64,000 nucleotides of DNA from Bacteriovoracia bacterium (GTDB lineage Bacteria > Bdellovibrionota > UBA1018 > CAIPTA01): assembly GCA_050246755.1 (NCBI GenBank), contig JBFWVL010000001.1:352001-416000 (forward strand), in the 5' to 3' direction. Positions 1 through 64,000 of the stretch are shown here, in pieces; position 1 is the first letter of the stretch, and the number at the start of each line of letters is the position of its first letter. The translations under genes and the position numbers were made by a program. The notes under the pieces are model-generated. The model worked only from the letters and a program-made list of their open reading frames with translations. It was not told the DNA's origin and ran no database searches.

Positions 1-787
1 GATAGTAATTTCCCTGCACCACGATCTGATTCGGGCAAATATACTGATCGGGTGAATCCGGCGTAATCGGCACGGGATTGGCGGCGGCCTCCGCCTGCGC
101 GGTCGCAAAAGTGTCGGCGGCCACGCGAGGACTCCGCGAGGAAGCAATGCTCCGCGCCGAGGCTTGCTCGGGCGTGAGGCACTCGGTATTGGCCCAAACG
201 CCGCCACCGCGCTCGCAGGTGACATTCTGCGAAAGCTGAATGGGCGGACTAAATAAACCTACTTTTTCCCATTCGAGCGGCGCCTTGGTGGCCCCGTCGT
301 TGAACGTAACCCTCACCTTCACGTGCATGCTCTTGGTATTTTCGCAGCGCCCGCCGGCCGCGCAAACCGGCTCCCAGCTGGCTTCCACGCGCAGCGGACA
401 AGCGGCGCTCGGAAATCCGCGGCAGCCGAATCCATCCGCGGTCAGCCCCGAATCCAGACCGATTTGGCTGAGCGGCTGGGCCGAAGCCTCGCCCGTTTCA
501 TAGAGTAAAAAGTTCGTTCCTTTGCCGGAACAATCGCCGAGCGCGGAGAAGAGACAAGAAAAAGAGTTTCCGTTGCGCGGCACGCTCACGCTCACTGCTT
601 CCGGAGTGCTGAGCGCCTTCTCCGCCTGCTCACGCAGGCGATCAAACATTTCCTCCGGACGAACCGCCGCCACTTTGGGCCCCGAAGCACTCGAAGCAAT
701 ATAATAGAGCCCGCCTATCAGGGCGCAGGCGCCTAAAGCCAGTACGGCCAGAATCGCAAAACTGCCGTTTTCACGACGAGAAGTCAT
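1..787 (-). CDS. Pilin/pseudopilin-like Cys-rich exported protein (3' end runs off the window; absent from the ORF track)
   Basis: Manual translation from ATG at 787 gives MTSRRENGSFAILAVLALGACALIGGLYYIAS...GFGCRGFPSAACPLRVEASWEPVC...CENTK..., with no stop codon before base 1. A basic N-terminus, then Gly, then a hydrophobic helix resembles a class III (prepilin-like) signal. Confidence 0.7.
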   Translation of the reverse strand, partial: MTSRRENGSFAILAVLALGACALIGGLYYIASSASGPKVAAVRPEEMFDRLREQAEKALSTPEAVSVSVPRNGNSFSCLFSALGDCSGKGTNFLLYETGEASAQPLSQIGLDSGLTADGFGCRGFPSAACPLRVEASWEPVCAAGGRCENTKSMHVKVRVTFNDGATKAPLEWEKVGLFSPPIQLSQNVTCERGGGVWANTECLTPEQASARSIASSRSPRVAADTFATAQAEAAANPVPITPDSPDQYICPNQIVVQGNYY

Positions 788-794
788 GCCTAAC

Positions 795-822
795 TCATCG
801 GAAGCGTTTAAGGGAAAATTTA
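795..822 (-). promoter_or_regulatory. sigma28/FliA-like promoter
   Basis: Minus strand TAAAT-N15-TCCGATGA, ending 7 nt before ATG 787. Confidence 0.55.
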
Positions 823-1395
823 GGGTTGTTGCACTGGGAAGACGGTCTCGAAAATCCCGAACGGGCCGGGAGGCGGCTTATCGCCCGACTCTACGGGCAA
901 CGGGATAGGAGGAATGGGGGCAATAGGACCGATAGACTCGGGATTTGCGGGAACAGCGGTATCAGGCGCTTCCACCGGAGCATCCTCATTATAGATCTTC
1001 GAAGCGTTTTGGTCGATGCAGGTGGCGAGCGAAACGAAATACTTATTGGAAACGTAGATACGGTATGGACTCAAAACATCCCGGAGGCGGCGTACCGGCG
1101 CAAAGGTGCAGGTAACCGGGTGGTGCTTGCCCGACTGCAGATCCGGGTGCCCGTTCGCGTCGTATTTAGTGTAGGTGAGCATGTCTAAATCGAGCGTGCA
1201 GGTTTTATTTTCGCAGTGAAATTTTTTGAAATCGTAGCCAATATCCCCTTCGCACCAAGTATTATTGCAAGCCTCTTGGATGCCTTCAAGCACGCGGCGC
1301 TCCTGGGCGGGCGTGAATAGAGAGCGAGTGCGGGCCGCGCCGGCTTCCGCCATCCCACCTACCGCGAGAGCAAAAAGGAAAATACTGATTCTCAT
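820..1395 (-). CDS. Secreted Cys-rich hypothetical protein with Pro-rich tail
   Basis: Signal peptide MRISIFLFALAVGGMAEA; CNNTWCEGDIGYDF..C....C motif. Confidence 0.75.
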   Translation of the reverse strand: MRISIFLFALAVGGMAEAGAARTRSLFTPAQERRVLEGIQEACNNTWCEGDIGYDFKKFHCENKTCTLDLDMLTYTKYDANGHPDLQSGKHHPVTCTFAPVRRLRDVLSPYRIYVSNKYFVSLATCIDQNASKIYNEDAPVEAPDTAVPANPESIGPIAPIPPIPLPVESGDKPPPGPFGIFETVFPVQQP

Positions 1396-1402
1396 TACCG
1401 TC

Positions 1403-1430
1403 CTATCGACACCTAAAGCCCCGAACTTTA
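1403..1430 (-). promoter_or_regulatory. sigma28/FliA-like promoter
   Basis: Minus strand TAAAG-N15-GTCGATAG, ending 7 nt before ATG 1395. Confidence 0.65.
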
Positions 1431-1505
1431 CAGAGAGGAAATAGGCGGTTTTTTAAACGGTAGAGGGTGGAGAATGACGCACCTCTTAACTAAAGGTGCC
1501 TGACA

Positions 1506-2288
1506 CTATTTAGCGAGAAACTCCACCTTACCCAATTGATCGAACGTGGCACTCACCGTATCGCCCGCACGAAAAGCCACGGCCGCGGTGGCGCCGCCCG
1601 CGAGCACGATGGATCCGGCCGGCAAAGATTCGCCCATGGCGCCCAGTAGCTTCACGAGCTCCAGCAGCGAAAGCAGGGGATTCCCCAGAATGGCGGCCGA
1701 AGACCCCTTTTGCGCGGCCGCTCCATTTTTTTCGAGCGTGATACCGATATTTTTTAGTTCGAGTTCCCCCGGTTTTTTCCTTACCGTACCGAGCACGAAG
1801 GCCGAGGAGGAGCAGTTGTCGGCCACCACGTCGGGCAGGGCGAAATCAAAATTCTCGAAACGAGAATCAATCACTTCGATCGCCCCGCATACGCTCTCGA
1901 TCGCCGCAATGGCTTCGGCTTCGGAAGGATTGCCATGCAGCTCTTTACCCATCACGAAGGCAATCTCGGGTTCGGCCTTAGGATGAATTCTTCTTCCGAG
2001 CGTGAGCGTCGCGCCGCTCGCTATTTGCATGCGGTCGGTGAGGAAGCCGTGGATAGGGCTATCAATTCCCATTTGCTCCATCTTGGGCTTGGAGGTCATT
2101 CCCATCTTGCGGCCAACGATCCGCGCGCCGCCTTTGAGGTGAAGGGCCATGAGCAAGCGCTGCACTTCGTAGCCCTGACCGAGCGAAAAACTCGGCTCTT
2201 CCACCGTAAACTTAATTACGGACTTTCCCGTTTGCTCCGCCGCGAACAATATTCCCGCGATTTCTTGCGCCTTCATTCTATTCTCCAA
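1506..2288 (-). CDS. dmpH: 4-oxalocrotonate decarboxylase (FAH superfamily; DmpH/AmnE-like)
   Basis: GRKMGMTSKPKMEQMG, IHPKAEPEIAF, EVIDSRF..F.F.LPDVVADNCSS, GSSAAILGNP, GGATAA. Confidence 0.88.
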   Translation of the reverse strand: MENRMKAQEIAGILFAAEQTGKSVIKFTVEEPSFSLGQGYEVQRLLMALHLKGGARIVGRKMGMTSKPKMEQMGIDSPIHGFLTDRMQIASGATLTLGRRIHPKAEPEIAFVMGKELHGNPSEAEAIAAIESVCGAIEVIDSRFENFDFALPDVVADNCSSSAFVLGTVRKKPGELELKNIGITLEKNGAAAQKGSSAAILGNPLLSLLELVKLLGAMGESLPAGSIVLAGGATAAVAFRAGDTVSATFDQLGKVEFLAK

Positions 2289-3057
2289 AAAAACAGTGCA
2301 CGTTTCCGAGACCAGCGATTTCCACGTCTACCCTATCGCCCGCCTTCACCGGCATCACCGGCCCAAAGGCGCCGGAAAGAATCACTTCACCGGCTTTCAG
2401 TGCCACCCCGAATTTTCCGAGCGCATTCGCAAGCCAGGCCACCGCCAGGCAAGGGTGATCGAGGCAAGCCGCGCCGGTGCCGGTGGAAAGAATTTCCCCG
2501 TTAATTTTCAGGCTCATCTTGGCGAGGGTTAAATCCAGGGAGGAAAGCGAATGCTTTTCCGTGCCCAGCACAAAGTGCGAAGAAGAGGCGTTGTCGGCGA
2601 TCGTGTCCTGGATCTTGATTTTCCAGTCGCGCACGCGGGAATCAATGATCTCGATCGAGGGAAGAATATAGTCCGTTGCGTGGATCACATCCTGCATCGT
2701 TATGCCGGGGCCTATCAAGTCGCTCTTGAGCACGAAGGCCACCTCGCCCTCCACCCGGGGCAAAAGGAGCTTGGCGCGGGAAAGGCTTCCGCCCGAGGAA
2801 ATCTTCATGTCGGAAGTGAGGTAGCCGAAATCGGGCTCTTCCACGCCCAATTGTTTCTGCACTGCCCTAGAAGTAAGGCCGATTTTCTTCCCCACGAGGG
2901 TCAGGCCTTCTTGCTCGAGGCGGCGCTTGAGGTTAATCTCGGACACGGAGTAGGCGTTGCCGATCGTGATTCCGGGAAACTGGGCGGTGAGCGGTTCCAC
3001 CGGCGAGGCCGAGAGGCGGGCCTGAAAAAGGGCGTCAGCTAAGGAAGTAAGATTCAT
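2278..3057 (-). CDS. mhpD: 2-keto-4-pentenoate hydratase (MhpD/AmnF-like)
   Basis: GKKIGLTSRAVQKQLGVEEPDFG, PRVEGEVAF, EIIDSRVRDWKIKIQDTIADNASS, GAACLDHP; overlaps the dmpH start. Confidence 0.92.
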   Translation of the reverse strand: MNLTSLADALFQARLSASPVEPLTAQFPGITIGNAYSVSEINLKRRLEQEGLTLVGKKIGLTSRAVQKQLGVEEPDFGYLTSDMKISSGGSLSRAKLLLPRVEGEVAFVLKSDLIGPGITMQDVIHATDYILPSIEIIDSRVRDWKIKIQDTIADNASSSHFVLGTEKHSLSSLDLTLAKMSLKINGEILSTGTGAACLDHPCLAVAWLANALGKFGVALKAGEVILSGAFGPVMPVKAGDRVDVEIAGLGNVHCFFGE

Positions 3058-3065
3058 CTTCCCCC

Positions 3066-3094
3066 ACTCTAGTGTCAGGCCAGCGTGATTTCAA
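3066..3094 (-). promoter_or_regulatory. sigma70-like promoter for mhpD-dmpH (near-leaderless)
   Basis: Minus strand TTGAAA-N17-TAGAGT, ending 8 nt before ATG 3057. Confidence 0.6.
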
Positions 3095-3107
3095 GAAGGG
3101 ATACTCG

Positions 3108-3977
3108 ATGTCGAAATACGACAACTTGGAGCTGAAAGAACTGAACTATAACTCCTACCTCAAGGTGCCCGAATTGCTCGGCCTCCAAAAAGAGCTTTCC
3201 GACCCCGCCCACCACGACGAAATGTTCTTCATCATCATCCACCAGGCCGCCGAGCTCTGGTTCAAGCAAATGCGCCACGAAACGGCTGGCCTCATCGAGG
3301 ATTTCCGCGCCAATTCCGTTTCCCGGGCCTTGAAAAAATTCCGTCGCCTCGTGGGCATTATGGATCTGATGGTGAAGCAGATCAATTTGCTAAACACCCT
3401 CACACCCGTGGAGTTCGCGGGCTTCCGCGATAACCTCCGCCCCGCTTCCGGCTTCCAGTCCATCCAGTTCCGCGTGATCGAGTTCGCCTATGGCATCCGC
3501 GAAGCTTTTTTCCTGGAATTTTTCGCCAAAGAAAAATCCATGCAGAGCCAGCTGCAAGACCTACTCAAAGAACCGAGCGTGCACGATGAGTTCGTGCGCC
3601 TGCTAAGCCGCTCCGGCTTCAAGATTCCGGAGTCCCTACTGAATCGCGACGTGAGCCTGCCGTGGACCGAATCTCCCGAGCTCATCGCCACGATCAAGAC
3701 GATCTACGAGAATCCCCAGGAAAATTACCATTGGGTTCTGCTCTTCGAGACCATGCTCGACTTCGACGAAAAATTCGCCGTCTGGCGCTCCGTGCATATG
3801 CTCATGGTGGCGCGCACGATCGGCATGAAGGCCGGCACCGGCGGCAGCTCGGGCCACGCCTTCCTCGCAGGCCGCGCTGGCCTGAGATTCTTCCCCGAGC
3901 TCTGGAGCGTGCGCACGGAAGTGGGCGGCGGATACGGGAATGCCGGGGCGGCCACTCCCGGGAAATGCCCGGTTTAA
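3108..3977 (+). CDS. kynA: Tryptophan 2,3-dioxygenase
   Basis: HHDEMFFIIIHQAAELWFK, FRDNLRPASGFQSIQFR, RTIGMKAGTGGSSG, FFPELW; ATG 3108 follows AAGAAGGGA. Confidence 0.96.
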   Translation: MSKYDNLELKELNYNSYLKVPELLGLQKELSDPAHHDEMFFIIIHQAAELWFKQMRHETAGLIEDFRANSVSRALKKFRRLVGIMDLMVKQINLLNTLTPVEFAGFRDNLRPASGFQSIQFRVIEFAYGIREAFFLEFFAKEKSMQSQLQDLLKEPSVHDEFVRLLSRSGFKIPESLLNRDVSLPWTESPELIATIKTIYENPQENYHWVLLFETMLDFDEKFAVWRSVHMLMVARTIGMKAGTGGSSGHAFLAGRAGLRFFPELWSVRTEVGGGYGNAGAATPGKCPV

Positions 3978-3981
3978 TAGC

Positions 3982-5166
3982 ATGCGCTTCGACGTTTTCT
4001 TCTCCATCTGCCAAACTCCCGTGAACGGCTATACGCCCTCGGAACGCGTGATGTTCGAGAATTTTTTCTCCCAGGCCGAGCTCGCCGATCAACTCGGCGT
4101 GGGCACCGCCTGGGTGGCCGAAACCCACCTCTCCTGCCAGACCCAAAAAGAAAATCCCGGCGCGGTGGTGCCCCACTTCGAGGGCGAGATCGGCCTCAAT
4201 ACCGACGTGCTCCAGGTGGCGCACCGCTTATTCGCGCGCACGAAAAAAATCCATATCGGCTCCGCCATCCGCAATATCCAGTGCAATGGCGGCCCTATCG
4301 CCCACGCCGAAGCGATCCGCATGTTTCTCTCGCTCCACGCGCTCAATCCCGGCGAGAAACGCCTTCTCGATATCGGCTTCGCTTCCGGCCGCTTTCCTTT
4401 TTCCAATACGCCCTACGGCATCCGCCCCCGCAATGAACTGGAGAAAGCCGCCTGGCCCGTGCTCAAGGGAAAGATCTTCCAGGAAGCCACCGAAATTTTC
4501 CTGCGTCTCCTCAAGGGAGAGAAGCTCGCCTCGAAGGATATTTCACCTAAAATCCTCGAGCGCAAAAATTTCCGCAGTGAGGAGGAATGGGAAAAAATCG
4601 CCAAGCTCGCCGGCGGTGCCGACAAAATCGAAGTCCCCGCTTTCTGGAATTTCGATAAAGTGGGCGTGATTCCCTTCGAAGCCCCCATGGATCTGCTGAA
4701 GCTCACCATCGGTTGCCACGATCTCGAAACCCAGATCTTCGCCAATAAATTCCTGCCCTGCGGAGTATTCAACCTCTCGATCACCCCCGCTCCCCAGATC
4801 GAAGCCACGCACCAGGCGATGCAAAAAAGCTTTCACCCCGCGGGTGGCCGTTGGACCCGCGCCCATATGCCCCGCACGGTGCTCGTATTCCTGGATAAAA
4901 ATCGCGAGAAGGCCCGTGCACGTGCCCAGGGCGCGATGGAGAATTACTGGAAAGCCATCGAGGGAACCCTTGATCCCGAGAAGATTCGCAATGCCGTGGA
5001 CAATGCCCTCGTGGGCGACGCGGCCGAAATCAAGGCGGAGCTGGAAACGCGCTTCCACCGCGACGATCGCCTCATGCTCTGGTTCGATTTCAATAACCAC
5101 GACAACGAGGAAGTGCGCTCTTCCATGCGGGAATTCATGGAAAAAGTGGCGCCGAGCCTACAGTAA
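3982..5166 (+). CDS. Luciferase-like (LLM class) flavin-dependent monooxygenase
   Basis: N-terminal MRFDVFFS...QAELADQLGVGTAWVAETHLS, TKKIHIGSAIRNI, LDIGFASG; C-terminal ALVGD...LMLWFDF...SMREFMEKVAP; starts 4 nt after the kynA stop. Confidence 0.85.
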   Translation: MRFDVFFSICQTPVNGYTPSERVMFENFFSQAELADQLGVGTAWVAETHLSCQTQKENPGAVVPHFEGEIGLNTDVLQVAHRLFARTKKIHIGSAIRNIQCNGGPIAHAEAIRMFLSLHALNPGEKRLLDIGFASGRFPFSNTPYGIRPRNELEKAAWPVLKGKIFQEATEIFLRLLKGEKLASKDISPKILERKNFRSEEEWEKIAKLAGGADKIEVPAFWNFDKVGVIPFEAPMDLLKLTIGCHDLETQIFANKFLPCGVFNLSITPAPQIEATHQAMQKSFHPAGGRWTRAHMPRTVLVFLDKNREKARARAQGAMENYWKAIEGTLDPEKIRNAVDNALVGDAAEIKAELETRFHRDDRLMLWFDFNNHDNEEVRSSMREFMEKVAPSLQ

Positions 5167-5456
5167 TTTTTATTTATATCAAACAAGCATAACTCCTCTC
5201 ACTCACCCTCAAAAAAATCGCTTTCATTGCCTGACATTTCCTGAAATTTAAATGGGAACTTTTTCTCATGCGGCGCGGCAGTGTTGATTTTATAGAGAAA
5301 TTTTCCACGCACTTCGAAGGAGATCCCGCTCTAAATTCATTTTATGAATAGTAACTTTCATCCAGCGCGTCACATCTAAATGGAATCCTAACCGAATTTT
5401 TCTTCACAAAAAGATCGCGCTCGCAGAGGATTACTTCATTCCAGGGGGGAATATTC

Positions 5457-6155
5457 ATGACGAAAAATTGGATCTACTCGCTAAGTCTAGTTCTAGCTCT
5501 CACCGCAAACCTTGCTCTAGCCGGCGGCGCTGCCGTATCGGACCGCCTCAAATGCAATAAGGCGACCGAACTTCCCGTCAACGCAAGCGTAGACCGCGTG
5601 GTAGACGGCGACACCGTGATCATCCGCGTCCCCACCGGCACCTACTCGGTGCGCATGATGGGCATCGATACCCCCGAAACTCACTTCATGGGCAAGAGCC
5701 AGGGCGAATGGGGCGATAAAGCCGCCGAACTCCTCTCCGACCTACTCCCCGTAGGCACCAAGGTTCGCCTCGAGTACACCGCGGAATCCTGCGATGCGCA
5801 CGGGCGCCTGCTCGCCCACGTATTCAAAGGCAAGCTGCACACGAATGCCGAAATGGTGAAGCAAGGCCTCGCCGCCAACTATTGCGTAGCCCCCAGCTTC
5901 GAGTATTGCCGCGAAATCGGAAACCACGTGGCCAACGCCATTAAATACCGCCTGGGTATGTTCGCCGACTCCAACGCCGAGCTTCCCTATGATTTCCGCC
6001 GCCGCATTGGTGGCAACGAGCAGCGCTCTTTCGTGGGCAATCTCTCCACGAAAGAAGTTCTTACTCCCGGCCACCAAGATGACGTTCCGGTTGCCGAACG
6101 CGTATTCTTCTATCGCCAGAGCGACGTGAAGGCCCCCTACTTCATCGCGAAATAA
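5457..6155 (+). CDS. Secreted thermonuclease (SNase/TNase family)
   Basis: Signal peptide; RVVDGDT, VRMMGIDTPE, DAHGRLLAHV, NAEMVKQGLA. Confidence 0.9.
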   Translation: MTKNWIYSLSLVLALTANLALAGGAAVSDRLKCNKATELPVNASVDRVVDGDTVIIRVPTGTYSVRMMGIDTPETHFMGKSQGEWGDKAAELLSDLLPVGTKVRLEYTAESCDAHGRLLAHVFKGKLHTNAEMVKQGLAANYCVAPSFEYCREIGNHVANAIKYRLGMFADSNAELPYDFRRRIGGNEQRSFVGNLSTKEVLTPGHQDDVPVAERVFFYRQSDVKAPYFIAK

Positions 6156-6172
6156 ATCCTTGGGTTTCTTAC

Positions 6173-6201
6173 GCCTCTGCCTTCACGGGCAGGGGCTTTT
6201 T
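6173..6201 (+). terminator. Rho-independent terminator after the thermonuclease
   Basis: Stem-loop GCCTCTGCCT-tcac-GGGCAGGGGC followed by TTTTT. Confidence 0.75.
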
Positions 6202-6247
6202 CATTTTATGCATCTCGTCATGCCTCGCTCCATGGAATAGTGCCTCC

Positions 6248-7279
6248 ATGAGCGACCACGCTTACTCGCAAAACCAATGGGTGCCTCTCGTGGACTACCG
6301 TCGCAATGGAGTGGCTGAATGCACCATCCACGGCTCCATTGCCTGGGTTTCGGGAACCAAGCTCGTGCACGCCTTTGGCGGGGAAGTGCTCTGCTATGGC
6401 CGCTCGATGATGAAGCCCTATATGGTGAAGGTTTTCGCCAAAGAGCTCGAGGATATGAGCTGGGAACAGAAAGCCATCTCGGTGGCCTCCCATAACGGCG
6501 ACACCGAACATATCCGCGTAGTCAGCTCCGTACTTTCCGAAAGCGAGCTCGGCCTCGTGCAAACCCCGCTCGCGCTGCCGCTGATGCAATTCGGCCAGCA
6601 GCGCCGCCGCCCGCGCCGCCTCTATCATTCCTGCTCCGGCGAACACGCCGCCATCCTCCGTGGCTGCCGCGTGAAGGGCTGGAGCCGCGTTGGCTATGTG
6701 TGGCCTCACCACGAATTTTTCCTCGCCTACCTCGCCCAGGTTCGCACCGTGCTCGGCGCCGATTGGGAACCCAAAGTGATCGCCAAAGACGGTTGCGGAT
6801 TACCCACGATTTCCATGACTACCGTGGAGATGGCGCGACTTATGGCCGATCTCGTAACGAAGAGAAACGACGATTGGGTTTGGGACGCGATGGTGAAGCA
6901 CCCGGATCTCGTGGGCGGCTTCAACCGCCTCGATTCCACGATCATGAAATCCTGCGAAGGCCGCGTGATTGCCAAAGAAGGCGCCGACGGCTTGCTCGGG
7001 CTCGCAATCGAGCACCCGGACTATCCTGATGGCCTCGGGGTAGTGATCAAGATCGCCCACGGCTGGGACATGCGCGCCACCTGGTACGTAGCCCGCTACG
7101 TGCTCGGCGTTTTGGGTTTTGATTTCCGCAATCCCTACCCGCTCGAGCGGCAAAAAGCTTTTCTGGTAGAGGATTGCATCCCGCCGGCGCTAAGGCCCAA
7201 GATGGATTCGATTCAGCCCTGGGACGACTGGGATCCGGATAGAGACCGCTGGAATTTTGATTACCGGGAGTTCACTTGA
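6248..7279 (+). CDS. Asparaginase II (class 3, Rhizobium etli AnsA-type) family hydrolase with altered metal-site motif
   Basis: GRSMMKP (R-S-x-x-K), ASHNG, HSCSGEH (family usually NCSGKH), DGCGLP, IAKEGADG; stop overlaps the downstream ALDH start. Confidence 0.85.
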   Translation: MSDHAYSQNQWVPLVDYRRNGVAECTIHGSIAWVSGTKLVHAFGGEVLCYGRSMMKPYMVKVFAKELEDMSWEQKAISVASHNGDTEHIRVVSSVLSESELGLVQTPLALPLMQFGQQRRRPRRLYHSCSGEHAAILRGCRVKGWSRVGYVWPHHEFFLAYLAQVRTVLGADWEPKVIAKDGCGLPTISMTTVEMARLMADLVTKRNDDWVWDAMVKHPDLVGGFNRLDSTIMKSCEGRVIAKEGADGLLGLAIEHPDYPDGLGVVIKIAHGWDMRATWYVARYVLGVLGFDFRNPYPLERQKAFLVEDCIPPALRPKMDSIQPWDDWDPDRDRWNFDYREFT

Positions 7280-8718
7280 AATTAGCTAACTATATCGACG
7301 GCCACGAGCAGGCCCCGCTTTCGGGAAAGTATTTGCCCAACTACGCGCCCGCTACCGGCGAGATCTATTCCGAGATCCCCGATTCCAGCGCGGCAGACGT
7401 AGACCTCGCCGTGAAGGCCGCACAGAAAATTTTCCCTTGGTGGAGCCAACGCACCCCCGAGCAAAGATCCCAGGTTTTACTCTCGATTGCCGATCGAATG
7501 GAAAAATCCGTCGACGATCTCGTGAACGCCGAGAGCCGCGACCAGGGAAAACCCGTGCACCTCGCGCGCGAAATCGAAATCCCCCGCGCCATCCAAAATT
7601 TCCGCTACTTCGCCACCAAGATTTTGCACACCGAAGAAACCGCGAGGCCCTCGCAGGCCCTGAGCTCCCTCTCCTACACCTACCGCATGCCCGTGGGCGT
7701 GGCCGGATTGATCTCGCCATGGAATCTCCCGCTCTATTTGCTCACCTGGAAAATCGCGCCGGCCATCGCCGCCGGGAACACGGTGGTTTGCAAGCCCTCC
7801 GAGCTCACGCCGATGACGGCCTACCTCATGGGCGAAATCTTCAACGAGGCGGGCGTTCCCCACGGAGTGGTGAACATGGTATTCGGCCTCGGCGTCACCG
7901 CGGGCGCCGCACTCGCCGCTCACCCCGATGTGCCACTCATTTCTTTTACCGGCGGTACCGCCACCGGCCGCAAGATCCTCGAGGCCTCGATTCCGCGTTT
8001 CAAGAAAACCAGCCTCGAGCTCGGCGGAAAAAATGCGGCGCTGGTTTTTGCCGACTGCGATCTCGCCGAAGCTGTGATCACGAGCGTGCGCTCATCCTTC
8101 CAGAACCAAGGCGAAATCTGCCTCTGCAATTCCCGCATCCTGGTGGAAGAAGGCATCTACGAGAAATTCGTGGAAAAATTCGCGCGCACGGCGAGCCTCA
8201 TCCGCGTGGGCGATCCCACCCTGAAAGAAACCCAGATGGGCCCGCTCGTGAGCAAGGAGCATAAAGAAAAAGTTCTCTCCTATATCAAGCTCGCCACCGA
8301 AGAAGGCGGCACTATTCTAGGCGGCGGCACCGTCCCCCACCTCGAAGCGCCCTTCGATCAAGGCTATTTCGTAAATCCCACGATCATCACGGGCCTCGGC
8401 CCCAACTGCCGTGTGAACCAGGAAGAGATTTTTGGCCCCGTGGCCAGTATCATTCCCTTCAAAACTGAGGAGGAAGCGATTGCGATCGCGAACGGCGTGG
8501 AATACGGACTATCCGCCTCCGTTTGGACCCGCGATATTTCTCGCGCCCACCGCGTAGCCCAGGCCCTGCACGTGGGCACCACCTGGGTAAACTCCTGGAT
8601 GGTCCGCGATCTCGGCATGCCTTTCGGCGGCATGAAGCATTCCGGCCTCGGCCGCGAAGGCGGAGATCACTCGCTGAATTTTTTCAGCGAAACGAAAACC
8701 ATCAGCGTGAAGATATGA
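7276..8718 (+). CDS. amnC: 2-aminomuconic/2-hydroxymuconic semialdehyde dehydrogenase (ALDH8A1/AmnC-like)
   Basis: EIPRAIQNFRYFA, GLISPWNLPLYLLTWKIAPA, SLELGGKN, NQGEICLC, QEEIFGPV, VRDLGMPFGGMKHSG. Confidence 0.9.
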   Translation: MKLANYIDGHEQAPLSGKYLPNYAPATGEIYSEIPDSSAADVDLAVKAAQKIFPWWSQRTPEQRSQVLLSIADRMEKSVDDLVNAESRDQGKPVHLAREIEIPRAIQNFRYFATKILHTEETARPSQALSSLSYTYRMPVGVAGLISPWNLPLYLLTWKIAPAIAAGNTVVCKPSELTPMTAYLMGEIFNEAGVPHGVVNMVFGLGVTAGAALAAHPDVPLISFTGGTATGRKILEASIPRFKKTSLELGGKNAALVFADCDLAEAVITSVRSSFQNQGEICLCNSRILVEEGIYEKFVEKFARTASLIRVGDPTLKETQMGPLVSKEHKEKVLSYIKLATEEGGTILGGGTVPHLEAPFDQGYFVNPTIITGLGPNCRVNQEEIFGPVASIIPFKTEEEAIAIANGVEYGLSASVWTRDISRAHRVAQALHVGTTWVNSWMVRDLGMPFGGMKHSGLGREGGDHSLNFFSETKTISVKI

Positions 8719-9233
8719 AGCTCTTCCTGCTTTTCTTAATTCCTCTTTTTGCCTTCGCCAAGCCCGCGGCACGCAAATCCAAGGCGCCGCCCAAACGCGT
8801 AGCCACGAAGATCACTTCGGGCAAACAGGTTTGCGATATGGTGAAAAAATTCACCACCGCCGGGTTTCCCGCCCAGACCAATATCGATTTCGCCGTGGGG
8901 AAAAAGTTCGTGGCCGAAGGAAAGCTCGGCGCCATCGACAAAAATATCGGCACCTTCCATTTAGCCAATCTCTACCTGCGCGCCATCGCCAAGGGCGAGG
9001 AGGGCCTCACCTATAAAGAGGGCTGCCTAAAAATCAATTTCCCCGACCTCGATAAGGATGGGATTAAGGACCTCGAGCTCTCCGTGACGATGGAGCGACT
9101 CGACCCCAAAGCGAATCCTAAAGTGGTGAGCACCGTGAACTACGAACGCACGTTCATCTACCATCCGGAACAGAAAATCTACGAGCCCATGACCGGCTCC
9201 CCTCACCCCTTCGTGGAGCTCGTGATCAAGTGA
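8715..9233 (+). CDS. Secreted hypothetical protein
   Basis: ATGA overlap with the ALDH stop; signal peptide MKLFLLFLIPLFAFA; one DLDKDGIKDL (FG-GAP-like) motif. Confidence 0.7.
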   Translation: MKLFLLFLIPLFAFAKPAARKSKAPPKRVATKITSGKQVCDMVKKFTTAGFPAQTNIDFAVGKKFVAEGKLGAIDKNIGTFHLANLYLRAIAKGEEGLTYKEGCLKINFPDLDKDGIKDLELSVTMERLDPKANPKVVSTVNYERTFIYHPEQKIYEPMTGSPHPFVELVIK

Positions 9234-9610
9234 AACAGGTGATCCTGATCCGCCGCGATCTCAATATGCGCCGGGGAAAAGAAATCGCGCAGGGGTCACA
9301 CGCCTCGATGGGATTTCTGATCGAGCAATTGCGGGCGCAGATGCCTTCTTCGGAGGCTTCGGTCACTCTCGACGCGGCCACGCAGGAATGGATTCAGTTC
9401 GGCATGGGAAAGATTTGCCTGCAGGTTACGAGCGAAGCGGATTTGCTTAGCTTCCACGCGAAGGCGAAGGCCGCCGGAGTGTATAGTTTTTTGGTGAGGG
9501 ATAGTGGCCGCACGGAATTTCACGGCGAACCTACCTATACCGCCTGCGCGATCGGGCCCGATACGGCCGAGAGAATCGATGCAATCACGGGTGAGCTGAA
9601 CTTGTATTGA
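9230..9610 (+). CDS. pth2: Peptidyl-tRNA hydrolase, Pth2 type
   Basis: KQVILIRRDLNMRRGKEIAQGSHAS, KICLQV, VRDSGRTEF, TACAIGP, IDAITGELNL. Confidence 0.88.
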   Translation: MKQVILIRRDLNMRRGKEIAQGSHASMGFLIEQLRAQMPSSEASVTLDAATQEWIQFGMGKICLQVTSEADLLSFHAKAKAAGVYSFLVRDSGRTEFHGEPTYTACAIGPDTAERIDAITGELNLY

Positions 9611-9704
9611 AGCGCGGTAAATCTCGCGCATGGAAAATTTTCTTCTGCGAACTCACTTACTTAGTATTTAACGCAAGGCTTCTACAGCGCTGCAAGTAAT
9701 CTAG

Positions 9705-11913
<2,209 letters not shown>

Positions 11914-11917
<4 letters not shown>

Positions 11918-12549
11918 AGATTTGGGACATCAGCCCGGTGATTTCCGAGAAGACGGCCGTATTTCCCGGCGACGTGCCTTTTTCCCGCGAAGTTTCGATG
12001 GACACGAAAAAAGGCCACCACCTCACCCTCTCGGCCATTCGTTCCACGCTGCATATCGGCGCGCACGCCGACGCCGGCAATCATTATCATAAAGAGGGAA
12101 AAGGCGTGGAGGCGCGGCCCCTCGAATCCTACCTGGGCGACTGTGAAGTGATCGCCGTAAAGCTTCCCCGTGGTGCCCGTATCGGAATCGAGCATTTGAA
12201 CGGAAGAATCCCGCTCGCCCCCCGCGTGCTCTTCAAAACAAATTCTTTTCCCGATCCCGATCAATGGAACAATGATTTCAATTCTCTCTCGCCCGAGCTG
12301 ATCGAGTTCCTCGCCGACCGCGGCGCTATGCTCGTGGGTATCGACACTCCGAGCGTAGATCCCGTGGATTCCAAAGCCCTCGAAAGCCACCAGGCGCTGC
12401 ACCGCAGAAATCTCGCCGTGCTCGAGGGAATCACGCTGGAACAGGTAACGGAAGGCGTGTACACCCTGGTCGCTTTGCCGCTGCGAATGAAAGACGCTGA
12501 CGCTTCGCCGGTTCGTGCTATCCTTATAAACAAAGAAACGTTGTTGTGA
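11914..12549 (+). CDS. kynB: Kynurenine formamidase (metal-dependent cyclase family)
   Basis: WDISP....AVFPGD, HIGAHADA, RVLFKT, LVGIDTPSVDP, LEG, ALPLR...DASPVRAIL. Confidence 0.92.
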
Positions 12550-12576
12550 ACTATCAGCCGGACCAAGGGGATCCCC

Positions 12577-12966
12577 ATGCGCGCGCTATTGCTTCTTTCT
12601 CTTTTTTTTCTCACCGCCTGTGCCGGATCAAAATCAAGTAACGACGCCCAAGAGCCCAGCACCGACGAGTGCCTCTCCAATTCCGCCGCCGGCGACGCCT
12701 GGGGCGAGTGCAACGTGAAGAAAACCATTTACCAAAATATGGATAAGCTCGTGGCCTGCCAAGAAAAAAATCCCACCAAGGGCGGTACCATGATGCTGAA
12801 GATCAGCCTAAAGACGAACGGCGTGGTAAAAAAAGTGAGACCGGAAGCCGGCACGGTTCGTAATCGCCCGCTCGAGGCCTGCCTTTCAAAAGCATTCGCG
12901 CGCGTGAAATTCGCGGCTCCTCCCGAGGGAGTGAAGCCAGTTATCTATTTTCCCTTGTCGCTTTAG
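12577..12966 (+). CDS. Lipoprotein with AgmX/PglI (TonB-C-like) domain
   Basis: Lipobox LTAC; LVACQEK..GG...LKISL..NG.V...LEACL......KFAAP.G....IYFP. Confidence 0.7.
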   Translation: MRALLLLSLFFLTACAGSKSSNDAQEPSTDECLSNSAAGDAWGECNVKKTIYQNMDKLVACQEKNPTKGGTMMLKISLKTNGVVKKVRPEAGTVRNRPLEACLSKAFARVKFAAPPEGVKPVIYFPLSL

Positions 12967-14480
12967 GGCACAATATTGGGGTAAGCAGCCGGTGAAACTT
13001 CCGGCACTTTACCCGGCGCCGGCAGTGGTTTCTCCACCGATGGCTTAGTCCCTTTTTCCCAGCTATCTAGTTTCGTTATCCAGGGTTCCATCGTAGCGGC
13101 CAGTTTTTTACGGAAATTTTCCATGTCCATGATGCGCACGTAATCGTCGTACATTCGGCCATATTCTTTTTCCATCACGGGATCGAGCTTTTCCTTGCCC
13201 ACGTGCAGACGATAGAATTGCCATTGCACGAGCGCGTCCGAAATTTCGTTTTCCGACTCCGCGAGCTTCGCCGCCCAGAAAGCTATTTTGTCGAGGTCGT
13301 CACCAGTAGGCGGAGTTCCGCTTTTTTCCGTTAGGGCGGTAAGCACGTCGAGCGTTTGCCGTTTCGCATCGTAGCTGGAGCGCAGGGAAGGAATGGTCAG
13401 CACCTTCTCCTTCAGGGCGGCCACCCATTTTTCGTCGAAATTCTTTTCGATGCTGAGAACCACGTTATGGAAATCGGGAAGATTGGCGAGATAGCCTTTT
13501 TCGATGTCGTCCATTCTTTCGCGAACCTTTGCCCGCGAGAGGCCTTTCCATTTTTCATCCAATATTTCTTTCTGCAGCGCTTGCAGGGCGGCAATTTTTT
13601 CGGTGGCCTTTTCAGGGCGCGAGGTGGTCAACTTCGAAACTTGTTCCTGAACGAACTCGCCGGCCTCTTTGGTCTTATCGGTACCCACTTTTTTCACTGG
13701 ATTAACCAGCGGCGCGATGAAAGAGGTACCCATTTCATAAAGGGGAACGGCGGTGCCGAACGCGATCACCGGCTTAGCCCAGCCATAGAGAAACTTGCCG
13801 ATTTTTTCGCCCTTGGCGACGGCCAAGCTCTTGATCCGGCTATAAAGCCCTGGGTATTCCGAAGCAAGGTAGTGGGGAAGGTTGGAAATCGTGATCCCCT
13901 TTCCTTCCACTACATAGAGCCGCACGAACTGCTGGTCGAAGTATTCGGCGAGAAATTCATTTCCCCGGATTCCCTTAAGGATCTGATCGCTGTCGATCTT
14001 GGGATAGGCATTTCCGTTATACATTTCCCTTAGCCATTTGCGGTAGGCCACTAATTCTTGGCGAGGAAAAAGCCCGGCTGCCACCCGCCGCTCCATCAGC
14101 TCGTCGAAGGCTTCGCGGTATTTTTTCAAAATCACTTTATTGCTCTTGGGCATCGCTTTCATGGCCCGGAATCCATCGGGCACTTCGGTTTCGGCAGGAA
14201 AGATGTCTTTTACTTTTATCTGCTCGAGTTCCACTACCCGGGCGTTTGCCTTTTCCACAAATCCCGGAATGTATTTCCGCACCACGGAAAAATTCTGCTT
14301 ATAGCTGATCCGGGAATACAAGCGACGGCAGCCGGCTTCCCCGGCGGCCGGGCTTTCCGCCGGAGCCGCGGCGTGCTCCACGGGGGCGACGGCGGCGCTA
14401 GGAGCTTCCTGCGCGTGCGCACTCACCGCGCTCAAGAGCAACGCTACGGCGCTAAATTTGGCAAAAAACTTCAGGGGCAT
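12963..14480 (-). CDS. Secreted hypothetical protein, helical/coiled-coil
   Basis: Signal peptide ending AHA|QEA; 505 aa ORF. Confidence 0.75.
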   Translation of the reverse strand: MPLKFFAKFSAVALLLSAVSAHAQEAPSAAVAPVEHAAAPAESPAAGEAGCRRLYSRISYKQNFSVVRKYIPGFVEKANARVVELEQIKVKDIFPAETEVPDGFRAMKAMPKSNKVILKKYREAFDELMERRVAAGLFPRQELVAYRKWLREMYNGNAYPKIDSDQILKGIRGNEFLAEYFDQQFVRLYVVEGKGITISNLPHYLASEYPGLYSRIKSLAVAKGEKIGKFLYGWAKPVIAFGTAVPLYEMGTSFIAPLVNPVKKVGTDKTKEAGEFVQEQVSKLTTSRPEKATEKIAALQALQKEILDEKWKGLSRAKVRERMDDIEKGYLANLPDFHNVVLSIEKNFDEKWVAALKEKVLTIPSLRSSYDAKRQTLDVLTALTEKSGTPPTGDDLDKIAFWAAKLAESENEISDALVQWQFYRLHVGKEKLDPVMEKEYGRMYDDYVRIMDMENFRKKLAATMEPWITKLDSWEKGTKPSVEKPLPAPGKVPEVSPAAYPNIVP

Positions 14481-14504
14481 TCGTTCTCCAGGGGGCCTAG
14501 CTAT

Positions 14505-14532
14505 TTATCGGCGCTTCTCCGGTGAAACTTGA
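14505..14532 (-). promoter_or_regulatory. sigma28/FliA promoter
   Basis: Minus strand TCAAG-N15-GCCGATAA (consensus -10), followed by a GGAGA RBS and ATG 14480. Confidence 0.8.
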
Positions 14533-14669
14533 GCGGGCGCCCCTCGGGCATGACACGTAAATAATTGAATTTATTAACTTTATTTTACCTTATCGGACCT
14601 GCCCCACCTAGCCCGCCCTCGACGCGGTGCTCGCTTCCTTCCTACACTATTTCGCCTATCGTTATCGGC

Positions 14670-16217
14670 ATGTCGAAAACCCAACAGCAGGCCTTCGCGG
14701 CCCTTGAAGCCAAACTTGCGCAGAGCGAATTTCCCGCCGGCAAAGAACGCGTGGAAAAACAGCATAAAGACGGAAAGCTTTCCGCCCGGGAACGCATCGA
14801 GCTGCTCCTCGACAAAAATTCTTTTCAGGAATTGGACCGCTTCGTTACCCACCGGTGCACGAATTTCGAGCTCGAAAAAAATACTCCGCTCGGCGACGGG
14901 GTGGTTACCGGATTCGGCAAGATCGATGGCCGTATCGTGTACGTTTATTCCCAGGATTTTTCGGTATTCGGCGGCTCGCTTTCGGGCGCGCATGCGGCCA
15001 AGATCTGCAAGCTCATGGACCTCGCCCTGAAAAACGGAGCCCCGGTGATCGGACTCAACGATTCGGGCGGCGCGCGGATTCAAGAAGGCGTGGAAGCCCT
15101 CGGCGGATATGCCGAGATTTTCTGGCGTAATGTGCAGGCATCCGGCGTGGTGCCGCAGATTTCCGTGGTGATGGGCCCCTGCGCGGGCGGCGCGGTCTAT
15201 TCTCCGGCGATCACAGATTTTATTTATATGGTGGAACGCACGAGCTTCATGTTCGTGACCGGCCCCGACGTGATCAAGACCGTGACCCACGAAGAAGTGA
15301 CGAAAGAAACCCTCGGCGGCGCGCACACCCACTCCGAAACCAGCGGCGTATCGCACTTCGTGGCCCCCGACGACGCCACCGCCCTCCGCCAGGTGAGAAA
15401 GCTCATTTCCTATTTACCCCTGAACAACGGCGATTTGCCGCCCGCGATCCCGAACGCGGAACCGAGCGACCGCGACACGAACCGCATCCTCGCCGCCCTC
15501 CCCGATACTTCGCAAAAACCCTACGACGTGAAGACGTTTATCGACGATATCGTGGACGAAGGGAGCTTCTACGAAGTGCACGCGGCCTACGCCCGCAATA
15601 TCGTGGTAGGCTTTGCCCGCATCAACGGCCGCCCGCTCGGCGTGGTGGCCAACCAGCCCATGCACTTGGCTGGCTGCCTAAATATCGATGCTTCGCGGAA
15701 GGCCGCCCGTTTCGTCCGCTTCTGCGACTCCTTCAATATACCCCTCGTTTCCCTCGTGGATGTTCCCGGCTTTCTCCCCGGCACCGACCAGGAATACGGT
15801 GGAATCATTACCCACGGCGCGAAGCTCCTCTACGCCTACGCCGAAGCCACCGTGCCAAAAATCACGGTGATCACGCGCAAGGCCTACGGTGGCGCCTACG
15901 ACGTGATGGCCTCCAAGCATATCCGCGCCGATTTTAATTTCTCTTTCCCCAATGCCGAGATCGCGGTGATGGGCCCCGAAGGCGCGATCTCCATCCTCCA
16001 CCGCGAGAAGATCGCCAAGGATCCCGCCTCGGCGCCGAGATTGGTGGAAGAATACCGCGATACCTTCGCCAACCCCTACCGCGCCGCCGGCCTCGGGTAC
16101 CTCGACGAAGTGATTCATCCCAAGGATACGCGCCGGAAAATCGCCGCCGCGCTGGAAGCTACCCGGGGAAAACGCGAAGCGCGGCCGGTTCGCAAACACG
16201 GAAATATTCCACTGTGA
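14670..16217 (+). CDS. pccB: Propionyl-CoA carboxylase carboxyltransferase (beta) subunit
   Basis: [73 protein letters not shown]. Confidence 0.93.
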
Positions 16218-17722
16218 GTACAACCGTGAAGATGCCGTTCAAAAAAATTCTGATCGCGAACCGGGGCGAGATCGCCATCCGCGTGATCCGCGCCGCCAAA
16301 GAACTGGGATTGAAAACGGTGGCCGTTTATTCCGATGCCGACCGCGATTCGCCCCACGTGCTCCTCGCCCACGAGGCCGTGCCTATCGGTGCAAGCGAAG
16401 CGAAGCAAAGTTATCTCGTGCCCGAAAAAATTCTCGCCGCCGCCGCGGCCACTAAGGCCGATGCCCTGCATCCCGGATTCGGATTTCTCTCCGAAAACGC
16501 CGATTTCGCCCGCGCTTGCGCCAAGGCCGGAATTAAATTCATCGGCCCCAACCCCGACGCGATCGACCTCATGGGCGACAAGCTCCGCGCCCGCGCCGCG
16601 ATGAAGGCCGCCGGCGTGCCCATCGTGCCCGGCAGCGACGGCGCGATCGAAACCCTGGCCGAGGCGAAAAAAATCGCCAAGACGATCGGCTTCCCCGTGA
16701 TCCTCAAAGCCGCGGCCGGCGGGGGCGGCAAGGGCATGCGCGTGGCCAACTCCGACAAAGAGCTCGAGAATTTTTTCGAATCCGTGCGCAGCGAGGCCCT
16801 CAATTATTTCAACGACGGCTCGGTATTCCTCGAGCGCTACGCCAAGGATCCCCACCATATCGAAGTACAGATCATCGCCGACGAGCACGGCAACGTGGCT
16901 CACCTCTTCGAGCGCGAATGCTCCGTGCAGCGCCGCCACCAAAAAGTGATCGAGGAAGCGCCCTCTCCGTTCCTCGTGGGGCACGACGATATCCGCGAGA
17001 AATTATTTGCCGTGGCCGTTCAGGGTGCCCAGCGCATCGGCTATACCAATGCCGGCACCATGGAATTCGTGATGGACGGCGACCGGAACTTTTATTTCCT
17101 CGAGATGAATACGCGCATCCAAGTGGAGCATCCCGTAACGGAGATGATCACCGGCATTGACCTCGTAAAAGAACAGATCCTGGTGGCCGCGGGAAATAAG
17201 CTTTCCTTCGACCCCAAAGAGCTGAAGCTCAACGGCGCGGCCATCGAGTGCCGGCTCTACGCCGAAAATCCCTTCACTTTCCTCCCTTCGCCAGGCCCCG
17301 TGAAAGAGCTCGTGCTCCCGGGAGGCCCCTTCGTGCGCGTAGACGCGGCGATGCACGCCGGGCAAACCATTCCCCTCGAATACGATCCGATGATTGCGAA
17401 ACTTTGCGCCTGGGGCCGCACCCGCGGGGAATCCGTGAGCCGCATGGCCCGCGTGCTCGGCGAAACGGGCGTGGCCGGCTGCTTAACCAACCTAGCTTTC
17501 CTTCGCCGCGTGATGGAAAATAAAATTTTCCGGAGCGGAATCTATACTACCGGCTTTATCGCCCAAGAAACCGAGCAGCTCGCGAATCCGAAAGAGCTTC
17601 CGCCCGGAATCGAATCGGAAGCCGAGCTCAGGGAACTATTGGCCTTGCTCGCGAGCACCGAAGAAAAAGTTCCCGCGCAACCCGAAGCTTCGGCCTGGTG
17701 GAGGATGACTCATGTCCGATAA
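16214..17722 (+). CDS. accC: Biotin carboxylase (acyl-CoA carboxylase alpha chain)
   Basis: [64 protein letters not shown]. Confidence 0.92.
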
Positions 17723-18227
17723 AGCCTATACTCTTCCCGGCGGACAGCAGTTCGAGCTGAAGAACGGTCCGGGCGGTGAATATCTCGTAAAGCGCGAAGG
17801 CAGCGAGGAGACCGCTTCCCGCATCTCCGCCGACTCTCACGTAATCGATCACGAAACCAAACGTCTCTACCTCGGCTCCGCCAAAGCCCGGCAGCTCTTC
17901 TGGGTATACGCCGTTCGTAATAAACGCATTCTCTCCTGGCCGGGCGGCTCGATGGAGATCGACGCCGTGGATCTCTCGGAAGGCGCCGCCTCCGCCGGCG
18001 GCACGATCAAGCCGCTGCGCCTCACCATGCCGGGAAAAGTGCTCAGCATCAAAGTGAAGGAAGGCGATACCGTGGAGGCTGGCCAGGGTCTCGTGGTGGT
18101 AGAGGCCATGAAAATGGAAAATCTTTTGCTTGCGCCCGCCGCCGCGAAAGTGGCGAAAGTACACGTGCAAACGGGCGACCGCCTCGAATCCGGCACCACC
18201 CTCATCACCTTCGAGGCCCTTTCATGA
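17712..18227 (+). CDS. Biotin carboxyl carrier protein
   Basis: MPGKV...V..GD.V..GQ.L...EAMKMEN. Confidence 0.9.
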   Translation: MSDKAYTLPGGQQFELKNGPGGEYLVKREGSEETASRISADSHVIDHETKRLYLGSAKARQLFWVYAVRNKRILSWPGGSMEIDAVDLSEGAASAGGTIKPLRLTMPGKVLSIKVKEGDTVEAGQGLVVVEAMKMENLLLAPAAAKVAKVHVQTGDRLESGTTLITFEALS

Positions 18228-18892
18228 TTCGCTTGCTCGCCGCCCTCTTGCTGGCGTTCTCGCTCCTTTCGGCCAAGGCCGTAACCTATAAAGCGTATGT
18301 ACTGATGCCGGTAGACGAGGCCGCGAAGGAAAAATCGTTCCTGGATTTCCGCACCAAGCTCCTGAAGGCCATCGAAGCCAAAGACGCGGCCTACCTTTCT
18401 TCGATCCTCGCGAAAAATATCGCCTTCAGCTTCGGCGGGGAAGGCGATGGTGATGGGCCAGCCGGCTTCCGCCGCATGTGGAATCTCAACAAGCACCCGG
18501 AAAGAAGCAAGGTTTGGGCGGAACTAAAAGCCGTCGTAGCCCGCGGCGGAAAATTCAATGAAGACCTCACTTCCTTCGACGCCCCTTACGTGTCCGCGGC
18601 TTGGCCCAGCGCCTACGATTCCTTCGACTACTCCGCCGTGGTGGAGAAAGACGCAATCGTGCGCGAACGGGCCCGGCTGGACGCGCCCGTTCTGCAAAAA
18701 GTTTCTTATGAGATCCTGCGCGTTACCAGCGACTGGTCCAATAAACCCAATGCCTGGAGCACCGTGATTCTTCCCAACGGAAAAAAAGGGCATATCCAGA
18801 ATCGCTTCCTCCAGTCTCCGGTGGGCTACCGCGCCCGTTTCGAAAAAGTGGGCAAGGATTGGAAAATGGCCACATTCATTGCGGGAGACTGA
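18224..18892 (+). CDS. Secreted protein with SH3-like domain
   Basis: Signal peptide; [12 protein letters not shown]...W.....NGKKGHI....[12 protein letters not shown]....W.M..F.AGD. Confidence 0.7.
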
Positions 18893-20454
18893 TGAAGGAC
18901 CTCTCGAAATCCAATAATCGCACGCCTTCCGGCCTCGACCTCCGTACTTTCTACGGCGAACCTCCTCCAGGAGAGTTTCCCTTCACCCGCGGCGTGCACA
19001 AAGACATGTACCGTGGCCGCCTGTGGACCATGCGCCAGTACGCGGGATTCGGCACCGCCGAAGAGAGCAACAAGCGCTACCGTTACCTTCTCTCGAAGGG
19101 TACCACCGGCCTCAGCGTGGCCTTCGATCTTCCCACCCAGATGGGCTTCGACTCCGATCACCCCATGGCCATAGGAGAAGTGGGCCGCGTGGGCGTGGCC
19201 ATCGATTCCATCGCCGATATGCGCACCCTCTTCCGCGGCATCGATCTGGCGCGCGTGACCACCTCGATGACGATCAACTCCACCGCCTCTATCCTGCTAG
19301 CGCTCTATATCGCGGTGGCCGAAGAGCAAGGCGCCGACCTCAGCAAAATTTCCGGCACCATCCAGAATGATCTCCTCAAGGAATATATCGCGCGCGGCAC
19401 TTATATTTTCCCCCCCAAAGCCTCACTCCGGATCATCACCGATATTTTCGACTACTGCCGCAAGCAGGTGCCCAAATGGAATCCCATTTCGATCTCGGGC
19501 TACCATATCCGCGAAGCCGGCTCCACCGCCGCCCAGGAAATCGCTTTTACGCTGGCCAATGGATTTACCTACGTAGACGCAGCGCTGGCCGCCGGCCTCA
19601 CCATCGACGAATTCGCGCCCCGGCTCAGTTTCTTCTTCAACGCTCACAACCATCTCTTCGAAGAGGTGGCCAAGTTCCGCATCGCTCGGAAAATCTGGGC
19701 TGAAACGCTCCGCGAGACCTACGGCGCCCGTGATCCTAATTCGCTTAAATTAAGGTTCCACGCCCAAACCGCGGGCTCCATGCTCACCGCGCAGCAGCCC
19801 CGCAATAACCTTATTCGCGTTACGGTGCAGGCCATGGCGGCCGTGCTCGGCGGCGCGCAGAGCTTGCACACCAACGGCTACGACGAAGCCCTCTCCCTCC
19901 CCACCGAAGAGAGCGCCTCGCTCGCCCTGCGCACCCAGCAGATCCTCGCCTTCGAATCCGGAGCCGCCGACGTGGCCGATCCTTTAGGCGGCTCTTACTT
20001 TGTGGAGGAGCTCGGGCGCGAGCTCGAAGAGAAGGCGCGCTGGTACCTAAAAGAAATTCATACCCGCGGCGGCATGATCGCCTGCATCGAGGCAGGCTAC
20101 GTGCAGAGGGAAATCCAGGAAGCGGCCTATAAAACGCAATTGGCCACCGACCAGGCCGAGCAAGTGCAGGTGGGCGTGAATTCCTTCCAGGCCGACGAGC
20201 AGTCCGAGACGGATCTCCTGAAAATCGACCGCTCCTTGGAAGCCAAGCAGATCAAAAAAACCAAGAAATTTAAAAAGGACCGAGACCAAAAAAAGGTTCA
20301 CGAGGCTCTGGCACGATTGCAAACCGCGGCTAAGGGAGCAGAAAACCTCATGCCTTTTATCCTGGCGGCCGTAAAGAACGAGGCCTCTCTCGGCGAAGTC
20401 AGCGACTCCCTCCGATCGGTATTCGGCGCTCACCGCGAGATATTGACGGTTTGA
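18892..20454 (+). CDS. Methylmalonyl-CoA mutase, substrate-binding (N-terminal) subunit; no B12-binding domain
   Basis: PGEFPFTRG...[58 protein letters not shown]; no DxHxxG motif. Confidence 0.92.
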
Positions 20455-20522
20455 GGCCAGTTATTACCATTATATAACAGCTGGTTTATCGATTTTCGCG
20501 CTTGGCCGTCGATACTGGATAC

Positions 20523-21107
20523 ATGAGCAACCTCAAACCGGCCCGTATCCTCCTCCTCGACGACGAAAACGAAATCGTAGACCTCTGCGCCCGCGTGCTC
20601 CGCGCCAGCTACCTCGTGGTCAAAACCAGCTCCCCGTTCGAAGCCGTGTCTTTCATGGACTGCGGCCGCACCAAGATCGACCTCGTGGTCTGCGACTACA
20701 ATATGCCAGGGATGAACGGGGCGGAATTCGTGAGCCAGATCCGCCGCCTGGGCATCAAGACCCCCGTGATGCTCTATACCGGAATGGTGCTGGAGCAAAA
20801 GGAACACCAACTAGAAAAGTTTACCCGGGTGCTCATGAAGCCTTTCGATGCCCACCAGCTGCGCGAGGAAGTGTCCGCCAGCCTAAGTTCCGCGGCCCAC
20901 GAGGCCCAGGTGTACCACCAATATAGCGGAATCAAGCCTCACCTCGAGATGGCCACCGAGAACCTGATCAGCTTCCTGAAGAACCGGGGCATCTGCGATC
21001 CCTCCATGCTGGACCCCGAGAAAGCGCTGCAGATCCTTGGGCCTGGCCAGGAGTATAAGATTTTTCTATCTTGGTTTTATCTCAATGAGCTGAGCTCGCG
21101 GATCTAG
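20523..21107 (+). CDS. Response regulator (receiver domain plus unknown C-terminal domain)
   Basis: ILLLDDE, DLVVCDYNMPGMNG, TG, LMKPF. Confidence 0.85.
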   Translation: MSNLKPARILLLDDENEIVDLCARVLRASYLVVKTSSPFEAVSFMDCGRTKIDLVVCDYNMPGMNGAEFVSQIRRLGIKTPVMLYTGMVLEQKEHQLEKFTRVLMKPFDAHQLREEVSASLSSAAHEAQVYHQYSGIKPHLEMATENLISFLKNRGICDPSMLDPEKALQILGPGQEYKIFLSWFYLNELSSRI

Positions 21108-22066
21108 TACTTACGCTTGCCCAAGCCGATTTCACGCAATCGCTGTTCGAGGTACTGCCCCGAGGTAATATGCGGGTAGAGCTCTTTGCCGCCGGTTTTG
21201 GCCACGCAGCCAGGGAGCGGAGAAAGGTCCACCTCGGAGCGAGGGTGCACGAAGTACGGCATCGAGAAGCGGCGCTCCCGCGAATTATCGGGGTTCACCA
21301 CGCGATGAGTGGTGCTCTTCAGCAAGCCGTTCGTGAGATTCTGGAGCATATCGCCCGTGTCCACGATGATCTGGCCTTTGAGCGCGTGGATCGGGAGCCA
21401 AGAGCCATCGCGTTTCAAGAGCTCGAGGCCCCCGGCGGTGGCTTCGCAGAGTAAGGTAATAAAATTGATGTCCTCGTGAGCCCCCGCACGAATGCTGGCA
21501 GGATCACGGCTTTCCGGAACTTCGGGGTAATTGATGATGCGGAGGATGGTATTCCCGTCTTTCGCCATGTCGGAAAGCAGCGTGGGTTTTTCTCCGATAT
21601 AGATCGAGCAGGCATCGAGCAAATGCATCGAACATACGTCGAGCTGGCGGTAGAGCTCGATCATCACTTCTTTGAATTCGGGGATCTCGGTGGGCCAGAG
21701 ATTGCGGGGATACTCTTGGTTGAATTTAGAGCTCTCGGGAAGCTCGCGTCCCACGTGCCAAAACTCTTTTAGGTCGGCGGCGGTGCTGCCCTTGGCGTGC
21801 TCGCGGCCGAAGCTCGTGAATCCACGCTGCCCCTTGATCTCGAGGTCTTCGTAGCTACGCTTGGTATTTTCGGGAAGATCGAAGAAATCAGCCGAGATTT
21901 GGTAGGCTTTTTCGATGAGCCGGTAATCCACCCCGTGATTCTGGAGAGCCACGAAGCCCGTGTCTTTGAGCGAATCGCCAAGTGCGGAGATGAATCTTTC
22001 TTTGCCGCCTTGTGAGCCGCGAAGAAAATCCTGAAGGTCTACTACGGGTATTGTTTGCAACGGCAT
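21104..22066 (-). CDS. Isopenicillin-N-synthase-like 2OG-Fe(II) oxygenase
   Basis: IPVVDL, GF....NHG, DLKEFWH.G, N.WP, AHEDINFITLL, GDMLQ..TNG..KSTTHRV, RFSMPYF. Confidence 0.9.
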   Translation of the reverse strand: MPLQTIPVVDLQDFLRGSQGGKERFISALGDSLKDTGFVALQNHGVDYRLIEKAYQISADFFDLPENTKRSYEDLEIKGQRGFTSFGREHAKGSTAADLKEFWHVGRELPESSKFNQEYPRNLWPTEIPEFKEVMIELYRQLDVCSMHLLDACSIYIGEKPTLLSDMAKDGNTILRIINYPEVPESRDPASIRAGAHEDINFITLLCEATAGGLELLKRDGSWLPIHALKGQIIVDTGDMLQNLTNGLLKSTTHRVVNPDNSRERRFSMPYFVHPRSEVDLSPLPGCVAKTGGKELYPHITSGQYLEQRLREIGLGKRKY

Positions 22067-22219
22067 ACGAAAAATCCCTTTCCCGTTTAAGAAAGTTACC
22101 CGAACGCGACACACCGGGCAAGAACGAACATTTAACGCATGATAAGCGCCTTTCGATGCATAACGAGATTAATGCGGCGCTTCTCCTTAGGGCCGAGAAC
22201 TTCGCGTAGAATGCTTCCT

Positions 22220-22768
22220 ATGAGCAAATCCCGCTGCCACTGGGCCGATACCCACGAACTCTTCCCCGCCTATCACGATGAGGAATGGGGGAAACCCGTC
22301 CATGACGACCGGCTCCTCTTCGAGATGATTAACCTTGAGGGCGCCCAGGCCGGCCTGAGCTGGCTCACGATCCTCAAAAAGCGCGCAAGCTACAAAAAGG
22401 CCTTCGATAATTTCGACGCCAAAAAAATCGCCAAGTATACCGCGGCCAGGCAGGCGGTTCTCCTGAAGAACGAAGGCATCGTGCGCAATCGCCTGAAGGT
22501 GAAAGCCACGATCGAAAACGCGAAGGCATTTTTAGCCGCGCAGAAAGAATTCGGCAGCTTCGACAAATATATCTGGAGCTTCGTGGAAGGAAAAACCATT
22601 CCCCACTCCCAGCGCAAAAAGGCCCTCGCGATCAGCGAGGTGATGAGCAAGGAACTGAAGAAGCGGGGTTTTCGTTTCGTGGGCGCCACGATCTGTTTCG
22701 CGTTCATGCAGGCCGTGGGCCTGGTAAACGATCATGCACCGGAATGTTTTTTACATAAGAAGAAATAG
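22220..22768 (+). CDS. tag: DNA-3-methyladenine glycosylase I
   Basis: RCHW...YHDEEWG, LEGAQAGLSW.TIL.KR, IVRNRLK, KKRGFRFVG.T.C.AFMQA.G..NDH...C. Confidence 0.95.
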   Translation: MSKSRCHWADTHELFPAYHDEEWGKPVHDDRLLFEMINLEGAQAGLSWLTILKKRASYKKAFDNFDAKKIAKYTAARQAVLLKNEGIVRNRLKVKATIENAKAFLAAQKEFGSFDKYIWSFVEGKTIPHSQRKKALAISEVMSKELKKRGFRFVGATICFAFMQAVGLVNDHAPECFLHKKK

Positions 22769-23989
22769 CTAATCGTCGTAACGAATGACTCTCTGGTTTT
22801 CTGATTTGCGCTGCTCCCGGAATTTTTTGTCCTGCTCCCGCGCATAGACGATCCCGTACCCCGCCGCTCCCACCGGCGCCGCGGCGGCACCCACTACGGC
22901 CGCGCCCTCCGCGTGCACCACCAGCCCTTGCCAGATTTTCTCTCCCTTTTTGTAGGAAAAATCTCCGGCACGGCTTAAACCGTTAACTCCTTCGATCCGG
23001 AACATTTCGGTTTTCATCCCGTGCACGGCGCTTTCCTTCTCGATAAAATCCGCGCCCTTGCGCTCGCCTTTATCGATAAGAGTCTTCCTGAGGGAGCTGA
23101 GAAAATAACCGTAGTTCCACGTGTCGGTGCCTACTTCATTGAGGCCGAGCCTCTTCACGGCCGAAGCATGGTGGAGGTTTAGATCGTCGATGATGGGTTT
23201 GATCAAGGCCTGCATTTTTTCTTTTCCGATCGCTTCCTTCAATCGCCAGAGCGTGCGCGAGAAAAGCATGGAATTATCGTGGTAACGCCCGCCAAAATTC
23301 TCCGGGCTTACCACCCACTTTCCGCCTCCGCTCACGCCCGTGGCGATGTCCCTAATCGGCAGGTCGGGGTGAAGCGCGCCCATCCCCATCGCGGGGTCAT
23401 CGAGGTTCATGGCCGCCATAAAATCAGCGAGCGCTTCCTGGATGGTATTGTCCTTATTGATGAAGGCTTTTTTATCGTAGGTGGCGTGGAGAATGCCGTG
23501 GGTGCGCTCGTGGAGAAGCACCGACTTCGACGTGGCGGCGAGTCGGTTGGTGAGAAACGGATTCATCGCGATCGTATTTTCGGGGAGCCGAAAATCGCGA
23601 ATATTCAGAATAGGAGCGCTCACTGAGAAGGGACCGATGGAGGAATGATAGGAATTTTCCGCCATCACGAGGCGGGTGCTGGCCGGAGTGCGGAATCCCA
23701 ACTGCCCCATGGCGTGGTCGTAGGCCACTAGGTTCGCCAGCGCTTCCTCGGCCGCCGCTTTTCCGGAGCCTATCTTTCCCATCACCCGGATGGTGCCGGC
23801 CTTCGCCAGGGAACGATAAGGGTACGTCATCAGTCCGGCAGCCACCTTCGCCGCCGTTAGATTTTCGCGTAAATCGGATTTCCGCTCGAACCGGGAAAGC
23901 GCCGCGAAGCGCTCGCCGCACGAGGCTTCGGCGGCAAGTGCCGCGGGCGTCGTGAAGGCTAAAGTGAGAATAGCGAGCAGGGTATACAT
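22769..23989 (-). CDS. Secreted gluzincin (thermolysin/M4-M36-like) metallopeptidase
   Basis: Signal peptide; LLHERTHG (HExxH) with downstream IQEALADF and HDNSMLFSRTLW; hydrophobic C-terminal segment. Confidence 0.65.
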   Translation of the reverse strand: MYTLLAILTLAFTTPAALAAEASCGERFAALSRFERKSDLRENLTAAKVAAGLMTYPYRSLAKAGTIRVMGKIGSGKAAAEEALANLVAYDHAMGQLGFRTPASTRLVMAENSYHSSIGPFSVSAPILNIRDFRLPENTIAMNPFLTNRLAATSKSVLLHERTHGILHATYDKKAFINKDNTIQEALADFMAAMNLDDPAMGMGALHPDLPIRDIATGVSGGGKWVVSPENFGGRYHDNSMLFSRTLWRLKEAIGKEKMQALIKPIIDDLNLHHASAVKRLGLNEVGTDTWNYGYFLSSLRKTLIDKGERKGADFIEKESAVHGMKTEMFRIEGVNGLSRAGDFSYKKGEKIWQGLVVHAEGAAVVGAAAAPVGAAGYGIVYAREQDKKFREQRKSENQRVIRYDD

Positions 23990-23996
23990 CCCAGCC

Positions 23997-24024
23997 GTAT
24001 CGGTTTTTTCCGGGGAGCGGTAAA
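23997..24024 (-). promoter_or_regulatory. sigma28-like promoter
   Basis: Minus strand TTTAC-N15-ACCGATAC, ending 7 nt before ATG 23989. Confidence 0.5.
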
Positions 24025-24103
24025 GAATTTCCGGTAGCAGGTAGCGTGGCGCTAAATAAAATCAGTTCGGGCTCGAGCCGGCCTGGTTTGCTAAATTAGA
24101 AGG

Positions 24104-24563
24104 ATGAAATCTCTTCTCTGTTTGCTCATGGCTTTTTTTGCTGCCCTCTCACGCCTACGCGGCGGAATCTAAAGTAATGCTCACCCAATGCGATGAATAC
24201 GCGAAAAAGTTCACGTCCGTGGCCGAAACCAAAAAACTCGCCGAAGGTTACGAGCAGTTCGTGACCAAGGCCATCGCCTCCGCCGATAACTTCAATCAGA
24301 AGTGCAAAGCCCTGGGCGCGAACGTAACCCAGAAAGCCGCGGCCCGTATCACCACCGACCGTGCCGATTATATGATCGCCGTTACCAAGCTGAAAAATTC
24401 CGCCTCGCGCGTGGCGCATTCCCTCGACGACCTCAACCGCTTGCTGGCCCAGCTCGGCGATAGCTCGGAATGCAAAAAGAATATCGATCAGTCGCTCCGG
24501 GTGATGACGAGCGGCTACCCCCGCAAAGAAGTGATCGTGGCGATCAACGATTGCAACAAGTAA
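24104..24563 (+). pseudogene. Secreted hypothetical protein frameshifted in a T7 run (or a sequencing error)
   Basis: ATG 24104 (MKSLLCLLMAF) is out of frame with 24138-24563. Deleting one T from 24133-24139 gives the signal peptide MKSLLCLLMAFLLPSHAYA|AESK. Confidence 0.65.
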
Positions 24564-24723
24564 CGCACTCCACCTGTCGGCGCCGCAAGTTCGTTAAATC
24601 CTCTTAACACCCCCCGGATCCATCAACCGCCGTATGCCCATCCCTAGCTACGGCCTTTTAGCCGTTGCCCCCCTCCCAACCCCGGCCTATAAAAGCTTTC
24701 TCAAACTCAACCAGAGGAAACCC

Positions 24724-25161
24724 ATGAAAAACTTTCTATTCGCCCTAGTCCTTTGCGCCGCCCCCGCCTTCGCTTCCACCCCCTCCGAAAACGTGGATAA
24801 AATTGATACCGCCCGCGAAGGCAATCTCAAGCAACTGACCGTGAAGTACTTTCAGGACAATCTGAAAATCGCCTGCGAAGAAGGACAAGTGGCGAAATTC
24901 GACGCTTTCAAAATCACCAGCGAGTCCGCGAACCAAGAAAAATCGCCCCATACCCCCTACGACTATTCGGCTACTTATCTCGTGGTGCAGAAATGTCTCT
25001 ACGGCTCCACTTACGTGGGCGCCTATGCCGACACCATGAAATCGGTTCTCGTGAAAGGCAGTTTCCACTCCAAATACAATAGCAAGAATGGCCCCGCGAA
25101 AATGGAAGGCCTCGCCTTTGAATACATTAAAGACGTAGACGTTTCGGTTCCCGCGAACTAA
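24724..25161 (+). CDS. Secreted hypothetical protein
   Basis: AGAGGA RBS; signal peptide MKNFLFALVLCAAPAFA; upstream TTGCCC-N17-TATAAA. Confidence 0.75.
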   Translation: MKNFLFALVLCAAPAFASTPSENVDKIDTAREGNLKQLTVKYFQDNLKIACEEGQVAKFDAFKITSESANQEKSPHTPYDYSATYLVVQKCLYGSTYVGAYADTMKSVLVKGSFHSKYNSKNGPAKMEGLAFEYIKDVDVSVPAN

Positions 25162-25176
25162 CCGTTTCTGAATAAA

Positions 25177-25219
25177 AGAAATGCCGGTGAAGCTTAGCTT
25201 TACTGGCATTTCTGTTTTT
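25177..25219 (+). terminator. Rho-independent terminator
   Basis: Inverted repeat AGAAATGCCGGTGAAGC / GCTTTACTGGCATTTCT followed by GTTTTT. Confidence 0.8.
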
Positions 25220-25236
25220 GTGATAGGTAGGAGCCC

Positions 25237-26346
25237 ATGAGTTCCTTCAACGACTTCGACCTCCTAGAAACCCTACGGGAAACCCTCGCCGAAAAAGGCT
25301 TTACCGAGCCCACCGAGATCCAGTCCCTCACCATCCCCCGTCTCCTCAACGGCAAGTCCGTGGCCGGCGTGGCCGAAACCGGCAGCGGGAAAACCCTCGC
25401 CTACGCCCTTCCCCTCCTCCACCTAGTGAAAAGCCTGGAGCTAGGCGGAGACAAGATCGAAGACGATTCCCGCCCCCGCGCCCTCGTGCTGGTTCCCACC
25501 CGCGAGCTCGGCGAGCAAGTGGCCAAAGCCTTCAAACCTTTCACCCATACCACCCGCGTGCGCGTGCGCTCCCTGCTCGGCGGCACTTCTTCCGAAATGG
25601 GTCGCCGGAACGTGGGCGCGCCCTTTGAAATTCTCGTGGCCACCCCCGGCCGCCTCGTGCAATTCCTCCAGCGCCGCCTCATCGACCTCAGCGACGTGCG
25701 CTCCCTCGTATTCGATGAAGCCGACCAAATGCTCGACCAGGGCTTCCTCCCCGACGCGAATAAGATCGCCGCGGCCTGCCCCGAAGAACGCCAGATGGTT
25801 CTCTTCTCGGCCACCGTTTCTTCCCAGGTGCAGGAACTCATCAACCAGCTCTTCGGCGACACGAAAATAATCCGCTCCGAGGGCAGCGGCAATACCGTGG
25901 CCAGCCTCACCACCCAGAACCGTACGGTGGAAAACGGCAAGCGCTTTCCCCTGCTGAAGAGCGTGGTGGCGGAAGTGGTGAAGGGTGGCACTATCCTGTT
26001 CACGAATACCCGCGAGCAATGCGATATTCTCGCCGAAGAATTGCAAAGCCTCGGAGCCGAGTGCGTGATCTACCGCGGAGAGATGGACAAGCAGGACCGC
26101 CGGAAGAACCTCAAGGCCTTCCGCGAAGGCAAAGTGCAATTCCTCGTGTCTACCGACCTCGCCTCCCGCGGGCTCGACGTAGACCACGTGGGCCGCGTAG
26201 TGAACTACCACCTGCCCCAGCAACTAGAAAACTACCTCCACCGCGTGGGCCGCACCGCCCGCGCCGGACGCGCCGGTTTGGTAATCAACTTTGTTACCGA
26301 GCGGGACCTGCCGCTGCTCAGGCAGCTGGATAAGATGGAAAAGTAA
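25237..26346 (+). CDS. DEAD-box RNA helicase
   Basis: Q motif PTEIQ, AETGSGKT, PTREL, TPGRL, DEAD, SAT, RGLD, HRVGRTAR. Confidence 0.95.
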   Translation: MSSFNDFDLLETLRETLAEKGFTEPTEIQSLTIPRLLNGKSVAGVAETGSGKTLAYALPLLHLVKSLELGGDKIEDDSRPRALVLVPTRELGEQVAKAFKPFTHTTRVRVRSLLGGTSSEMGRRNVGAPFEILVATPGRLVQFLQRRLIDLSDVRSLVFDEADQMLDQGFLPDANKIAAACPEERQMVLFSATVSSQVQELINQLFGDTKIIRSEGSGNTVASLTTQNRTVENGKRFPLLKSVVAEVVKGGTILFTNTREQCDILAEELQSLGAECVIYRGEMDKQDRRKNLKAFREGKVQFLVSTDLASRGLDVDHVGRVVNYHLPQQLENYLHRVGRTARAGRAGLVINFVTERDLPLLRQLDKMEK

Positions 26347-26371
26347 AACCGCGGGATGGCGTCCGCGGTTT
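26346..26371. terminator. Hairpin between convergent genes
   Basis: AAACCGCGG-gatggcgt-CCGCGGTTT inverted repeat. Confidence 0.55.
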
Positions 26372-26381
26372 AGGCCTCGAA

Positions 26382-27503
26382 CTAAGCCTCCGCCAGCTGC
26401 CCGGCCGGTGGACGTTTCTCCTGCACCATGCGCAGCACTTCCTGGTGGGCCTCGCAGCCGATGATCTTGGAAGTATCCTCGATGGGCGGAATCTTATAGG
26501 GCATCAGCATCCGGTCCTTCACTTCGTAGATACGCGCGTAGGCGGCTTCCACTTGCTCGGCGGTGATGCGGCCGGTTTCGAGGAACTTGAAGGCGATGTC
26601 CATGGCCTTGCGGCCCCGCTCTTCGTGGCGGTAGCAGAGCAGGTCGCAGCCGGCGTTGATGGCGAGGGCGATCATGTCCTCTTCGCCGAAGTGCTTCACC
26701 ACCGCATCCATCTGCATATCGTCAGTGATCACCAGCTTATTGTAACGGAGCTCTTTACGGAGAAGGTTCGTGATCGTCGTATAGGAAAGCGTGGCGGGAT
26801 AGATGGGATCGAGCGCCTTGTTCAGGATATGGGCGGTCATGATCATGTCCACGCGGCTGCGGATCACGCGGATGAAGGGCTTGAGTTCGCGCTTCATCAA
26901 ATCTTCCCAAGAAACATCCACCATCGGCAAGTCGTAGTGGGAATCCACGGTGGTATCGCCGTGGCCGGGAAAGTGCTTCGCGCAGGCGATCACTTTGTTG
27001 GCCACGAAGCCGCGCACCATGGCGCTGGCGATGCGGGAAACCAATTCGTCATCCGAGCCGAAAGAGCGGCGGCCAATTACGGGATTCGAAGGACGGGTGT
27101 GGATATCGCAGAGCGGGTGAAAATCTAAGTTCACGCCCACCGACCGTAATTCCTTGGCCATCACTTCGGCCACGAGGAAGGCTAATTTCGGGGAGGCGAT
27201 ATCGCCGATCTCGGCGGGCTCGGGAAAATGCGTGAAAGGCTTGCGGAAGCGCTGCACGCGCCCGCCTTCGTGATCCACCGAAATAAAGAGCGGAAGGTTG
27301 CGGCCCTTATCGCGGGTGCTCTGGATATTTTCCGACATTTCGTGCAGGAGCGCGGGCGTTTCGTAGTTGGGCGCAAAATAAATGATGCCGCCCGGCTGGT
27401 AGTCTTCGAGGAACTCCTTCGAGGCGGGCGCGAGCTCGGTGCCCGGCACTCCCACGATGAACATCTGCGCCAGTTTGTATTCAATCTCAGATCGTTTCGC
27501 CAT
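26382..27503 (-). CDS. nagZ: Beta-N-acetylhexosaminidase (GH3)
   Basis: DHEGGRVQR, NPVIGRRSFG, KHFPGHGDTTVDSH, IMTAHI, PATLS, ITDDMQM. Confidence 0.92.
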   Translation of the reverse strand: MAKRSEIEYKLAQMFIVGVPGTELAPASKEFLEDYQPGGIIYFAPNYETPALLHEMSENIQSTRDKGRNLPLFISVDHEGGRVQRFRKPFTHFPEPAEIGDIASPKLAFLVAEVMAKELRSVGVNLDFHPLCDIHTRPSNPVIGRRSFGSDDELVSRIASAMVRGFVANKVIACAKHFPGHGDTTVDSHYDLPMVDVSWEDLMKRELKPFIRVIRSRVDMIMTAHILNKALDPIYPATLSYTTITNLLRKELRYNKLVITDDMQMDAVVKHFGEEDMIALAINAGCDLLCYRHEERGRKAMDIAFKFLETGRITAEQVEAAYARIYEVKDRMLMPYKIPPIEDTSKIIGCEAHQEVLRMVQEKRPPAGQLAEA

Positions 27504-28891
27504 TAGCTTCCCTGCTTAATCCCTAGTTCCTTCATCTTCAGCTGCAAACCCTTGCGCGAAATACCGAGATGCTCGGCGGTGCGGGTAATATTGCCGTCCA
27601 TTTCCTCAAGGGCCTTCTCAATCAGATCTTTCTCGAGATTCTGGGTTTGGCGGCGCACGATCTCGCGAAAGGAGGCGCCCTCGCTTCCCGCGGAAAGATC
27701 GATCTCCGAGCGAAGGTCGCCGGGAATCTCGGAGGCTTTTAGTTCCGCCCCGGTAGCCAGCAAGCACATTCTCTCGAGCACATGCTCGAGCTGGCGCAAA
27801 TTACCCGGCCAGGAAACCGCGCGAAAAACTTCCATGCAGCCCGGCTCGACGCCGCGCACGTTGCGGTTCAGTTTTTTATTCAGGCGGCGGAGAAAAAACT
27901 CCGTGAGCTCGGGCAAGTCCTCCTTGCGCTCGCGGAGCGGCGGCAAGGTAATCGGCACCACGTTGAGCTTATAAAAAAGATCTTCCTGGAAACGCCCTTC
28001 CTTTACCTCGCGCTGCAAATCCTTGCGGCTGGCGGCGATCACGCGCACGTCGGCGGTATGCTTTTCGCCGGTGCGGGGATCCTCAAATTGGCCCGTTTCC
28101 AGGAATTGGAAAAACTGCTGCTGCACCTCGGAATTCATCTCGGAAATTTCGTCGATAAACAGGGTTCCCTTGTTAGCCAGCTCGAGCCGGCCGGGCTTCG
28201 AGCCTCCGCCGAAGAGCTCGGTCTCGAGCGTCATCGAAGAAACCGCCACGCAGTTCACCTTGATGAGGGGCTGAAAAGAGCGATCCGAAAGGCGGTGGAT
28301 TTCCTCGGCCAGCAATTCTTTACCGCAACCCGTTTCGCCCAAGAGCAAAAGAGTGCTGGGGCTCGGGGCCACTTTGCGGATTACTTCTTTTACCGACTGA
28401 ATCACCCGTGATTTTCCGCTGAGCACGGCGAATACGCTCATCTCTTCCGCGTTGGCGGTGCCCTCGGTATTCTCGAGGGAAAGCTGCTTAAGGCGCGCGG
28501 TGTTCACGGCTTTCTGCACCACCGAAACGATCTCGCTCTGTTCAAAGGGTTTCGTAATATAATCAAAGGCGCCCTTTTTAATCGCGTCCACGGCGGAATC
28601 CACCGTGCCGAACGCGGTGATCATCACTACCGGCATGCTGGGATAAAGGCGCTTGCTCTCCTCGAGGAAAGCCATGCCGTCGATATCGGGCATGTATAAA
28701 TCAGTGATCGCGGCATCGAAATGCTGGGTGCGAAGGGCATTGAGCGCCTCGCGGGGATCGGTGAAGCCCTCCACGCGGAATTCTCGTTTTTCCAAAATGG
28801 CTTTCAGCACCGTCACGATATTGCGCTCGTCGTCGAGCACGAGCACCGAGGGTGCCTGGCCATCCGGGGTTTGCGAAGCGAACATACTCAC
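27503..28891 (-). CDS. NtrC/Fis-family response regulator (REC-AAA+-HTH) lacking the GAFTGA loop
   Basis: REC domain TDLYMP; GETGCGKE; ELFG-GGS-KPGRLELA; FIDEI; DLFYKLNV; PPLRERKED; WPGNLRQLE; Fis-type HTH. Confidence 0.9.
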   Translation of the reverse strand: MSMFASQTPDGQAPSVLVLDDERNIVTVLKAILEKREFRVEGFTDPREALNALRTQHFDAAITDLYMPDIDGMAFLEESKRLYPSMPVVMITAFGTVDSAVDAIKKGAFDYITKPFEQSEIVSVVQKAVNTARLKQLSLENTEGTANAEEMSVFAVLSGKSRVIQSVKEVIRKVAPSPSTLLLLGETGCGKELLAEEIHRLSDRSFQPLIKVNCVAVSSMTLETELFGGGSKPGRLELANKGTLFIDEISEMNSEVQQQFFQFLETGQFEDPRTGEKHTADVRVIAASRKDLQREVKEGRFQEDLFYKLNVVPITLPPLRERKEDLPELTEFFLRRLNKKLNRNVRGVEPGCMEVFRAVSWPGNLRQLEHVLERMCLLATGAELKASEIPGDLRSEIDLSAGSEGASFREIVRRQTQNLEKDLIEKALEEMDGNITRTAEHLGISRKGLQLKMKELGIKQGS

Positions 28892-31005
28892 TCCTTCTTC
28901 TCAGTGGTGAATCGCAGCGTCATCAGCGTGCCTTCTCCGGGCACGCTAGAGGCTTCCATTCTCCCGCCGTGAGCCTCGGCGATTTTCTGGCAAATCGAAA
29001 GTCCTAAGCCCGTGCCCTGCGGGCTTTGGGTAAAGAAGGGAATGAAAATTTTATCCAAAACCTCATTCGTCATCCCCGGCCCGTTGTCTTCCACGCCGAG
29101 ACTGATTTCGATATTACCATCGCGTATTGTATGGGCCAACCGGAGGGAGATGGTAGGCCTTTTTTGACCTTTTTTCCCGTTTAACGCACGGTAAGAATTC
29201 TCTAAAAGATTCGCGAGCACGAGCCCGATCAACGCAGGCTGGCACTTCACCTGCGGCATCGCATCAGGAATCACCACAAAGAATTCGATGTTTTCTTCGG
29301 CAAAGCGGCGGCGAAAACGGCTCGCGGCTTTTTCCACCACTTCGCGCAAATCGGCGAAGGTAGGCTCGCCGCGAAACGGCTTGGCGTAGTTCAAGAACTG
29401 CGTCACCACTTCATTGAGGCGATTCACTTCCTCCACGATGATTTTTAAAAATGGTTCTTGCGGATCGCCGGGCTTGGGCTCCAGCACCTGCGCCGCCCCC
29501 TTGATAGCCCCGAGGGGATTGCGAATTTCGTGCGCGAGGCCGGCCGCCATTTCACCGATCGTGGCCAGGCGATCCCGCTCCCGCAAGCGGGCATAGATAT
29601 CCAGCTCATGGAGTGCTTCCCCAGCCCGCTCGAAGTACGGGGCGAAGAGCGGCAAGGCTCCCCAGCTCTCATCCCAATGGACGGGCGGCTCGGGAAGATC
29701 CAAAGTGGCGAATCCCAGCACGATATGATTGTGCACGAGCGGGAACGCCAGGGTCGAACGCAGCGACTGCAAAGCCTGCAGCGCCAGCTGCACTTGAGCC
29801 AAGCGAGAGGGAATGGTCTCGCGCGCGCTCACCTGTTCGAGCTCCACACCGAGCACGGGCATCCAGGTCTTTCCCTTTTTCCACTGGTGAATCAGCGGAA
29901 AACTCGCGGGCAAAGATTCGGGAAGCGACTGGCCGGCGGTGGTATCGTGCAGCTTACGAAACTGTTTCCCCTCCGCGTCTAGCGCATAAAACGAAAGCAT
30001 GGAAGTTCCCAATGCACGCGTAAGAAATTTATCGGTGGCCGCCGCGATGGCCTGGCCATGGAAAGCGCCCGCGATTTCTTTGCTCGCCTCCTGGATGAGG
30101 CGGTGGATGGCGGAAGCTTCTTTGAAAAAGAAGGATTGGAAGAGCACGGAGGCAATGCTGCGCACGGGGTCTAAGCTAACCACCGCGATGAAGGCGGCAA
30201 AGAAAGCATTGATCAGGTAGAGCGCGAGATTATTTTTCACCCAGGTGGTGATCAGAATAAAAAGCAGGAAGCAGCTCAGGCCACCCACGATATTCACGAG
30301 CAAGCGGCCGAGAATACGGCGGGAACTTACGAGTGACTGGTGGAGCACGGCGTCCTTGATGAAATAGAAATACAGCGCCAGCAGAAGGTTTCCCACCGCG
30401 GGCAATACCCTTCCCATCCAGGGCACTCGGTCCATCACGCAGAGGAGCGTTACGCATACGCCGCCTAGGTAGAGCCAAAAGTTCCGGCGGCGCAGAGCCG
30501 AGCGCATGTCGAGGGCCGCAAGCCGCGCAAAATCACCCCAGCCTCCCCGGGGCTTCACGGCACCAAAAGCCTCGGAGAGTAGGAGGTAGAGATTCGCGAT
30601 CACGATGAGAGTAGGCCAGTAATAGCTCAAGGCCCGAATGGCGGGCGTGCGATCCAGGCCGAACACAACGGGGGGAATTAAAACGAAAGACCCCACCACC
30701 GAAAGCCGCAGGAGCCAGCGAAATACCCAGCCTTCAGGCCGAAGAAGGATATTCAGAAATACCAGGCTGAGCGGGGCGAGAAGTAAGGTGGTCAAGATAT
30801 GGACTGTCTCAAAAAGGCGCCAGTCCAGCACATTGGCCACAAAAAAGGCAAAAGCCCAAGCGCTGATGCAAAGGGTAAGGGCTGAATATGCCAGGTTAAG
30901 CTTATTCCCGAGCCCCCTGGATAGAACGTAGATGCCTAGGCTGAAGCACACGGCAGCGAGTAGGAGCACCGACTCAAATAAAAGGTCTATTTTGGCCGCG
31001 TACAT
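28888..31005 (-). CDS. Membrane sensor histidine kinase (multi-TM N-terminus, GAF-like domain)
   Basis: GEMAAGLAHEIRNPL, NLLENS, EDNGPG, KIFIPFFT, GTGLGL; overlaps the response regulator start. Confidence 0.92.
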   Translation of the reverse strand: MYAAKIDLLFESVLLLAAVCFSLGIYVLSRGLGNKLNLAYSALTLCISAWAFAFFVANVLDWRLFETVHILTTLLLAPLSLVFLNILLRPEGWVFRWLLRLSVVGSFVLIPPVVFGLDRTPAIRALSYYWPTLIVIANLYLLLSEAFGAVKPRGGWGDFARLAALDMRSALRRRNFWLYLGGVCVTLLCVMDRVPWMGRVLPAVGNLLLALYFYFIKDAVLHQSLVSSRRILGRLLVNIVGGLSCFLLFILITTWVKNNLALYLINAFFAAFIAVVSLDPVRSIASVLFQSFFFKEASAIHRLIQEASKEIAGAFHGQAIAAATDKFLTRALGTSMLSFYALDAEGKQFRKLHDTTAGQSLPESLPASFPLIHQWKKGKTWMPVLGVELEQVSARETIPSRLAQVQLALQALQSLRSTLAFPLVHNHIVLGFATLDLPEPPVHWDESWGALPLFAPYFERAGEALHELDIYARLRERDRLATIGEMAAGLAHEIRNPLGAIKGAAQVLEPKPGDPQEPFLKIIVEEVNRLNEVVTQFLNYAKPFRGEPTFADLREVVEKAASRFRRRFAEENIEFFVVIPDAMPQVKCQPALIGLVLANLLENSYRALNGKKGQKRPTISLRLAHTIRDGNIEISLGVEDNGPGMTNEVLDKIFIPFFTQSPQGTGLGLSICQKIAEAHGGRMEASSVPGEGTLMTLRFTTEKKE

Positions 31006-31055
31006 AAGAATCCTTCAGCAGTTCCTCATAAGTTCCGAGAAGTTAATCGGACAAT

Positions 31056-31580
31056 ATGAGCTCACCAATACGAAAAAAAGATACACAGTCAGCCTGGTTC
31101 GACATAGCTGTTTTTGCGGTGATCGCCGCCTTTTTCCTCTTCTCGGCCCGCAGCTTGACGCGTAGTCAGGCTCGACCGGCCTCCGCCGAGGCCGCAGCGC
31201 AGCTTCCGGAGCGCAGCCTGGCTTCTTCTCAGCAGGCCGCTCCCACCCCGGCCACCGCCGACCAATCCATCCAAGTTTTCCGCCTGGACTGCCTCTTTAA
31301 CGCATCCCTGAAGCCCATCACCACCGAAGCCAGCATGGTGCGCATCATGGCGAATATCTGCAGCAGCAAAAAACCGCTCGCCAAAAATACTCTCTTCGTC
31401 GGGAAAAATTTAAGCTCCGGCGAAGACATCGTGCCCTTCGTGCAGGACGGGAAGTCCATGTCGACGAACTACTTTTCGCTCCGCGAGGGCTCCAATAAAA
31501 TCTCTTTCCGGCTCAACCTCGCCAAGGGCCAGGAAATCCAGCAAGAGCTGGAATTCGTAAAGACCCCTAAGCCCGAATAA
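31056..31580 (+). CDS. Membrane-anchored hypothetical protein
   Basis: N-terminal TM segment, ERSLAS linker, C-terminal beta-rich domain (TNYFSLREGSNKI). Confidence 0.7.
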   Translation: MSSPIRKKDTQSAWFDIAVFAVIAAFFLFSARSLTRSQARPASAEAAAQLPERSLASSQQAAPTPATADQSIQVFRLDCLFNASLKPITTEASMVRIMANICSSKKPLAKNTLFVGKNLSSGEDIVPFVQDGKSMSTNYFSLREGSNKISFRLNLAKGQEIQQELEFVKTPKPE

Positions 31581-31594
31581 ATTCAGGAGAAGCC

Positions 31595-31945
31595 ATGAAA
31601 ACCTCCATCTCCCTATTTCTCTTACTTGCCTTCTCGCTAGCCGGCTGTTCATCCGCTCCGCCCGCGAACGAAAGAAAGGTGGCATCGAAGAAAGAAGCGT
31701 CTCCGGTGGAACCCGCGGAAATCCGGGGCGTGATCCAGGCGCAAGGCGGAGAGTCCGATAATTATTTCATCAAGGATAAAAAACTCGGCAAGATCGAGCT
31801 CTACCACTACGGCAAAGAAGCCTACTGGGCGATCCGCAATAACGAAGGCAAGACGGCGGTGCTTTGGGGCAGCTGGGACGAATCGCAGGATCGCCAGCTC
31901 GTATTCGTGGTGTACAAAGTGACCGTACTAGACGCCGCTAAGTAA
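31595..31945 (+). CDS. Lipoprotein, hypothetical
   Basis: Lipobox LAGC; AGGAG RBS. Confidence 0.75.
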   Translation: MKTSISLFLLLAFSLAGCSSAPPANERKVASKKEASPVEPAEIRGVIQAQGGESDNYFIKDKKLGKIELYHYGKEAYWAIRNNEGKTAVLWGSWDESQDRQLVFVVYKVTVLDAAK

Positions 31946-31956
31946 AGATTGATGGG

Positions 31957-32910
31957 CTAGAAGCCAACGGAATAGAGAAGCTTAGCGGTCTCGCTAGCCT
32001 TCTCGCCGGAATCGCCGCGTTTGGCGCCGGTGAACTGCATATGCTCCATATTGAGCGAGATCCGGTCGGTAATGCGCTTGTTCAGATTGAAGTTCATGAG
32101 CGAACGGTCCACTTCGTATTTCAAACGTGAGCTAAGCGTGAGCTGATGGAAATCCCGGTTCATCTCCACTACCATATTGTCATCGCGGTTTCCGGCCTTC
32201 AGGTTGATCGCGGTGTTCACCAAGGGATTGGTGAAAAGCAGGGTGCCGCTGCGACGCAAGATATTTAGCTTCGTCTTAAACTTAGTGGGAATTTTTTCTT
32301 CTTCCGCCCTGGTGATCTGGGGTAAATCTTTGCGGTGAGCGCGCGCGATTTTTTCTTCGGGCGTGAGTTTACGCTCGTCGGCATCTTCGGCTCCGCCGTT
32401 CGACAAATCTTTCAGCGTTCCCATTACTTGCATGGGAGCCGCGTTCTTATCGCCCTTGCGGAAAAAATCTTTGATCTGGTCGTTCAGCACTTCACGCGAG
32501 GCCCATTTGGCCATCTCGGCGCGCTTACTGTCGTAGTCCTTCATTTCCCAGCTGCGGGCCCGGCGGTAAGGATTGTTCGCGGTTTTTTCGAAAGGCTCCA
32601 CTTCGGAGCGGTAATGGTCGCGAAAATTTTGCTCCATGTCTTTGTCGTATACTTCTTCGAGAAAGGATTTGCGGGAAAGCACGCGCTCGGCTTCGTCGAA
32701 ATCCACTTCGTTCGAACGATCTACGGGCCGCAGGCTTTGAAAAGATTTCAGGGACTGTTCGCGGGTAGAGGCGGTATTGGTGGATACGACTTTCGCGGGA
32801 GAGGCGGGCACACGAAAAAAGGGCTCGGGAACCTGCCCGGACGCGTTCCAGCCATAGAGGAGACCTCCGGCTACGGAAAGCGATACTAGGGCAATAATAG
32901 GGCGCGACAT
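31957..32910 (-). CDS. Exported hypothetical protein with C-terminal beta-strands ending in Phe
   Basis: N-terminal hydrophobic segment; ends ...AKLLYSVGF; GAGG RBS. Confidence 0.7.
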   Translation of the reverse strand: MSRPIIALVSLSVAGGLLYGWNASGQVPEPFFRVPASPAKVVSTNTASTREQSLKSFQSLRPVDRSNEVDFDEAERVLSRKSFLEEVYDKDMEQNFRDHYRSEVEPFEKTANNPYRRARSWEMKDYDSKRAEMAKWASREVLNDQIKDFFRKGDKNAAPMQVMGTLKDLSNGGAEDADERKLTPEEKIARAHRKDLPQITRAEEEKIPTKFKTKLNILRRSGTLLFTNPLVNTAINLKAGNRDDNMVVEMNRDFHQLTLSSRLKYEVDRSLMNFNLNKRITDRISLNMEHMQFTGAKRGDSGEKASETAKLLYSVGF

Positions 32911-32931
32911 CGAGGACCTCGCTTACTGCAG

Positions 32932-32947
32932 TGCAAGACTAGTACCC
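32932..32947 (-). promoter_or_regulatory. sigma54 (-24/-12) promoter
   Basis: Minus strand gGGTACtagtcTTGCA versus consensus TGGCACGNNNNTTGCW; IHF-like TTTCAAtaggTTA at 32977-32989 in AT-rich upstream DNA. Confidence 0.6.
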
Positions 32948-33240
32948 AATGTTTTTGTTTTATCTATTTTTAATAGTTTCAATAGGTTAGCCGAGGAAAC
33001 CGGCCCTTTGCCTAAAGATAAAACAGCGCTTTAGTGTCAAATTTCCACACACCCTTGTAATTAATATACTGTTTTGATCGGATATGCCTTGGCCACTAGG
33101 CCACTTGGCTGTGCGCGAAGGCAGCCAACCATCTGATTTTACTTAACAATATTTGAAGGAAAGCCGCCACATTACGCCAACTTACTAGACCATCGAAGTC
33201 ATAGGAGAATTTCACAAAAAACAACAATCAAGTAGGCCAG

Positions 33241-33927
33241 CTAAGGGGCCATCGGCACCTGGGCACACCAAAACGCCAGCGCCATCAAAGCCCCGCTAAT
33301 CACAGGAATCGCGAAGTTATCGTCGATATTCAGCGGCAGAAGTTCCGCCAGACTCCCCGCAAACCCTCCCAAAAGTGAAAACACCACGAGCAGAGAACGT
33401 GGGCTGTCCTGCCATAGAAGATAAGCAAAGGTGGCGAACGCACAAACCGTGAACCCGCCGAGCGTCCCCTGCAGGCTCTTGTTGGGGAAAATTTTATTCC
33501 TGCCATAAAGCACACCGAAAAAGGAAGAAGAGGGATCACCGAGCGCGAGGTAAAGAATCGAGAGCACGGCGATATGCTGCGGGAAAATCAGGAACGCGAA
33601 CAGGCAGGACGCCATATAAAAAGGGATCCCGCTCAATTGATTCACTTCTGTATCCCGCATCACCGGCCCCATCACTCGGAGCATAAGCCCGTTAACCCAG
33701 GGCCAACGCGCGCGCGAATACTCAATCGACATCACCGCGGCCAATAAAGTCCCGAGAACTGCGGCCATCATCTCTCTCGTGACTCCGAAGAATAGATAGG
33801 GCGTCAATAACCCGATGGCCCCGCTCATGTGAAAAAACTTCCGCGCGAGGTGGAGATCGGAACGATGACGCAATCCCGTCACCGAGGGTAGCGGAAGGGC
33901 AACGAGCTTATTCAGTAGGGAACTCAT
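33241..33927 (-). CDS. CTP-dependent diacylglycerol/polyprenol kinase family (Dgk1/SEC59-like)
   Basis: RKFFH, MRDTE...LSG, LALGDPSSS.FG..YG, NKSLQG.LG, ELLP.NIDDN..IP. Confidence 0.85.
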   Translation of the reverse strand: MSSLLNKLVALPLPSVTGLRHRSDLHLARKFFHMSGAIGLLTPYLFFGVTREMMAAVLGTLLAAVMSIEYSRARWPWVNGLMLRVMGPVMRDTEVNQLSGIPFYMASCLFAFLIFPQHIAVLSILYLALGDPSSSFFGVLYGRNKIFPNKSLQGTLGGFTVCAFATFAYLLWQDSPRSLLVVFSLLGGFAGSLAELLPLNIDDNFAIPVISGALMALAFWCAQVPMAP

Positions 33928-33995
33928 GGCTCTGATAGTGACATGAGTCCGGTGCGGCAGGCAAAATAACTAAATCTCTCCTACCCGCTTTACGG

Positions 33996-34024
33996 TTGAC
34001 ATTAGGTCCCACGCTTCCGATACT
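33996..34024 (+). promoter_or_regulatory. sigma70 promoter
   Basis: TTGACA-N17-GATACT upstream of ATG 34050. Confidence 0.65.
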
Positions 34025-34049
34025 TATAGAGGAAGGTATTTGGCAACTG

Positions 34050-35066
34050 ATGAATAATATTGCGGAAAAGGAAGTTCCTGCAGAAACCGTGGAAAATCTT
34101 GGCGCCCCCAAGATCACCGGCTCCAGCTCCTCTGCCTATAAACAAATTTGGGCGATTGGCGGCGGCAAAGGCGGCGTGGGGAAAACGCTAATCACGGCCA
34201 ACTTCGCGATCGCCCTGGCGCGGGCGGGTGCGTCCGTGGTGCTCGTGGACCTCGACCTCGGTGGCGCGAACCTCCATACCTGCCTCGGGCTCGAGCAATC
34301 GAACAATAAAACCCTCACCGATCTATTCTCGCCCGACGTAAAAAACCTTAACGACCTGGCGGCCCCCACCAATATCCCGAACCTTTCGCTGATCAGCGGC
34401 GCCCACGACAGCCTGAACGTGGCCAACCTGCCCCACGCGCAAAAGCAAAAACTATTGAACAAGCTTCGCTTGCTCCCCTTCGACTACATCGTGCTCGATC
34501 TCGGGGCCGGCACTTCCTACAATACGCTCGACTTCTTCCTCGCGGCCGACGTGGGAATCCTGGTGGTACTGCCCGAGCCCACCAGCATCGAAAACGCCTA
34601 CCGCTTCATCAAGAGTTCGTTCTACCGCAAGCTGAAGAACATCGAATATCTCTACGACGCCCGCACACTGGTGGATTCCACCATGAACCGCAAGAACGAG
34701 CTCGGCATCAAAACCCCGGCCGATCTCCTGCGCGCACTCGAAGATCAGTACCCCGAAGTGGGCTCCAAGGTACGCAACGCCATTAACCGCTTCGACATCA
34801 AGCTCGTGGTGAACCAAGCCCGTACGGAAGTGGACTCGGAAGTGGGCTACGGCGTGCGCAACGTTTGTAAAAAATATTTTGGCTTCAACCTCGATTTCCT
34901 CGGTGTGCTCGAATACGACAGCGCCGTTTGGCAGTCCGTGCGCAAGAAGCGCCCGCTCACGCTCGAGTTTCCTTCGAGCCCCCTGATCCCCGCCATGCAA
35001 AAAATGGTGGGCCACATCGTGGCGGAACAGGCCGAAAAACTAAAGCGAACCGAAGCGGGATTATAA
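34050..35066 (+). CDS. MinD/FlhG-like P-loop ATPase
   Basis: GGKGGVGKT, DLDLGGANLH, DLGAG, PEPTSIENAY. Confidence 0.9.
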   Translation: MNNIAEKEVPAETVENLGAPKITGSSSSAYKQIWAIGGGKGGVGKTLITANFAIALARAGASVVLVDLDLGGANLHTCLGLEQSNNKTLTDLFSPDVKNLNDLAAPTNIPNLSLISGAHDSLNVANLPHAQKQKLLNKLRLLPFDYIVLDLGAGTSYNTLDFFLAADVGILVVLPEPTSIENAYRFIKSSFYRKLKNIEYLYDARTLVDSTMNRKNELGIKTPADLLRALEDQYPEVGSKVRNAINRFDIKLVVNQARTEVDSEVGYGVRNVCKKYFGFNLDFLGVLEYDSAVWQSVRKKRPLTLEFPSSPLIPAMQKMVGHIVAEQAEKLKRTEAGL

Positions 35067-35090
35067 GCAACTTAAGTTAGGCCCAAGCGC

Positions 35091-35891
35091 ATGATTTCTA
35101 AAAATAAACAAAGTTACTACGAGATACTCGACGTTAGCCTGAATGCAAATCCCGAAATAATCCGTATGGCCTATATCCGGGCCAAGAACGCCTATAACCG
35201 GGACTCCCTCGCCGCCTACTCCCTCTTCGATCGCGAAGAATCAAAGAATATCCTGGCCGAGATCGAAGAAGCCTATACGATCCTCTCGGACTCCGAGAAA
35301 CGCCGCAAATATGACGAGTCGCACGGCATCGTTTCTTCTGAAACCGTCTACGATGCCTACCACCGCGGAAATCACGCCGTAGCCGCCTTCTCCCGCGAAT
35401 CCATGGCCAACCAGCTGGGCGGTGGCGACGGTTTTCAGTTCGAGGACGACCCCTTCCGCAAACCAATCGAGAAACAATTGGCGGAAGCAAGAGCCAACGA
35501 GACCCCCATGCGTGCCGGCGAGCCTTCGCCGATCGAAAGACTGCGGGCCGCCCAGGAAAATGCGGTAAACCCGAAAAACTTTCAGCTCACTCCGCGCCAT
35601 CATGAAACCAATCCCGAGATGGAAGAGCGCATTGCGGGCCTGCAAAACGTGAACGGTGCCTTCCTCAAAGCCGTGCGGGAATATAAGCACGTCACGGTAG
35701 ATGAAGTGATGAACATCATCAAGATCAGCAAAAATTATCTCAACGCCCTCGAAACCGACGACGTAACCAAGCTACCGGCCAGCGTATTCGTGCGCGGGTT
35801 CGTGATTCAGTACGCCAAGGCACTGAAGCTCGACCATGAAAAAGTAGCGAACGCCTACATGGAATTTTTCCGCGCCAAGCGGCCTAGCTGA
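35091..35891 (+). CDS. DnaJ-like domain (no HPD) plus RodZ-type HTH protein
   Basis: YYEILDV...IEEAY.ILSD.EKR.KYD; C-terminal GAFLKAVRE...KIS..YL.ALE....LP..VFVRGFV..YAK.L.LD. Confidence 0.85.
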   Translation: MISKNKQSYYEILDVSLNANPEIIRMAYIRAKNAYNRDSLAAYSLFDREESKNILAEIEEAYTILSDSEKRRKYDESHGIVSSETVYDAYHRGNHAVAAFSRESMANQLGGGDGFQFEDDPFRKPIEKQLAEARANETPMRAGEPSPIERLRAAQENAVNPKNFQLTPRHHETNPEMEERIAGLQNVNGAFLKAVREYKHVTVDEVMNIIKISKNYLNALETDDVTKLPASVFVRGFVIQYAKALKLDHEKVANAYMEFFRAKRPS

Positions 35892-35896
35892 CCCGC

Positions 35897-36919
35897 ATGC
35901 ACAAGCTCGTTCCAGGCGATTGGACCCACCTCGCTAGCGATGCCGAGGGAACGCGCCTCGACGTATATCTCCCGCAAAAATTTCCCGAGCTCTCGCGCGC
36001 ACGCGCACAAAAGCTGATCAGCGAAGGAAAGGTGCTGCGAAACGGCGCGCCGGTGAAGGCAAACCACAAGCTGGAAATCGGCGACGCGCTTTCCATTTTT
36101 TTGCCTGCCGCCAAGTCCAGCGTGCTACGCCCCCAGGACATCCCGCTCACGATCTACTTCCAGGATGAGCACCTGGCGGTGATCGAGAAACCCGCCGGGC
36201 TAGTAGTGCATCCCTCGGTCGGCCACGCCGAAGGCACGCTCGTCAACGCGCTTCTCCACCACTTCCCCGATCTCTCCTCGGGCAGCGGCATCGGCGGGGA
36301 GCAAAGGCCGGGAATCGTGCACCGAATCGACCGTAATACGTCTGGGATTTTGCTCATCACCAAAACTGACCTCGCTCATCGCGCCCTCGGCGAGCAGTTT
36401 AAGGAGCATTCGATCTCCCGGCGCTACTCCGGCCTCGCCTGGGGAAAATTGCCCGAAAAGGGCGAATGGAAAGGAAATATCGGCCGCGATCCCAAAGAGC
36501 GGAAAAGAATGGCGATCGTGCCCGAAGGCCAGGGTCGCACCGCGCTCACCCTTTACCGCGCCGTTGCCCATTTCGACGGGCTCACCCAATTCGAAGCCGA
36601 GCTAAAAACGGGAAGGACGCACCAGATTCGCGTTCATTTTTCCGCCCATGGCTTTCCCCTCGCAGGCGACTCCGTTTATGGAGCCGCCTCCCGCCTGGCT
36701 CGGCAGCAAAAAGAAAAAGGCCTGCGCTCCTTGCTCCGCTCCTGCCCGAAAGCACACGAACAAATCGGTATTCTTCAGGAAATTTCCCGGCAATTCCTTC
36801 ATGCCTGTCATTTAGGATTCAGCCATCCGGTGAGCGGCGAACGCCTCGAGTTCGACAGCGCTCTGCCCAGCGATCTGGCCGAAATCATGCTAAGCTTGCG
36901 CGAATGCCGGAAGCCATAA
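35897..36919 (+). CDS. rluD: RluA/RluD-family pseudouridine synthase
   Basis: S4-like RLD, KPAGLVVHP, RPGIVHRIDRNTSG, TGRTHQIRVH, QFLHA. Confidence 0.9.
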   Translation: MHKLVPGDWTHLASDAEGTRLDVYLPQKFPELSRARAQKLISEGKVLRNGAPVKANHKLEIGDALSIFLPAAKSSVLRPQDIPLTIYFQDEHLAVIEKPAGLVVHPSVGHAEGTLVNALLHHFPDLSSGSGIGGEQRPGIVHRIDRNTSGILLITKTDLAHRALGEQFKEHSISRRYSGLAWGKLPEKGEWKGNIGRDPKERKRMAIVPEGQGRTALTLYRAVAHFDGLTQFEAELKTGRTHQIRVHFSAHGFPLAGDSVYGAASRLARQQKEKGLRSLLRSCPKAHEQIGILQEISRQFLHACHLGFSHPVSGERLEFDSALPSDLAEIMLSLRECRKP

Positions 36920-37623
36920 TTCAGTCAAAACTATTTGCGCAAATTCCGGGCATCGAGCATGGCTTCACCACGCGCGCGGCTTCCACCGAGCAAATCGCGC
37001 GCCTCGAAGCCCGGGTAAGCACCGCGAAGCAAGTGCATAAGGACCAGATTTTTTGGCCCGTGGCCTACGAGCGGCGCACCCATGAGGCCGATGCCGTGGG
37101 AACTTTGCGCGGGAATTTTTTCGTAGGCGCTTATTCGGCCGACTGCACGCCCCTGCTCCTCGCGGTAACCGAAAACGGCATGCCGATCGGCGTTATGGCC
37201 GTGCACGCGGGGTGGCGCGGCACCGCTCTCGAAATCGCCCGTAAATCGGTAGGAGCGCTTTTGGCGAAGTGCGGTAAGCCCGGAAAAGAGCGCCGTCTCT
37301 ACGCCGTGATTGGGCCTTGCATCGGCTACGAAAATTTCGAGGTGGGCGATGACGTGATCGCCGCCTTTCCCCATGCCCTTGCAGACGGCCTCGCGCGCCC
37401 TTTACGGCTCGACGGAGATAAACAGAAATACCTCTTCCATTTGCCGGGTGAAAACCTGAGACAGCTTCGCCTCGCGGCGGCCGAGAGCGGGTTGCCCCTA
37501 GAAGCCGAAAATCTGGCCCTTTGCACGGTGGCCGATCCCGGGCTCTTTCCTTCCTTTCGACGCGACCATGAACATGCGGGGCGCATTCTTTCCTATATCG
37601 CTTTCGGTACTGACCGGCCCTAA
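36904..37623 (+). CDS. pgeF: YfiH/PgeF polyphenol-oxidase-like family protein
   Basis: HGFTTR, QVH, ADC.P, VHAGWRG, IGPCI....FEVG, CT......SFRR; lies after rluD. Confidence 0.88.
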   Translation: MPEAIIQSKLFAQIPGIEHGFTTRAASTEQIARLEARVSTAKQVHKDQIFWPVAYERRTHEADAVGTLRGNFFVGAYSADCTPLLLAVTENGMPIGVMAVHAGWRGTALEIARKSVGALLAKCGKPGKERRLYAVIGPCIGYENFEVGDDVIAAFPHALADGLARPLRLDGDKQKYLFHLPGENLRQLRLAAAESGLPLEAENLALCTVADPGLFPSFRRDHEHAGRILSYIAFGTDRP

Positions 37624-37660
37624 GGGGACATGGTAGCATTCTTCAAAATCCGGAGGTTTT

Positions 37661-38890
37661 ATGCGTACCGATACTAGATATTTAAAGATCATTCTGCTGC
37701 TCGCTTTGCTCGGAATGCTAGTGGCCGGGAAACTCCTCTCCGTGCACGTCCGTTTCACCTCCGGTCAGGCCACCCTCACTGAATCCTGCTCGGTGATTTC
37801 GGCCTCACAGGGCTGCGCATCCGTGGCCGTTTCCGATTATTCTTCGGTGGCTGGAGTTCCGGTGGCCGCATTTGCGTTGGGATTTTATTTCACTATTTTA
37901 CTCCTCGTATTCTGGGCCATGCGTAACTATCAGGCCGCCTATGAACCGCTCTACGTCGGCTTTCTTTTTTCTACGGTTTCGATCGTGGTCACCGTGATCA
38001 TGTTTTATATCTCGCGCTTCGTATTGCATGAGTTCTGCCAATTTTGCGCCATGCTCTGGCTCATCAACCTCGCCCTATGGCCGGCCTTCGTGAAGCAGCT
38101 GGGCCTCGGCTGGGGCAATGCGCTCGCCGGCAACTTGGAGCTCATCCGTCATAAAAACTTAAACCTGAGAAAAGAGCGTGTGCTCGGCTGCCTTGGCGTA
38201 GGCGTGGTTTGCGTATTAGCTTTTTCGATAATTGGGCTGGCCGCCAAAAGCCTGCAGGGACAGGAAAACAGCTACGGAGAACGGAGTTCTCTCGTAAAAG
38301 ACTTTCAAAACGCCCCCCAAGTATTTTTGCCCGCCGAAGCCTACGGCGGCGCACAAGCCAAGGGCACCGCGGGTGCCACCCCCATTATGGAAATCGCAGA
38401 ATTTGCTGATTTTCAGTGCCCCGCCTGCCGCATGGCCGCGCAGCTTTTTAAGCCTTTCTTGCTGAAACACAAAGATAAAGTACGACTCACCTTCCATCAT
38501 TTCCCCCTCGACGGCACCTGCAATTCTTTCGTGCCGAATGGCATGCATGCTTTTGCTTGCGCCACCGCTCGAAACGCGATCTGCGCCGGCAAGCAGGGAA
38601 AATTTTGGGAATTTCACGATCAGATCTATGATCGCCAGGACGAGCTTTCCACCTCCCTGATTTCCGAAGTGGCGGAAAAAGTGAATCTCGATCAGGCCGC
38701 CCTCACCGCCTGCCTCGCGGATCCGGCCACCGAGGCCCAGCTGCAAAAAGACATTCAGTGGGGCGATATGATCGGCCTCTCTTCTACTCCCACGATCGTG
38801 ATCAATGGCCACAAGCTCGAAGGCGGAAAAAGCCCCGCGGAGCTGGAAGCGCTAATGGACAGCCTCGAAGCCCAGCGCCGGGGAAAATAG
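37661..38890 (+). CDS. VKOR-DsbA fusion disulfide oxidoreductase
   Basis: VKOR loop cysteines, YSS..GVP, CQFC; DsbA EFADFQCPAC, HFPLD..CN, STPT..ING. Confidence 0.88.
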   Translation: MRTDTRYLKIILLLALLGMLVAGKLLSVHVRFTSGQATLTESCSVISASQGCASVAVSDYSSVAGVPVAAFALGFYFTILLLVFWAMRNYQAAYEPLYVGFLFSTVSIVVTVIMFYISRFVLHEFCQFCAMLWLINLALWPAFVKQLGLGWGNALAGNLELIRHKNLNLRKERVLGCLGVGVVCVLAFSIIGLAAKSLQGQENSYGERSSLVKDFQNAPQVFLPAEAYGGAQAKGTAGATPIMEIAEFADFQCPACRMAAQLFKPFLLKHKDKVRLTFHHFPLDGTCNSFVPNGMHAFACATARNAICAGKQGKFWEFHDQIYDRQDELSTSLISEVAEKVNLDQAALTACLADPATEAQLQKDIQWGDMIGLSSTPTIVINGHKLEGGKSPAELEALMDSLEAQRRGK

Positions 38891-38893
38891 CCC

Positions 38894-39685
38894 ATGCTGA
38901 TCGACAGCCACGCTCACCTCGACTACGAATACGCCGAGACCACGGAACAGCTCTTGGCGAATGCGGATCTAGCCGGGGTGAAGCGGGTGATCGCCATCGC
39001 CGCCGCCGCCGATTCATTAGAGCGCACACGTGATTTAGCCGAGCGCTTTTCCAATGTTTTTTTCACTTCCGGGATTCATCCCCACGATTCCAAAGATTTT
39101 ACGCCCGAAATTTTTTCGCGGATCCGGGCGCTTGCCGCGCACCCTAAATGCGTGGCGGTGGGCGAGCTTGGCTTGGATTATTTTTACGAGCACTCCACCC
39201 ACGAGACCCAATTTTCGGCGCTCGAGCAGCAGCTGCGATTCTCGGCTGAAATCGGCAAACCCGTGGTGGTACACACTCGCGAGGCCGACGCCGACACCGT
39301 TCGTTTCCTCACGGAACACTCCCGGGAATTCCTCAAAAATCATCCGGGGCGCTCCCCCGGGGTTATTCACTGCTTCACCGGGTCACGTGCCCTCGCCGAA
39401 CAGACATTGGCGCTCGGCTACCATATTTCTTTTTCCGGGATTCTTACTTTCAAAACCGCCGAAGATTTGCGGATTACGGCGAAGGAAGTGGTTCCGCTGG
39501 ATCGCCTGCTCGTGGAAACGGATTCCCCTTTTCTCGCTCCCATCCCTCATCGCGGAAAAAAGAATCAGCCCGCGTTCACCCGCGTGGTGGCTGAAAAGCT
39601 GGCCGAGTTAAAGGGAATTTCCCTCGAAGAGTTAGCCAAGCATACCACCGCCAATACCGAGCGGCTCTTCGCGTTGCCCGCTTAG
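38894..39685 (+). CDS. tatD: TatD-family nuclease
   Basis: DSHAH, GIHPH, GELGLD, VHTREA, HCF, ETDSPFLAP.P.RG. Confidence 0.95.
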   Translation: MLIDSHAHLDYEYAETTEQLLANADLAGVKRVIAIAAAADSLERTRDLAERFSNVFFTSGIHPHDSKDFTPEIFSRIRALAAHPKCVAVGELGLDYFYEHSTHETQFSALEQQLRFSAEIGKPVVVHTREADADTVRFLTEHSREFLKNHPGRSPGVIHCFTGSRALAEQTLALGYHISFSGILTFKTAEDLRITAKEVVPLDRLLVETDSPFLAPIPHRGKKNQPAFTRVVAEKLAELKGISLEELAKHTTANTERLFALPA

Positions 39686-39689
39686 GCCC

Positions 39690-40595
39690 TTATTTCCAGG
39701 CCGCGCGCAGGCTTCTCAGCAGCGCTCCCCAGGCAAGGGTCCAGAGAAACAGCACGGGTAGCACCGTCCACCACGCGCTCGCCATCCAGAAAAACTGCAA
39801 GGCGAGGATGCCTAGCAAAAGACTGAGTCCCCTCATTTCCTCCGCCCTGCGAGAAGGCAGGATGCGGTGTCCCGCCCAAAATGCCGCCGCCGCGTACGCG
39901 ATGACCCCCGCAAAAAATAGTAAGAGAAAATACAGCGGCAAAAGCACGATCCCGAAAATGGATATCAATAGAAGGGTGAAGAGCATGGGCACCGCCAGCG
40001 CTCCCAATGCTCCCACCAACAGGTTTTGTGGCCATTCCGCCCACAAGCGGCCCGCCGTGGCCTTGCGCAATTTAGGAAAAGCGCGGAAAAGCACGTAGGC
40101 AAAGAGCCAGAGCAAAAAGCAATACACCGCCATCCCGGCCGCTAGGGCTATGCCGTTGAAATTATCGCGCCAGAGCGTGGCGCCCGATTGGAGGAGCCGC
40201 CACAGCGGGCCCGGCGCGTGAAAGATGACGTTCTCATTCTTGATCGTAGCGCCCGGCAAAGTTTCGTAGGAGCCGCCCATTACCACCAGAGATTTATTGA
40301 GCTTGGATCCTTCGTGAAAAACCACGTGGCCCGACAACACGAGCACTTCATCCGCGTTGCCGTAGATATCTAGGTGTCCCCAAAGCAGGAGCACCGTGCG
40401 GTAAACTTCGCCCGCTTCAATCACGGCATCTTCCGCCCCGAGCAGTACGTTCCCGGCTTTTTTATCTTCGAGCCGAAGCGCGGAGGGAGAAACGGTTAGG
40501 GCCTGCGCGCTAGCGCTGAAAAACAGTAAGCCGAGGAGGACTCCCCGGCTTATCGCTTTGTGCGCCCTACAAATTAGAGGCAGGATAGAGATCAC
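39690..40595 (-). CDS. Membrane protein with N-terminal beta-repeat segment
   Basis: Signal peptide, repeated V-x-x-x-G beta units, several C-terminal TM helices. Confidence 0.65.
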   Translation of the reverse strand: MISILPLICRAHKAISRGVLLGLLFFSASAQALTVSPSALRLEDKKAGNVLLGAEDAVIEAGEVYRTVLLLWGHLDIYGNADEVLVLSGHVVFHEGSKLNKSLVVMGGSYETLPGATIKNENVIFHAPGPLWRLLQSGATLWRDNFNGIALAAGMAVYCFLLWLFAYVLFRAFPKLRKATAGRLWAEWPQNLLVGALGALAVPMLFTLLLISIFGIVLLPLYFLLLFFAGVIAYAAAAFWAGHRILPSRRAEEMRGLSLLLGILALQFFWMASAWWTVLPVLFLWTLAWGALLRSLRAAWK

Positions 40596-41733
40596 CGAAA
40601 TCCAGCCAGTCCGAGCGATCGTTCAGCGGGAAGGTAGGATAAGAAGGTTCCGATCCGGTGAGGTCCGGATCTCCGCCCTCGCCCATCGCGGAGTGGGTAT
40701 TCCAGTCGCGGATGAAAAGCCGGATTCTCTGCCGGATATCGTAGGCTCCGTCTAAGCACTGGAAGTCGTAGGTGTCCTGCGGAAGATGCAGAGTATTGGG
40801 AGAGGTTAACCCGGAAGGCACCTGGAGCCCGATTGGCTTGCCGCCGGTATGGTCGAGCGGATTATAAAAATTGCCGGTCCATACGTTCGAAAACACCCGG
40901 GAACTAGCTCCAAACGTCGCGTCGATGGGGCCGTTATACGTCACCACTCTATTTAGCCCGGTGTTTTGCACCCATTCGATCGTGGCGAGAGGAAGGCCAT
41001 CGGCGGATTTAGCCTGCTGGATTTCCATGGCCGGGCCGGCCGCGCAATTTGAAGCCTCGCCAGTCCATTCTTTGGAGTCCGTTTGCTTCGTGAAGGTTCC
41101 ATCAGAAGCATAGGTAGTAACCGTATGGCTGTAGGTTCCAATGCAGCAGTTAGGCCCACCAGCCGTACTATAGTCATAGGAACACTGGGCGGTCCCATTG
41201 GAGGTATTCGTTACGTCGCGGATGGATTTATCCGCCAATATTTCGTGGGAGACGATCGTAGGCCCATTTCCGGGGCCGTAGGCCCAGAACCAATAGGGCA
41301 TGGTGCGCACGTAGGTGCACATATCGCTAGGCACATGATACTGAATTTTTAGCTTATTGAAGTAGAGATCCAATTCCTCTACTTCGGCCACGCAGAGAAC
41401 ATCGTTTCCGTCGGCCGAGCCGTCGGCGATTTTGCATTCCGAGCTGAAATTCGTGGTGCCGATGGTAGCCCCATATGCCGCGTCGGCCTGGTGAAAATAA
41501 GGCGCCATGGCGGAGTTTGAGGATCCGGTTAGGGCCACGAAAAATCCCGCGGCATTTACCACCGGACCAGCGGGAACGGGAACGGTGGATCCACCGCTGC
41601 CGCCCGCACCGGCTTGGGTGCTGGGTCCATTTACGGTGGCCTTTTCGCTATTCACTTGCCCGCAAGCGGTGAAAATAACTAAAACTGCCGGCAAAATCGC
41701 ACGCAAAGAAAATCGCAGTGGCATTCCGTCCAT
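40567..41733 (-). CDS. Cys-rich lipoprotein, hypothetical
   Basis: Lipobox FTAC; upstream promoter TTGACG-N16-TAGAAT places the start at or downstream of 41733. Confidence 0.7.
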   Translation of the reverse strand: MDGMPLRFSLRAILPAVLVIFTACGQVNSEKATVNGPSTQAGAGGSGGSTVPVPAGPVVNAAGFFVALTGSSNSAMAPYFHQADAAYGATIGTTNFSSECKIADGSADGNDVLCVAEVEELDLYFNKLKIQYHVPSDMCTYVRTMPYWFWAYGPGNGPTIVSHEILADKSIRDVTNTSNGTAQCSYDYSTAGGPNCCIGTYSHTVTTYASDGTFTKQTDSKEWTGEASNCAAGPAMEIQQAKSADGLPLATIEWVQNTGLNRVVTYNGPIDATFGASSRVFSNVWTGNFYNPLDHTGGKPIGLQVPSGLTSPNTLHLPQDTYDFQCLDGAYDIRQRIRLFIRDWNTHSAMGEGGDPDLTGSEPSYPTFPLNDRSDWLDFGDLYPASNL

Positions 41734-41879
41734 GGTACGCACCTTTCCTGGGCCAGAAAGGCCCTCCTCAAAAAATTCTAACATTCTGCCGGGATTCGTC
41801 AATCAAACGCCTTACGCGGGAGAGTGGGGACTACGGATTCAGTGTAGAAACATGAATTGGCTATGGTATGGATGACCAC

Positions 41880-43043
41880 ATGGGCCGGAAATCGCAAAAA
41901 CCATTGCTGACGATTTTCCTCGTAGTTTTTTTCGACCTCCTCGCCTTTGGCATCGTAATTCCCATTCTCCCCTATTATTCCAAGACCTTCGGCGCCTCGG
42001 CCTTGGAGCTAGGTTGGCTGATGGCCGCCTATAGCATCGCCCAATTCGCTTTTTCACCGTTTTGGGGAGGCCTCTCGGACCGAATTGGTCGGCGCCCGGT
42101 TCTTCTCCTCACTATCCTCGCCGGCGCTTGCAGTATGGTGGCCACCGCCCTGGCCGGCAGCTACCTAATGCTTTTTTTCGCCCGCCTAGCAGCTGGTGCC
42201 TTCGCGGCGAATATTTCCACGGCCAGCGCCTACATCGCCGACATCACTCCGCCCGAAGACCGCGCCAAGGGCATGGGAATTATCGGCGCGAGCTTCGGCC
42301 TTGGCTTTATTTTTGGGCCGGCCATCGGCGGAATATTTTCTGTTTATGGCTACGCCACCCCCATCCTCATGGCGGCCGCCCTCGGGCTAGCTAATTTCTT
42401 TTTCGCCTATTTCGTGCTCGCCGAATCAGCCGAGCATCGGGAGCCAAGCGGGAAGAAACTCTCCTCCGCAAATATCGATGCCACCTTTTCAAGCGCCGCC
42501 ACGGCGATTCCCGTGGGCTTATTTTTTCTCAACACTCTCGCTTTTACCCAGCTCGAGGTAGTTTTTGGGCTCTTCGTGCTCATGCGTTTCGGCTTCGACG
42601 CTCTTCACGCCGGCTGGCTCCTCGCCGGAATCGGCGTAGTCAGCGCGATTCTCCAGGGCGGACTCATCGGGCGGCTGGCCAAAAAATTCGGGGAAAGAAA
42701 TTTACTAGTCGTGGGTTTTCTCCTGCTGGCCCTCTCCCTCGTGGGCGCAGCCTTCGCCCCCCGCCCCGAAATTTTTATGGTTTCGCTCTTCTTCCTTGCC
42801 GTTGGGAGCGGGCTCGTGAATCCCTCGCTTTCTAGCCTGGTATCGAAGGGCGCTCCCATTTCCCGCCGTGGAAGCGTGATGGGAGTTTATCAGAGCGCGG
42901 GATCTCTCTCCCGGGTCCTCGGCCCACCGGCGGCAGGCTTTCTTTTCGATCGCCTGGGGCCTAGCAGTCCGCTGCTTTTATCAGCCGCAATTATGGGAGC
43001 CGGGCTGATCGGCGCGCTCCTCGGCCGGAGAAAACTCGCTTGA
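41880..43043 (+). CDS. MFS transporter, DHA1 (TetA-like) family
   Basis: DLLAFGIVIPILP, G.LSDRIGRRPVL, AYIADIT, GLGFIFGPAIGG. Confidence 0.9.
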   Translation: MGRKSQKPLLTIFLVVFFDLLAFGIVIPILPYYSKTFGASALELGWLMAAYSIAQFAFSPFWGGLSDRIGRRPVLLLTILAGACSMVATALAGSYLMLFFARLAAGAFAANISTASAYIADITPPEDRAKGMGIIGASFGLGFIFGPAIGGIFSVYGYATPILMAAALGLANFFFAYFVLAESAEHREPSGKKLSSANIDATFSSAATAIPVGLFFLNTLAFTQLEVVFGLFVLMRFGFDALHAGWLLAGIGVVSAILQGGLIGRLAKKFGERNLLVVGFLLLALSLVGAAFAPRPEIFMVSLFFLAVGSGLVNPSLSSLVSKGAPISRRGSVMGVYQSAGSLSRVLGPPAAGFLFDRLGPSSPLLLSAAIMGAGLIGALLGRRKLA

Positions 43044-44062
43044 GCTTTCCCGAGCTTATTTTTTTAGAGCAACTACTGGATAGCCTGAAAGATAGTGCGC
43101 GTATCCAGCAATGGGCTACCACGGCGCACGGTCGCGAAAGATTCCCTCTCTATTCCATCTGCATCGGCAGCCAGGCGCCGGAAGCGCCTACGCTCGCCCT
43201 GATTGGCGGAGTGCATGGCCAGGAAAAAATTGGCACCCAAGTGGTATTGTCTTACTTGGAGACACTCACTGAGCTCCTCGGGTGGGACGAAATCACGCAC
43301 GATATCCTGCAAAAGGTGCGCGTTGCTTTTTATCCCATCGTTAACCCCGTGGGAATGTCTATGCTGCGGAGAGGAAATGGAAATCGCGTGGACCTCATGC
43401 GCAATGCTCCGTTCGATCGCCCCGGAACAACGCTCTTCGTGGGAGGCCAGCGGCTATCGCGCTTTCTACCCTGGTATCGCGGGAAAGCGGGAGCCCCGAT
43501 GGAAGTGGAATCCAGTGCCCTCTGCGATTTCGTAAGGAAGGAAGTTTTCCCTTCCCGCAATGCGATCTCGCTCGATTGCCATTCTGGCTACGGCACCGTA
43601 GACCGGCTCTGGTTTCCCTATAGCCACACGAAAAAACCATTTCCCCAGCTGGCCGAAGTATTCGGCCTAAAAAATATGCTGGACCGCACTTACCCCAATC
43701 ACGTGTACGTAGTGGAACCGGGCGCCGAGGCTTATACGATTCAGGGAGACATCTGGGACTACCTATACGAAGAACATCGCGCTAGTCTCTCGCCCGCGAA
43801 AAGTTTTTTGCCGCTCACCCTGGAAATGGGTTCCTGGCTCTGGCTGAAAAAAAATCCAATCCAGCTCTTTTCTCCGCTAGGCTTATTTCAACCCATGCAG
43901 ATCCACCGCCACAAAAGGATTTTACGCCGTCACCTAGCCTTGCTCGATTTTCTTCAGCGCGCCGTCTTGGCTCCGACCCGCTGGGCCACCCTCGAAGCCG
44001 AGGAAAAAAATCTGCTTGAAGGCCAAGCAAAGGAATACTGGGGATTCGGGGACCGCGCATGA
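43040..44062 (+). CDS. M14 zinc carboxypeptidase-family protein
   Basis: GGVHGQE (HxxE), NPVG, N..RVDLMRN, DCHSG, TLEMGSW. Confidence 0.85.
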   Translation: MSFPELIFLEQLLDSLKDSARIQQWATTAHGRERFPLYSICIGSQAPEAPTLALIGGVHGQEKIGTQVVLSYLETLTELLGWDEITHDILQKVRVAFYPIVNPVGMSMLRRGNGNRVDLMRNAPFDRPGTTLFVGGQRLSRFLPWYRGKAGAPMEVESSALCDFVRKEVFPSRNAISLDCHSGYGTVDRLWFPYSHTKKPFPQLAEVFGLKNMLDRTYPNHVYVVEPGAEAYTIQGDIWDYLYEEHRASLSPAKSFLPLTLEMGSWLWLKKNPIQLFSPLGLFQPMQIHRHKRILRRHLALLDFLQRAVLAPTRWATLEAEEKNLLEGQAKEYWGFGDRA

Positions 44063-44805
44063 AAAGCCAAAGCTGGTTCTTTCTCCGCGGGTTAGTACGC
44101 GAATCGGCGCACTGGGGAGAATTTCTCGCGCGCTTCGCCGAAGCGTTCCCTCAAAAGAAAATAGTTCTGCTGGACTTGCCTGGCAGCGGCGCCCATTTTC
44201 GCCAGCGCAGCCCCACCGAGATGCGGTCGGTGGTGAGCGCGCTGCGGGAAGATTTTTTGCGGGAAAGAAACGAAGAGAATTATTTTTTCGCCGTTTCCCT
44301 CGGCGCAATGGTGGGGGTGGATTGGATGCAGCGGTATCCCGGCGATTTTGCGGGTGGTATTTTGGTAAATACCTCGCTTCGCGGCTTCAGCCCCTTTTAC
44401 CGCCGTTTTCGCCCCGGAATCTACCCGGCCTGCCTGAGGATTCTCACCGCCCCTTCCCGGGTTGCCCAAGAGCGCGCCATCCTGGCAATGACCAGCACGC
44501 GTTTCGATCTTCACCTTAAACTCGCGCAGGACTGGGCCGAGATCTCCGCGGCGCGCCCGGTGAGCAGGATGAATGCCCTGCGGCAGCTGTGGGCGGCGGC
44601 GCGATTTCTGCCCGCCCCGGCGAGGCCGCCCATGAAGCTATTATTGCTGAATAGCCTGGGAGACAGGCTCTGTTCGCCTTCTTGTTCCGAAGAAATAGCA
44701 AAGCGATGGAATATAGAATTAAAATCACACCCTTCGGCGGGTCACGACCTCACGTTGGACGACCCAACCTGGGTGATAGAAAAAATTCGAGGCTGGTCTA
44801 CTTAG
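44059..44805 (+). CDS. Alpha/beta hydrolase
   Basis: LRGLVRES.HW, DLPG.G, AVSLGAMV, DRL, AGHDL. Confidence 0.85.
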   Translation: MKSQSWFFLRGLVRESAHWGEFLARFAEAFPQKKIVLLDLPGSGAHFRQRSPTEMRSVVSALREDFLRERNEENYFFAVSLGAMVGVDWMQRYPGDFAGGILVNTSLRGFSPFYRRFRPGIYPACLRILTAPSRVAQERAILAMTSTRFDLHLKLAQDWAEISAARPVSRMNALRQLWAAARFLPAPARPPMKLLLLNSLGDRLCSPSCSEEIAKRWNIELKSHPSAGHDLTLDDPTWVIEKIRGWST

Positions 44806-45703
44806 GGAAAACGAGAACGTCGACGAAGAGCGCGATGAAGAGCAGAAACAAATAAAGTATGGAAGTCCAAAAAAGTTTCTTCGCATCGCTACGTTCATTC
44901 GTGCGCAAGAATTTTACGGTGCGCCACAGGTAGATGCCGCCCAATACTCCGGCCGAAATAAAATAGAAGCGCCCATTGGTTCCGAGGAAATACGGAATTA
45001 CCGAAACCGGTAAAAGCAAAATCGTGTAGAGCATGATTTCAATCCGGGTGCGCTGATCGCCGTGCGTAACGGGCAGCATCGGCACCTTCGCCGCACGGTA
45101 TTCATCCTGAATGGCGATGGCGAGCGCCCAGAAATGCGGGGGCGTCCAAAGAAATACCACGAGGAAAAGAACCCAAGCCAAGGCCGAAATATGGCCCGTA
45201 GCCGCCGCCCAGCCGATCAGGGGAGCAGTGGCGCCGGCCGCTCCGCCGATCACGATATTGTAGGGAGTACGGCGCTTGAGCCAGAGGGTATAAATTCCCA
45301 CGTAGAAAGCGATGGTAAAAAAACTCCAGAAAGCGGCCACCCAATTGGCGGCGATCCAATAATAGCCGATGGCGAAAGTGCCGATCACGATCCCAAAAAT
45401 AGCGGCGTGCTGCGGGCTAATTTTGTGCAAAGGAATCGGGCGGCGGCGCTTCGTGCGGTCCATCAGGGAATCGATATCGCGATCGAAATACATATTGAGG
45501 GCATTCGCGGAACCCGCCGTGCAACCCATGGCCAGCATCACGAGCAGGAGCTTCATCGGCTGCGCGAGGAGCGAGCCTTCCACCACGATGGCGGCAAAAC
45601 CGGTCACTAAAAATAATAAAACGATCGTGGGTTTAGTGAGGCTTACGTAGGCGGAAATTCGGTTTGTCACTCCCCTATGGATACCGGAAAAGCGCAGGTG
45701 CAT
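44798..45703 (-). CDS. ctaB: Protohaem IX farnesyltransferase (haem O synthase)
   Basis: LTKP, NMYFDRDID..M.RT..RP, YT.WLKR, IGGAAGA, WTPPHFWAL. Confidence 0.95.
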   Translation of the reverse strand: MHLRFSGIHRGVTNRISAYVSLTKPTIVLLFLVTGFAAIVVEGSLLAQPMKLLLVMLAMGCTAGSANALNMYFDRDIDSLMDRTKRRRPIPLHKISPQHAAIFGIVIGTFAIGYYWIAANWVAAFWSFFTIAFYVGIYTLWLKRRTPYNIVIGGAAGATAPLIGWAAATGHISALAWVLFLVVFLWTPPHFWALAIAIQDEYRAAKVPMLPVTHGDQRTRIEIMLYTILLLPVSVIPYFLGTNGRFYFISAGVLGGIYLWRTVKFLRTNERSDAKKLFWTSILYLFLLFIALFVDVLVFPK

Positions 45704-45712
45704 CCAGAGAAA

Positions 45713-46612
45713 TCAAAGTTGCCGCGAGGCGGCCGAATAGACGAAACCAACGAAAGAAATCCACAATAGATTGGCGCAAAAGAGGTGGATGATTTGAAGC
45801 GGAATAGGCGCCAAAAACAAAATATTCGTCATGCCGATCCCGATATTCAGGAAAGCAAACGAGGCTACCGCGATGCCCAATTTTTTGAGCTCGGGGTATT
45901 GTTGCCACAATTTCACCACCCAGCTCCAGGCGAGAAACGTCCAGGACACGGCGATGAGCGGATGAATGATCCGGATTCTCTCGAGAAAATGCCGGCGGCC
46001 GTCGAAGTCGGCGGCAAAGCCCGCGCTCAGGCTCGTAGCGGGAAAGAGGGTATCGCCGAGCGCCGCCATGGCTCCCATGGCTCCCAGCAGAGCGAATCCC
46101 GCGAGCAATCCGTTGGCCCAGCGAAAATTGGATCTTTCTTTCCAGCGCCACCGGGGATTTTGGGCGGTGGCGCTAAGCACCGTCACGGTGAGAGCGCCCA
46201 AAAGCAATAAAGTATTTACTAAATGAAGCGAGATCGAGAACACGCGATCAATCGATTTATCGTGCTCCACGAGTCGTGCCAGCACCAATACCGCCCCAAT
46301 CAGGGCCTCGAGTACAATGGCCAGGGCGCTCCAGCCGGCGGCTTTGCGCTGGAAGCTTCCGCGCGGAAATAGCCAAAGCGTCCAGAGGGCGAGACCAAGC
46401 ACCAAGAGCAATGATATACCGGAGCTGAGGCGGTGGGAATATTCGATCATCGTTTGGATCCGCTGCTCGCGCGGAATCACCACACCGTTGCAAAGCGGCC
46501 AGTGCTGCCCGCAACCCGCGCCCGAGCCGGAAGCGCGGACGTAAGCGCCCCAGAGGATCACCCCCACGCAGTAGATAAGCGTGAACTTGGCGAACCTCAG
46601 GTAGTTTTGCAT
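45713..46612 (-). CDS. ctaA: Haem A synthase (COX15/CtaA)
   Basis: GAYVR..GSG.GC..WP.C, IEYSHR, further conserved His residues. Confidence 0.9.
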   Translation of the reverse strand: MQNYLRFAKFTLIYCVGVILWGAYVRASGSGAGCGQHWPLCNGVVIPREQRIQTMIEYSHRLSSGISLLLVLGLALWTLWLFPRGSFQRKAAGWSALAIVLEALIGAVLVLARLVEHDKSIDRVFSISLHLVNTLLLLGALTVTVLSATAQNPRWRWKERSNFRWANGLLAGFALLGAMGAMAALGDTLFPATSLSAGFAADFDGRRHFLERIRIIHPLIAVSWTFLAWSWVVKLWQQYPELKKLGIAVASFAFLNIGIGMTNILFLAPIPLQIIHLFCANLLWISFVGFVYSAASRQL

Positions 46613-46637
46613 AAAGAATTTTTCTTACGCTTCCCGG

Positions 46638-47453
46638 CTAGTTTTGGTTCATGCGATCGATCGCAAAATCCAAGGGCAAGGCCACCTTGGGCGCCCCGCC
46701 CCCGCCTTCGCCGATACCATCTTCCTTCATGGCGGCGGCAAACTGCGCGTCGCCCTTGCTTGCGGATTGGATATCGGGAGTCATGGTATGGAGGAAGTGA
46801 ATGAGCGCCACGCGATCCTGGGCGGGCAGTGCCTTATAGGACGCCATGCCGGATCCCGGGATTCCGTATAGCAACGTTACGTACATTGCCTTGGCGGAGG
46901 TTCCGTTTTTCCACTCGGCGGCACCGGCGTGGAAATTTCTCGGCTTCGGATTGAGAGCGGCACCGCCAGCGCCATCTCCCTTACCTTCGGCGCCGTGGCA
47001 AACGGCGCAGTTCACGTTAAAAAGCTCTTTTCCGTGCGCCACCAACTCAGGCGAGCTCACCAAAAGCTTATTGAGGTCTTCCACGCTCAGGGCCGCGGCC
47101 ACGGACTTCACCGTCACGGGCGTATATTTTTCCCGCGTCCATAAATCCCCGGCGGTGATCGTGATCATGATCGTGAAGGCCACGAAGGAGCTGAGAATAT
47201 ACGCACGGTTTAGGTTCGTATCGTATTTGAGGCCCATGAAGAACATAAGAACGAGCGTGGCTTTCGCCAGGGCGATGCCCATGGAAACGAAAATATTAAA
47301 CCTTCCCACGTCCACGTAGGAAGCGCCCACCGTGAGCACGGTGAGGATCAAGAGCGCGATGATGGTTTTCACGTACACCGAAAGCGGCACTAGGTGATGA
47401 CCGTGGTGCCCGCCCGAATCGTGTTGATGACTATCGTTATGATTGTTTGCCAT
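46638..47453 (-). CDS. ctaF: Cytochrome c oxidase subunit IV fused to a class I cytochrome c
   Basis: N-terminal LLILT.LTV...IA..KA.LV..FFM.LKY; C-terminal CAVCHG..G.GDG...PRNF...G.M. Confidence 0.88.
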   Translation of the reverse strand: MANNHNDSHQHDSGGHHGHHLVPLSVYVKTIIALLILTVLTVGASYVDVGRFNIFVSMGIALAKATLVLMFFMGLKYDTNLNRAYILSSFVAFTIMITITAGDLWTREKYTPVTVKSVAAALSVEDLNKLLVSSPELVAHGKELFNVNCAVCHGAEGKGDGAGGAALNPKPRNFHAGAAEWKNGTSAKAMYVTLLYGIPGSGMASYKALPAQDRVALIHFLHTMTPDIQSASKGDAQFAAAMKEDGIGEGGGGAPKVALPLDFAIDRMNQN

Positions 47454-47462
47454 GCTTTATCC

Positions 47463-48104
47463 TCAAACCACTAAGTAAAGGAGCGGGAACAAGAAGATCC
47501 AAATTAAATCCACGATGTGCCAGTACAGGCCCACGAATTCCACGGGAGCGAACTGGCGCGAGTTGAATTCTCCCTTGCTCATGCGGGCCCAAACCCAGGC
47601 AATGGCGCCCATGCCGATCAAAACGTGAATCCCGTGCAATCCCGTCATCACGAAATAGAAAGAATAAAAAAGAGGAATATTGGCGGCCTTGAAGCCTTCC
47701 GCGTGGAAAAAATTCCCGGGCAGGATTCCGTGGTGGATCTTCTCGCTGTACTCGAAATATTTGATCACCAAGAAAGTACAGGCGCAGAGGAAGGTTATCA
47801 CCAGCATCGCCTTGGACTTTCCGCGCTGATCACGCTGAATGAAAGCGATCGCGAGGGCCATGGTGAGAGAGCTCAGGAGCAGAACCACGGTATTGATCGC
47901 GCCCATTACCTTATTCAGGTGGTGATGCGCTTCCCGAAACATCTCGGGATAAAGGTAGTGGAAGAGACCATAGCCGGCGAAGAGCACGCCGAACAACATC
48001 ACTTCGGTCACCAAGAAAAGCCACATTCCCAATTTCCCGGCCTCGAACTCATGCTCGATGCTTTGAAAATGGTGCGCGTGGTCTGCGTGTCCGTGATCGC
48101 TCAT
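47463..48104 (-). CDS. ctaE: Cytochrome c oxidase subunit III
   Basis: GMWLFL.TE, NT.VLL.SS, TGLHG.HV, LYWH.VD..W. Confidence 0.93.
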   Translation of the reverse strand: MSDHGHADHAHHFQSIEHEFEAGKLGMWLFLVTEVMLFGVLFAGYGLFHYLYPEMFREAHHHLNKVMGAINTVVLLLSSLTMALAIAFIQRDQRGKSKAMLVITFLCACTFLVIKYFEYSEKIHHGILPGNFFHAEGFKAANIPLFYSFYFVMTGLHGIHVLIGMGAIAWVWARMSKGEFNSRQFAPVEFVGLYWHIVDLIWIFLFPLLYLVV

Positions 48105-48159
48105 TTCTCTATCCTTTCTTTCCCCACCCGAAACTCAGGTGAGTGCGTTCATCCTAAAG

Positions 48160-49752
48160 TTAAACGCCGTATTCGTAGGGGCCCGCGCTTACGGTTGGGG
48201 TATGTGCGAAATTTTCCAGTACGGGCGGCGATTCCGCGGCCCATTCCAAAGTTTTGCCGTGCCAAGGGTTCATCGGCGCCTTTGCTCCACGCTTGATGCT
48301 AATGAGCACGTTCGCGATAATCAGCAGGATGCCGATAGCGATGCCCCAAGATCCCACCGTAGAGATCAAGTTCCAGATCGCATACATGGGATCATAGTCA
48401 TGATAACGACGGGTCATGCCGTTGATACCAGCCACGAACTGGGCCAGGAAGGTTACGTTGAAGCCAATGATGAAAAACCAGAAGCTCACTTTTCCCCAGA
48501 ACTCGTTGTACATTTTTCCGGTCATTTTCGGGAACCAATAGAAAATTCCCGAGAAGAGCGCGATCGCGGCGCCGCCCATCATCACGTAGTGGAAATGCGC
48601 CACCACGAAATAGGTATCGTGGAAGTGGATGTCGGCGGAGAGAGTGCCGAGAATAATACCGGTGATCCCGCCGATGCCGAAGGTGAAAAGAAATCCCAGG
48701 GCGTAGAGCATGGGCGTGGCGAGATTTACCGATCCTTTATATAGAGTGGCCAGCCAGTTGAACATCTTCACCGCGCTCGGTACGGCCGTAGCCATCGTGA
48801 GCAGAGAGAAAATAAAGTTGGAGAGCACGCTCTGTCCGCTGGTGAACATATGGTGCCCCCATACGAGGAAGCTCACGAGCGCGAGGCCAAGCGAAGAGTA
48901 AGCAACCGCGCGGTAGCCGAAGATCGTCTTCTGCGACATCGTGGCAATCACTTCCGAGATAATTCCCATGCCGGGAAGAATCATGATGTAAACGGCCGGG
49001 TGAGAATAGAACCAGAAGAAGTGCTGAAAAAGCACCGGATCTCCGCCAAACCGGGGATCAAAAAAACCGATTCCAGCCACTCGCTCCACGATGAGGAGCA
49101 CAAGGGTAATCCCGATTACGGGAGTGGCCAATACTTGCAAAATACTGGTGCTATAAATAGCCCAAACGAAAAGGGGCAAGCGGAAGAAGGTCATGCCCGG
49201 GCAACGAAGCGTATGCACGGTTACGATGAAGTTCAGCCCCGTTAGAATGGACGCGAATCCCATGAAGAATACGCCGGTCACCATGCTGATCACGCTGGCG
49301 CCGGTACGAATGGAATAAGGAGTATAGAAGGTCCATCCAGTGTCCGCGCCGGGACCACTCAAGATCCCGTATAGGTTAATCGCCATCCCTAAAATGAGAA
49401 GGTAGTAGCTCAATAAGTTCAGCCGCGGAAAAGCCACGTCTTTTGCCCCGATCATGAGCGGCAGGAAAAAGTTCCCGAGGGCTCCGGGAATCGCCGGAAT
49501 GATGAACCAGAACACCATCACCGCGCCGTGAAGCGTAAAGAGGCGATTATACGTATTGGCGTCGAAAAATTGCTGCCCGGGAAACATCAGCTCGAGCCGC
49601 ACGAGCAGCGCGAACACCCCGCCCACGCAGAGGGAAAGCATGGTCGTATAGAAGTAAAGCAAACCGATACGCTTGTGATCGAGGGTGATCAACCAGCTCT
49701 TGATGCTATTGCCGCCGGCTTCGTAGAAATTAATATTTGGTAGAGCAGACAT
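48160..49752 (-). CDS. ctaD: Cytochrome c oxidase subunit I (A2 type)
   Basis: [23 protein letters not shown] (YS motif of A2), [15 protein letters not shown]. Confidence 0.97.
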
Positions 49753-49767
49753 AAAATCCTCGCGATC

Positions 49768-50757
49768 TCACTTAAGCGTTTTCAGATACGCAATCAATTG
49801 GTTCACTTCTTCGTCCGAAAGCATGCCGCGGAACGTGGGCATGGCCGGCGCAAATCCTTTTACGATCTTCTTCATGGGGTCCATGATCGATTCGCGGATA
49901 TAGTTTTCGTCCGCCTTCACTTTCGTGCCGCCGATTAGCTCCACTTCGCTGCCAAATACGCCCTTCAGGCTGGGGCCGATAAGCGGAGATCCATTGATGG
50001 TATGGCAGGTAACGCAGGTTTTCGATTTGAATACCAAGGCCCCTTGCTCGGCCATCGACAGCTGGGGAGAATCCTTGGCCACCTCGAGCATCGGCGCCGA
50101 AGCCAGGCGGGCCGGTGGGACGTAAAGACCTTCCAGCCAGTTCTTGAAATCTTCGGGCTCGAGCACGTAAACGCGGCCGATCATTTTTGAGTGGGCCGTG
50201 CCGCAATATTCGGCGCAGAAGATGTGGAACTCGCCGGTCTTGGTGGGCGTGAAGTAAAGCACCGTGAATTGGCCGGGCACCGTATCCTGCTTGGTGCGGA
50301 ATTCGGGGATGAAGAAAGAGTGGAGCACGTCCTTGGAAGTCATTACCAACTTGATGGCGCGCCCGCGAGGTACATAAAGTTCGTTTGTGAGAGTTTTTCC
50401 GTTGGCGTACTGGATCTGCCAATTCCACTGCTGGCCGATCACGTTGATTTCGTACTGATCCATTTGCGGGCTAACCATGTAGGAATAGTCGCGCCAGCCC
50501 CAGATGAAAAACACTGCCACCCAAATCGAGATCGCGAAGATACCGAGAAATTCTACGAGATAGTTACCGGGAAGATAGGCAACTTTTCCGGGCAATTCAC
50601 CTTTCGGGCGGCGATAGCGAAACGTAAAGTACAGCACGGTTCCCATGTAGCCCACGAAGAGCAACACACCGAAGCCGATCGCCACGCTGATGAATGCCTG
50701 GAAGTTATCTGCCGTAATAGCAGCTGCGGGCAGAAAGTTCAGGGCTAGAGAGAACAT
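49768..50757 (-). CDS. ctaC: Cytochrome c oxidase subunit II with C-terminal cytochrome c (caa3 type)
   Basis: CuA site DVLHS...CAEYCGTAHSKM; CVTCH; start at MFSL 50757. Confidence 0.95.
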   Translation of the reverse strand: MFSLALNFLPAAAITADNFQAFISVAIGFGVLLFVGYMGTVLYFTFRYRRPKGELPGKVAYLPGNYLVEFLGIFAISIWVAVFFIWGWRDYSYMVSPQMDQYEINVIGQQWNWQIQYANGKTLTNELYVPRGRAIKLVMTSKDVLHSFFIPEFRTKQDTVPGQFTVLYFTPTKTGEFHIFCAEYCGTAHSKMIGRVYVLEPEDFKNWLEGLYVPPARLASAPMLEVAKDSPQLSMAEQGALVFKSKTCVTCHTINGSPLIGPSLKGVFGSEVELIGGTKVKADENYIRESIMDPMKKIVKGFAPAMPTFRGMLSDEEVNQLIAYLKTLK

Positions 50758-51575
50758 GGATTTCCTTTCCTTCGTTCGCGAAGAAACCACAGCAAGTAAG
50801 CCACCAGGAGAGCAAGTACCGTAACCACGCCGCCGATCGAAACCAAGCGCGAAGCCAAGAGCGCGTATTTGTTGTCCTTTGGATCGTAATGATAACAAAA
50901 CAGAACCAGTTTTTCAGCAAAGGTTCCAACTTTTCCTGCGCCCGCCTCCAGAAGCCCGAGCTTAAGGTCACCGGGAGGGAAATCCAGTCCGAGCAGTACG
51001 CGGCTTAACTGGCCGGTGGGCGACGATAAAAATAATGCAGTGCCGTGTGCGTATTGCTTCTCTTCCTCGATCCATTTGTAACGAAAACCCAAGGCGGCGG
51101 CCAAACGCGCCTCGCTTCCGTTCTTGCCCACGAGGAAACTCCAGCCGTCTACCGCTGCCGCCTTAAAATCTTCCCGCTTTACGGATTCGATAATGGATTT
51201 TTTCTTTGCGGCCGCAAGCTCGCTCTTTTCCTTGGGATCGAAGCTAATCGTTACTATTTTGTATTGATGGCCGGGCAGCCAGTTCATCGCTTCGAAGGAA
51301 GCTTTCGCTGCATTTAGCAACATGCCACAGAGCATTGGGCAGCCGTAGTAGTTCAGGATAATCGCTACCGGTCGCTTTCCATCAAAGAACGAAGACAAGC
51401 GCACCGTCTCCCCTTTTTCGTTTAAAAACTCTTCCTCGAGCGGAAGCATGCTGCCGAGGGTGGGAGTTACGGCAATATCCTTCAAGATCTCCGGCTGGGG
51501 CTCGGCCGCGGGAAGATGGCAGGGAAAATAGAACGAAGCTAGTAAGACCAAAATCGGCAGAGCTCGAAAACGCAT
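50745..51575 (-). CDS. SCO family copper chaperone
   Basis: YYGCPMLC (CxxxC), ISFDP, QYAH, CYHYDP. Confidence 0.9.
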   Translation of the reverse strand: MRFRALPILVLLASFYFPCHLPAAEPQPEILKDIAVTPTLGSMLPLEEEFLNEKGETVRLSSFFDGKRPVAIILNYYGCPMLCGMLLNAAKASFEAMNWLPGHQYKIVTISFDPKEKSELAAAKKKSIIESVKREDFKAAAVDGWSFLVGKNGSEARLAAALGFRYKWIEEEKQYAHGTALFLSSPTGQLSRVLLGLDFPPGDLKLGLLEAGAGKVGTFAEKLVLFCYHYDPKDNKYALLASRLVSIGGVVTVLALLVAYLLWFLRERRKGNPCSL

Positions 51576-51676
51576 CGGATGATCTCCTTCTGACGCAAAT
51601 CTGAAAATCCTTTGGTGCGGCGCCAATCTAACACAAAATTCCCGTCGAGAACTCAGTCATGTTAAGGAAAAGGAGA

Positions 51677-52435
51677 ATGAAACCCACCATCACCTTTCAA
51701 GAAACAGGATTTCTACACAAAGATACGTACGGCAGAGAATTCGAATTCTCTTTCCGTCTTCCGCTCAAGGTAAGGTTTCTCCCCTACCGCAAAAAGATAG
51801 TCCTAAAGAGCAAAACGGCTCAGGTCTCTCTCGAAGGTCTCGATACCGGCGAGCAACGCGGTTTTCTCCTGGAACTCTTCCGCCGCTGGCAGGCGGCTGA
51901 CGCCGAATCGGCGCGAAAAGCCGCTTTTGATTACGCCGAGGATCGTAAAGGATTGTGTGGGCTTATTCTCGCCGTTTGCCTTCTTTTCACCGGCCCTATG
52001 GCCGTTGCCCTACTGAATGATTCTTGGAAACATTCCAGTTGCACGCGAATGCTGGAACAGCCCGTGCAAAATGGGAATATTGAGGTTACGAAGGTGAAAA
52101 AAGAGAAGAAGGGGCAGTATATCCTGAAACTGGCCTTCACCGCTCCGAGCGGCACCGTGATCAAGGGCGAGGAGCGCTGGCTCACCGAAAACGAGAACGA
52201 AATTCCCAAAAGTTTGCCGATTGTCTATTCGGCAACGCAGCCTGAGTGCTGGGCAATGACCACCACCGGAAGTGAGATCAGCTGGGCCAAACGTCGCTAT
52301 TTCTCCACCGTAGCCGGTATGTTCGGGGTCTTCTTTCTTGTGATCACGATTTACGGATTGCTCTGGAGCATCGCCCGGCTCATTTGGCTACCGCCCCACC
52401 GGGAAGAAATAAGGAAGCAGTTTCATTTCAGTTAG
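51677..52435 (+). CDS. Membrane hypothetical protein (two TM segments) antisense to the respiratory operon
   Basis: AAGGAGA RBS; TM-soluble domain-TM layout. Confidence 0.7.
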   Translation: MKPTITFQETGFLHKDTYGREFEFSFRLPLKVRFLPYRKKIVLKSKTAQVSLEGLDTGEQRGFLLELFRRWQAADAESARKAAFDYAEDRKGLCGLILAVCLLFTGPMAVALLNDSWKHSSCTRMLEQPVQNGNIEVTKVKKEKKGQYILKLAFTAPSGTVIKGEERWLTENENEIPKSLPIVYSATQPECWAMTTTGSEISWAKRRYFSTVAGMFGVFFLVITIYGLLWSIARLIWLPPHREEIRKQFHFS

Positions 52436-52590
52436 CGGTTTGCGGATCAGATACGGCATTCAGCATTCGGAACTGACTCCGGAAATCAGAATCTGATCCG
52501 ACTCAGATTCCGGCCCGAACTCCGATCCGATTTCAGATATCTATTCCGACCGCGGAAGCCTGAATCCGATCGGCATCCGCTTTCCGGCTC
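52436..52590. repeat. Degenerate ~6-bp tandem repeat region with an internal inverted repeat
   Basis: TCCGAT/TCAGAT/TCCGAC/TCGGAA units; CGGATCAGAT (52443-52452) pairs with ATCTGATCCG (52491-52500). Confidence 0.55.
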
Positions 52591-53766
52591 CTACATCACG
52601 TGGTGATGCATCGTCTCGTGCAGGAACGGATCGTTCACCGGCACCGTATTGTGGCGCGAGAGAAAGCGGCGAACGGCGAAGCAGAAAAATCCGAGGAAGC
52701 CGAGGAATAAGCCGATATCCATCCAGGAGAAACTGAATCCCGTTTTGGAAAACGCCGGCATGATCAAATAGTTTAGATCGAGCCACTCACCGAAAATCAC
52801 GATCAGCGCCACCTTCTCTAGGTAGGCCGGATTTCTTTTCGCCGCCCGGGGAAGCAGCATCAAGAACGGTAAAATGAAACGAACGAGGGGCAGAAGTAAG
52901 CTTACCCAGATCCATCCAGGATTCTCACGCACCAGATAGAACGTGGTCTCTTCGGGAAGGTTGGCGTACCAGATGAGCAAGTATTGGCTTACGCCGATAT
53001 AAGCCCAGAACACGGTGAAGCCGAATAAATATTTCCCCATGTCGTGAAAGTGGTCATTCGTAACCACGCTCAGGTATCCCGCCTTCTGCAGGCGACGCAC
53101 GGCAAGAATCGTGGCGGCCGCGGTGGCCTGCACGAAACCGATGAAAACGTAGACTCCAAACATCGTGGAGAACCATTTCGGATCCAGCGATTTCAAGAGA
53201 TCCACGGAAAAAATCGTGAATAGAGGAGCGAAAAGCACGAGGCCCAAAGCGGCCAGCGGCTTCTGGCGGTTTAGCAGATCTACCCCGCCCTCTTCATCCT
53301 GCTTGGTGGAATTGCAAACCAAGCGGGTGGCGAAAAATACGGTGGCAGCGAAAAACGCGAGGGCGCGGGCGATATAAAACGGCGTGGCGAAGTACCCCAC
53401 TTTTCCATGAAGAATATGATCGTGGGCCATGAGCTCGTGATTCATCCAGGGATAAATATGCTTCAAGCCGAAGAAGAGGATCAGATTGAACACGAGCGCG
53501 AAAACTAGGTAGGTGGCGAAGGATTCGGTTACCCGGCGAATGGCCACGTTCCAGCCCGCGAAGGCAAGGTAGTGGATGATCAGGAAAAAGAACGCGCCGA
53601 TCCCAAGGCCCATGAACAGCGTATGATTCAAAAGGTACGCGTACCAGGCACGGGGGGCGTTCGTGAGCAATCCCACCACGAAGCTTAGGACCCCGATCCC
53701 CATGAGGGCGTAGACCAAGTTATTCGTGGAGGCGTTCAGTTCTAATTTTTTAGCGTCGAGTTTCAT
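52591..53766 (-). CDS. actF: Alternative Complex III subunit F
   Basis: AGW...RR..E, SLDP.W.ST.FG, HD.GK..F.F..FW.Y...SQY..IWYANLPEET. Confidence 0.92.
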   Translation of the reverse strand: MKLDAKKLELNASTNNLVYALMGIGVLSFVVGLLTNAPRAWYAYLLNHTLFMGLGIGAFFFLIIHYLAFAGWNVAIRRVTESFATYLVFALVFNLILFFGLKHIYPWMNHELMAHDHILHGKVGYFATPFYIARALAFFAATVFFATRLVCNSTKQDEEGGVDLLNRQKPLAALGLVLFAPLFTIFSVDLLKSLDPKWFSTMFGVYVFIGFVQATAAATILAVRRLQKAGYLSVVTNDHFHDMGKYLFGFTVFWAYIGVSQYLLIWYANLPEETTFYLVRENPGWIWVSLLLPLVRFILPFLMLLPRAAKRNPAYLEKVALIVIFGEWLDLNYLIMPAFSKTGFSFSWMDIGLFLGFLGFFCFAVRRFLSRHNTVPVNDPFLHETMHHHVM

Positions 53767-53781
53767 CGCGATAAACCCTTC

Positions 53782-54396
53782 TTATTTTTGAGCCGTGCGC
53801 TTCTTGAGCGCCTTCACGTCTTCATCCGTCGGATGTTCCGCCCGTTGCAAAGTTCTCACGTAGTGGATCACGGCCCAGCGGTCCATGGGCTGGATTTGCT
53901 GCGCATAGGAAGGCATCACGCCTTGTCCCTTGGTGATCACGTGAAATAGATGACCGTCTTTCCAGCGGAGCATATCCGGGCTCTGGAGAGATTTCGGGAT
54001 CGGGAACGGATTCACGATAGGGCCGTCGCCGTAGCCGCGGGCGCCATGGCAAGTGATGCAATAGATATTATAAATTTTTTGACCGCGCTCCACGTTCAGG
54101 CGATTCATCGGCAAAGGATTCGTCAGCTTTGCTTCCGCTTCTTCCACCGTCTCGAGGCGATACGGTTTATGGCCGCGCGCGATCGCATTGTCGGGCGGCA
54201 TCATCATGCCGGTGCCGTTTCCGTTCCCATCGTAGCCGCGCTGAGGCTTTAAGTTCGGCGTGGTGCTCATGTGAGGCATGTACTGAATGATCGTTTTTTC
54301 CGTATGGCGCGAGCAAGCGGTGAGCAGCGCGAGGGTGGCAAAACCCAGGGCTACCGAAGCGTGGCGCAGCGAAAAAAATGGAGTGGGATTCTTCAT
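53782..54396 (-). CDS. actE: ACIII monohaem lipoprotein subunit E
   Basis: Lipobox LTAC; CITCHG; MPSYA...DRWA...YVR.LQ. Confidence 0.92.
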   Translation of the reverse strand: MKNPTPFFSLRHASVALGFATLALLTACSRHTEKTIIQYMPHMSTTPNLKPQRGYDGNGNGTGMMMPPDNAIARGHKPYRLETVEEAEAKLTNPLPMNRLNVERGQKIYNIYCITCHGARGYGDGPIVNPFPIPKSLQSPDMLRWKDGHLFHVITKGQGVMPSYAQQIQPMDRWAVIHYVRTLQRAEHPTDEDVKALKKRTAQK

Positions 54397-54926
54397 ATCG
54401 GCTCCGTTACCAGGGTAACTTTTTCGGCGTGCAGGGTGTTCAGAAAGCTTTCCACTTCCCCGGCCGATCCTTTTTGCCCCTTGAAGGGGATGTATAAGGC
54501 AAAACGATCGTCGCTGGTGCGGGGATCGAAAGGATTATGGTGAAAGTTCGGTAATCCGTTCAGGAAAAACATAAAGCCAGCCGTGGAAAGGCCGCCGAGC
54601 AGAACCGTGAGCTCAAATAAAATTGGAATGAAGGCAGGCCCGGAAATCATGGGTTTACCACCCACGTTGATCGGCCAGTCCACCGCGGAGGTCCAGATTT
54701 GTAGGCCGAGGGCCGTTGCAAAACCGGTGAGTCCGCCAAAAAAGGTGGCCCAGGGAACGATCGATGGCTTGAGCCCCAAAGCTTCGTCCATGCCGTGCAA
54801 AGGAAACGGAGTGTAGGTTTCCACGTTGGCAAAACCTTTTTCACGGGCGGTTTTCGCCGCCGCGAGGATTTCGTGACCGCTGGTAAAATATGCTACCGCG
54901 CCGTGCGCAGATCTAGTGACCGCCAT
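54393..54926 (-). CDS. actD: ACIII subunit D (DUF3341)
   Basis: YTPFP.HG...ALG, WP..VGGKP, F.P..FELTVL, DD.F. Confidence 0.92.
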
Positions 54927-56295
54927 GTTGGCCTCCTTTCGCCGTTCGCATCACGCTTTTCACCTCGGCGATCGCCACTACCGGAAGGAAGCGGCAAAAC
55001 AAAAGATAGAGCGTGAAGAACAAACCGAAGCTGCCGAGGGTAATGCACCAGTCCACTTTCGACGGCAGGTAATAGTCCCAGCTCGAGGGCAGGTAATCGC
55101 GGTGCAGCGAAGTGGCCACGATCACGAAACGCTCGAACCACATTCCGATATTTACGAACACGCTCACGATGAACATCATCGGCACGTTACGGCGGAACTG
55201 CTTGAACCAGAAAATTTGCGGGATGATCGAGTTACAGATAATCATCGTCCAGTAGGCCCAGGCGTAAGGCCCGAAAGCGCGGTTCAAGAACGCATACTGC
55301 TCGTACTGGCTTCCCGAATACCAAGCCACGAAAAATTCGGTGGCGTAGGCCAGGCCCACGAGCATTCCGGTACACATCGTGATCTTGTTCATCGCTTCGA
55401 GATGGTTAAGGGTGATGTAATTTTTCAGGCTAAATACTTCGCGGGAAATCACCATCAGCGTAACTACCATCGCGAAACCGGAGAAGATGGCGCCGATTAC
55501 GAAATAAGGAGGGAAAATCGTGGTGTGCCAGCCAGGAAGGATGGACACGGCGAAGTCGAAAGATACGATCGTATGTACCGAAAGTACGAGCGGCGCCGAA
55601 AGGCCGGCGAGCAGCATATAGGCTTTTTCGTAATGGTGCCATTGGCGGCCCCCACCCTTCCAGCCAAGGGAAGCGGCACCATAGATCGCGCGGCGTATTG
55701 GGTGCACGGCGCGGTCGCGCACGGTGGCGAGATCGGGAATCATGCCGATGAACCAGAACACGGCCGAAATCGTGAAGTAGGTGGATACGGCGAAAACGTC
55801 CCAGAGGAGCGGGGAACGGAAGTTCACCCAGAGAGGCCCCATATTATTGGGGTAAGGAAGCAGCCAGTAGGCGGCGAGCCAGGGGCGGCCGGTGTGACCC
55901 AGCGGATACATGAGCGCGCAAATTACGGCGAAGATGGTCATGGCTTCGGCGGCACGGTTGATCCCGGTACGCCAATCTTGGCGGAATAGATAAAGAACGG
56001 CGGAGATGAGAGTACCGGCGTGTCCGATACCGATCCAGAATACGAAGTTAATGATGTCGGAACCCCAGGCGTTGGTATTAGTCAAACCCCATACCCCGAG
56101 ACCATTCCAAAGCGTCCAGCCCCAGGCACTCAGACCGATCGTCAATAAGGTAAGAGCAATTCCGAAAGCGATGAACCACGATTTAGTGGGCATGCTTTCG
56201 AGCGGCTTGCATACATCGTCGGTTACTTGGGCGTAGGTTTTCGCCCCCGTAACGAGAAGTTCGCGTTCTAGATGGACTCCGTTCGTCATGCTCAT
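54913..56295 (-). CDS. actC: ACIII subunit C (NrfD/PsrC family)
   Basis: [65 protein letters not shown]. Confidence 0.95.
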
Positions 56296-56316
56296 AAACT
56301 CATACCCTCTTAAAGA

Positions 56317-59300
56317 CTAGTGGTGTCCGCCGGACGTGGTTTCTTCGTGTCCGTGACTTTCGCCGCCAGCTTTACCGGGACGATTGCGCACTTTGCTTAA
56401 ATACGTGATGGCGGGAGCGGCGTTCACTTCCTCGAGGGAAACGAATCCGCGGGGATTCCCCTTCTTCAGCTTCGCCACTTTGCTCTCCGGATTATTTACA
56501 TCACCGAAAACGATCGCATCGGCCGGACAAGCTTCTTGGCAAGCCGTCTTGATGTCGTCGTCGTTGGCGCGGCGGCCGGCCATCTTCGCCTGGCTCTTGC
56601 CGGTCTCAATGCGCTGAACGCAGAAAGTGCATTTCTCCATTACCCCGCGAGAACGCAGCGTAACTTCCGGGTTTTTCATCAGCGGCAGCGGGTGCTCGAT
56701 CGAGCCGTTCATATCGCCATTATTATTGAACCAGTTGAAGCGCCGTACTTTATAGGGACAGTTATTGGAGCAATACTTCGTGCCCACGCAGCGGTTATAG
56801 GTCATCTGATTGAGGCCGTCGTCGCTGTGGGTGGTAGCGAGCACCGGGCAAACGGTTTCGCAGGGAGCATTATCGCAATGCTGGCAAAGCATCGGCTGGA
56901 ATACCACTTCGGGATCGGCCACGTCGCCCACGTAGTAGCGGTCGATACGGAGCCACTGCATTTCGCGGCCCTTCTGCACTTGATCTTTGCCCACGGCGGG
57001 AACGTTATTTTCCACCGAGCAGGCCACCACGCAGGCGGAGCATCCGGTGCAGGATGAAAGATCGATCGCCATTCCCCACTTGTAGCCCTTGTATTCGAAG
57101 CCCGACCAAAGAGAAGGGGGCTTTTCCCCGGCAAAATGCTTCGTGATACCGGCATTGGGTTTCTTGCGGTAGTCGTCGAGCGTGGTTTCGAACACGATGT
57201 CGCGGCCTTCGAGAGTATGGTGGCCCTGAGTGCAGGCCAGTTTTTCCGCGCGGCCGGTTTTTGCCACGGTCACGTTATTCACGGCGAACGTGGGCTGGGT
57301 GCCCATCGTGGAAGAAGCGGTGAAGTTAGCGAACGAAGCGCCCACGCCGTTACCGATACGGCCGTTAAATTTTCTTCCGTAACCCAGGTAAGAAACCACT
57401 ACGCTGGGATGCAAGCCGGGCTGGAAGTAGAGCGGAAGCTCCGCCTTCGCGTTCGCCGTGCTCACCGAAACCACATCACCCTCAGCCCAGCCCATTTTTT
57501 TGGCCGTATCAGGAGCTACCGCGAGGTAGTTGCCCCAGGTATTTTTCGAGATTGGGTCAGGTAATTCTTGAAGGATGGCGTTGTTCGCCTGAAAGCCATC
57601 GCCGAGCGCGATGGAAGGAACCAATACCAGCGCCAGCTCGCCCGCCGCGGCACGAACGGACGCTTTGGCAGCAGCAATCGCCGTGCGCAGGCCTTCATTT
57701 TGGAATCCGCGCGAAGATCCGGAACCGTCGCGGGAGGAAGATCCGTTGAGCACTCCGCCCATGAGGGTATCGTCCCACCAATCCTGGAATGGACGCCCGC
57801 CCCCGTGCTTGCTATGTAAGCCTTTCCAAGTTTCTACCACTGCGCCGTAGGCACCTTCCGATTCTTTGCCTTCCGGGGTGGACCAGTCCACCAGCATCTC
57901 GAGCAAACTCTTGGTCTGCCAGAGAGGGCGGATCGTAGGCTGAGCAATACTGTAGAGGTCTTTCTGCGGATTAACGTCGCCCCAGGATTCGAACGAATGG
58001 CTTTCCGCCGCCACCATTTTCGCGATGGCTGCCGTCTCGTCACTATAAGAGCCCACGTAAATCAGGTTGGGAACTTTTTGCAGGGCCTCTTTCACTCCGG
58101 CAGAATCGGCGAATAGGTAGGCAGGATTCACGCCCTGAATGATCAGCGTTTTCACCGCGCCCGAACGAATGGCGGTCAGCAGTTTTTCGAATTCTTTATA
58201 GGAGCCCTGGAACTGGTAGGAGGGATAAGTGGATCCATCCACCGTTACCCCGTCGTTATCGAGGGCGGAGTTCAGGAAATTCACCACGTTTTGCAGGGCC
58301 ACACCATTGGCGCCGCGCCCGGAGGCAACCACCAAGCTGCGCCCGCGGTTTTTTACGAGTTCCTTCGCGGTACTGGAAAGCACGGCGGCATCAATCCCGG
58401 TGCGTTGAGAAACCGCAGCCGGGGTGAAGGCGGAGAAATCATCCGAGGAGCGCCCCACCAAGCGCGCCACTTCGCTGGCGATGCCGAGGGCGATGAACAA
58501 TTGATCGTTCGGATGAATGGCGTAGCGCTCATCGGCGTTCTGGCCCGTTACCTGGAAGGCACTTTCGAACGCGATGAGCTTGCTCATCGACGATTTTTCA
58601 CCGGCGAGGCGGCGCTTATCGGCGAACTGCTTCGTGTACTCGGTGGTGGATCCCCAGTTTCCAAGGAAATCGGCATCGATCGAAACCACGCAATCGGCGC
58701 GATTGAAGCGGTAGCGAGGGAAAATGCGGGAGCCATAGCTCTGTGCTTGCCCGTCGAGCACGTCGTCCATCGAAACGGAATCGAGCATCACGTGACGGAA
58801 ATTATTTTTCTCGATCACGCGCTTGAGCGTAGGGCTCATCACGGTGCCGGTCAAAATCCAGGTGGCCCCTTTGGAGGCTCCCAGGGCTGCCCGGGCCTGC
58901 TTGTCGAAATCGGCCCAGCTAACTTCCGCGCCGCCGATGCGAGGAGCGCGCAAGCGATCCGGATCATACAAATCATGGATCATCGCCTGGGCCCGCGTGT
59001 GGAGCGCGCCGCGGTTCATAGGGTGATCCGTGTTTCCATCCACTTTAATTGGGCGGCCTTCACGCGTTTTGATGAGCAAGCCGTAGCCGGTTTGCGGATC
59101 CGCGGAAGCGTAGAAATTGGGCTGGCCGGGAATGATTTCTTCCGGATTGGTAACGTAAGGAACGATCTTCTGAACCGGGCGGCGCGAACATCCGGCCAAG
59201 CTAGCCATCAGCGCCGAAGCGCCCATGATCTTCATGAAATCACGACGGTCGAGGCCATCGTTTTCATTTCCTTCGCGCACCGGCGTGGAAGTGAACTCAC

Positions 59301-59370
59301 CCGGAACGGTTTTCGCAAATTCCGCGGGGTTCTCGGCTTGTTCCAGGGTCATCCAGAATTTATTCGACAT
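56317..59370 (-). CDS. actB: ACIII subunit B (molybdopterin-oxidoreductase-like plus Fe-S domains)
   Basis: TAT-like DRRDFMK; EGRPIK..GN..HP; CTGCSACVVAC, CQHCDNAPCE.VCP, CVGTKYC.NNCPY, GVMEKC.FC. Confidence 0.95.
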   Translation of the reverse strand: MSNKFWMTLEQAENPAEFAKTVPGEFTSTPVREGNENDGLDRRDFMKIMGASALMASLAGCSRRPVQKIVPYVTNPEEIIPGQPNFYASADPQTGYGLLIKTREGRPIKVDGNTDHPMNRGALHTRAQAMIHDLYDPDRLRAPRIGGAEVSWADFDKQARAALGASKGATWILTGTVMSPTLKRVIEKNNFRHVMLDSVSMDDVLDGQAQSYGSRIFPRYRFNRADCVVSIDADFLGNWGSTTEYTKQFADKRRLAGEKSSMSKLIAFESAFQVTGQNADERYAIHPNDQLFIALGIASEVARLVGRSSDDFSAFTPAAVSQRTGIDAAVLSSTAKELVKNRGRSLVVASGRGANGVALQNVVNFLNSALDNDGVTVDGSTYPSYQFQGSYKEFEKLLTAIRSGAVKTLIIQGVNPAYLFADSAGVKEALQKVPNLIYVGSYSDETAAIAKMVAAESHSFESWGDVNPQKDLYSIAQPTIRPLWQTKSLLEMLVDWSTPEGKESEGAYGAVVETWKGLHSKHGGGRPFQDWWDDTLMGGVLNGSSSRDGSGSSRGFQNEGLRTAIAAAKASVRAAAGELALVLVPSIALGDGFQANNAILQELPDPISKNTWGNYLAVAPDTAKKMGWAEGDVVSVSTANAKAELPLYFQPGLHPSVVVSYLGYGRKFNGRIGNGVGASFANFTASSTMGTQPTFAVNNVTVAKTGRAEKLACTQGHHTLEGRDIVFETTLDDYRKKPNAGITKHFAGEKPPSLWSGFEYKGYKWGMAIDLSSCTGCSACVVACSVENNVPAVGKDQVQKGREMQWLRIDRYYVGDVADPEVVFQPMLCQHCDNAPCETVCPVLATTHSDDGLNQMTYNRCVGTKYCSNNCPYKVRRFNWFNNNGDMNGSIEHPLPLMKNPEVTLRSRGVMEKCTFCVQRIETGKSQAKMAGRRANDDDIKTACQEACPADAIVFGDVNNPESKVAKLKKGNPRGFVSLEEVNAAPAITYLSKVRNRPGKAGGESHGHEETTSGGHH

Positions 59371-59399
59371 ACTTCAATTCTCCGGAAGCTAATCCCGCC

Positions 59400-59948
59400 T
59401 TAGCGGTGGCAAGTATTACAATTCAACGGCGCCTGGTTTTCAGGCTTCCGGTGGCAGTTCACGCACCAACCCATGGTAAGCGGGGCCACTTGCTCCACCT
59501 TCTCCATATTGGCCACGTTGCCGTGGCAAGTATCGCAACTTACACCGCGCTGAATGTGGCGCTGGTGATTGAAGTAAACGAAGTCGGGCAAAACGTGCAC
59601 GTTAATCCATTGCACGGGCTCGTTCTTCTCGTACATTTCGGTGAGCTTCTGAATCCAGGGAGAATCGGTTTTCACTACCCGGTGGCAGTTCATGCACACG
59701 GCCGTCGAAGGCACGTTCGCATGCGGGCTTTTGTCTACGTTGGAGTGGCAGTAAAGGCATTGAATCTGGCGCTTGCCCGCGTGCAGCTGGTGGCTGAACG
59801 GGAAAGGCTGGGTTGGCTGGTAGCCAATCCCGCGGCCCGGCAGAAGAAAAATTCCGAACGCCACGATCGTGAGAATCGTGAGTACGAAACTGCCAATGAT
59901 GACTCGTTTGTCGGTATGATGCCCGTGTGAATCGCGCTGCTCAGCCAT
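59400..59948 (-). CDS. actA: ACIII pentahaem cytochrome c subunit A
   Basis: GYQP.QP..FSH..HAG; five CxxCH motifs (CLYCH, CMNCH, CDTCH, CVNCH, CNTCH). Confidence 0.95.
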   Translation of the reverse strand: MAEQRDSHGHHTDKRVIIGSFVLTILTIVAFGIFLLPGRGIGYQPTQPFPFSHQLHAGKRQIQCLYCHSNVDKSPHANVPSTAVCMNCHRVVKTDSPWIQKLTEMYEKNEPVQWINVHVLPDFVYFNHQRHIQRGVSCDTCHGNVANMEKVEQVAPLTMGWCVNCHRKPENQAPLNCNTCHR

Positions 59949-59999
59949 CCGCTTTAAATCCTTAGCAATTAGAGAGGTTGTGCGGAATTACTATAACCA

Positions 60000-60016
60000 G
60001 GAAATTATGAATTTCC
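60000..60016. promoter_or_regulatory. Palindromic operator candidate upstream of actA
   Basis: GGAAATT-atg-AATTTCC next to a minus-strand TATAGT -10-like hexamer. Confidence 0.45.
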
Positions 60017-60080
60017 TACAGACTTTCTTCGGTTCTCTTCGCTAGCCTCTGCACGGAACTTTTGTTATTCGGAGAACAGC

Positions 60081-60335
60081 ATGGAAGGTACCAAGCCCTA
60101 CAGACGAAAAAATTCTCCGCCAGCAACCCAGGAAGTAAAAATTCCAGAAGCCCCGAAAGCCGCGCCAGTCGCGGATCTTCAGCCTGACGCTGTGAATCTA
60201 GAAAGAAGAGCCTGGTTCGGATCGCTCGTGCCGGCTTTTGGAAATGGGCTCGTGAAATTATTACGCGCAAGTAATAATTTAAAAGACGACCTTCGCGAGC
60301 TCCGCGGCGAATCCTCCACCGAAAAAAAATCTTAG
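60081..60335 (+). CDS. Small hypothetical protein
   Basis: GGAGA RBS; 84 aa ORF filling the intergenic space. Confidence 0.55.
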   Translation: MEGTKPYRRKNSPPATQEVKIPEAPKAAPVADLQPDAVNLERRAWFGSLVPAFGNGLVKLLRASNNLKDDLRELRGESSTEKKS

Positions 60336-60409
60336 ACGCAACGCGTGGCATCTGCCGTGTATGCGCCCTCCCACTAAGAAGTTTTGCGTAGGCAAAAAAG
60401 ATAAAATTT

Positions 60410-60784
60410 TCAGACGAAGAGCTTACGTAGTATCAGAATGGGCAAAGCAGCCGCCGTCAGCCCCAAAACCGGGCTCAGGAATAAATATGCCAGCGCCGGA
60501 AAAGCCCGGCCTTTGTCCATCATCACGAACGCCTGCAGTGCATAGGCGGAAAAAGTGGTGAAGCCCCCGCAGAAGCCCACTAGCAATCCCAGCTGCAGCG
60601 CCGAAGGGAATTCCCTTCGCTCCGCCAGCGCGAAAAAGAGGCCCGCCAAAAAAGAGCCCGCGATATTGATCAATAAAGTAGATTTAGGAAAGGGCTCGGT
60701 GGAGCCGCCAACTACCCTATCGACGCCGAAGCGGCAGAGAACCCCAGCAACACCAAACAAACCGATAAAAAAGTAAGCTTGCAT
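60410..60784 (-). CDS. crcB: Fluoride channel Fluc/CrcB
   Basis: G...R, FP..TL.IN..GSF..G, GFCGGFTTFS. Confidence 0.92.
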   Translation of the reverse strand: MQAYFFIGLFGVAGVLCRFGVDRVVGGSTEPFPKSTLLINIAGSFLAGLFFALAERREFPSALQLGLLVGFCGGFTTFSAYALQAFVMMDKGRAFPALAYLFLSPVLGLTAAALPILILRKLFV

Positions 60785-60786
60785 AT

Positions 60787-61092
60787 TTACTTCCCAAACA
60801 CGGCCATTTCGGCCAAAAAAATTGCGACCACTTGCACGGGGAGGAACAGCAGGTAGATGAGCGCCACCCAATACTTGTTCCTGTCCCGCATCGACCAGCA
60901 GCTATAAAGCGAGAACGTGATACCGAGAAATACGGCTCCTTCGAGAACATAGGAAAGACCGTGCGCCACCGGCCACGCGGAACCAAGCGGGCTCAAAGGC
61001 CGGGGCAAAAATACGGCGAGCCCGCCGATCACCACCGGCATCCAGAGCAGCGGCAAGAAAATGGGGAGATAATTTCGCCAGCCGTTTTTCAT
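60787..61092 (-). CDS. Small membrane protein (three TM segments)
   Basis: ATG overlaps the ccsA stop; hydrophobic, about 101 aa. Confidence 0.6.
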   Translation of the reverse strand: MKNGWRNYLPIFLPLLWMPVVIGGLAVFLPRPLSPLGSAWPVAHGLSYVLEGAVFLGITFSLYSCWSMRDRNKYWVALIYLLFLPVQVVAIFLAEMAVFGK

Positions 61093-62762
61093 GGCGCGTT
61101 CTTCTGCGCCTCCAACGAACGCTGTCGCATCAGGGCCCAGATGAAAAACAGTAACTGTACCGTACAGTAGGTGGCCATATAGCTCACGCCTCCGGAAGAA
61201 AAACCGTAGGTATGCTTGCCTTGGCCGAGCACGAAGTTCACGCCGTACCAGGCCATCACCACGCCGAGGAAAGCCACTACGCAGCCCGAGAGAAATCCGA
61301 ACGGGCCCACCATCCCGCGAAAGCGGGCGTGGAGGAGCGCGAGGTAGCCAAGGAGCGCGATCAGGGCCCAAGTCTCCTTAGGATCCCAACCCCAGAAACG
61401 CCCCCAAGAATAATCAGCCCAGACTCCGCCGAGGATGGTACCCGCCGCCAGCAGAATCACGCCCACTTGCACCGCGCGGTAGGCGTAGAACGACAAAATG
61501 CGGAACGGAATTTCTTTGAAGTCGGTATCGAAGAAAATACGGCGGCCGAGGGCGAAGTTCCCGAGAATCATCGAGAGCGAAAAAGCAGCGTACCCGAGCG
61601 TAATGGTGAGCACATGGATGGTCAGCCACATATTATCGCGCAGCACGGCTTCGAGCGGATGGATCCCATCATCCACTACCCCGCCCACGTTATCCGCAAT
61701 CACCAGCGCAATCGTGCAGAAGATGAGCGCGCAAAGCGCGATCACGCGCTTTTTATAGATCATCTCGAAGATGAGGCCGAAGAGCATGCAGCCGAAAGCG
61801 ACCCAAATCACCGACTCGTACATATTGGAAACCGGCGGGCGGCCCGCGATCCAGCAACGCAGGCCGAATCCGTAGGCCTGGAACGCGAAACTGGCGAGAA
61901 AAAAACCCATCCCCGACCAGTACCAGATTTTTTTCGGGCTAAAGAACGCGAACGAAATCAGGACCGCAGCCACGAGGGAAAGAACCCAGGCCCACCGGAA
62001 TGGGTGCAAGCGGTTGAAATGCACTTCGATCCCCATCATTTTTGCAGAGGGATACAGCGAAGGGTTCGTTTGCTGGGCCAGCTCATGAAATTTTCCGATA
62101 TAGTCGGGAAGACGCGCCCGCACGTTCTCTTCCGGGCTGGTAAATCCCGCGGCCATCAGGGCAAAGCGGAGTTTCTGCTCGTCGGAAAACCGATCGAAAC
62201 CGAGCCAGGCGTCGGAAGTTTTCCATTGCTCGGGAGTAGGCGGAATCAGCCGCAGCGCACGCCCGGTAACCACCTCTTGGAGAAAACTCATTTGATTCGC
62301 GAGGCGCTGCACGGCGGTGAAATAGGCATCCAGCTTTTCCTGGGCCTTCGATTTAGCGTCGAGTTCCTGGAAAAGGGGCATCAAGCGGGGGCTATGCATC
62401 AGCTCTTGAGGGCTGAAGCTCTTTTCGGTTTCTTTGAGGCCAAGATCCTTGCGGAGATTGAAATAGCTGATCTGAATGAAGGGAATTTCCTGCCAAACCT
62501 GGGGCTCGAATGCGAGAGAGAGGATGAACTCGATGGCCTCTTTTCCCTGGAACGAATGCGCGCCAACCAGGAGCTCGGCGCCCTCCCGGGCAAAAGTATC
62601 GAGGGGCTTTACTCGTCCGCCGCTTTGCACGGCCAGCGTACGGGCGGGCTTTTTCCAATCTTCGTTGGCCCAGGCGCGATCCAGCGGGCTGGCTTTCGCG
62701 AACGGCATGAGAAAACTCAGCATTAGCACCAACGCCGCTAGCCCCGCCTGCGTACTCTTCAT
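61089..62762 (-). CDS. ccsA: Cytochrome c biogenesis protein CcsA (System II)
   Basis: GRVKPLDT, PVSNMYES, WL.IHV, GGVWADYSWGRFWGWDPKETWAL, GKHTY. Confidence 0.95.
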   Translation of the reverse strand: MKSTQAGLAALVLMLSFLMPFAKASPLDRAWANEDWKKPARTLAVQSGGRVKPLDTFAREGAELLVGAHSFQGKEAIEFILSLAFEPQVWQEIPFIQISYFNLRKDLGLKETEKSFSPQELMHSPRLMPLFQELDAKSKAQEKLDAYFTAVQRLANQMSFLQEVVTGRALRLIPPTPEQWKTSDAWLGFDRFSDEQKLRFALMAAGFTSPEENVRARLPDYIGKFHELAQQTNPSLYPSAKMMGIEVHFNRLHPFRWAWVLSLVAAVLISFAFFSPKKIWYWSGMGFFLASFAFQAYGFGLRCWIAGRPPVSNMYESVIWVAFGCMLFGLIFEMIYKKRVIALCALIFCTIALVIADNVGGVVDDGIHPLEAVLRDNMWLTIHVLTITLGYAAFSLSMILGNFALGRRIFFDTDFKEIPFRILSFYAYRAVQVGVILLAAGTILGGVWADYSWGRFWGWDPKETWALIALLGYLALLHARFRGMVGPFGFLSGCVVAFLGVVMAWYGVNFVLGQGKHTYGFSSGGVSYMATYCTVQLLFFIWALMRQRSLEAQKNAP

Positions 62763-64000
62763 GCTTCGCTCCCCTTATTGCTCATCAAAATTTTCCGCTT
62801 ACCGCTATACATCGGCTTAAAATAAAACATGGAGATAATCCCGAGCACGATCATCAGCGAGCCCGCATACTTGGTATAGCGGCCGGGGTCGTAATTTACC
62901 GAGAGCACCGAGGTCCGAGGCGTTCCATCGGGATCGGTATCATAGCTGGCCTGGTAAAACGTGAAGCCGCCGTGGTGAAGCGGGGAATTCATGCTGATCT
63001 CGTGTTTTTGTCCGGCCACTTCCACTTCGCTCATGAAAGACTTGGGTTTCGTAGTCCCCTCATAAAAACCGATATTGAATTTATTCAATTTCAGGTCGAA
63101 TCCGAGATCCGCTTGCTTTCGCGTATACTGCACGTAATAAACCGCGTCGCCCACCGAAATTTGCCCGTAAGCTCCCAGCTCCAACCAAATTTTCTCATTC
63201 CCCAGCCCTACCTCGATCGCCTGAAATGGCTCGAATCCGGGGATGGGCTTTTCCAGCGGGCGGTATTCGGCTTTGGGCACGGCCGAAGCGTGGTATTCCT
63301 CGAGAGTGAATTCGAAGTCCATCCAGCCAAGAGGAATCGCCTTTTGCAAAGTAGCGCGCCCTAGCTCGCGGAATTTTTCTCCGGCCTTGGCCACCGCCAA
63401 GCGCGGCGGCGCGAGCGTTTTGCCCTCGAGGTAGAGCATTAGCGTGGGCTTTTCCGGCACGGTATTCAGATCGGGGCGGCCGCGCACGAAACGTACCCGG
63501 GCCGGACCGAGATCTCGGGTAGTTCCCGTATCGGGCTGAAGGAACATCCATTCGCTGAAGTTCGCGCGGCTGCCCGAGAGCCGAAGCTTGAGCGCGGGAT
63601 TCCCGTCCGGAGCCTTCACGTCCTGGGCCTGCACGTCGCGCGTGGCCTGGGGATAAAAGTTCAGGATTTTCAGTTCCTGCTCGGCGCCGGTGTTTTCCTG
63701 AAAACGGATGGTTTCCGGCTTCGCGAGGGGTTTGCGAAGATCGAAGTTCAGGGGACGATTCACCACGAGCTCGTAAGTTTTCCCCTGCACGGCCCGGAAA
63801 ACGTAGAGCATATTTTCATCCATGCGCACGTGCCGGCCCGCCTCCCCTGGAGAGAGCGCAAGAATTCCATCGATACCGGCGCGCTGAGTAACCCAGGAGC
63901 CCAGCAACAGGGTGATGATGCCGAGGTGAGTGATCAAAAATCCGATATGGTGCCGGCGCCACGGCAACCGGCTGAGCGCCACGGCCGCAAGATTCATCAT
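62759..64000 (-). CDS. resB: Cytochrome c biogenesis protein ResB/Ccs1 (5' end probably outside the window)
   Basis: GF.ITHLG...L.G, ISMN.PL..GG..FYQASY, LSVN.DPG; overlaps ccsA. Confidence 0.85.
   Translation of the reverse strand: MMNLAAVALSRLPWRRHHIGFLITHLGIITLLLGSWVTQRAGIDGILALSPGEAGRHVRMDENMLYVFRAVQGKTYELVVNRPLNFDLRKPLAKPETIRFQENTGAEQELKILNFYPQATRDVQAQDVKAPDGNPALKLRLSGSRANFSEWMFLQPDTGTTRDLGPARVRFVRGRPDLNTVPEKPTLMLYLEGKTLAPPRLAVAKAGEKFRELGRATLQKAIPLGWMDFEFTLEEYHASAVPKAEYRPLEKPIPGFEPFQAIEVGLGNEKIWLELGAYGQISVGDAVYYVQYTRKQADLGFDLKLNKFNIGFYEGTTKPKSFMSEVEVAGQKHEISMNSPLHHGGFTFYQASYDTDPDGTPRTSVLSVNYDPGRYTKYAGSLMIVLGIISMFYFKPMYSGKRKILMSNKGSEA

Follow-up and report, generated by a model that had tools for sequence, protein, structure and literature searches.

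Knowledge of class 3 asparaginases comes from two Rhizobium enzymes, studied chiefly as drug leads, and to our knowledge a single function has been assigned in PF06089, large as this family is. An aryl ketone is taken apart in two steps in Pseudomonas fluorescens ACB, where the 4-hydroxyacetophenone monooxygenase HapE converts it by Baeyer-Villiger oxidation to an aryl ester, which the aryl-ester hydrolase HapD splits into a phenol and an acid. In the classical kynurenine pathway, the PLP-dependent kynureninase (TIGR01814), together with KMO, 3-HAO and ACMSD, removes the kynurenine side chain and passes an aminophenolic ring on to cleavage. Meta-cleavage clusters for 2-aminophenol (amn/nbz/cnb) occur in nitroaromatic degraders; we know of none with a PF06089 protein, kynA/kynB or a luciferase-like oxygenase.

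The locus described here lies in a 64,000-nucleotide stretch of Bacteriovoracia DNA (the window, to which all positions refer). Its PF06089 gene is tied to a tryptophan/2-aminophenol gene set, whereas ReAIV and ReAV of Rhizobium etli (PDB 8cly/8ori, 7os3/7os5, 9g66), with which its product shares the fold, stand alone.

Gene, fold and catalytic residues

The gene and the motifs of its product were assigned as follows:

6248..7279, plus strand: asparaginase-II-like (class 3 fold) serine hydrolase gene (P0001), 343 aa, an ORF matching PF06089
6401..6415, plus strand: RSMMK (R52-S53-M-M-K56), α-carboxylate-binding Arg, nucleophile Ser and its Lys, by alignment to ReAV Arg47/Ser48/Lys51
6485..6499, plus strand: ASHNG (80-84), with S81 as second catalytic Ser (ReAV Ser80), by alignment
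6626..6646, plus strand: HSCSGEH (127-133; C129, E132, H133), metal-site segment, by alignment, with Glu replacing the ReAV ligand Lys138
6785..6799, plus strand: KDGCG (180-184), with D181 and C183 as equivalents of ReAV Asp187 and Cys189, by alignment
6974..6991, plus strand: KEGADG (243-248), with K243 as second catalytic Lys (ReAV Lys263), oxyanion-hole strand, by alignment
7217..7276, plus strand: Trp/Asp-rich C-terminal tail P324-T343 (PWDDWDPDRDRWNFDYREFT), a signature of the tight subfamily

The ORF starts with ATG, ends with TGA at 7277-7279, and is a genuine gene, a chance ORF being ruled out by its score against PF06089 (E 4.8e-49 over residues 15-293, 167.5 bits with the cut-off at 25) and by the number of its homologues (1729 at E<=1e-3 among 3679 candidates). 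PF06089 is the sole Pfam match of P0001, and a comparison with the NCBIfam models returned no match. The AlphaFold model (pLDDT 95.1, pTM 0.92) was submitted to Foldseek; the top PDB matches were all ReAIV or ReAV (TM 0.72-0.75, E about 1e-19), and the next fold class, comprising β-lactamases, 6-aminohexanoate-dimer hydrolase and glutaminase, followed at E about 1e-3.

Sequence identity to ReAIV and ReAV is 20-24%. The HMMER alignment to ReAIV (8cly) pairs HSCSGEH with NNCSGKH, DGC with DGC, RSMMK with RSACK, ASHNG with ASHNG, and KEGADG with KTGAEG, and so confirms what a sequence-only reading had noted, namely that the RSMMK, ASH, DGC and KEGADG motifs are retained and that HSCSGEH stands in place of NCSGKH. 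Among 100 aligned family members S53, K56, S81, D181, K243 and G245 show no variation, and at least 90% have R52. The 'Pattern II' elements of ReAV, two Ser-Lys tandems plus Arg47, recur here as R52, S53, K56, S81 and K243; the roles of Arg47, Ser48 and Lys51 are described in the accessible text of PMC8602277 and PMC12292245, and the oxyanion hole in that of PMC12951835. The Cys-Lys-Cys zinc site ('Pattern I') is incomplete, with C129 and C183 retained and Lys138 replaced by Glu132. As the ReAV ligands are Cys135, Lys138 and Cys189 (accessible text of PMC8602277), this Lys-to-Glu exchange at E132 is the sole ligand altered.

Also retained are R52, Y150, H133 and D181, head-group anchors for an L-α-amino acid with a β-carbonyl, the roles of whose ReAV counterparts are given in the accessible text of PMC12292245 and PMC12951835; judged by these residues, the site would fit a β-aspartyl acyl group. 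The Tyr, His and Asp of the conserved patterns are thus common to the hydrolase and ReAIV/ReAV, as are the Ser-Lys tandems, the Arg and both zinc cysteines, and catalysis probably proceeds via a β-aspartyl-enzyme as in the Rhizobium enzymes, with aminophenol as the presumed leaving group instead of ammonia. The protein, a putative cytoplasmic serine hydrolase, has the class 3 asparaginase fold and an unchanged catalytic apparatus.

Differences are found at 64 positions conserved inside the clade but different in canonical members, many of them aromatic. They include F225-N226, directly preceding the residue aligned with a ReAIV cysteine that is taken as equivalent to ReAV Cys249, about 5 Å from the nucleophile; the residue at this presumed Cys249 position is Asp in the hydrolase. 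ReAIV and ReAV also lack the structured tail (mean pLDDT 89-90 for 10-residue blocks over residues 321-343), which had been described as Trp/Asp-rich and indeed holds 3 Trp and 6 Asp in its 20 residues, with the motif W-D-x-W-D-P-D-x-D-x-W at residues 325-335. Within 51 subfamily sequences its positions D326, W328, D329, P330, D331, D333 and W335 are kept in 94-100%; of 24 canonical-type sequences, at least 92% have gaps there.

Operon and source genome

The neighbouring genes are:

1506-2288, minus strand: dmpH-like decarboxylase, lower meta-cleavage pathway (TIGR03218, 244 bits, under cut-off)
2278-3057, minus strand: dmpE-like hydratase, lower meta-cleavage pathway (TIGR03220, 323 bits, under cut-off)
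3072..3977, plus strand: tryptophan 2,3-dioxygenase, kynA (PF03301, E 1.7e-52; TIGR03036, 274 bits, under the cut-off of 390.7)
3982..5166, plus strand: divergent luciferase-like flavin oxygenase, proposed supplier of the hydrolase substrate (PF00296, E 9.6e-8)
5457..6155, plus strand: staphylococcal-nuclease-like gene between oxygenase and hydrolase (PF00565, E 3.4e-16)
7276..8718, plus strand: amnC-like 2-aminomuconic/2-hydroxymuconic semialdehyde dehydrogenase (PF00171, E 6e-169; TIGR03216, 575 bits, under the cut-off of 693)
9738..10646, plus strand: LigB-family (AmnB-like) subunit of an extradiol aminophenol dioxygenase (PF02900, E 5e-27)
10412..11917, plus strand: second LigB-family subunit with a fused Rid-family deaminase (a single ORF with PF02900 and PF01042), its true start probably downstream of 10412
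11914..12549, plus strand: arylformamidase, kynB (TIGR03035, 206.8 bits against a cut-off of 223; PF04199)

The two genes at 1506..3057 are transcribed divergently from the hydrolase operon. The staphylococcal-nuclease-like insertion, followed at its 3' side by a terminator-like hairpin (6173-6196), is confined to the closest relatives (L002-L005). The 4-nt overlap of hydrolase and amnC noted before is there and reads TTGA (7276-7279); the amnC-like ORF starts with TTG at 7276, preceded by GGGAG at 7266-7270, and this start is supported by homologues that align from residue 1 or 2. Orthologues of the AmnB-like subunit, 57-84% identical, adjoin the hydrolase in other phyla.

The downstream gene families match those of the amn/nbz/cnb clusters, namely a LigB-type two-subunit dioxygenase, semialdehyde dehydrogenase, Rid deaminase, decarboxylase and hydratase; unlike in those clusters, the source of aminophenol in the proposed route is tryptophan.

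The source genome is 95.7% complete. Searches of it gave no match for kynureninase (PF22580, TIGR01814) or 3-HAO, only an 18.5-bit match to a KMO-like query, and neither a class 1 nor a class 2 asparaginase. Another PF06089 gene of this genome, on contig 6, has the canonical NNCSGKH segment and scores 338 bits (167 for the operon copy); it is 27% identical to the operon copy and surrounded by unrelated genes. A search for sequencing runs listed 5, with no RNA among them.

Clade distribution and zinc site

The hydrolase falls inside a tight clade (support 0.99, FastTree, SH-like; 96.3, aLRT), represented in the tree by 46 tips (43 taken from loci, 3 being database representatives), with 59-87% identity across phyla. 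Its best 120 database matches are 65-86% identical and come from Acidobacteriota, Planctomycetota, Sericytochromatia and Bdellovibrionota. In the ESM Atlas, PF06089 clusters are labelled most commonly with Bdellovibrionota and Thermoplasmatota. A metagenome scan seeded with sister clades (35-48% identity, mostly Cys-Lys-Cys) returned almost exclusively loci of the tight clade.

Of 20 GTDB loci (isolate-level genomes), 14 have amnC downstream, 10 have the oxygenase in the flank, and 6 have the hydrolase gene among unrelated genes. The oxygenase was found in the flank of 70/80 metagenome loci and either the oxygenase or amnC/LigB in all 80, with classical-pathway genes in the flanks of none of them. 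Co-occurrence was scored in 301 genomes of the phylum to which the source genome belongs, with the clade defined at E<=3.5e-120 and the oxygenase at E<=1.9e-135. All 27 genomes with the clade also hold the oxygenase (27/27), and none holds 3-HAO (0/27). A PF06089 homologue is present in 45 of the 47 genomes with the oxygenase; where it is a divergent one (18 genomes), both genes lie on one contig less than 7 kb apart in 17/18. One oxygenase genome (G270, 98% complete) has kynA, oxygenase and kynB and no PF06089 homologue at E<=1e-20, and another (G196, 73% complete) has the oxygenase and no PF06089 homologue. Oxygenase and 3-HAO (62 genomes over cut-off) exclude one another, no genome of the 301 having both, and 55/62 3-HAO genomes are without a PF06089 homologue at E<=1e-20. 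In a Cyanobacteriota sample (251 genomes), clade and oxygenase were each found in 5 genomes and together in 4, where the genes are megabases apart or on separate contigs. The hydrolase is thus supported as a dedicated member of the kynA/kynB/oxygenase/amn gene set and not as an ordinary stand-alone asparaginase.

Tracking of the altered zinc motif with the kynA/amn neighbourhood had been put forward as a check, and it is not supported. The closest 120 database proteins carry xCSGEH in 84 cases, xC(S/A)GKH in 34 and no motif match in 2, with exact HSCSGEH in only 9/120. Where the operon context is shared, orthologues show Cys-Lys-Cys in L089 and in 6/6 such metagenome loci adjoining the oxygenase, Ser-His-Asp in 18 loci of the clade, and Cys-Gln-Cys in L107, beside the Cys-Glu-Cys form. 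SCSGEH was accordingly rejected as a functional marker; function is marked by clade and gene context. The zinc site counts as a defining trait of the class, yet among the orthologues of this clade it is evolutionarily plastic, a finding relevant to the dispute over what the metal does.

Proposed route and rival explanations

We infer the chemistry of the oxygenase and the substrate of the hydrolase from sequence and gene context. In the proposed route, KynA and KynB would yield (N-formyl)kynurenine, and the luciferase-like flavin oxygenase would insert oxygen into the bond joining the ring to the side-chain carbonyl in a Baeyer-Villiger reaction. L-Aspartate β-(2-aminophenyl) ester would result, with a possible rearrangement to N4-(2-hydroxyphenyl)-L-asparagine. 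The hydrolase would act second in this conversion of tryptophan to 2-aminophenol, for which no kynureninase is needed and to which it would have been recruited. It would form the β-aspartyl-enzyme intermediate of an asparaginase and expel aminophenol in place of ammonia, releasing L-aspartate and 2-aminophenol, or 2-formamidophenol to be deformylated by KynB. An AmnAB-like dioxygenase, AmnC, the Rid deaminase and the DmpH/DmpE-like enzymes would complete the route. That the hydrolase splits the β-aspartyl aryl ester or anilide arising by Baeyer-Villiger oxidation of (N-formyl)kynurenine into these products is a reading to which we give an even chance. Fusions of PF06089 to KynB speak for it and would predict hydrolase and formamidase to act one after the other. 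Against it weigh an active site near-identical to that of ReAV save for Lys138 to Glu and Cys249 to Asp, by which L-asparagine hydrolysis would be possible, the intact fusions in classical-pathway genomes, genome G270 with the oxygenase and no PF06089 homologue, and the 6/20 GTDB loci where the gene lies among unrelated genes. A prediction of a complex between oxygenase and hydrolase scored 0.00 and makes no call either way.

The two-step logic would match that of HapE/HapD, with different enzyme families at both steps (here a luciferase-like flavin oxygenase and an asparaginase-fold hydrolase), an amino acid as the acid and an aminophenol as the phenol. The metabolic place would be that of kynureninase with KMO, 3-HAO and ACMSD, and both routes would converge on 2-aminomuconic semialdehyde; the proposed products are aspartate and 2-aminophenol, those of the classical pathway alanine and 3-hydroxyanthranilate. 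Kynureninase and the hydrolase are not homologous, P0001 being without the PLP-dependent aminotransferase class V fold that identifies kynureninases, and PLP-assisted C-C cleavage would be replaced by ester or amide hydrolysis after oxygen insertion.

A role tied to KynA/KynB and independent of the oxygenase, for example as a promiscuous asparaginase/β-aspartyl hydrolase for nitrogen scavenging with the oxygenase product secondary or unused, is unlikely, and of the alternatives it survives best. It draws on an active site nearly identical to that of ReAV and on PF06089::KynB fusion proteins, distant relatives of the hydrolase that occupy two distinct regions of the family tree and whose operons adjoin sigma-54 activators. 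In the distant fusion clade every catalytic residue is retained in five genomes (G018, G096, G180, G135, G067), which are without the oxygenase and hold 3-HAO, ACMSD, kynureninase and a KMO-like enzyme. The asparaginase-like domain of the fusions has an omega of about 0.125 for L113/L114, with dS saturated, giving no sign of relaxed divergence. Since the fusions persist intact and unrelaxed in classical-pathway genomes, at least that clade has an oxygenase-independent job. A reading of these domains as relics was not adopted, their catalytic residues being intact and their divergence unrelaxed. Against extending such a job to the unfused clade stand its constant company of the oxygenase and its absence from 3-HAO genomes in the phylum (27/27 and 0/27), the 55/62 3-HAO genomes lacking a homologue at E<=1e-20, and the canonical paralogue already in the source genome; moreover KynB is unfused in genus g111, so that the PF06089 domain is dispensable in the classical context.

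Identical products and the same gene set would also result if the oxygenase hydroxylated kynurenine at C3 and the hydrolase cleaved 3-hydroxykynurenine in a retro-Friedel-Crafts reaction to 2-aminophenol and aspartate. The source genome has no KMO-like gene, and kynurenine, as an aryl-ketone analogue of asparagine, might suit the asparagine site. This carbon-carbon cleavage nevertheless requires two new chemistries instead of one: we know of no Ser-Lys hydrolase of this fold that cleaves C-C bonds, nor of luciferase-like oxygenases acting as aromatic hydroxylases, and we consider it improbable.

We hold it to be less probable still that the protein is an ordinary L-asparaginase present in the operon by chance. 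Membership in PF06089, a complete catalytic tetrad and relatives named 'asparaginase' in databases speak for this. The linkage or co-occurrence with oxygenase and amn genes is, however, conserved over several phyla, a canonical paralogue exists elsewhere in the source genome, and same-context orthologues with Ser-His-Asp have lost both zinc cysteines, whereas in ReAV either exchange, C135A or C189A, does away with L-Asn hydrolysis (accessible text of PMC11024299). Gene context argues against L-asparagine hydrolysis as the main role. Translational coupling to amnC and the existence of an amidase-type 2-aminomuconate deaminase in Comamonas speak for a lower-pathway amidohydrolase (such a deaminase, or a scavenger of a picolinate-type amide side product), which is the least probable alternative by our estimate, given that every cluster encodes a Rid-family deaminase, that 55/62 classical-route genomes share the lower pathway without a PF06089 homologue, and that the gene follows the oxygenase and not the lower pathway.

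The β-aspartyl aryl amidase/esterase thus remains the most economical role for the hydrolase. The sequence-only reading had arrived at this activity as well; it stands on dedicated membership in the kynA/kynB/oxygenase/amn set, and the SCSGEH argument used for it falls away. The larger claim is that oxygenase and asparaginase-fold hydrolase together bypass kynureninase with two enzymes, in a third major route of tryptophan breakdown that excludes the classical 3-hydroxyanthranilate route in all genomes searched and supplies the first physiological class 3 substrate other than asparagine; for this the balance is likewise level. The literature searched, with subscription journals outside its coverage, contained neither a route from kynurenine to 2-aminophenol nor a PF06089 protein in tryptophan catabolism, and the route from tryptophan to 2-aminophenol is apparently widespread and undescribed. 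The evidence places the proposed route in Bdellovibrionota, Acidobacteriota and Sericytochromatia; Planctomycetota (a database name) and marine archaea (Atlas cluster labels) are unchecked leads.

For the family, these findings mean that a large, highly conserved branch of PF06089 belongs to tryptophan catabolism, and they offer a concrete substrate class for it. If the proposed route is true, it would add a missing enzyme to the conversion of kynurenine to 2-aminophenol, explain how many uncultured bacteria use tryptophan without kynureninase, KMO and 3-HAO, and give the 'pollutant-type' aminophenol ring-cleavage genes a natural substrate.

The hydrolase gene and its neighbourhood

The hydrolase P0001 is encoded within the following arrangement, in which genes are named by family and not by proven identity, because most NCBIfam matches lay under the equivalog cut-offs.

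2-787 and 820-1395, - strand: two ORFs 3' of the dmpH-like gene, without Pfam or NCBIfam match
dmpE- and dmpH-like genes, divergently transcribed
3072-3977, + strand: kynA
3982-5166, + strand: luciferase-like oxygenase, very divergent
5457-6155, + strand: staphylococcal-nuclease-like gene, between oxygenase and hydrolase
6173-6196: strong terminator-like hairpin after the nuclease-like gene
6248-7279, + strand: PF06089 hydrolase gene, 343 residues, ATG start, TGA stop at 7277-7279
from 7276, + strand: amnC-like dehydrogenase, overlapping the hydrolase stop
about 8760-9233, + strand: small ORF in the gap from amnC to the LigB genes, without family match
9230-9610, + strand: second small ORF of this gap, PTH2-type peptidyl-tRNA hydrolase homologue
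two LigB-family genes, + strand, the second (10412-11917) fused in one ORF with a Rid-family deaminase
kynB, + strand, as the hydrolase

Neither a lower-pathway aldolase nor an acetaldehyde dehydrogenase was seen in the window cluster. The nuclease-like gene and hairpin (5457-6196) were confined to the closest relatives (loci L002-L005), the operon being split in this lineage. The PTH2-type homologue is an unusual companion in a catabolic operon; the Rid deaminase is a gene of its own 3' of the hydrolase in other lineages (L090-L105), unlike the LigB-Rid fusion of the window; and counterparts of the ORF at 2-787, 32-41% identical, lie at the equivalent position in L002 and L006.

Against Pfam, the hydrolase matched PF06089 (Asparaginase_II) with 167.5 bits (E 4.8e-49); no NCBIfam model was matched. 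The catalytic motifs named in the sequence-only reading were found as RSMMK (residues 52-56), ASHNG (80-84), KDGCG (180-184) and KEGADG (243-248), together with the altered segment HSCSGEH (127-133) and the C-terminal tail PWDDWDPDRDRWNFDYREFT (324-343). The overlap with the amnC-like ORF that it described was likewise confirmed, the TTG start at 7276 lying within the TTGA that holds the hydrolase stop codon; GGGAG stands five bases 5' of this start, and aldehyde dehydrogenase homologues align from residue 1-2 of the ORF. In an HMMER alignment, HSCSGEH fell on NNCSGKH of the Rhizobium etli class 3 L-asparaginase ReAIV, and the remaining motifs on their counterparts. For the second such R. etli enzyme, ReAV, a portion of PMC8602277 gives Ser48, Lys51, Ser80 and Lys263 as catalytic residues and Cys135, Lys138 and Cys189 as zinc ligands; with this alignment, Lys to Glu is therefore the sole ligand change in the query.

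Proposed route and co-occurrence with the oxygenase

Type II Baeyer-Villiger enzymes are members of the luciferase-like family. When oxygen is inserted beside an aryl ring rich in electrons, an aryl ester results, as in the 4-hydroxyacetophenone pathway. For the hydrolase, the L-alpha-amino acid head group must stand two carbons away from the scissile carbonyl, as it does in asparagine; among the intermediates between kynurenine and 2-aminophenol, this shape is shared only by kynurenine, N-formylkynurenine and the Baeyer-Villiger products of the two. Baeyer-Villiger oxygen insertion would yield the beta-(2-aminophenyl) ester of aspartate. If the neighbouring amine no longer carries a formyl group, an acyl shift to it is expected to convert this ester to N4-(2-hydroxyphenyl)asparagine. 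The asparaginase-fold hydrolase would cleave the ester or anilide form via a beta-aspartyl-Ser intermediate to aspartate and 2-aminophenol, which an AmnAB-like dioxygenase would then open. We infer the chemistry of every step of this route, which would account for ACMSD being dispensable, for the mutual exclusion of oxygenase and 3-HAO, for the hydrolase tracking the oxygenase and for the separate canonical asparaginase in the genome.

The best 120 matches in a 90%-clustered database were 65-86% identical to the query and came from several phyla; identity to the solved R. etli enzymes was 20-24%. In a 140-member family tree, the unfused context-linked sequences formed a single clade of 46 tips (the tight clade; support 0.99 SH-like, 96.3 aLRT) with short branches (mean tip-to-tip distance 0.51 vs 1.74 in a clade of fused proteins). 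Among GTDB loci, amnC lay 3' of the hydrolase gene in 14 of 20 and the oxygenase in the flank in 10 of 20, with unrelated neighbours in six (four Sericytochromatia/Cyanobacteriota, one Acidobacteriota, one other). Five of the genomes with such an unlinked hydrolase were checked, and four encoded an oxygenase 63-66% identical elsewhere; none was found in the fifth (G002, contig numbers running to 343 or beyond). At least one of oxygenase, amnC and LigB flanked the hydrolase in all 80 metagenome loci, and the oxygenase in 70, several of the other ten ending on that side; genes of the classical pathway (kynureninase/KMO/3-HAO/ACMSD) were found in the flanks of none of the 80.

In a sample of 301 genomes drawn evenly from the window's phylum, hydrolase scores were bimodal (27 genomes at E<=3.5e-120, next best 6.4e-62), and all 27 tight-clade genomes contained the oxygenase at E<=1.9e-135. 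The oxygenase was present in 47 genomes of this sample, 45 of them with some PF06089 homologue (exceptions: G196, 73% complete, and G270, 98% complete), and in none of the 62 with 3-HAO above cut-off. Among 251 Cyanobacteriota genomes, five had the tight clade, five the oxygenase and four both, the genes being unlinked in those four; 137 had a canonical-type homologue only (E 1e-21 to 1e-31). All genome figures are given as counts and not as probabilities, because related genomes are not independent.

In family f17 of the phylum sample, a module of oxygenase and two LigB genes and a module of 3-HAO, ACMSD and kynureninase interchange at one operon position. In G270, kynA, oxygenase and kynB stand together among housekeeping genes (L115, G270:C6:12500-32499); this genome lacked LigB, 3-HAO and kynureninase as well as any PF06089 homologue at E<=1e-20, and L115 is an oxygenase-only variant.

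Metal site and predicted structure

The sequence-only reading had taken SCSGEH, in place of NCSGKH, as the sign of a new beta-aspartyl arylamidase/esterase role and proposed to check whether it follows kynA/amn context. It does not: same-context orthologues carry other metal triples. Among the best 120 proteins, 84 read xCSGEH (exact HSCSGEH 9), 34 xCSGKH or xCAGKH, and 2 gave no motif match. In a column-by-column alignment of 55 loci, R52, S53, K56, S81 and K243 were unvarying wherever sequence was present, and the metal triple was Cys-Glu-Cys in the query's group, Acidobacteriota and Sericytochromatia, Cys-Lys-Cys in L089, Cys-Gln-Cys in L107, and Ser-His-Asp in 18 clade loci and L108. Ten of the 18 Ser-His-Asp clade loci have the oxygenase within the fetched region, as do L089, L107 and L108; of the remaining eight, seven adjoin LigB genes and L019 stands alone. 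The 80 metagenome triples, scanned with a pattern blind to Ser-His-Asp forms, comprised 73 Cys-Glu-Cys, six Cys-Lys-Cys (all six beside the oxygenase) and one unparsed. Among sampled 50%-identity representatives, Glu at the metal position was seen only in the superclade containing the linked sequences, and the canonical NNCSGKH group had Lys there, with Gln once.

In ReAV, according to PMC11024299, L-Asn hydrolysis is lost in the mutants C135A and C189A, and in K138A kcat falls from 416 to 4.8 per second; the metal holds the alpha-amino and alpha-carboxy groups of the substrate, as stated in a passage of PMC12951835, citing Pokrywka 2025. The differing triples among same-context orthologues thus mark the zinc site as plastic within one orthologous group, with Glu its commonest state there but not what defines the enzyme's job. 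It is the clade, and not the SCSGEH motif, that tracks gene context; the sequence-only interpretation therefore holds in the main as a proposal, on the clade's association with oxygenase/amn context, while its argument from the motif is lost.

A structure model (100-sequence alignment) had a pLDDT of 95.1 and a pTM of 0.92; averaged over 10-residue blocks, pLDDT was 89-98 between residue 291 and the C-terminus. Foldseek returned ReAIV and ReAV alone at E about 1e-19 (TM 0.72-0.75), followed at about 1e-3 by beta-lactamases, 6-aminohexanoate-dimer hydrolase and glutaminase. A part of PMC12292245 describes ReAV Arg47 as binding the alpha-carboxylate, with Tyr156, His139 and Asp187 in a conserved pattern; these head-group residues are kept in the hydrolase as R52, Y150, H133 and D181. 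Sixty-four positions were conserved in >=90% of 51 clade members yet different in 24 canonical members, many of them aromatic: W33, F63, F115, Y126, Y161, W173, W210, W212, F225, W273, W279, F291, Y297, W328 and W335. F225-N226 immediately precede the residue aligned with the cysteine of the ReAIV GRAC segment. We equate this cysteine with ReAV Cys249, whose distance from the nucleophile is about 5 A (PMC8602277). Tentatively, we suggest that clade-specific residues form a leaving-group pocket.

KynB fusions and alternative readings

Proteins of 498-544 residues joining PF06089 to the KynB arylformamidase PF04199 were found at L109-L119 (e.g. L113:9214-10815, L118:9806-11404) and in P0130, a second fusion placed in a separate part of the family tree. 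In families f17 and f27, the fusion proteins have 511-544 residues, their PF06089 domain is 27-35% identical to the query and the usual gene order is oxygenase, fusion, kynA. In the four f17 loci L109, L113, L117 and L118, the catabolic operon is immediately preceded by genes for IMP dehydrogenase and GMP synthase and adjoined by one for a sigma-54 response regulator; since this layout is conserved over several genera, it hints at nitrogen-regulated expression. Genus g111 has plain unfused KynB of 211-227 residues.

Some fusions occur apart from the oxygenase. In G096 and G180, where it is absent, 3-HAO, ACMSD and kynureninase directly adjoin the fusion; G018 has 3-HAO, an ACMSD-like gene, kynureninase (444 bits, above cut-off) and a KMO-like oxygenase on another contig. 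Kynureninase and 3-HAO occur together in G018, G096 and G135, whose clusters contain no LigB gene (one LigB-family match lies on another G096 contig). The fused domain keeps all catalytic residues in these four genomes and in G067, and, measured against the KynB domain, it has diverged no further than in oxygenase-bearing genomes. Judged from these intact domains in classical-pathway genomes without oxygenase, the distant fused clade therefore has some function independent of the oxygenase; a promiscuous hydrolase accepting L-Asn as well as other beta-aspartyl compounds would be in keeping with this, since both pass through one acyl-enzyme. That the window hydrolase, too, is linked to KynA/KynB but independent of the oxygenase is nonetheless unlikely to us, the oxygenase accompanying every tight-clade genome of the phylum sample.

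In the window's own genome G000 (95.7% complete), neither kynureninase (PF22580, TIGR01814) nor 3-hydroxyanthranilate dioxygenase gave a match, and a KMO-like query from a relative gave an 18.5-bit match and nothing better. A C-C hydrolase acting on 3-hydroxykynurenine is distinctly improbable; Ser-Lys hydrolases with this fold are not known to cleave C-C bonds. An ordinary asparaginase, suggested by the retained catalytic motifs, is very improbable. G000 encodes a second PF06089 protein (contig 6, 129678-130556; L120:5604-6626) with canonical motifs (NNCSGKH/DGCGIP/KVGAEG), neighboured by PhoH, PilZ and MscL genes. It scores 338 bits, the window copy 167, and the two share 27% identity; this paralogue is probably the real asparaginase, because searches of G000 gave neither a class 1 nor a class 2 enzyme. 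A lower-pathway amidohydrolase, finally, we regard as scarcely credible.

Given the KynB fusions, hydrolase and formamidase may act consecutively. In the full-text literature searched, with few subscription journals in it, no paper was found to describe a route from kynurenine to 2-aminophenol, and none to report a PF06089 protein in tryptophan catabolism. The KynB fusions tie the PF06089 family to kynurenine metabolism, and the hydrolase appears to put a known fold to a new use, in a pathway apparently undescribed so far.
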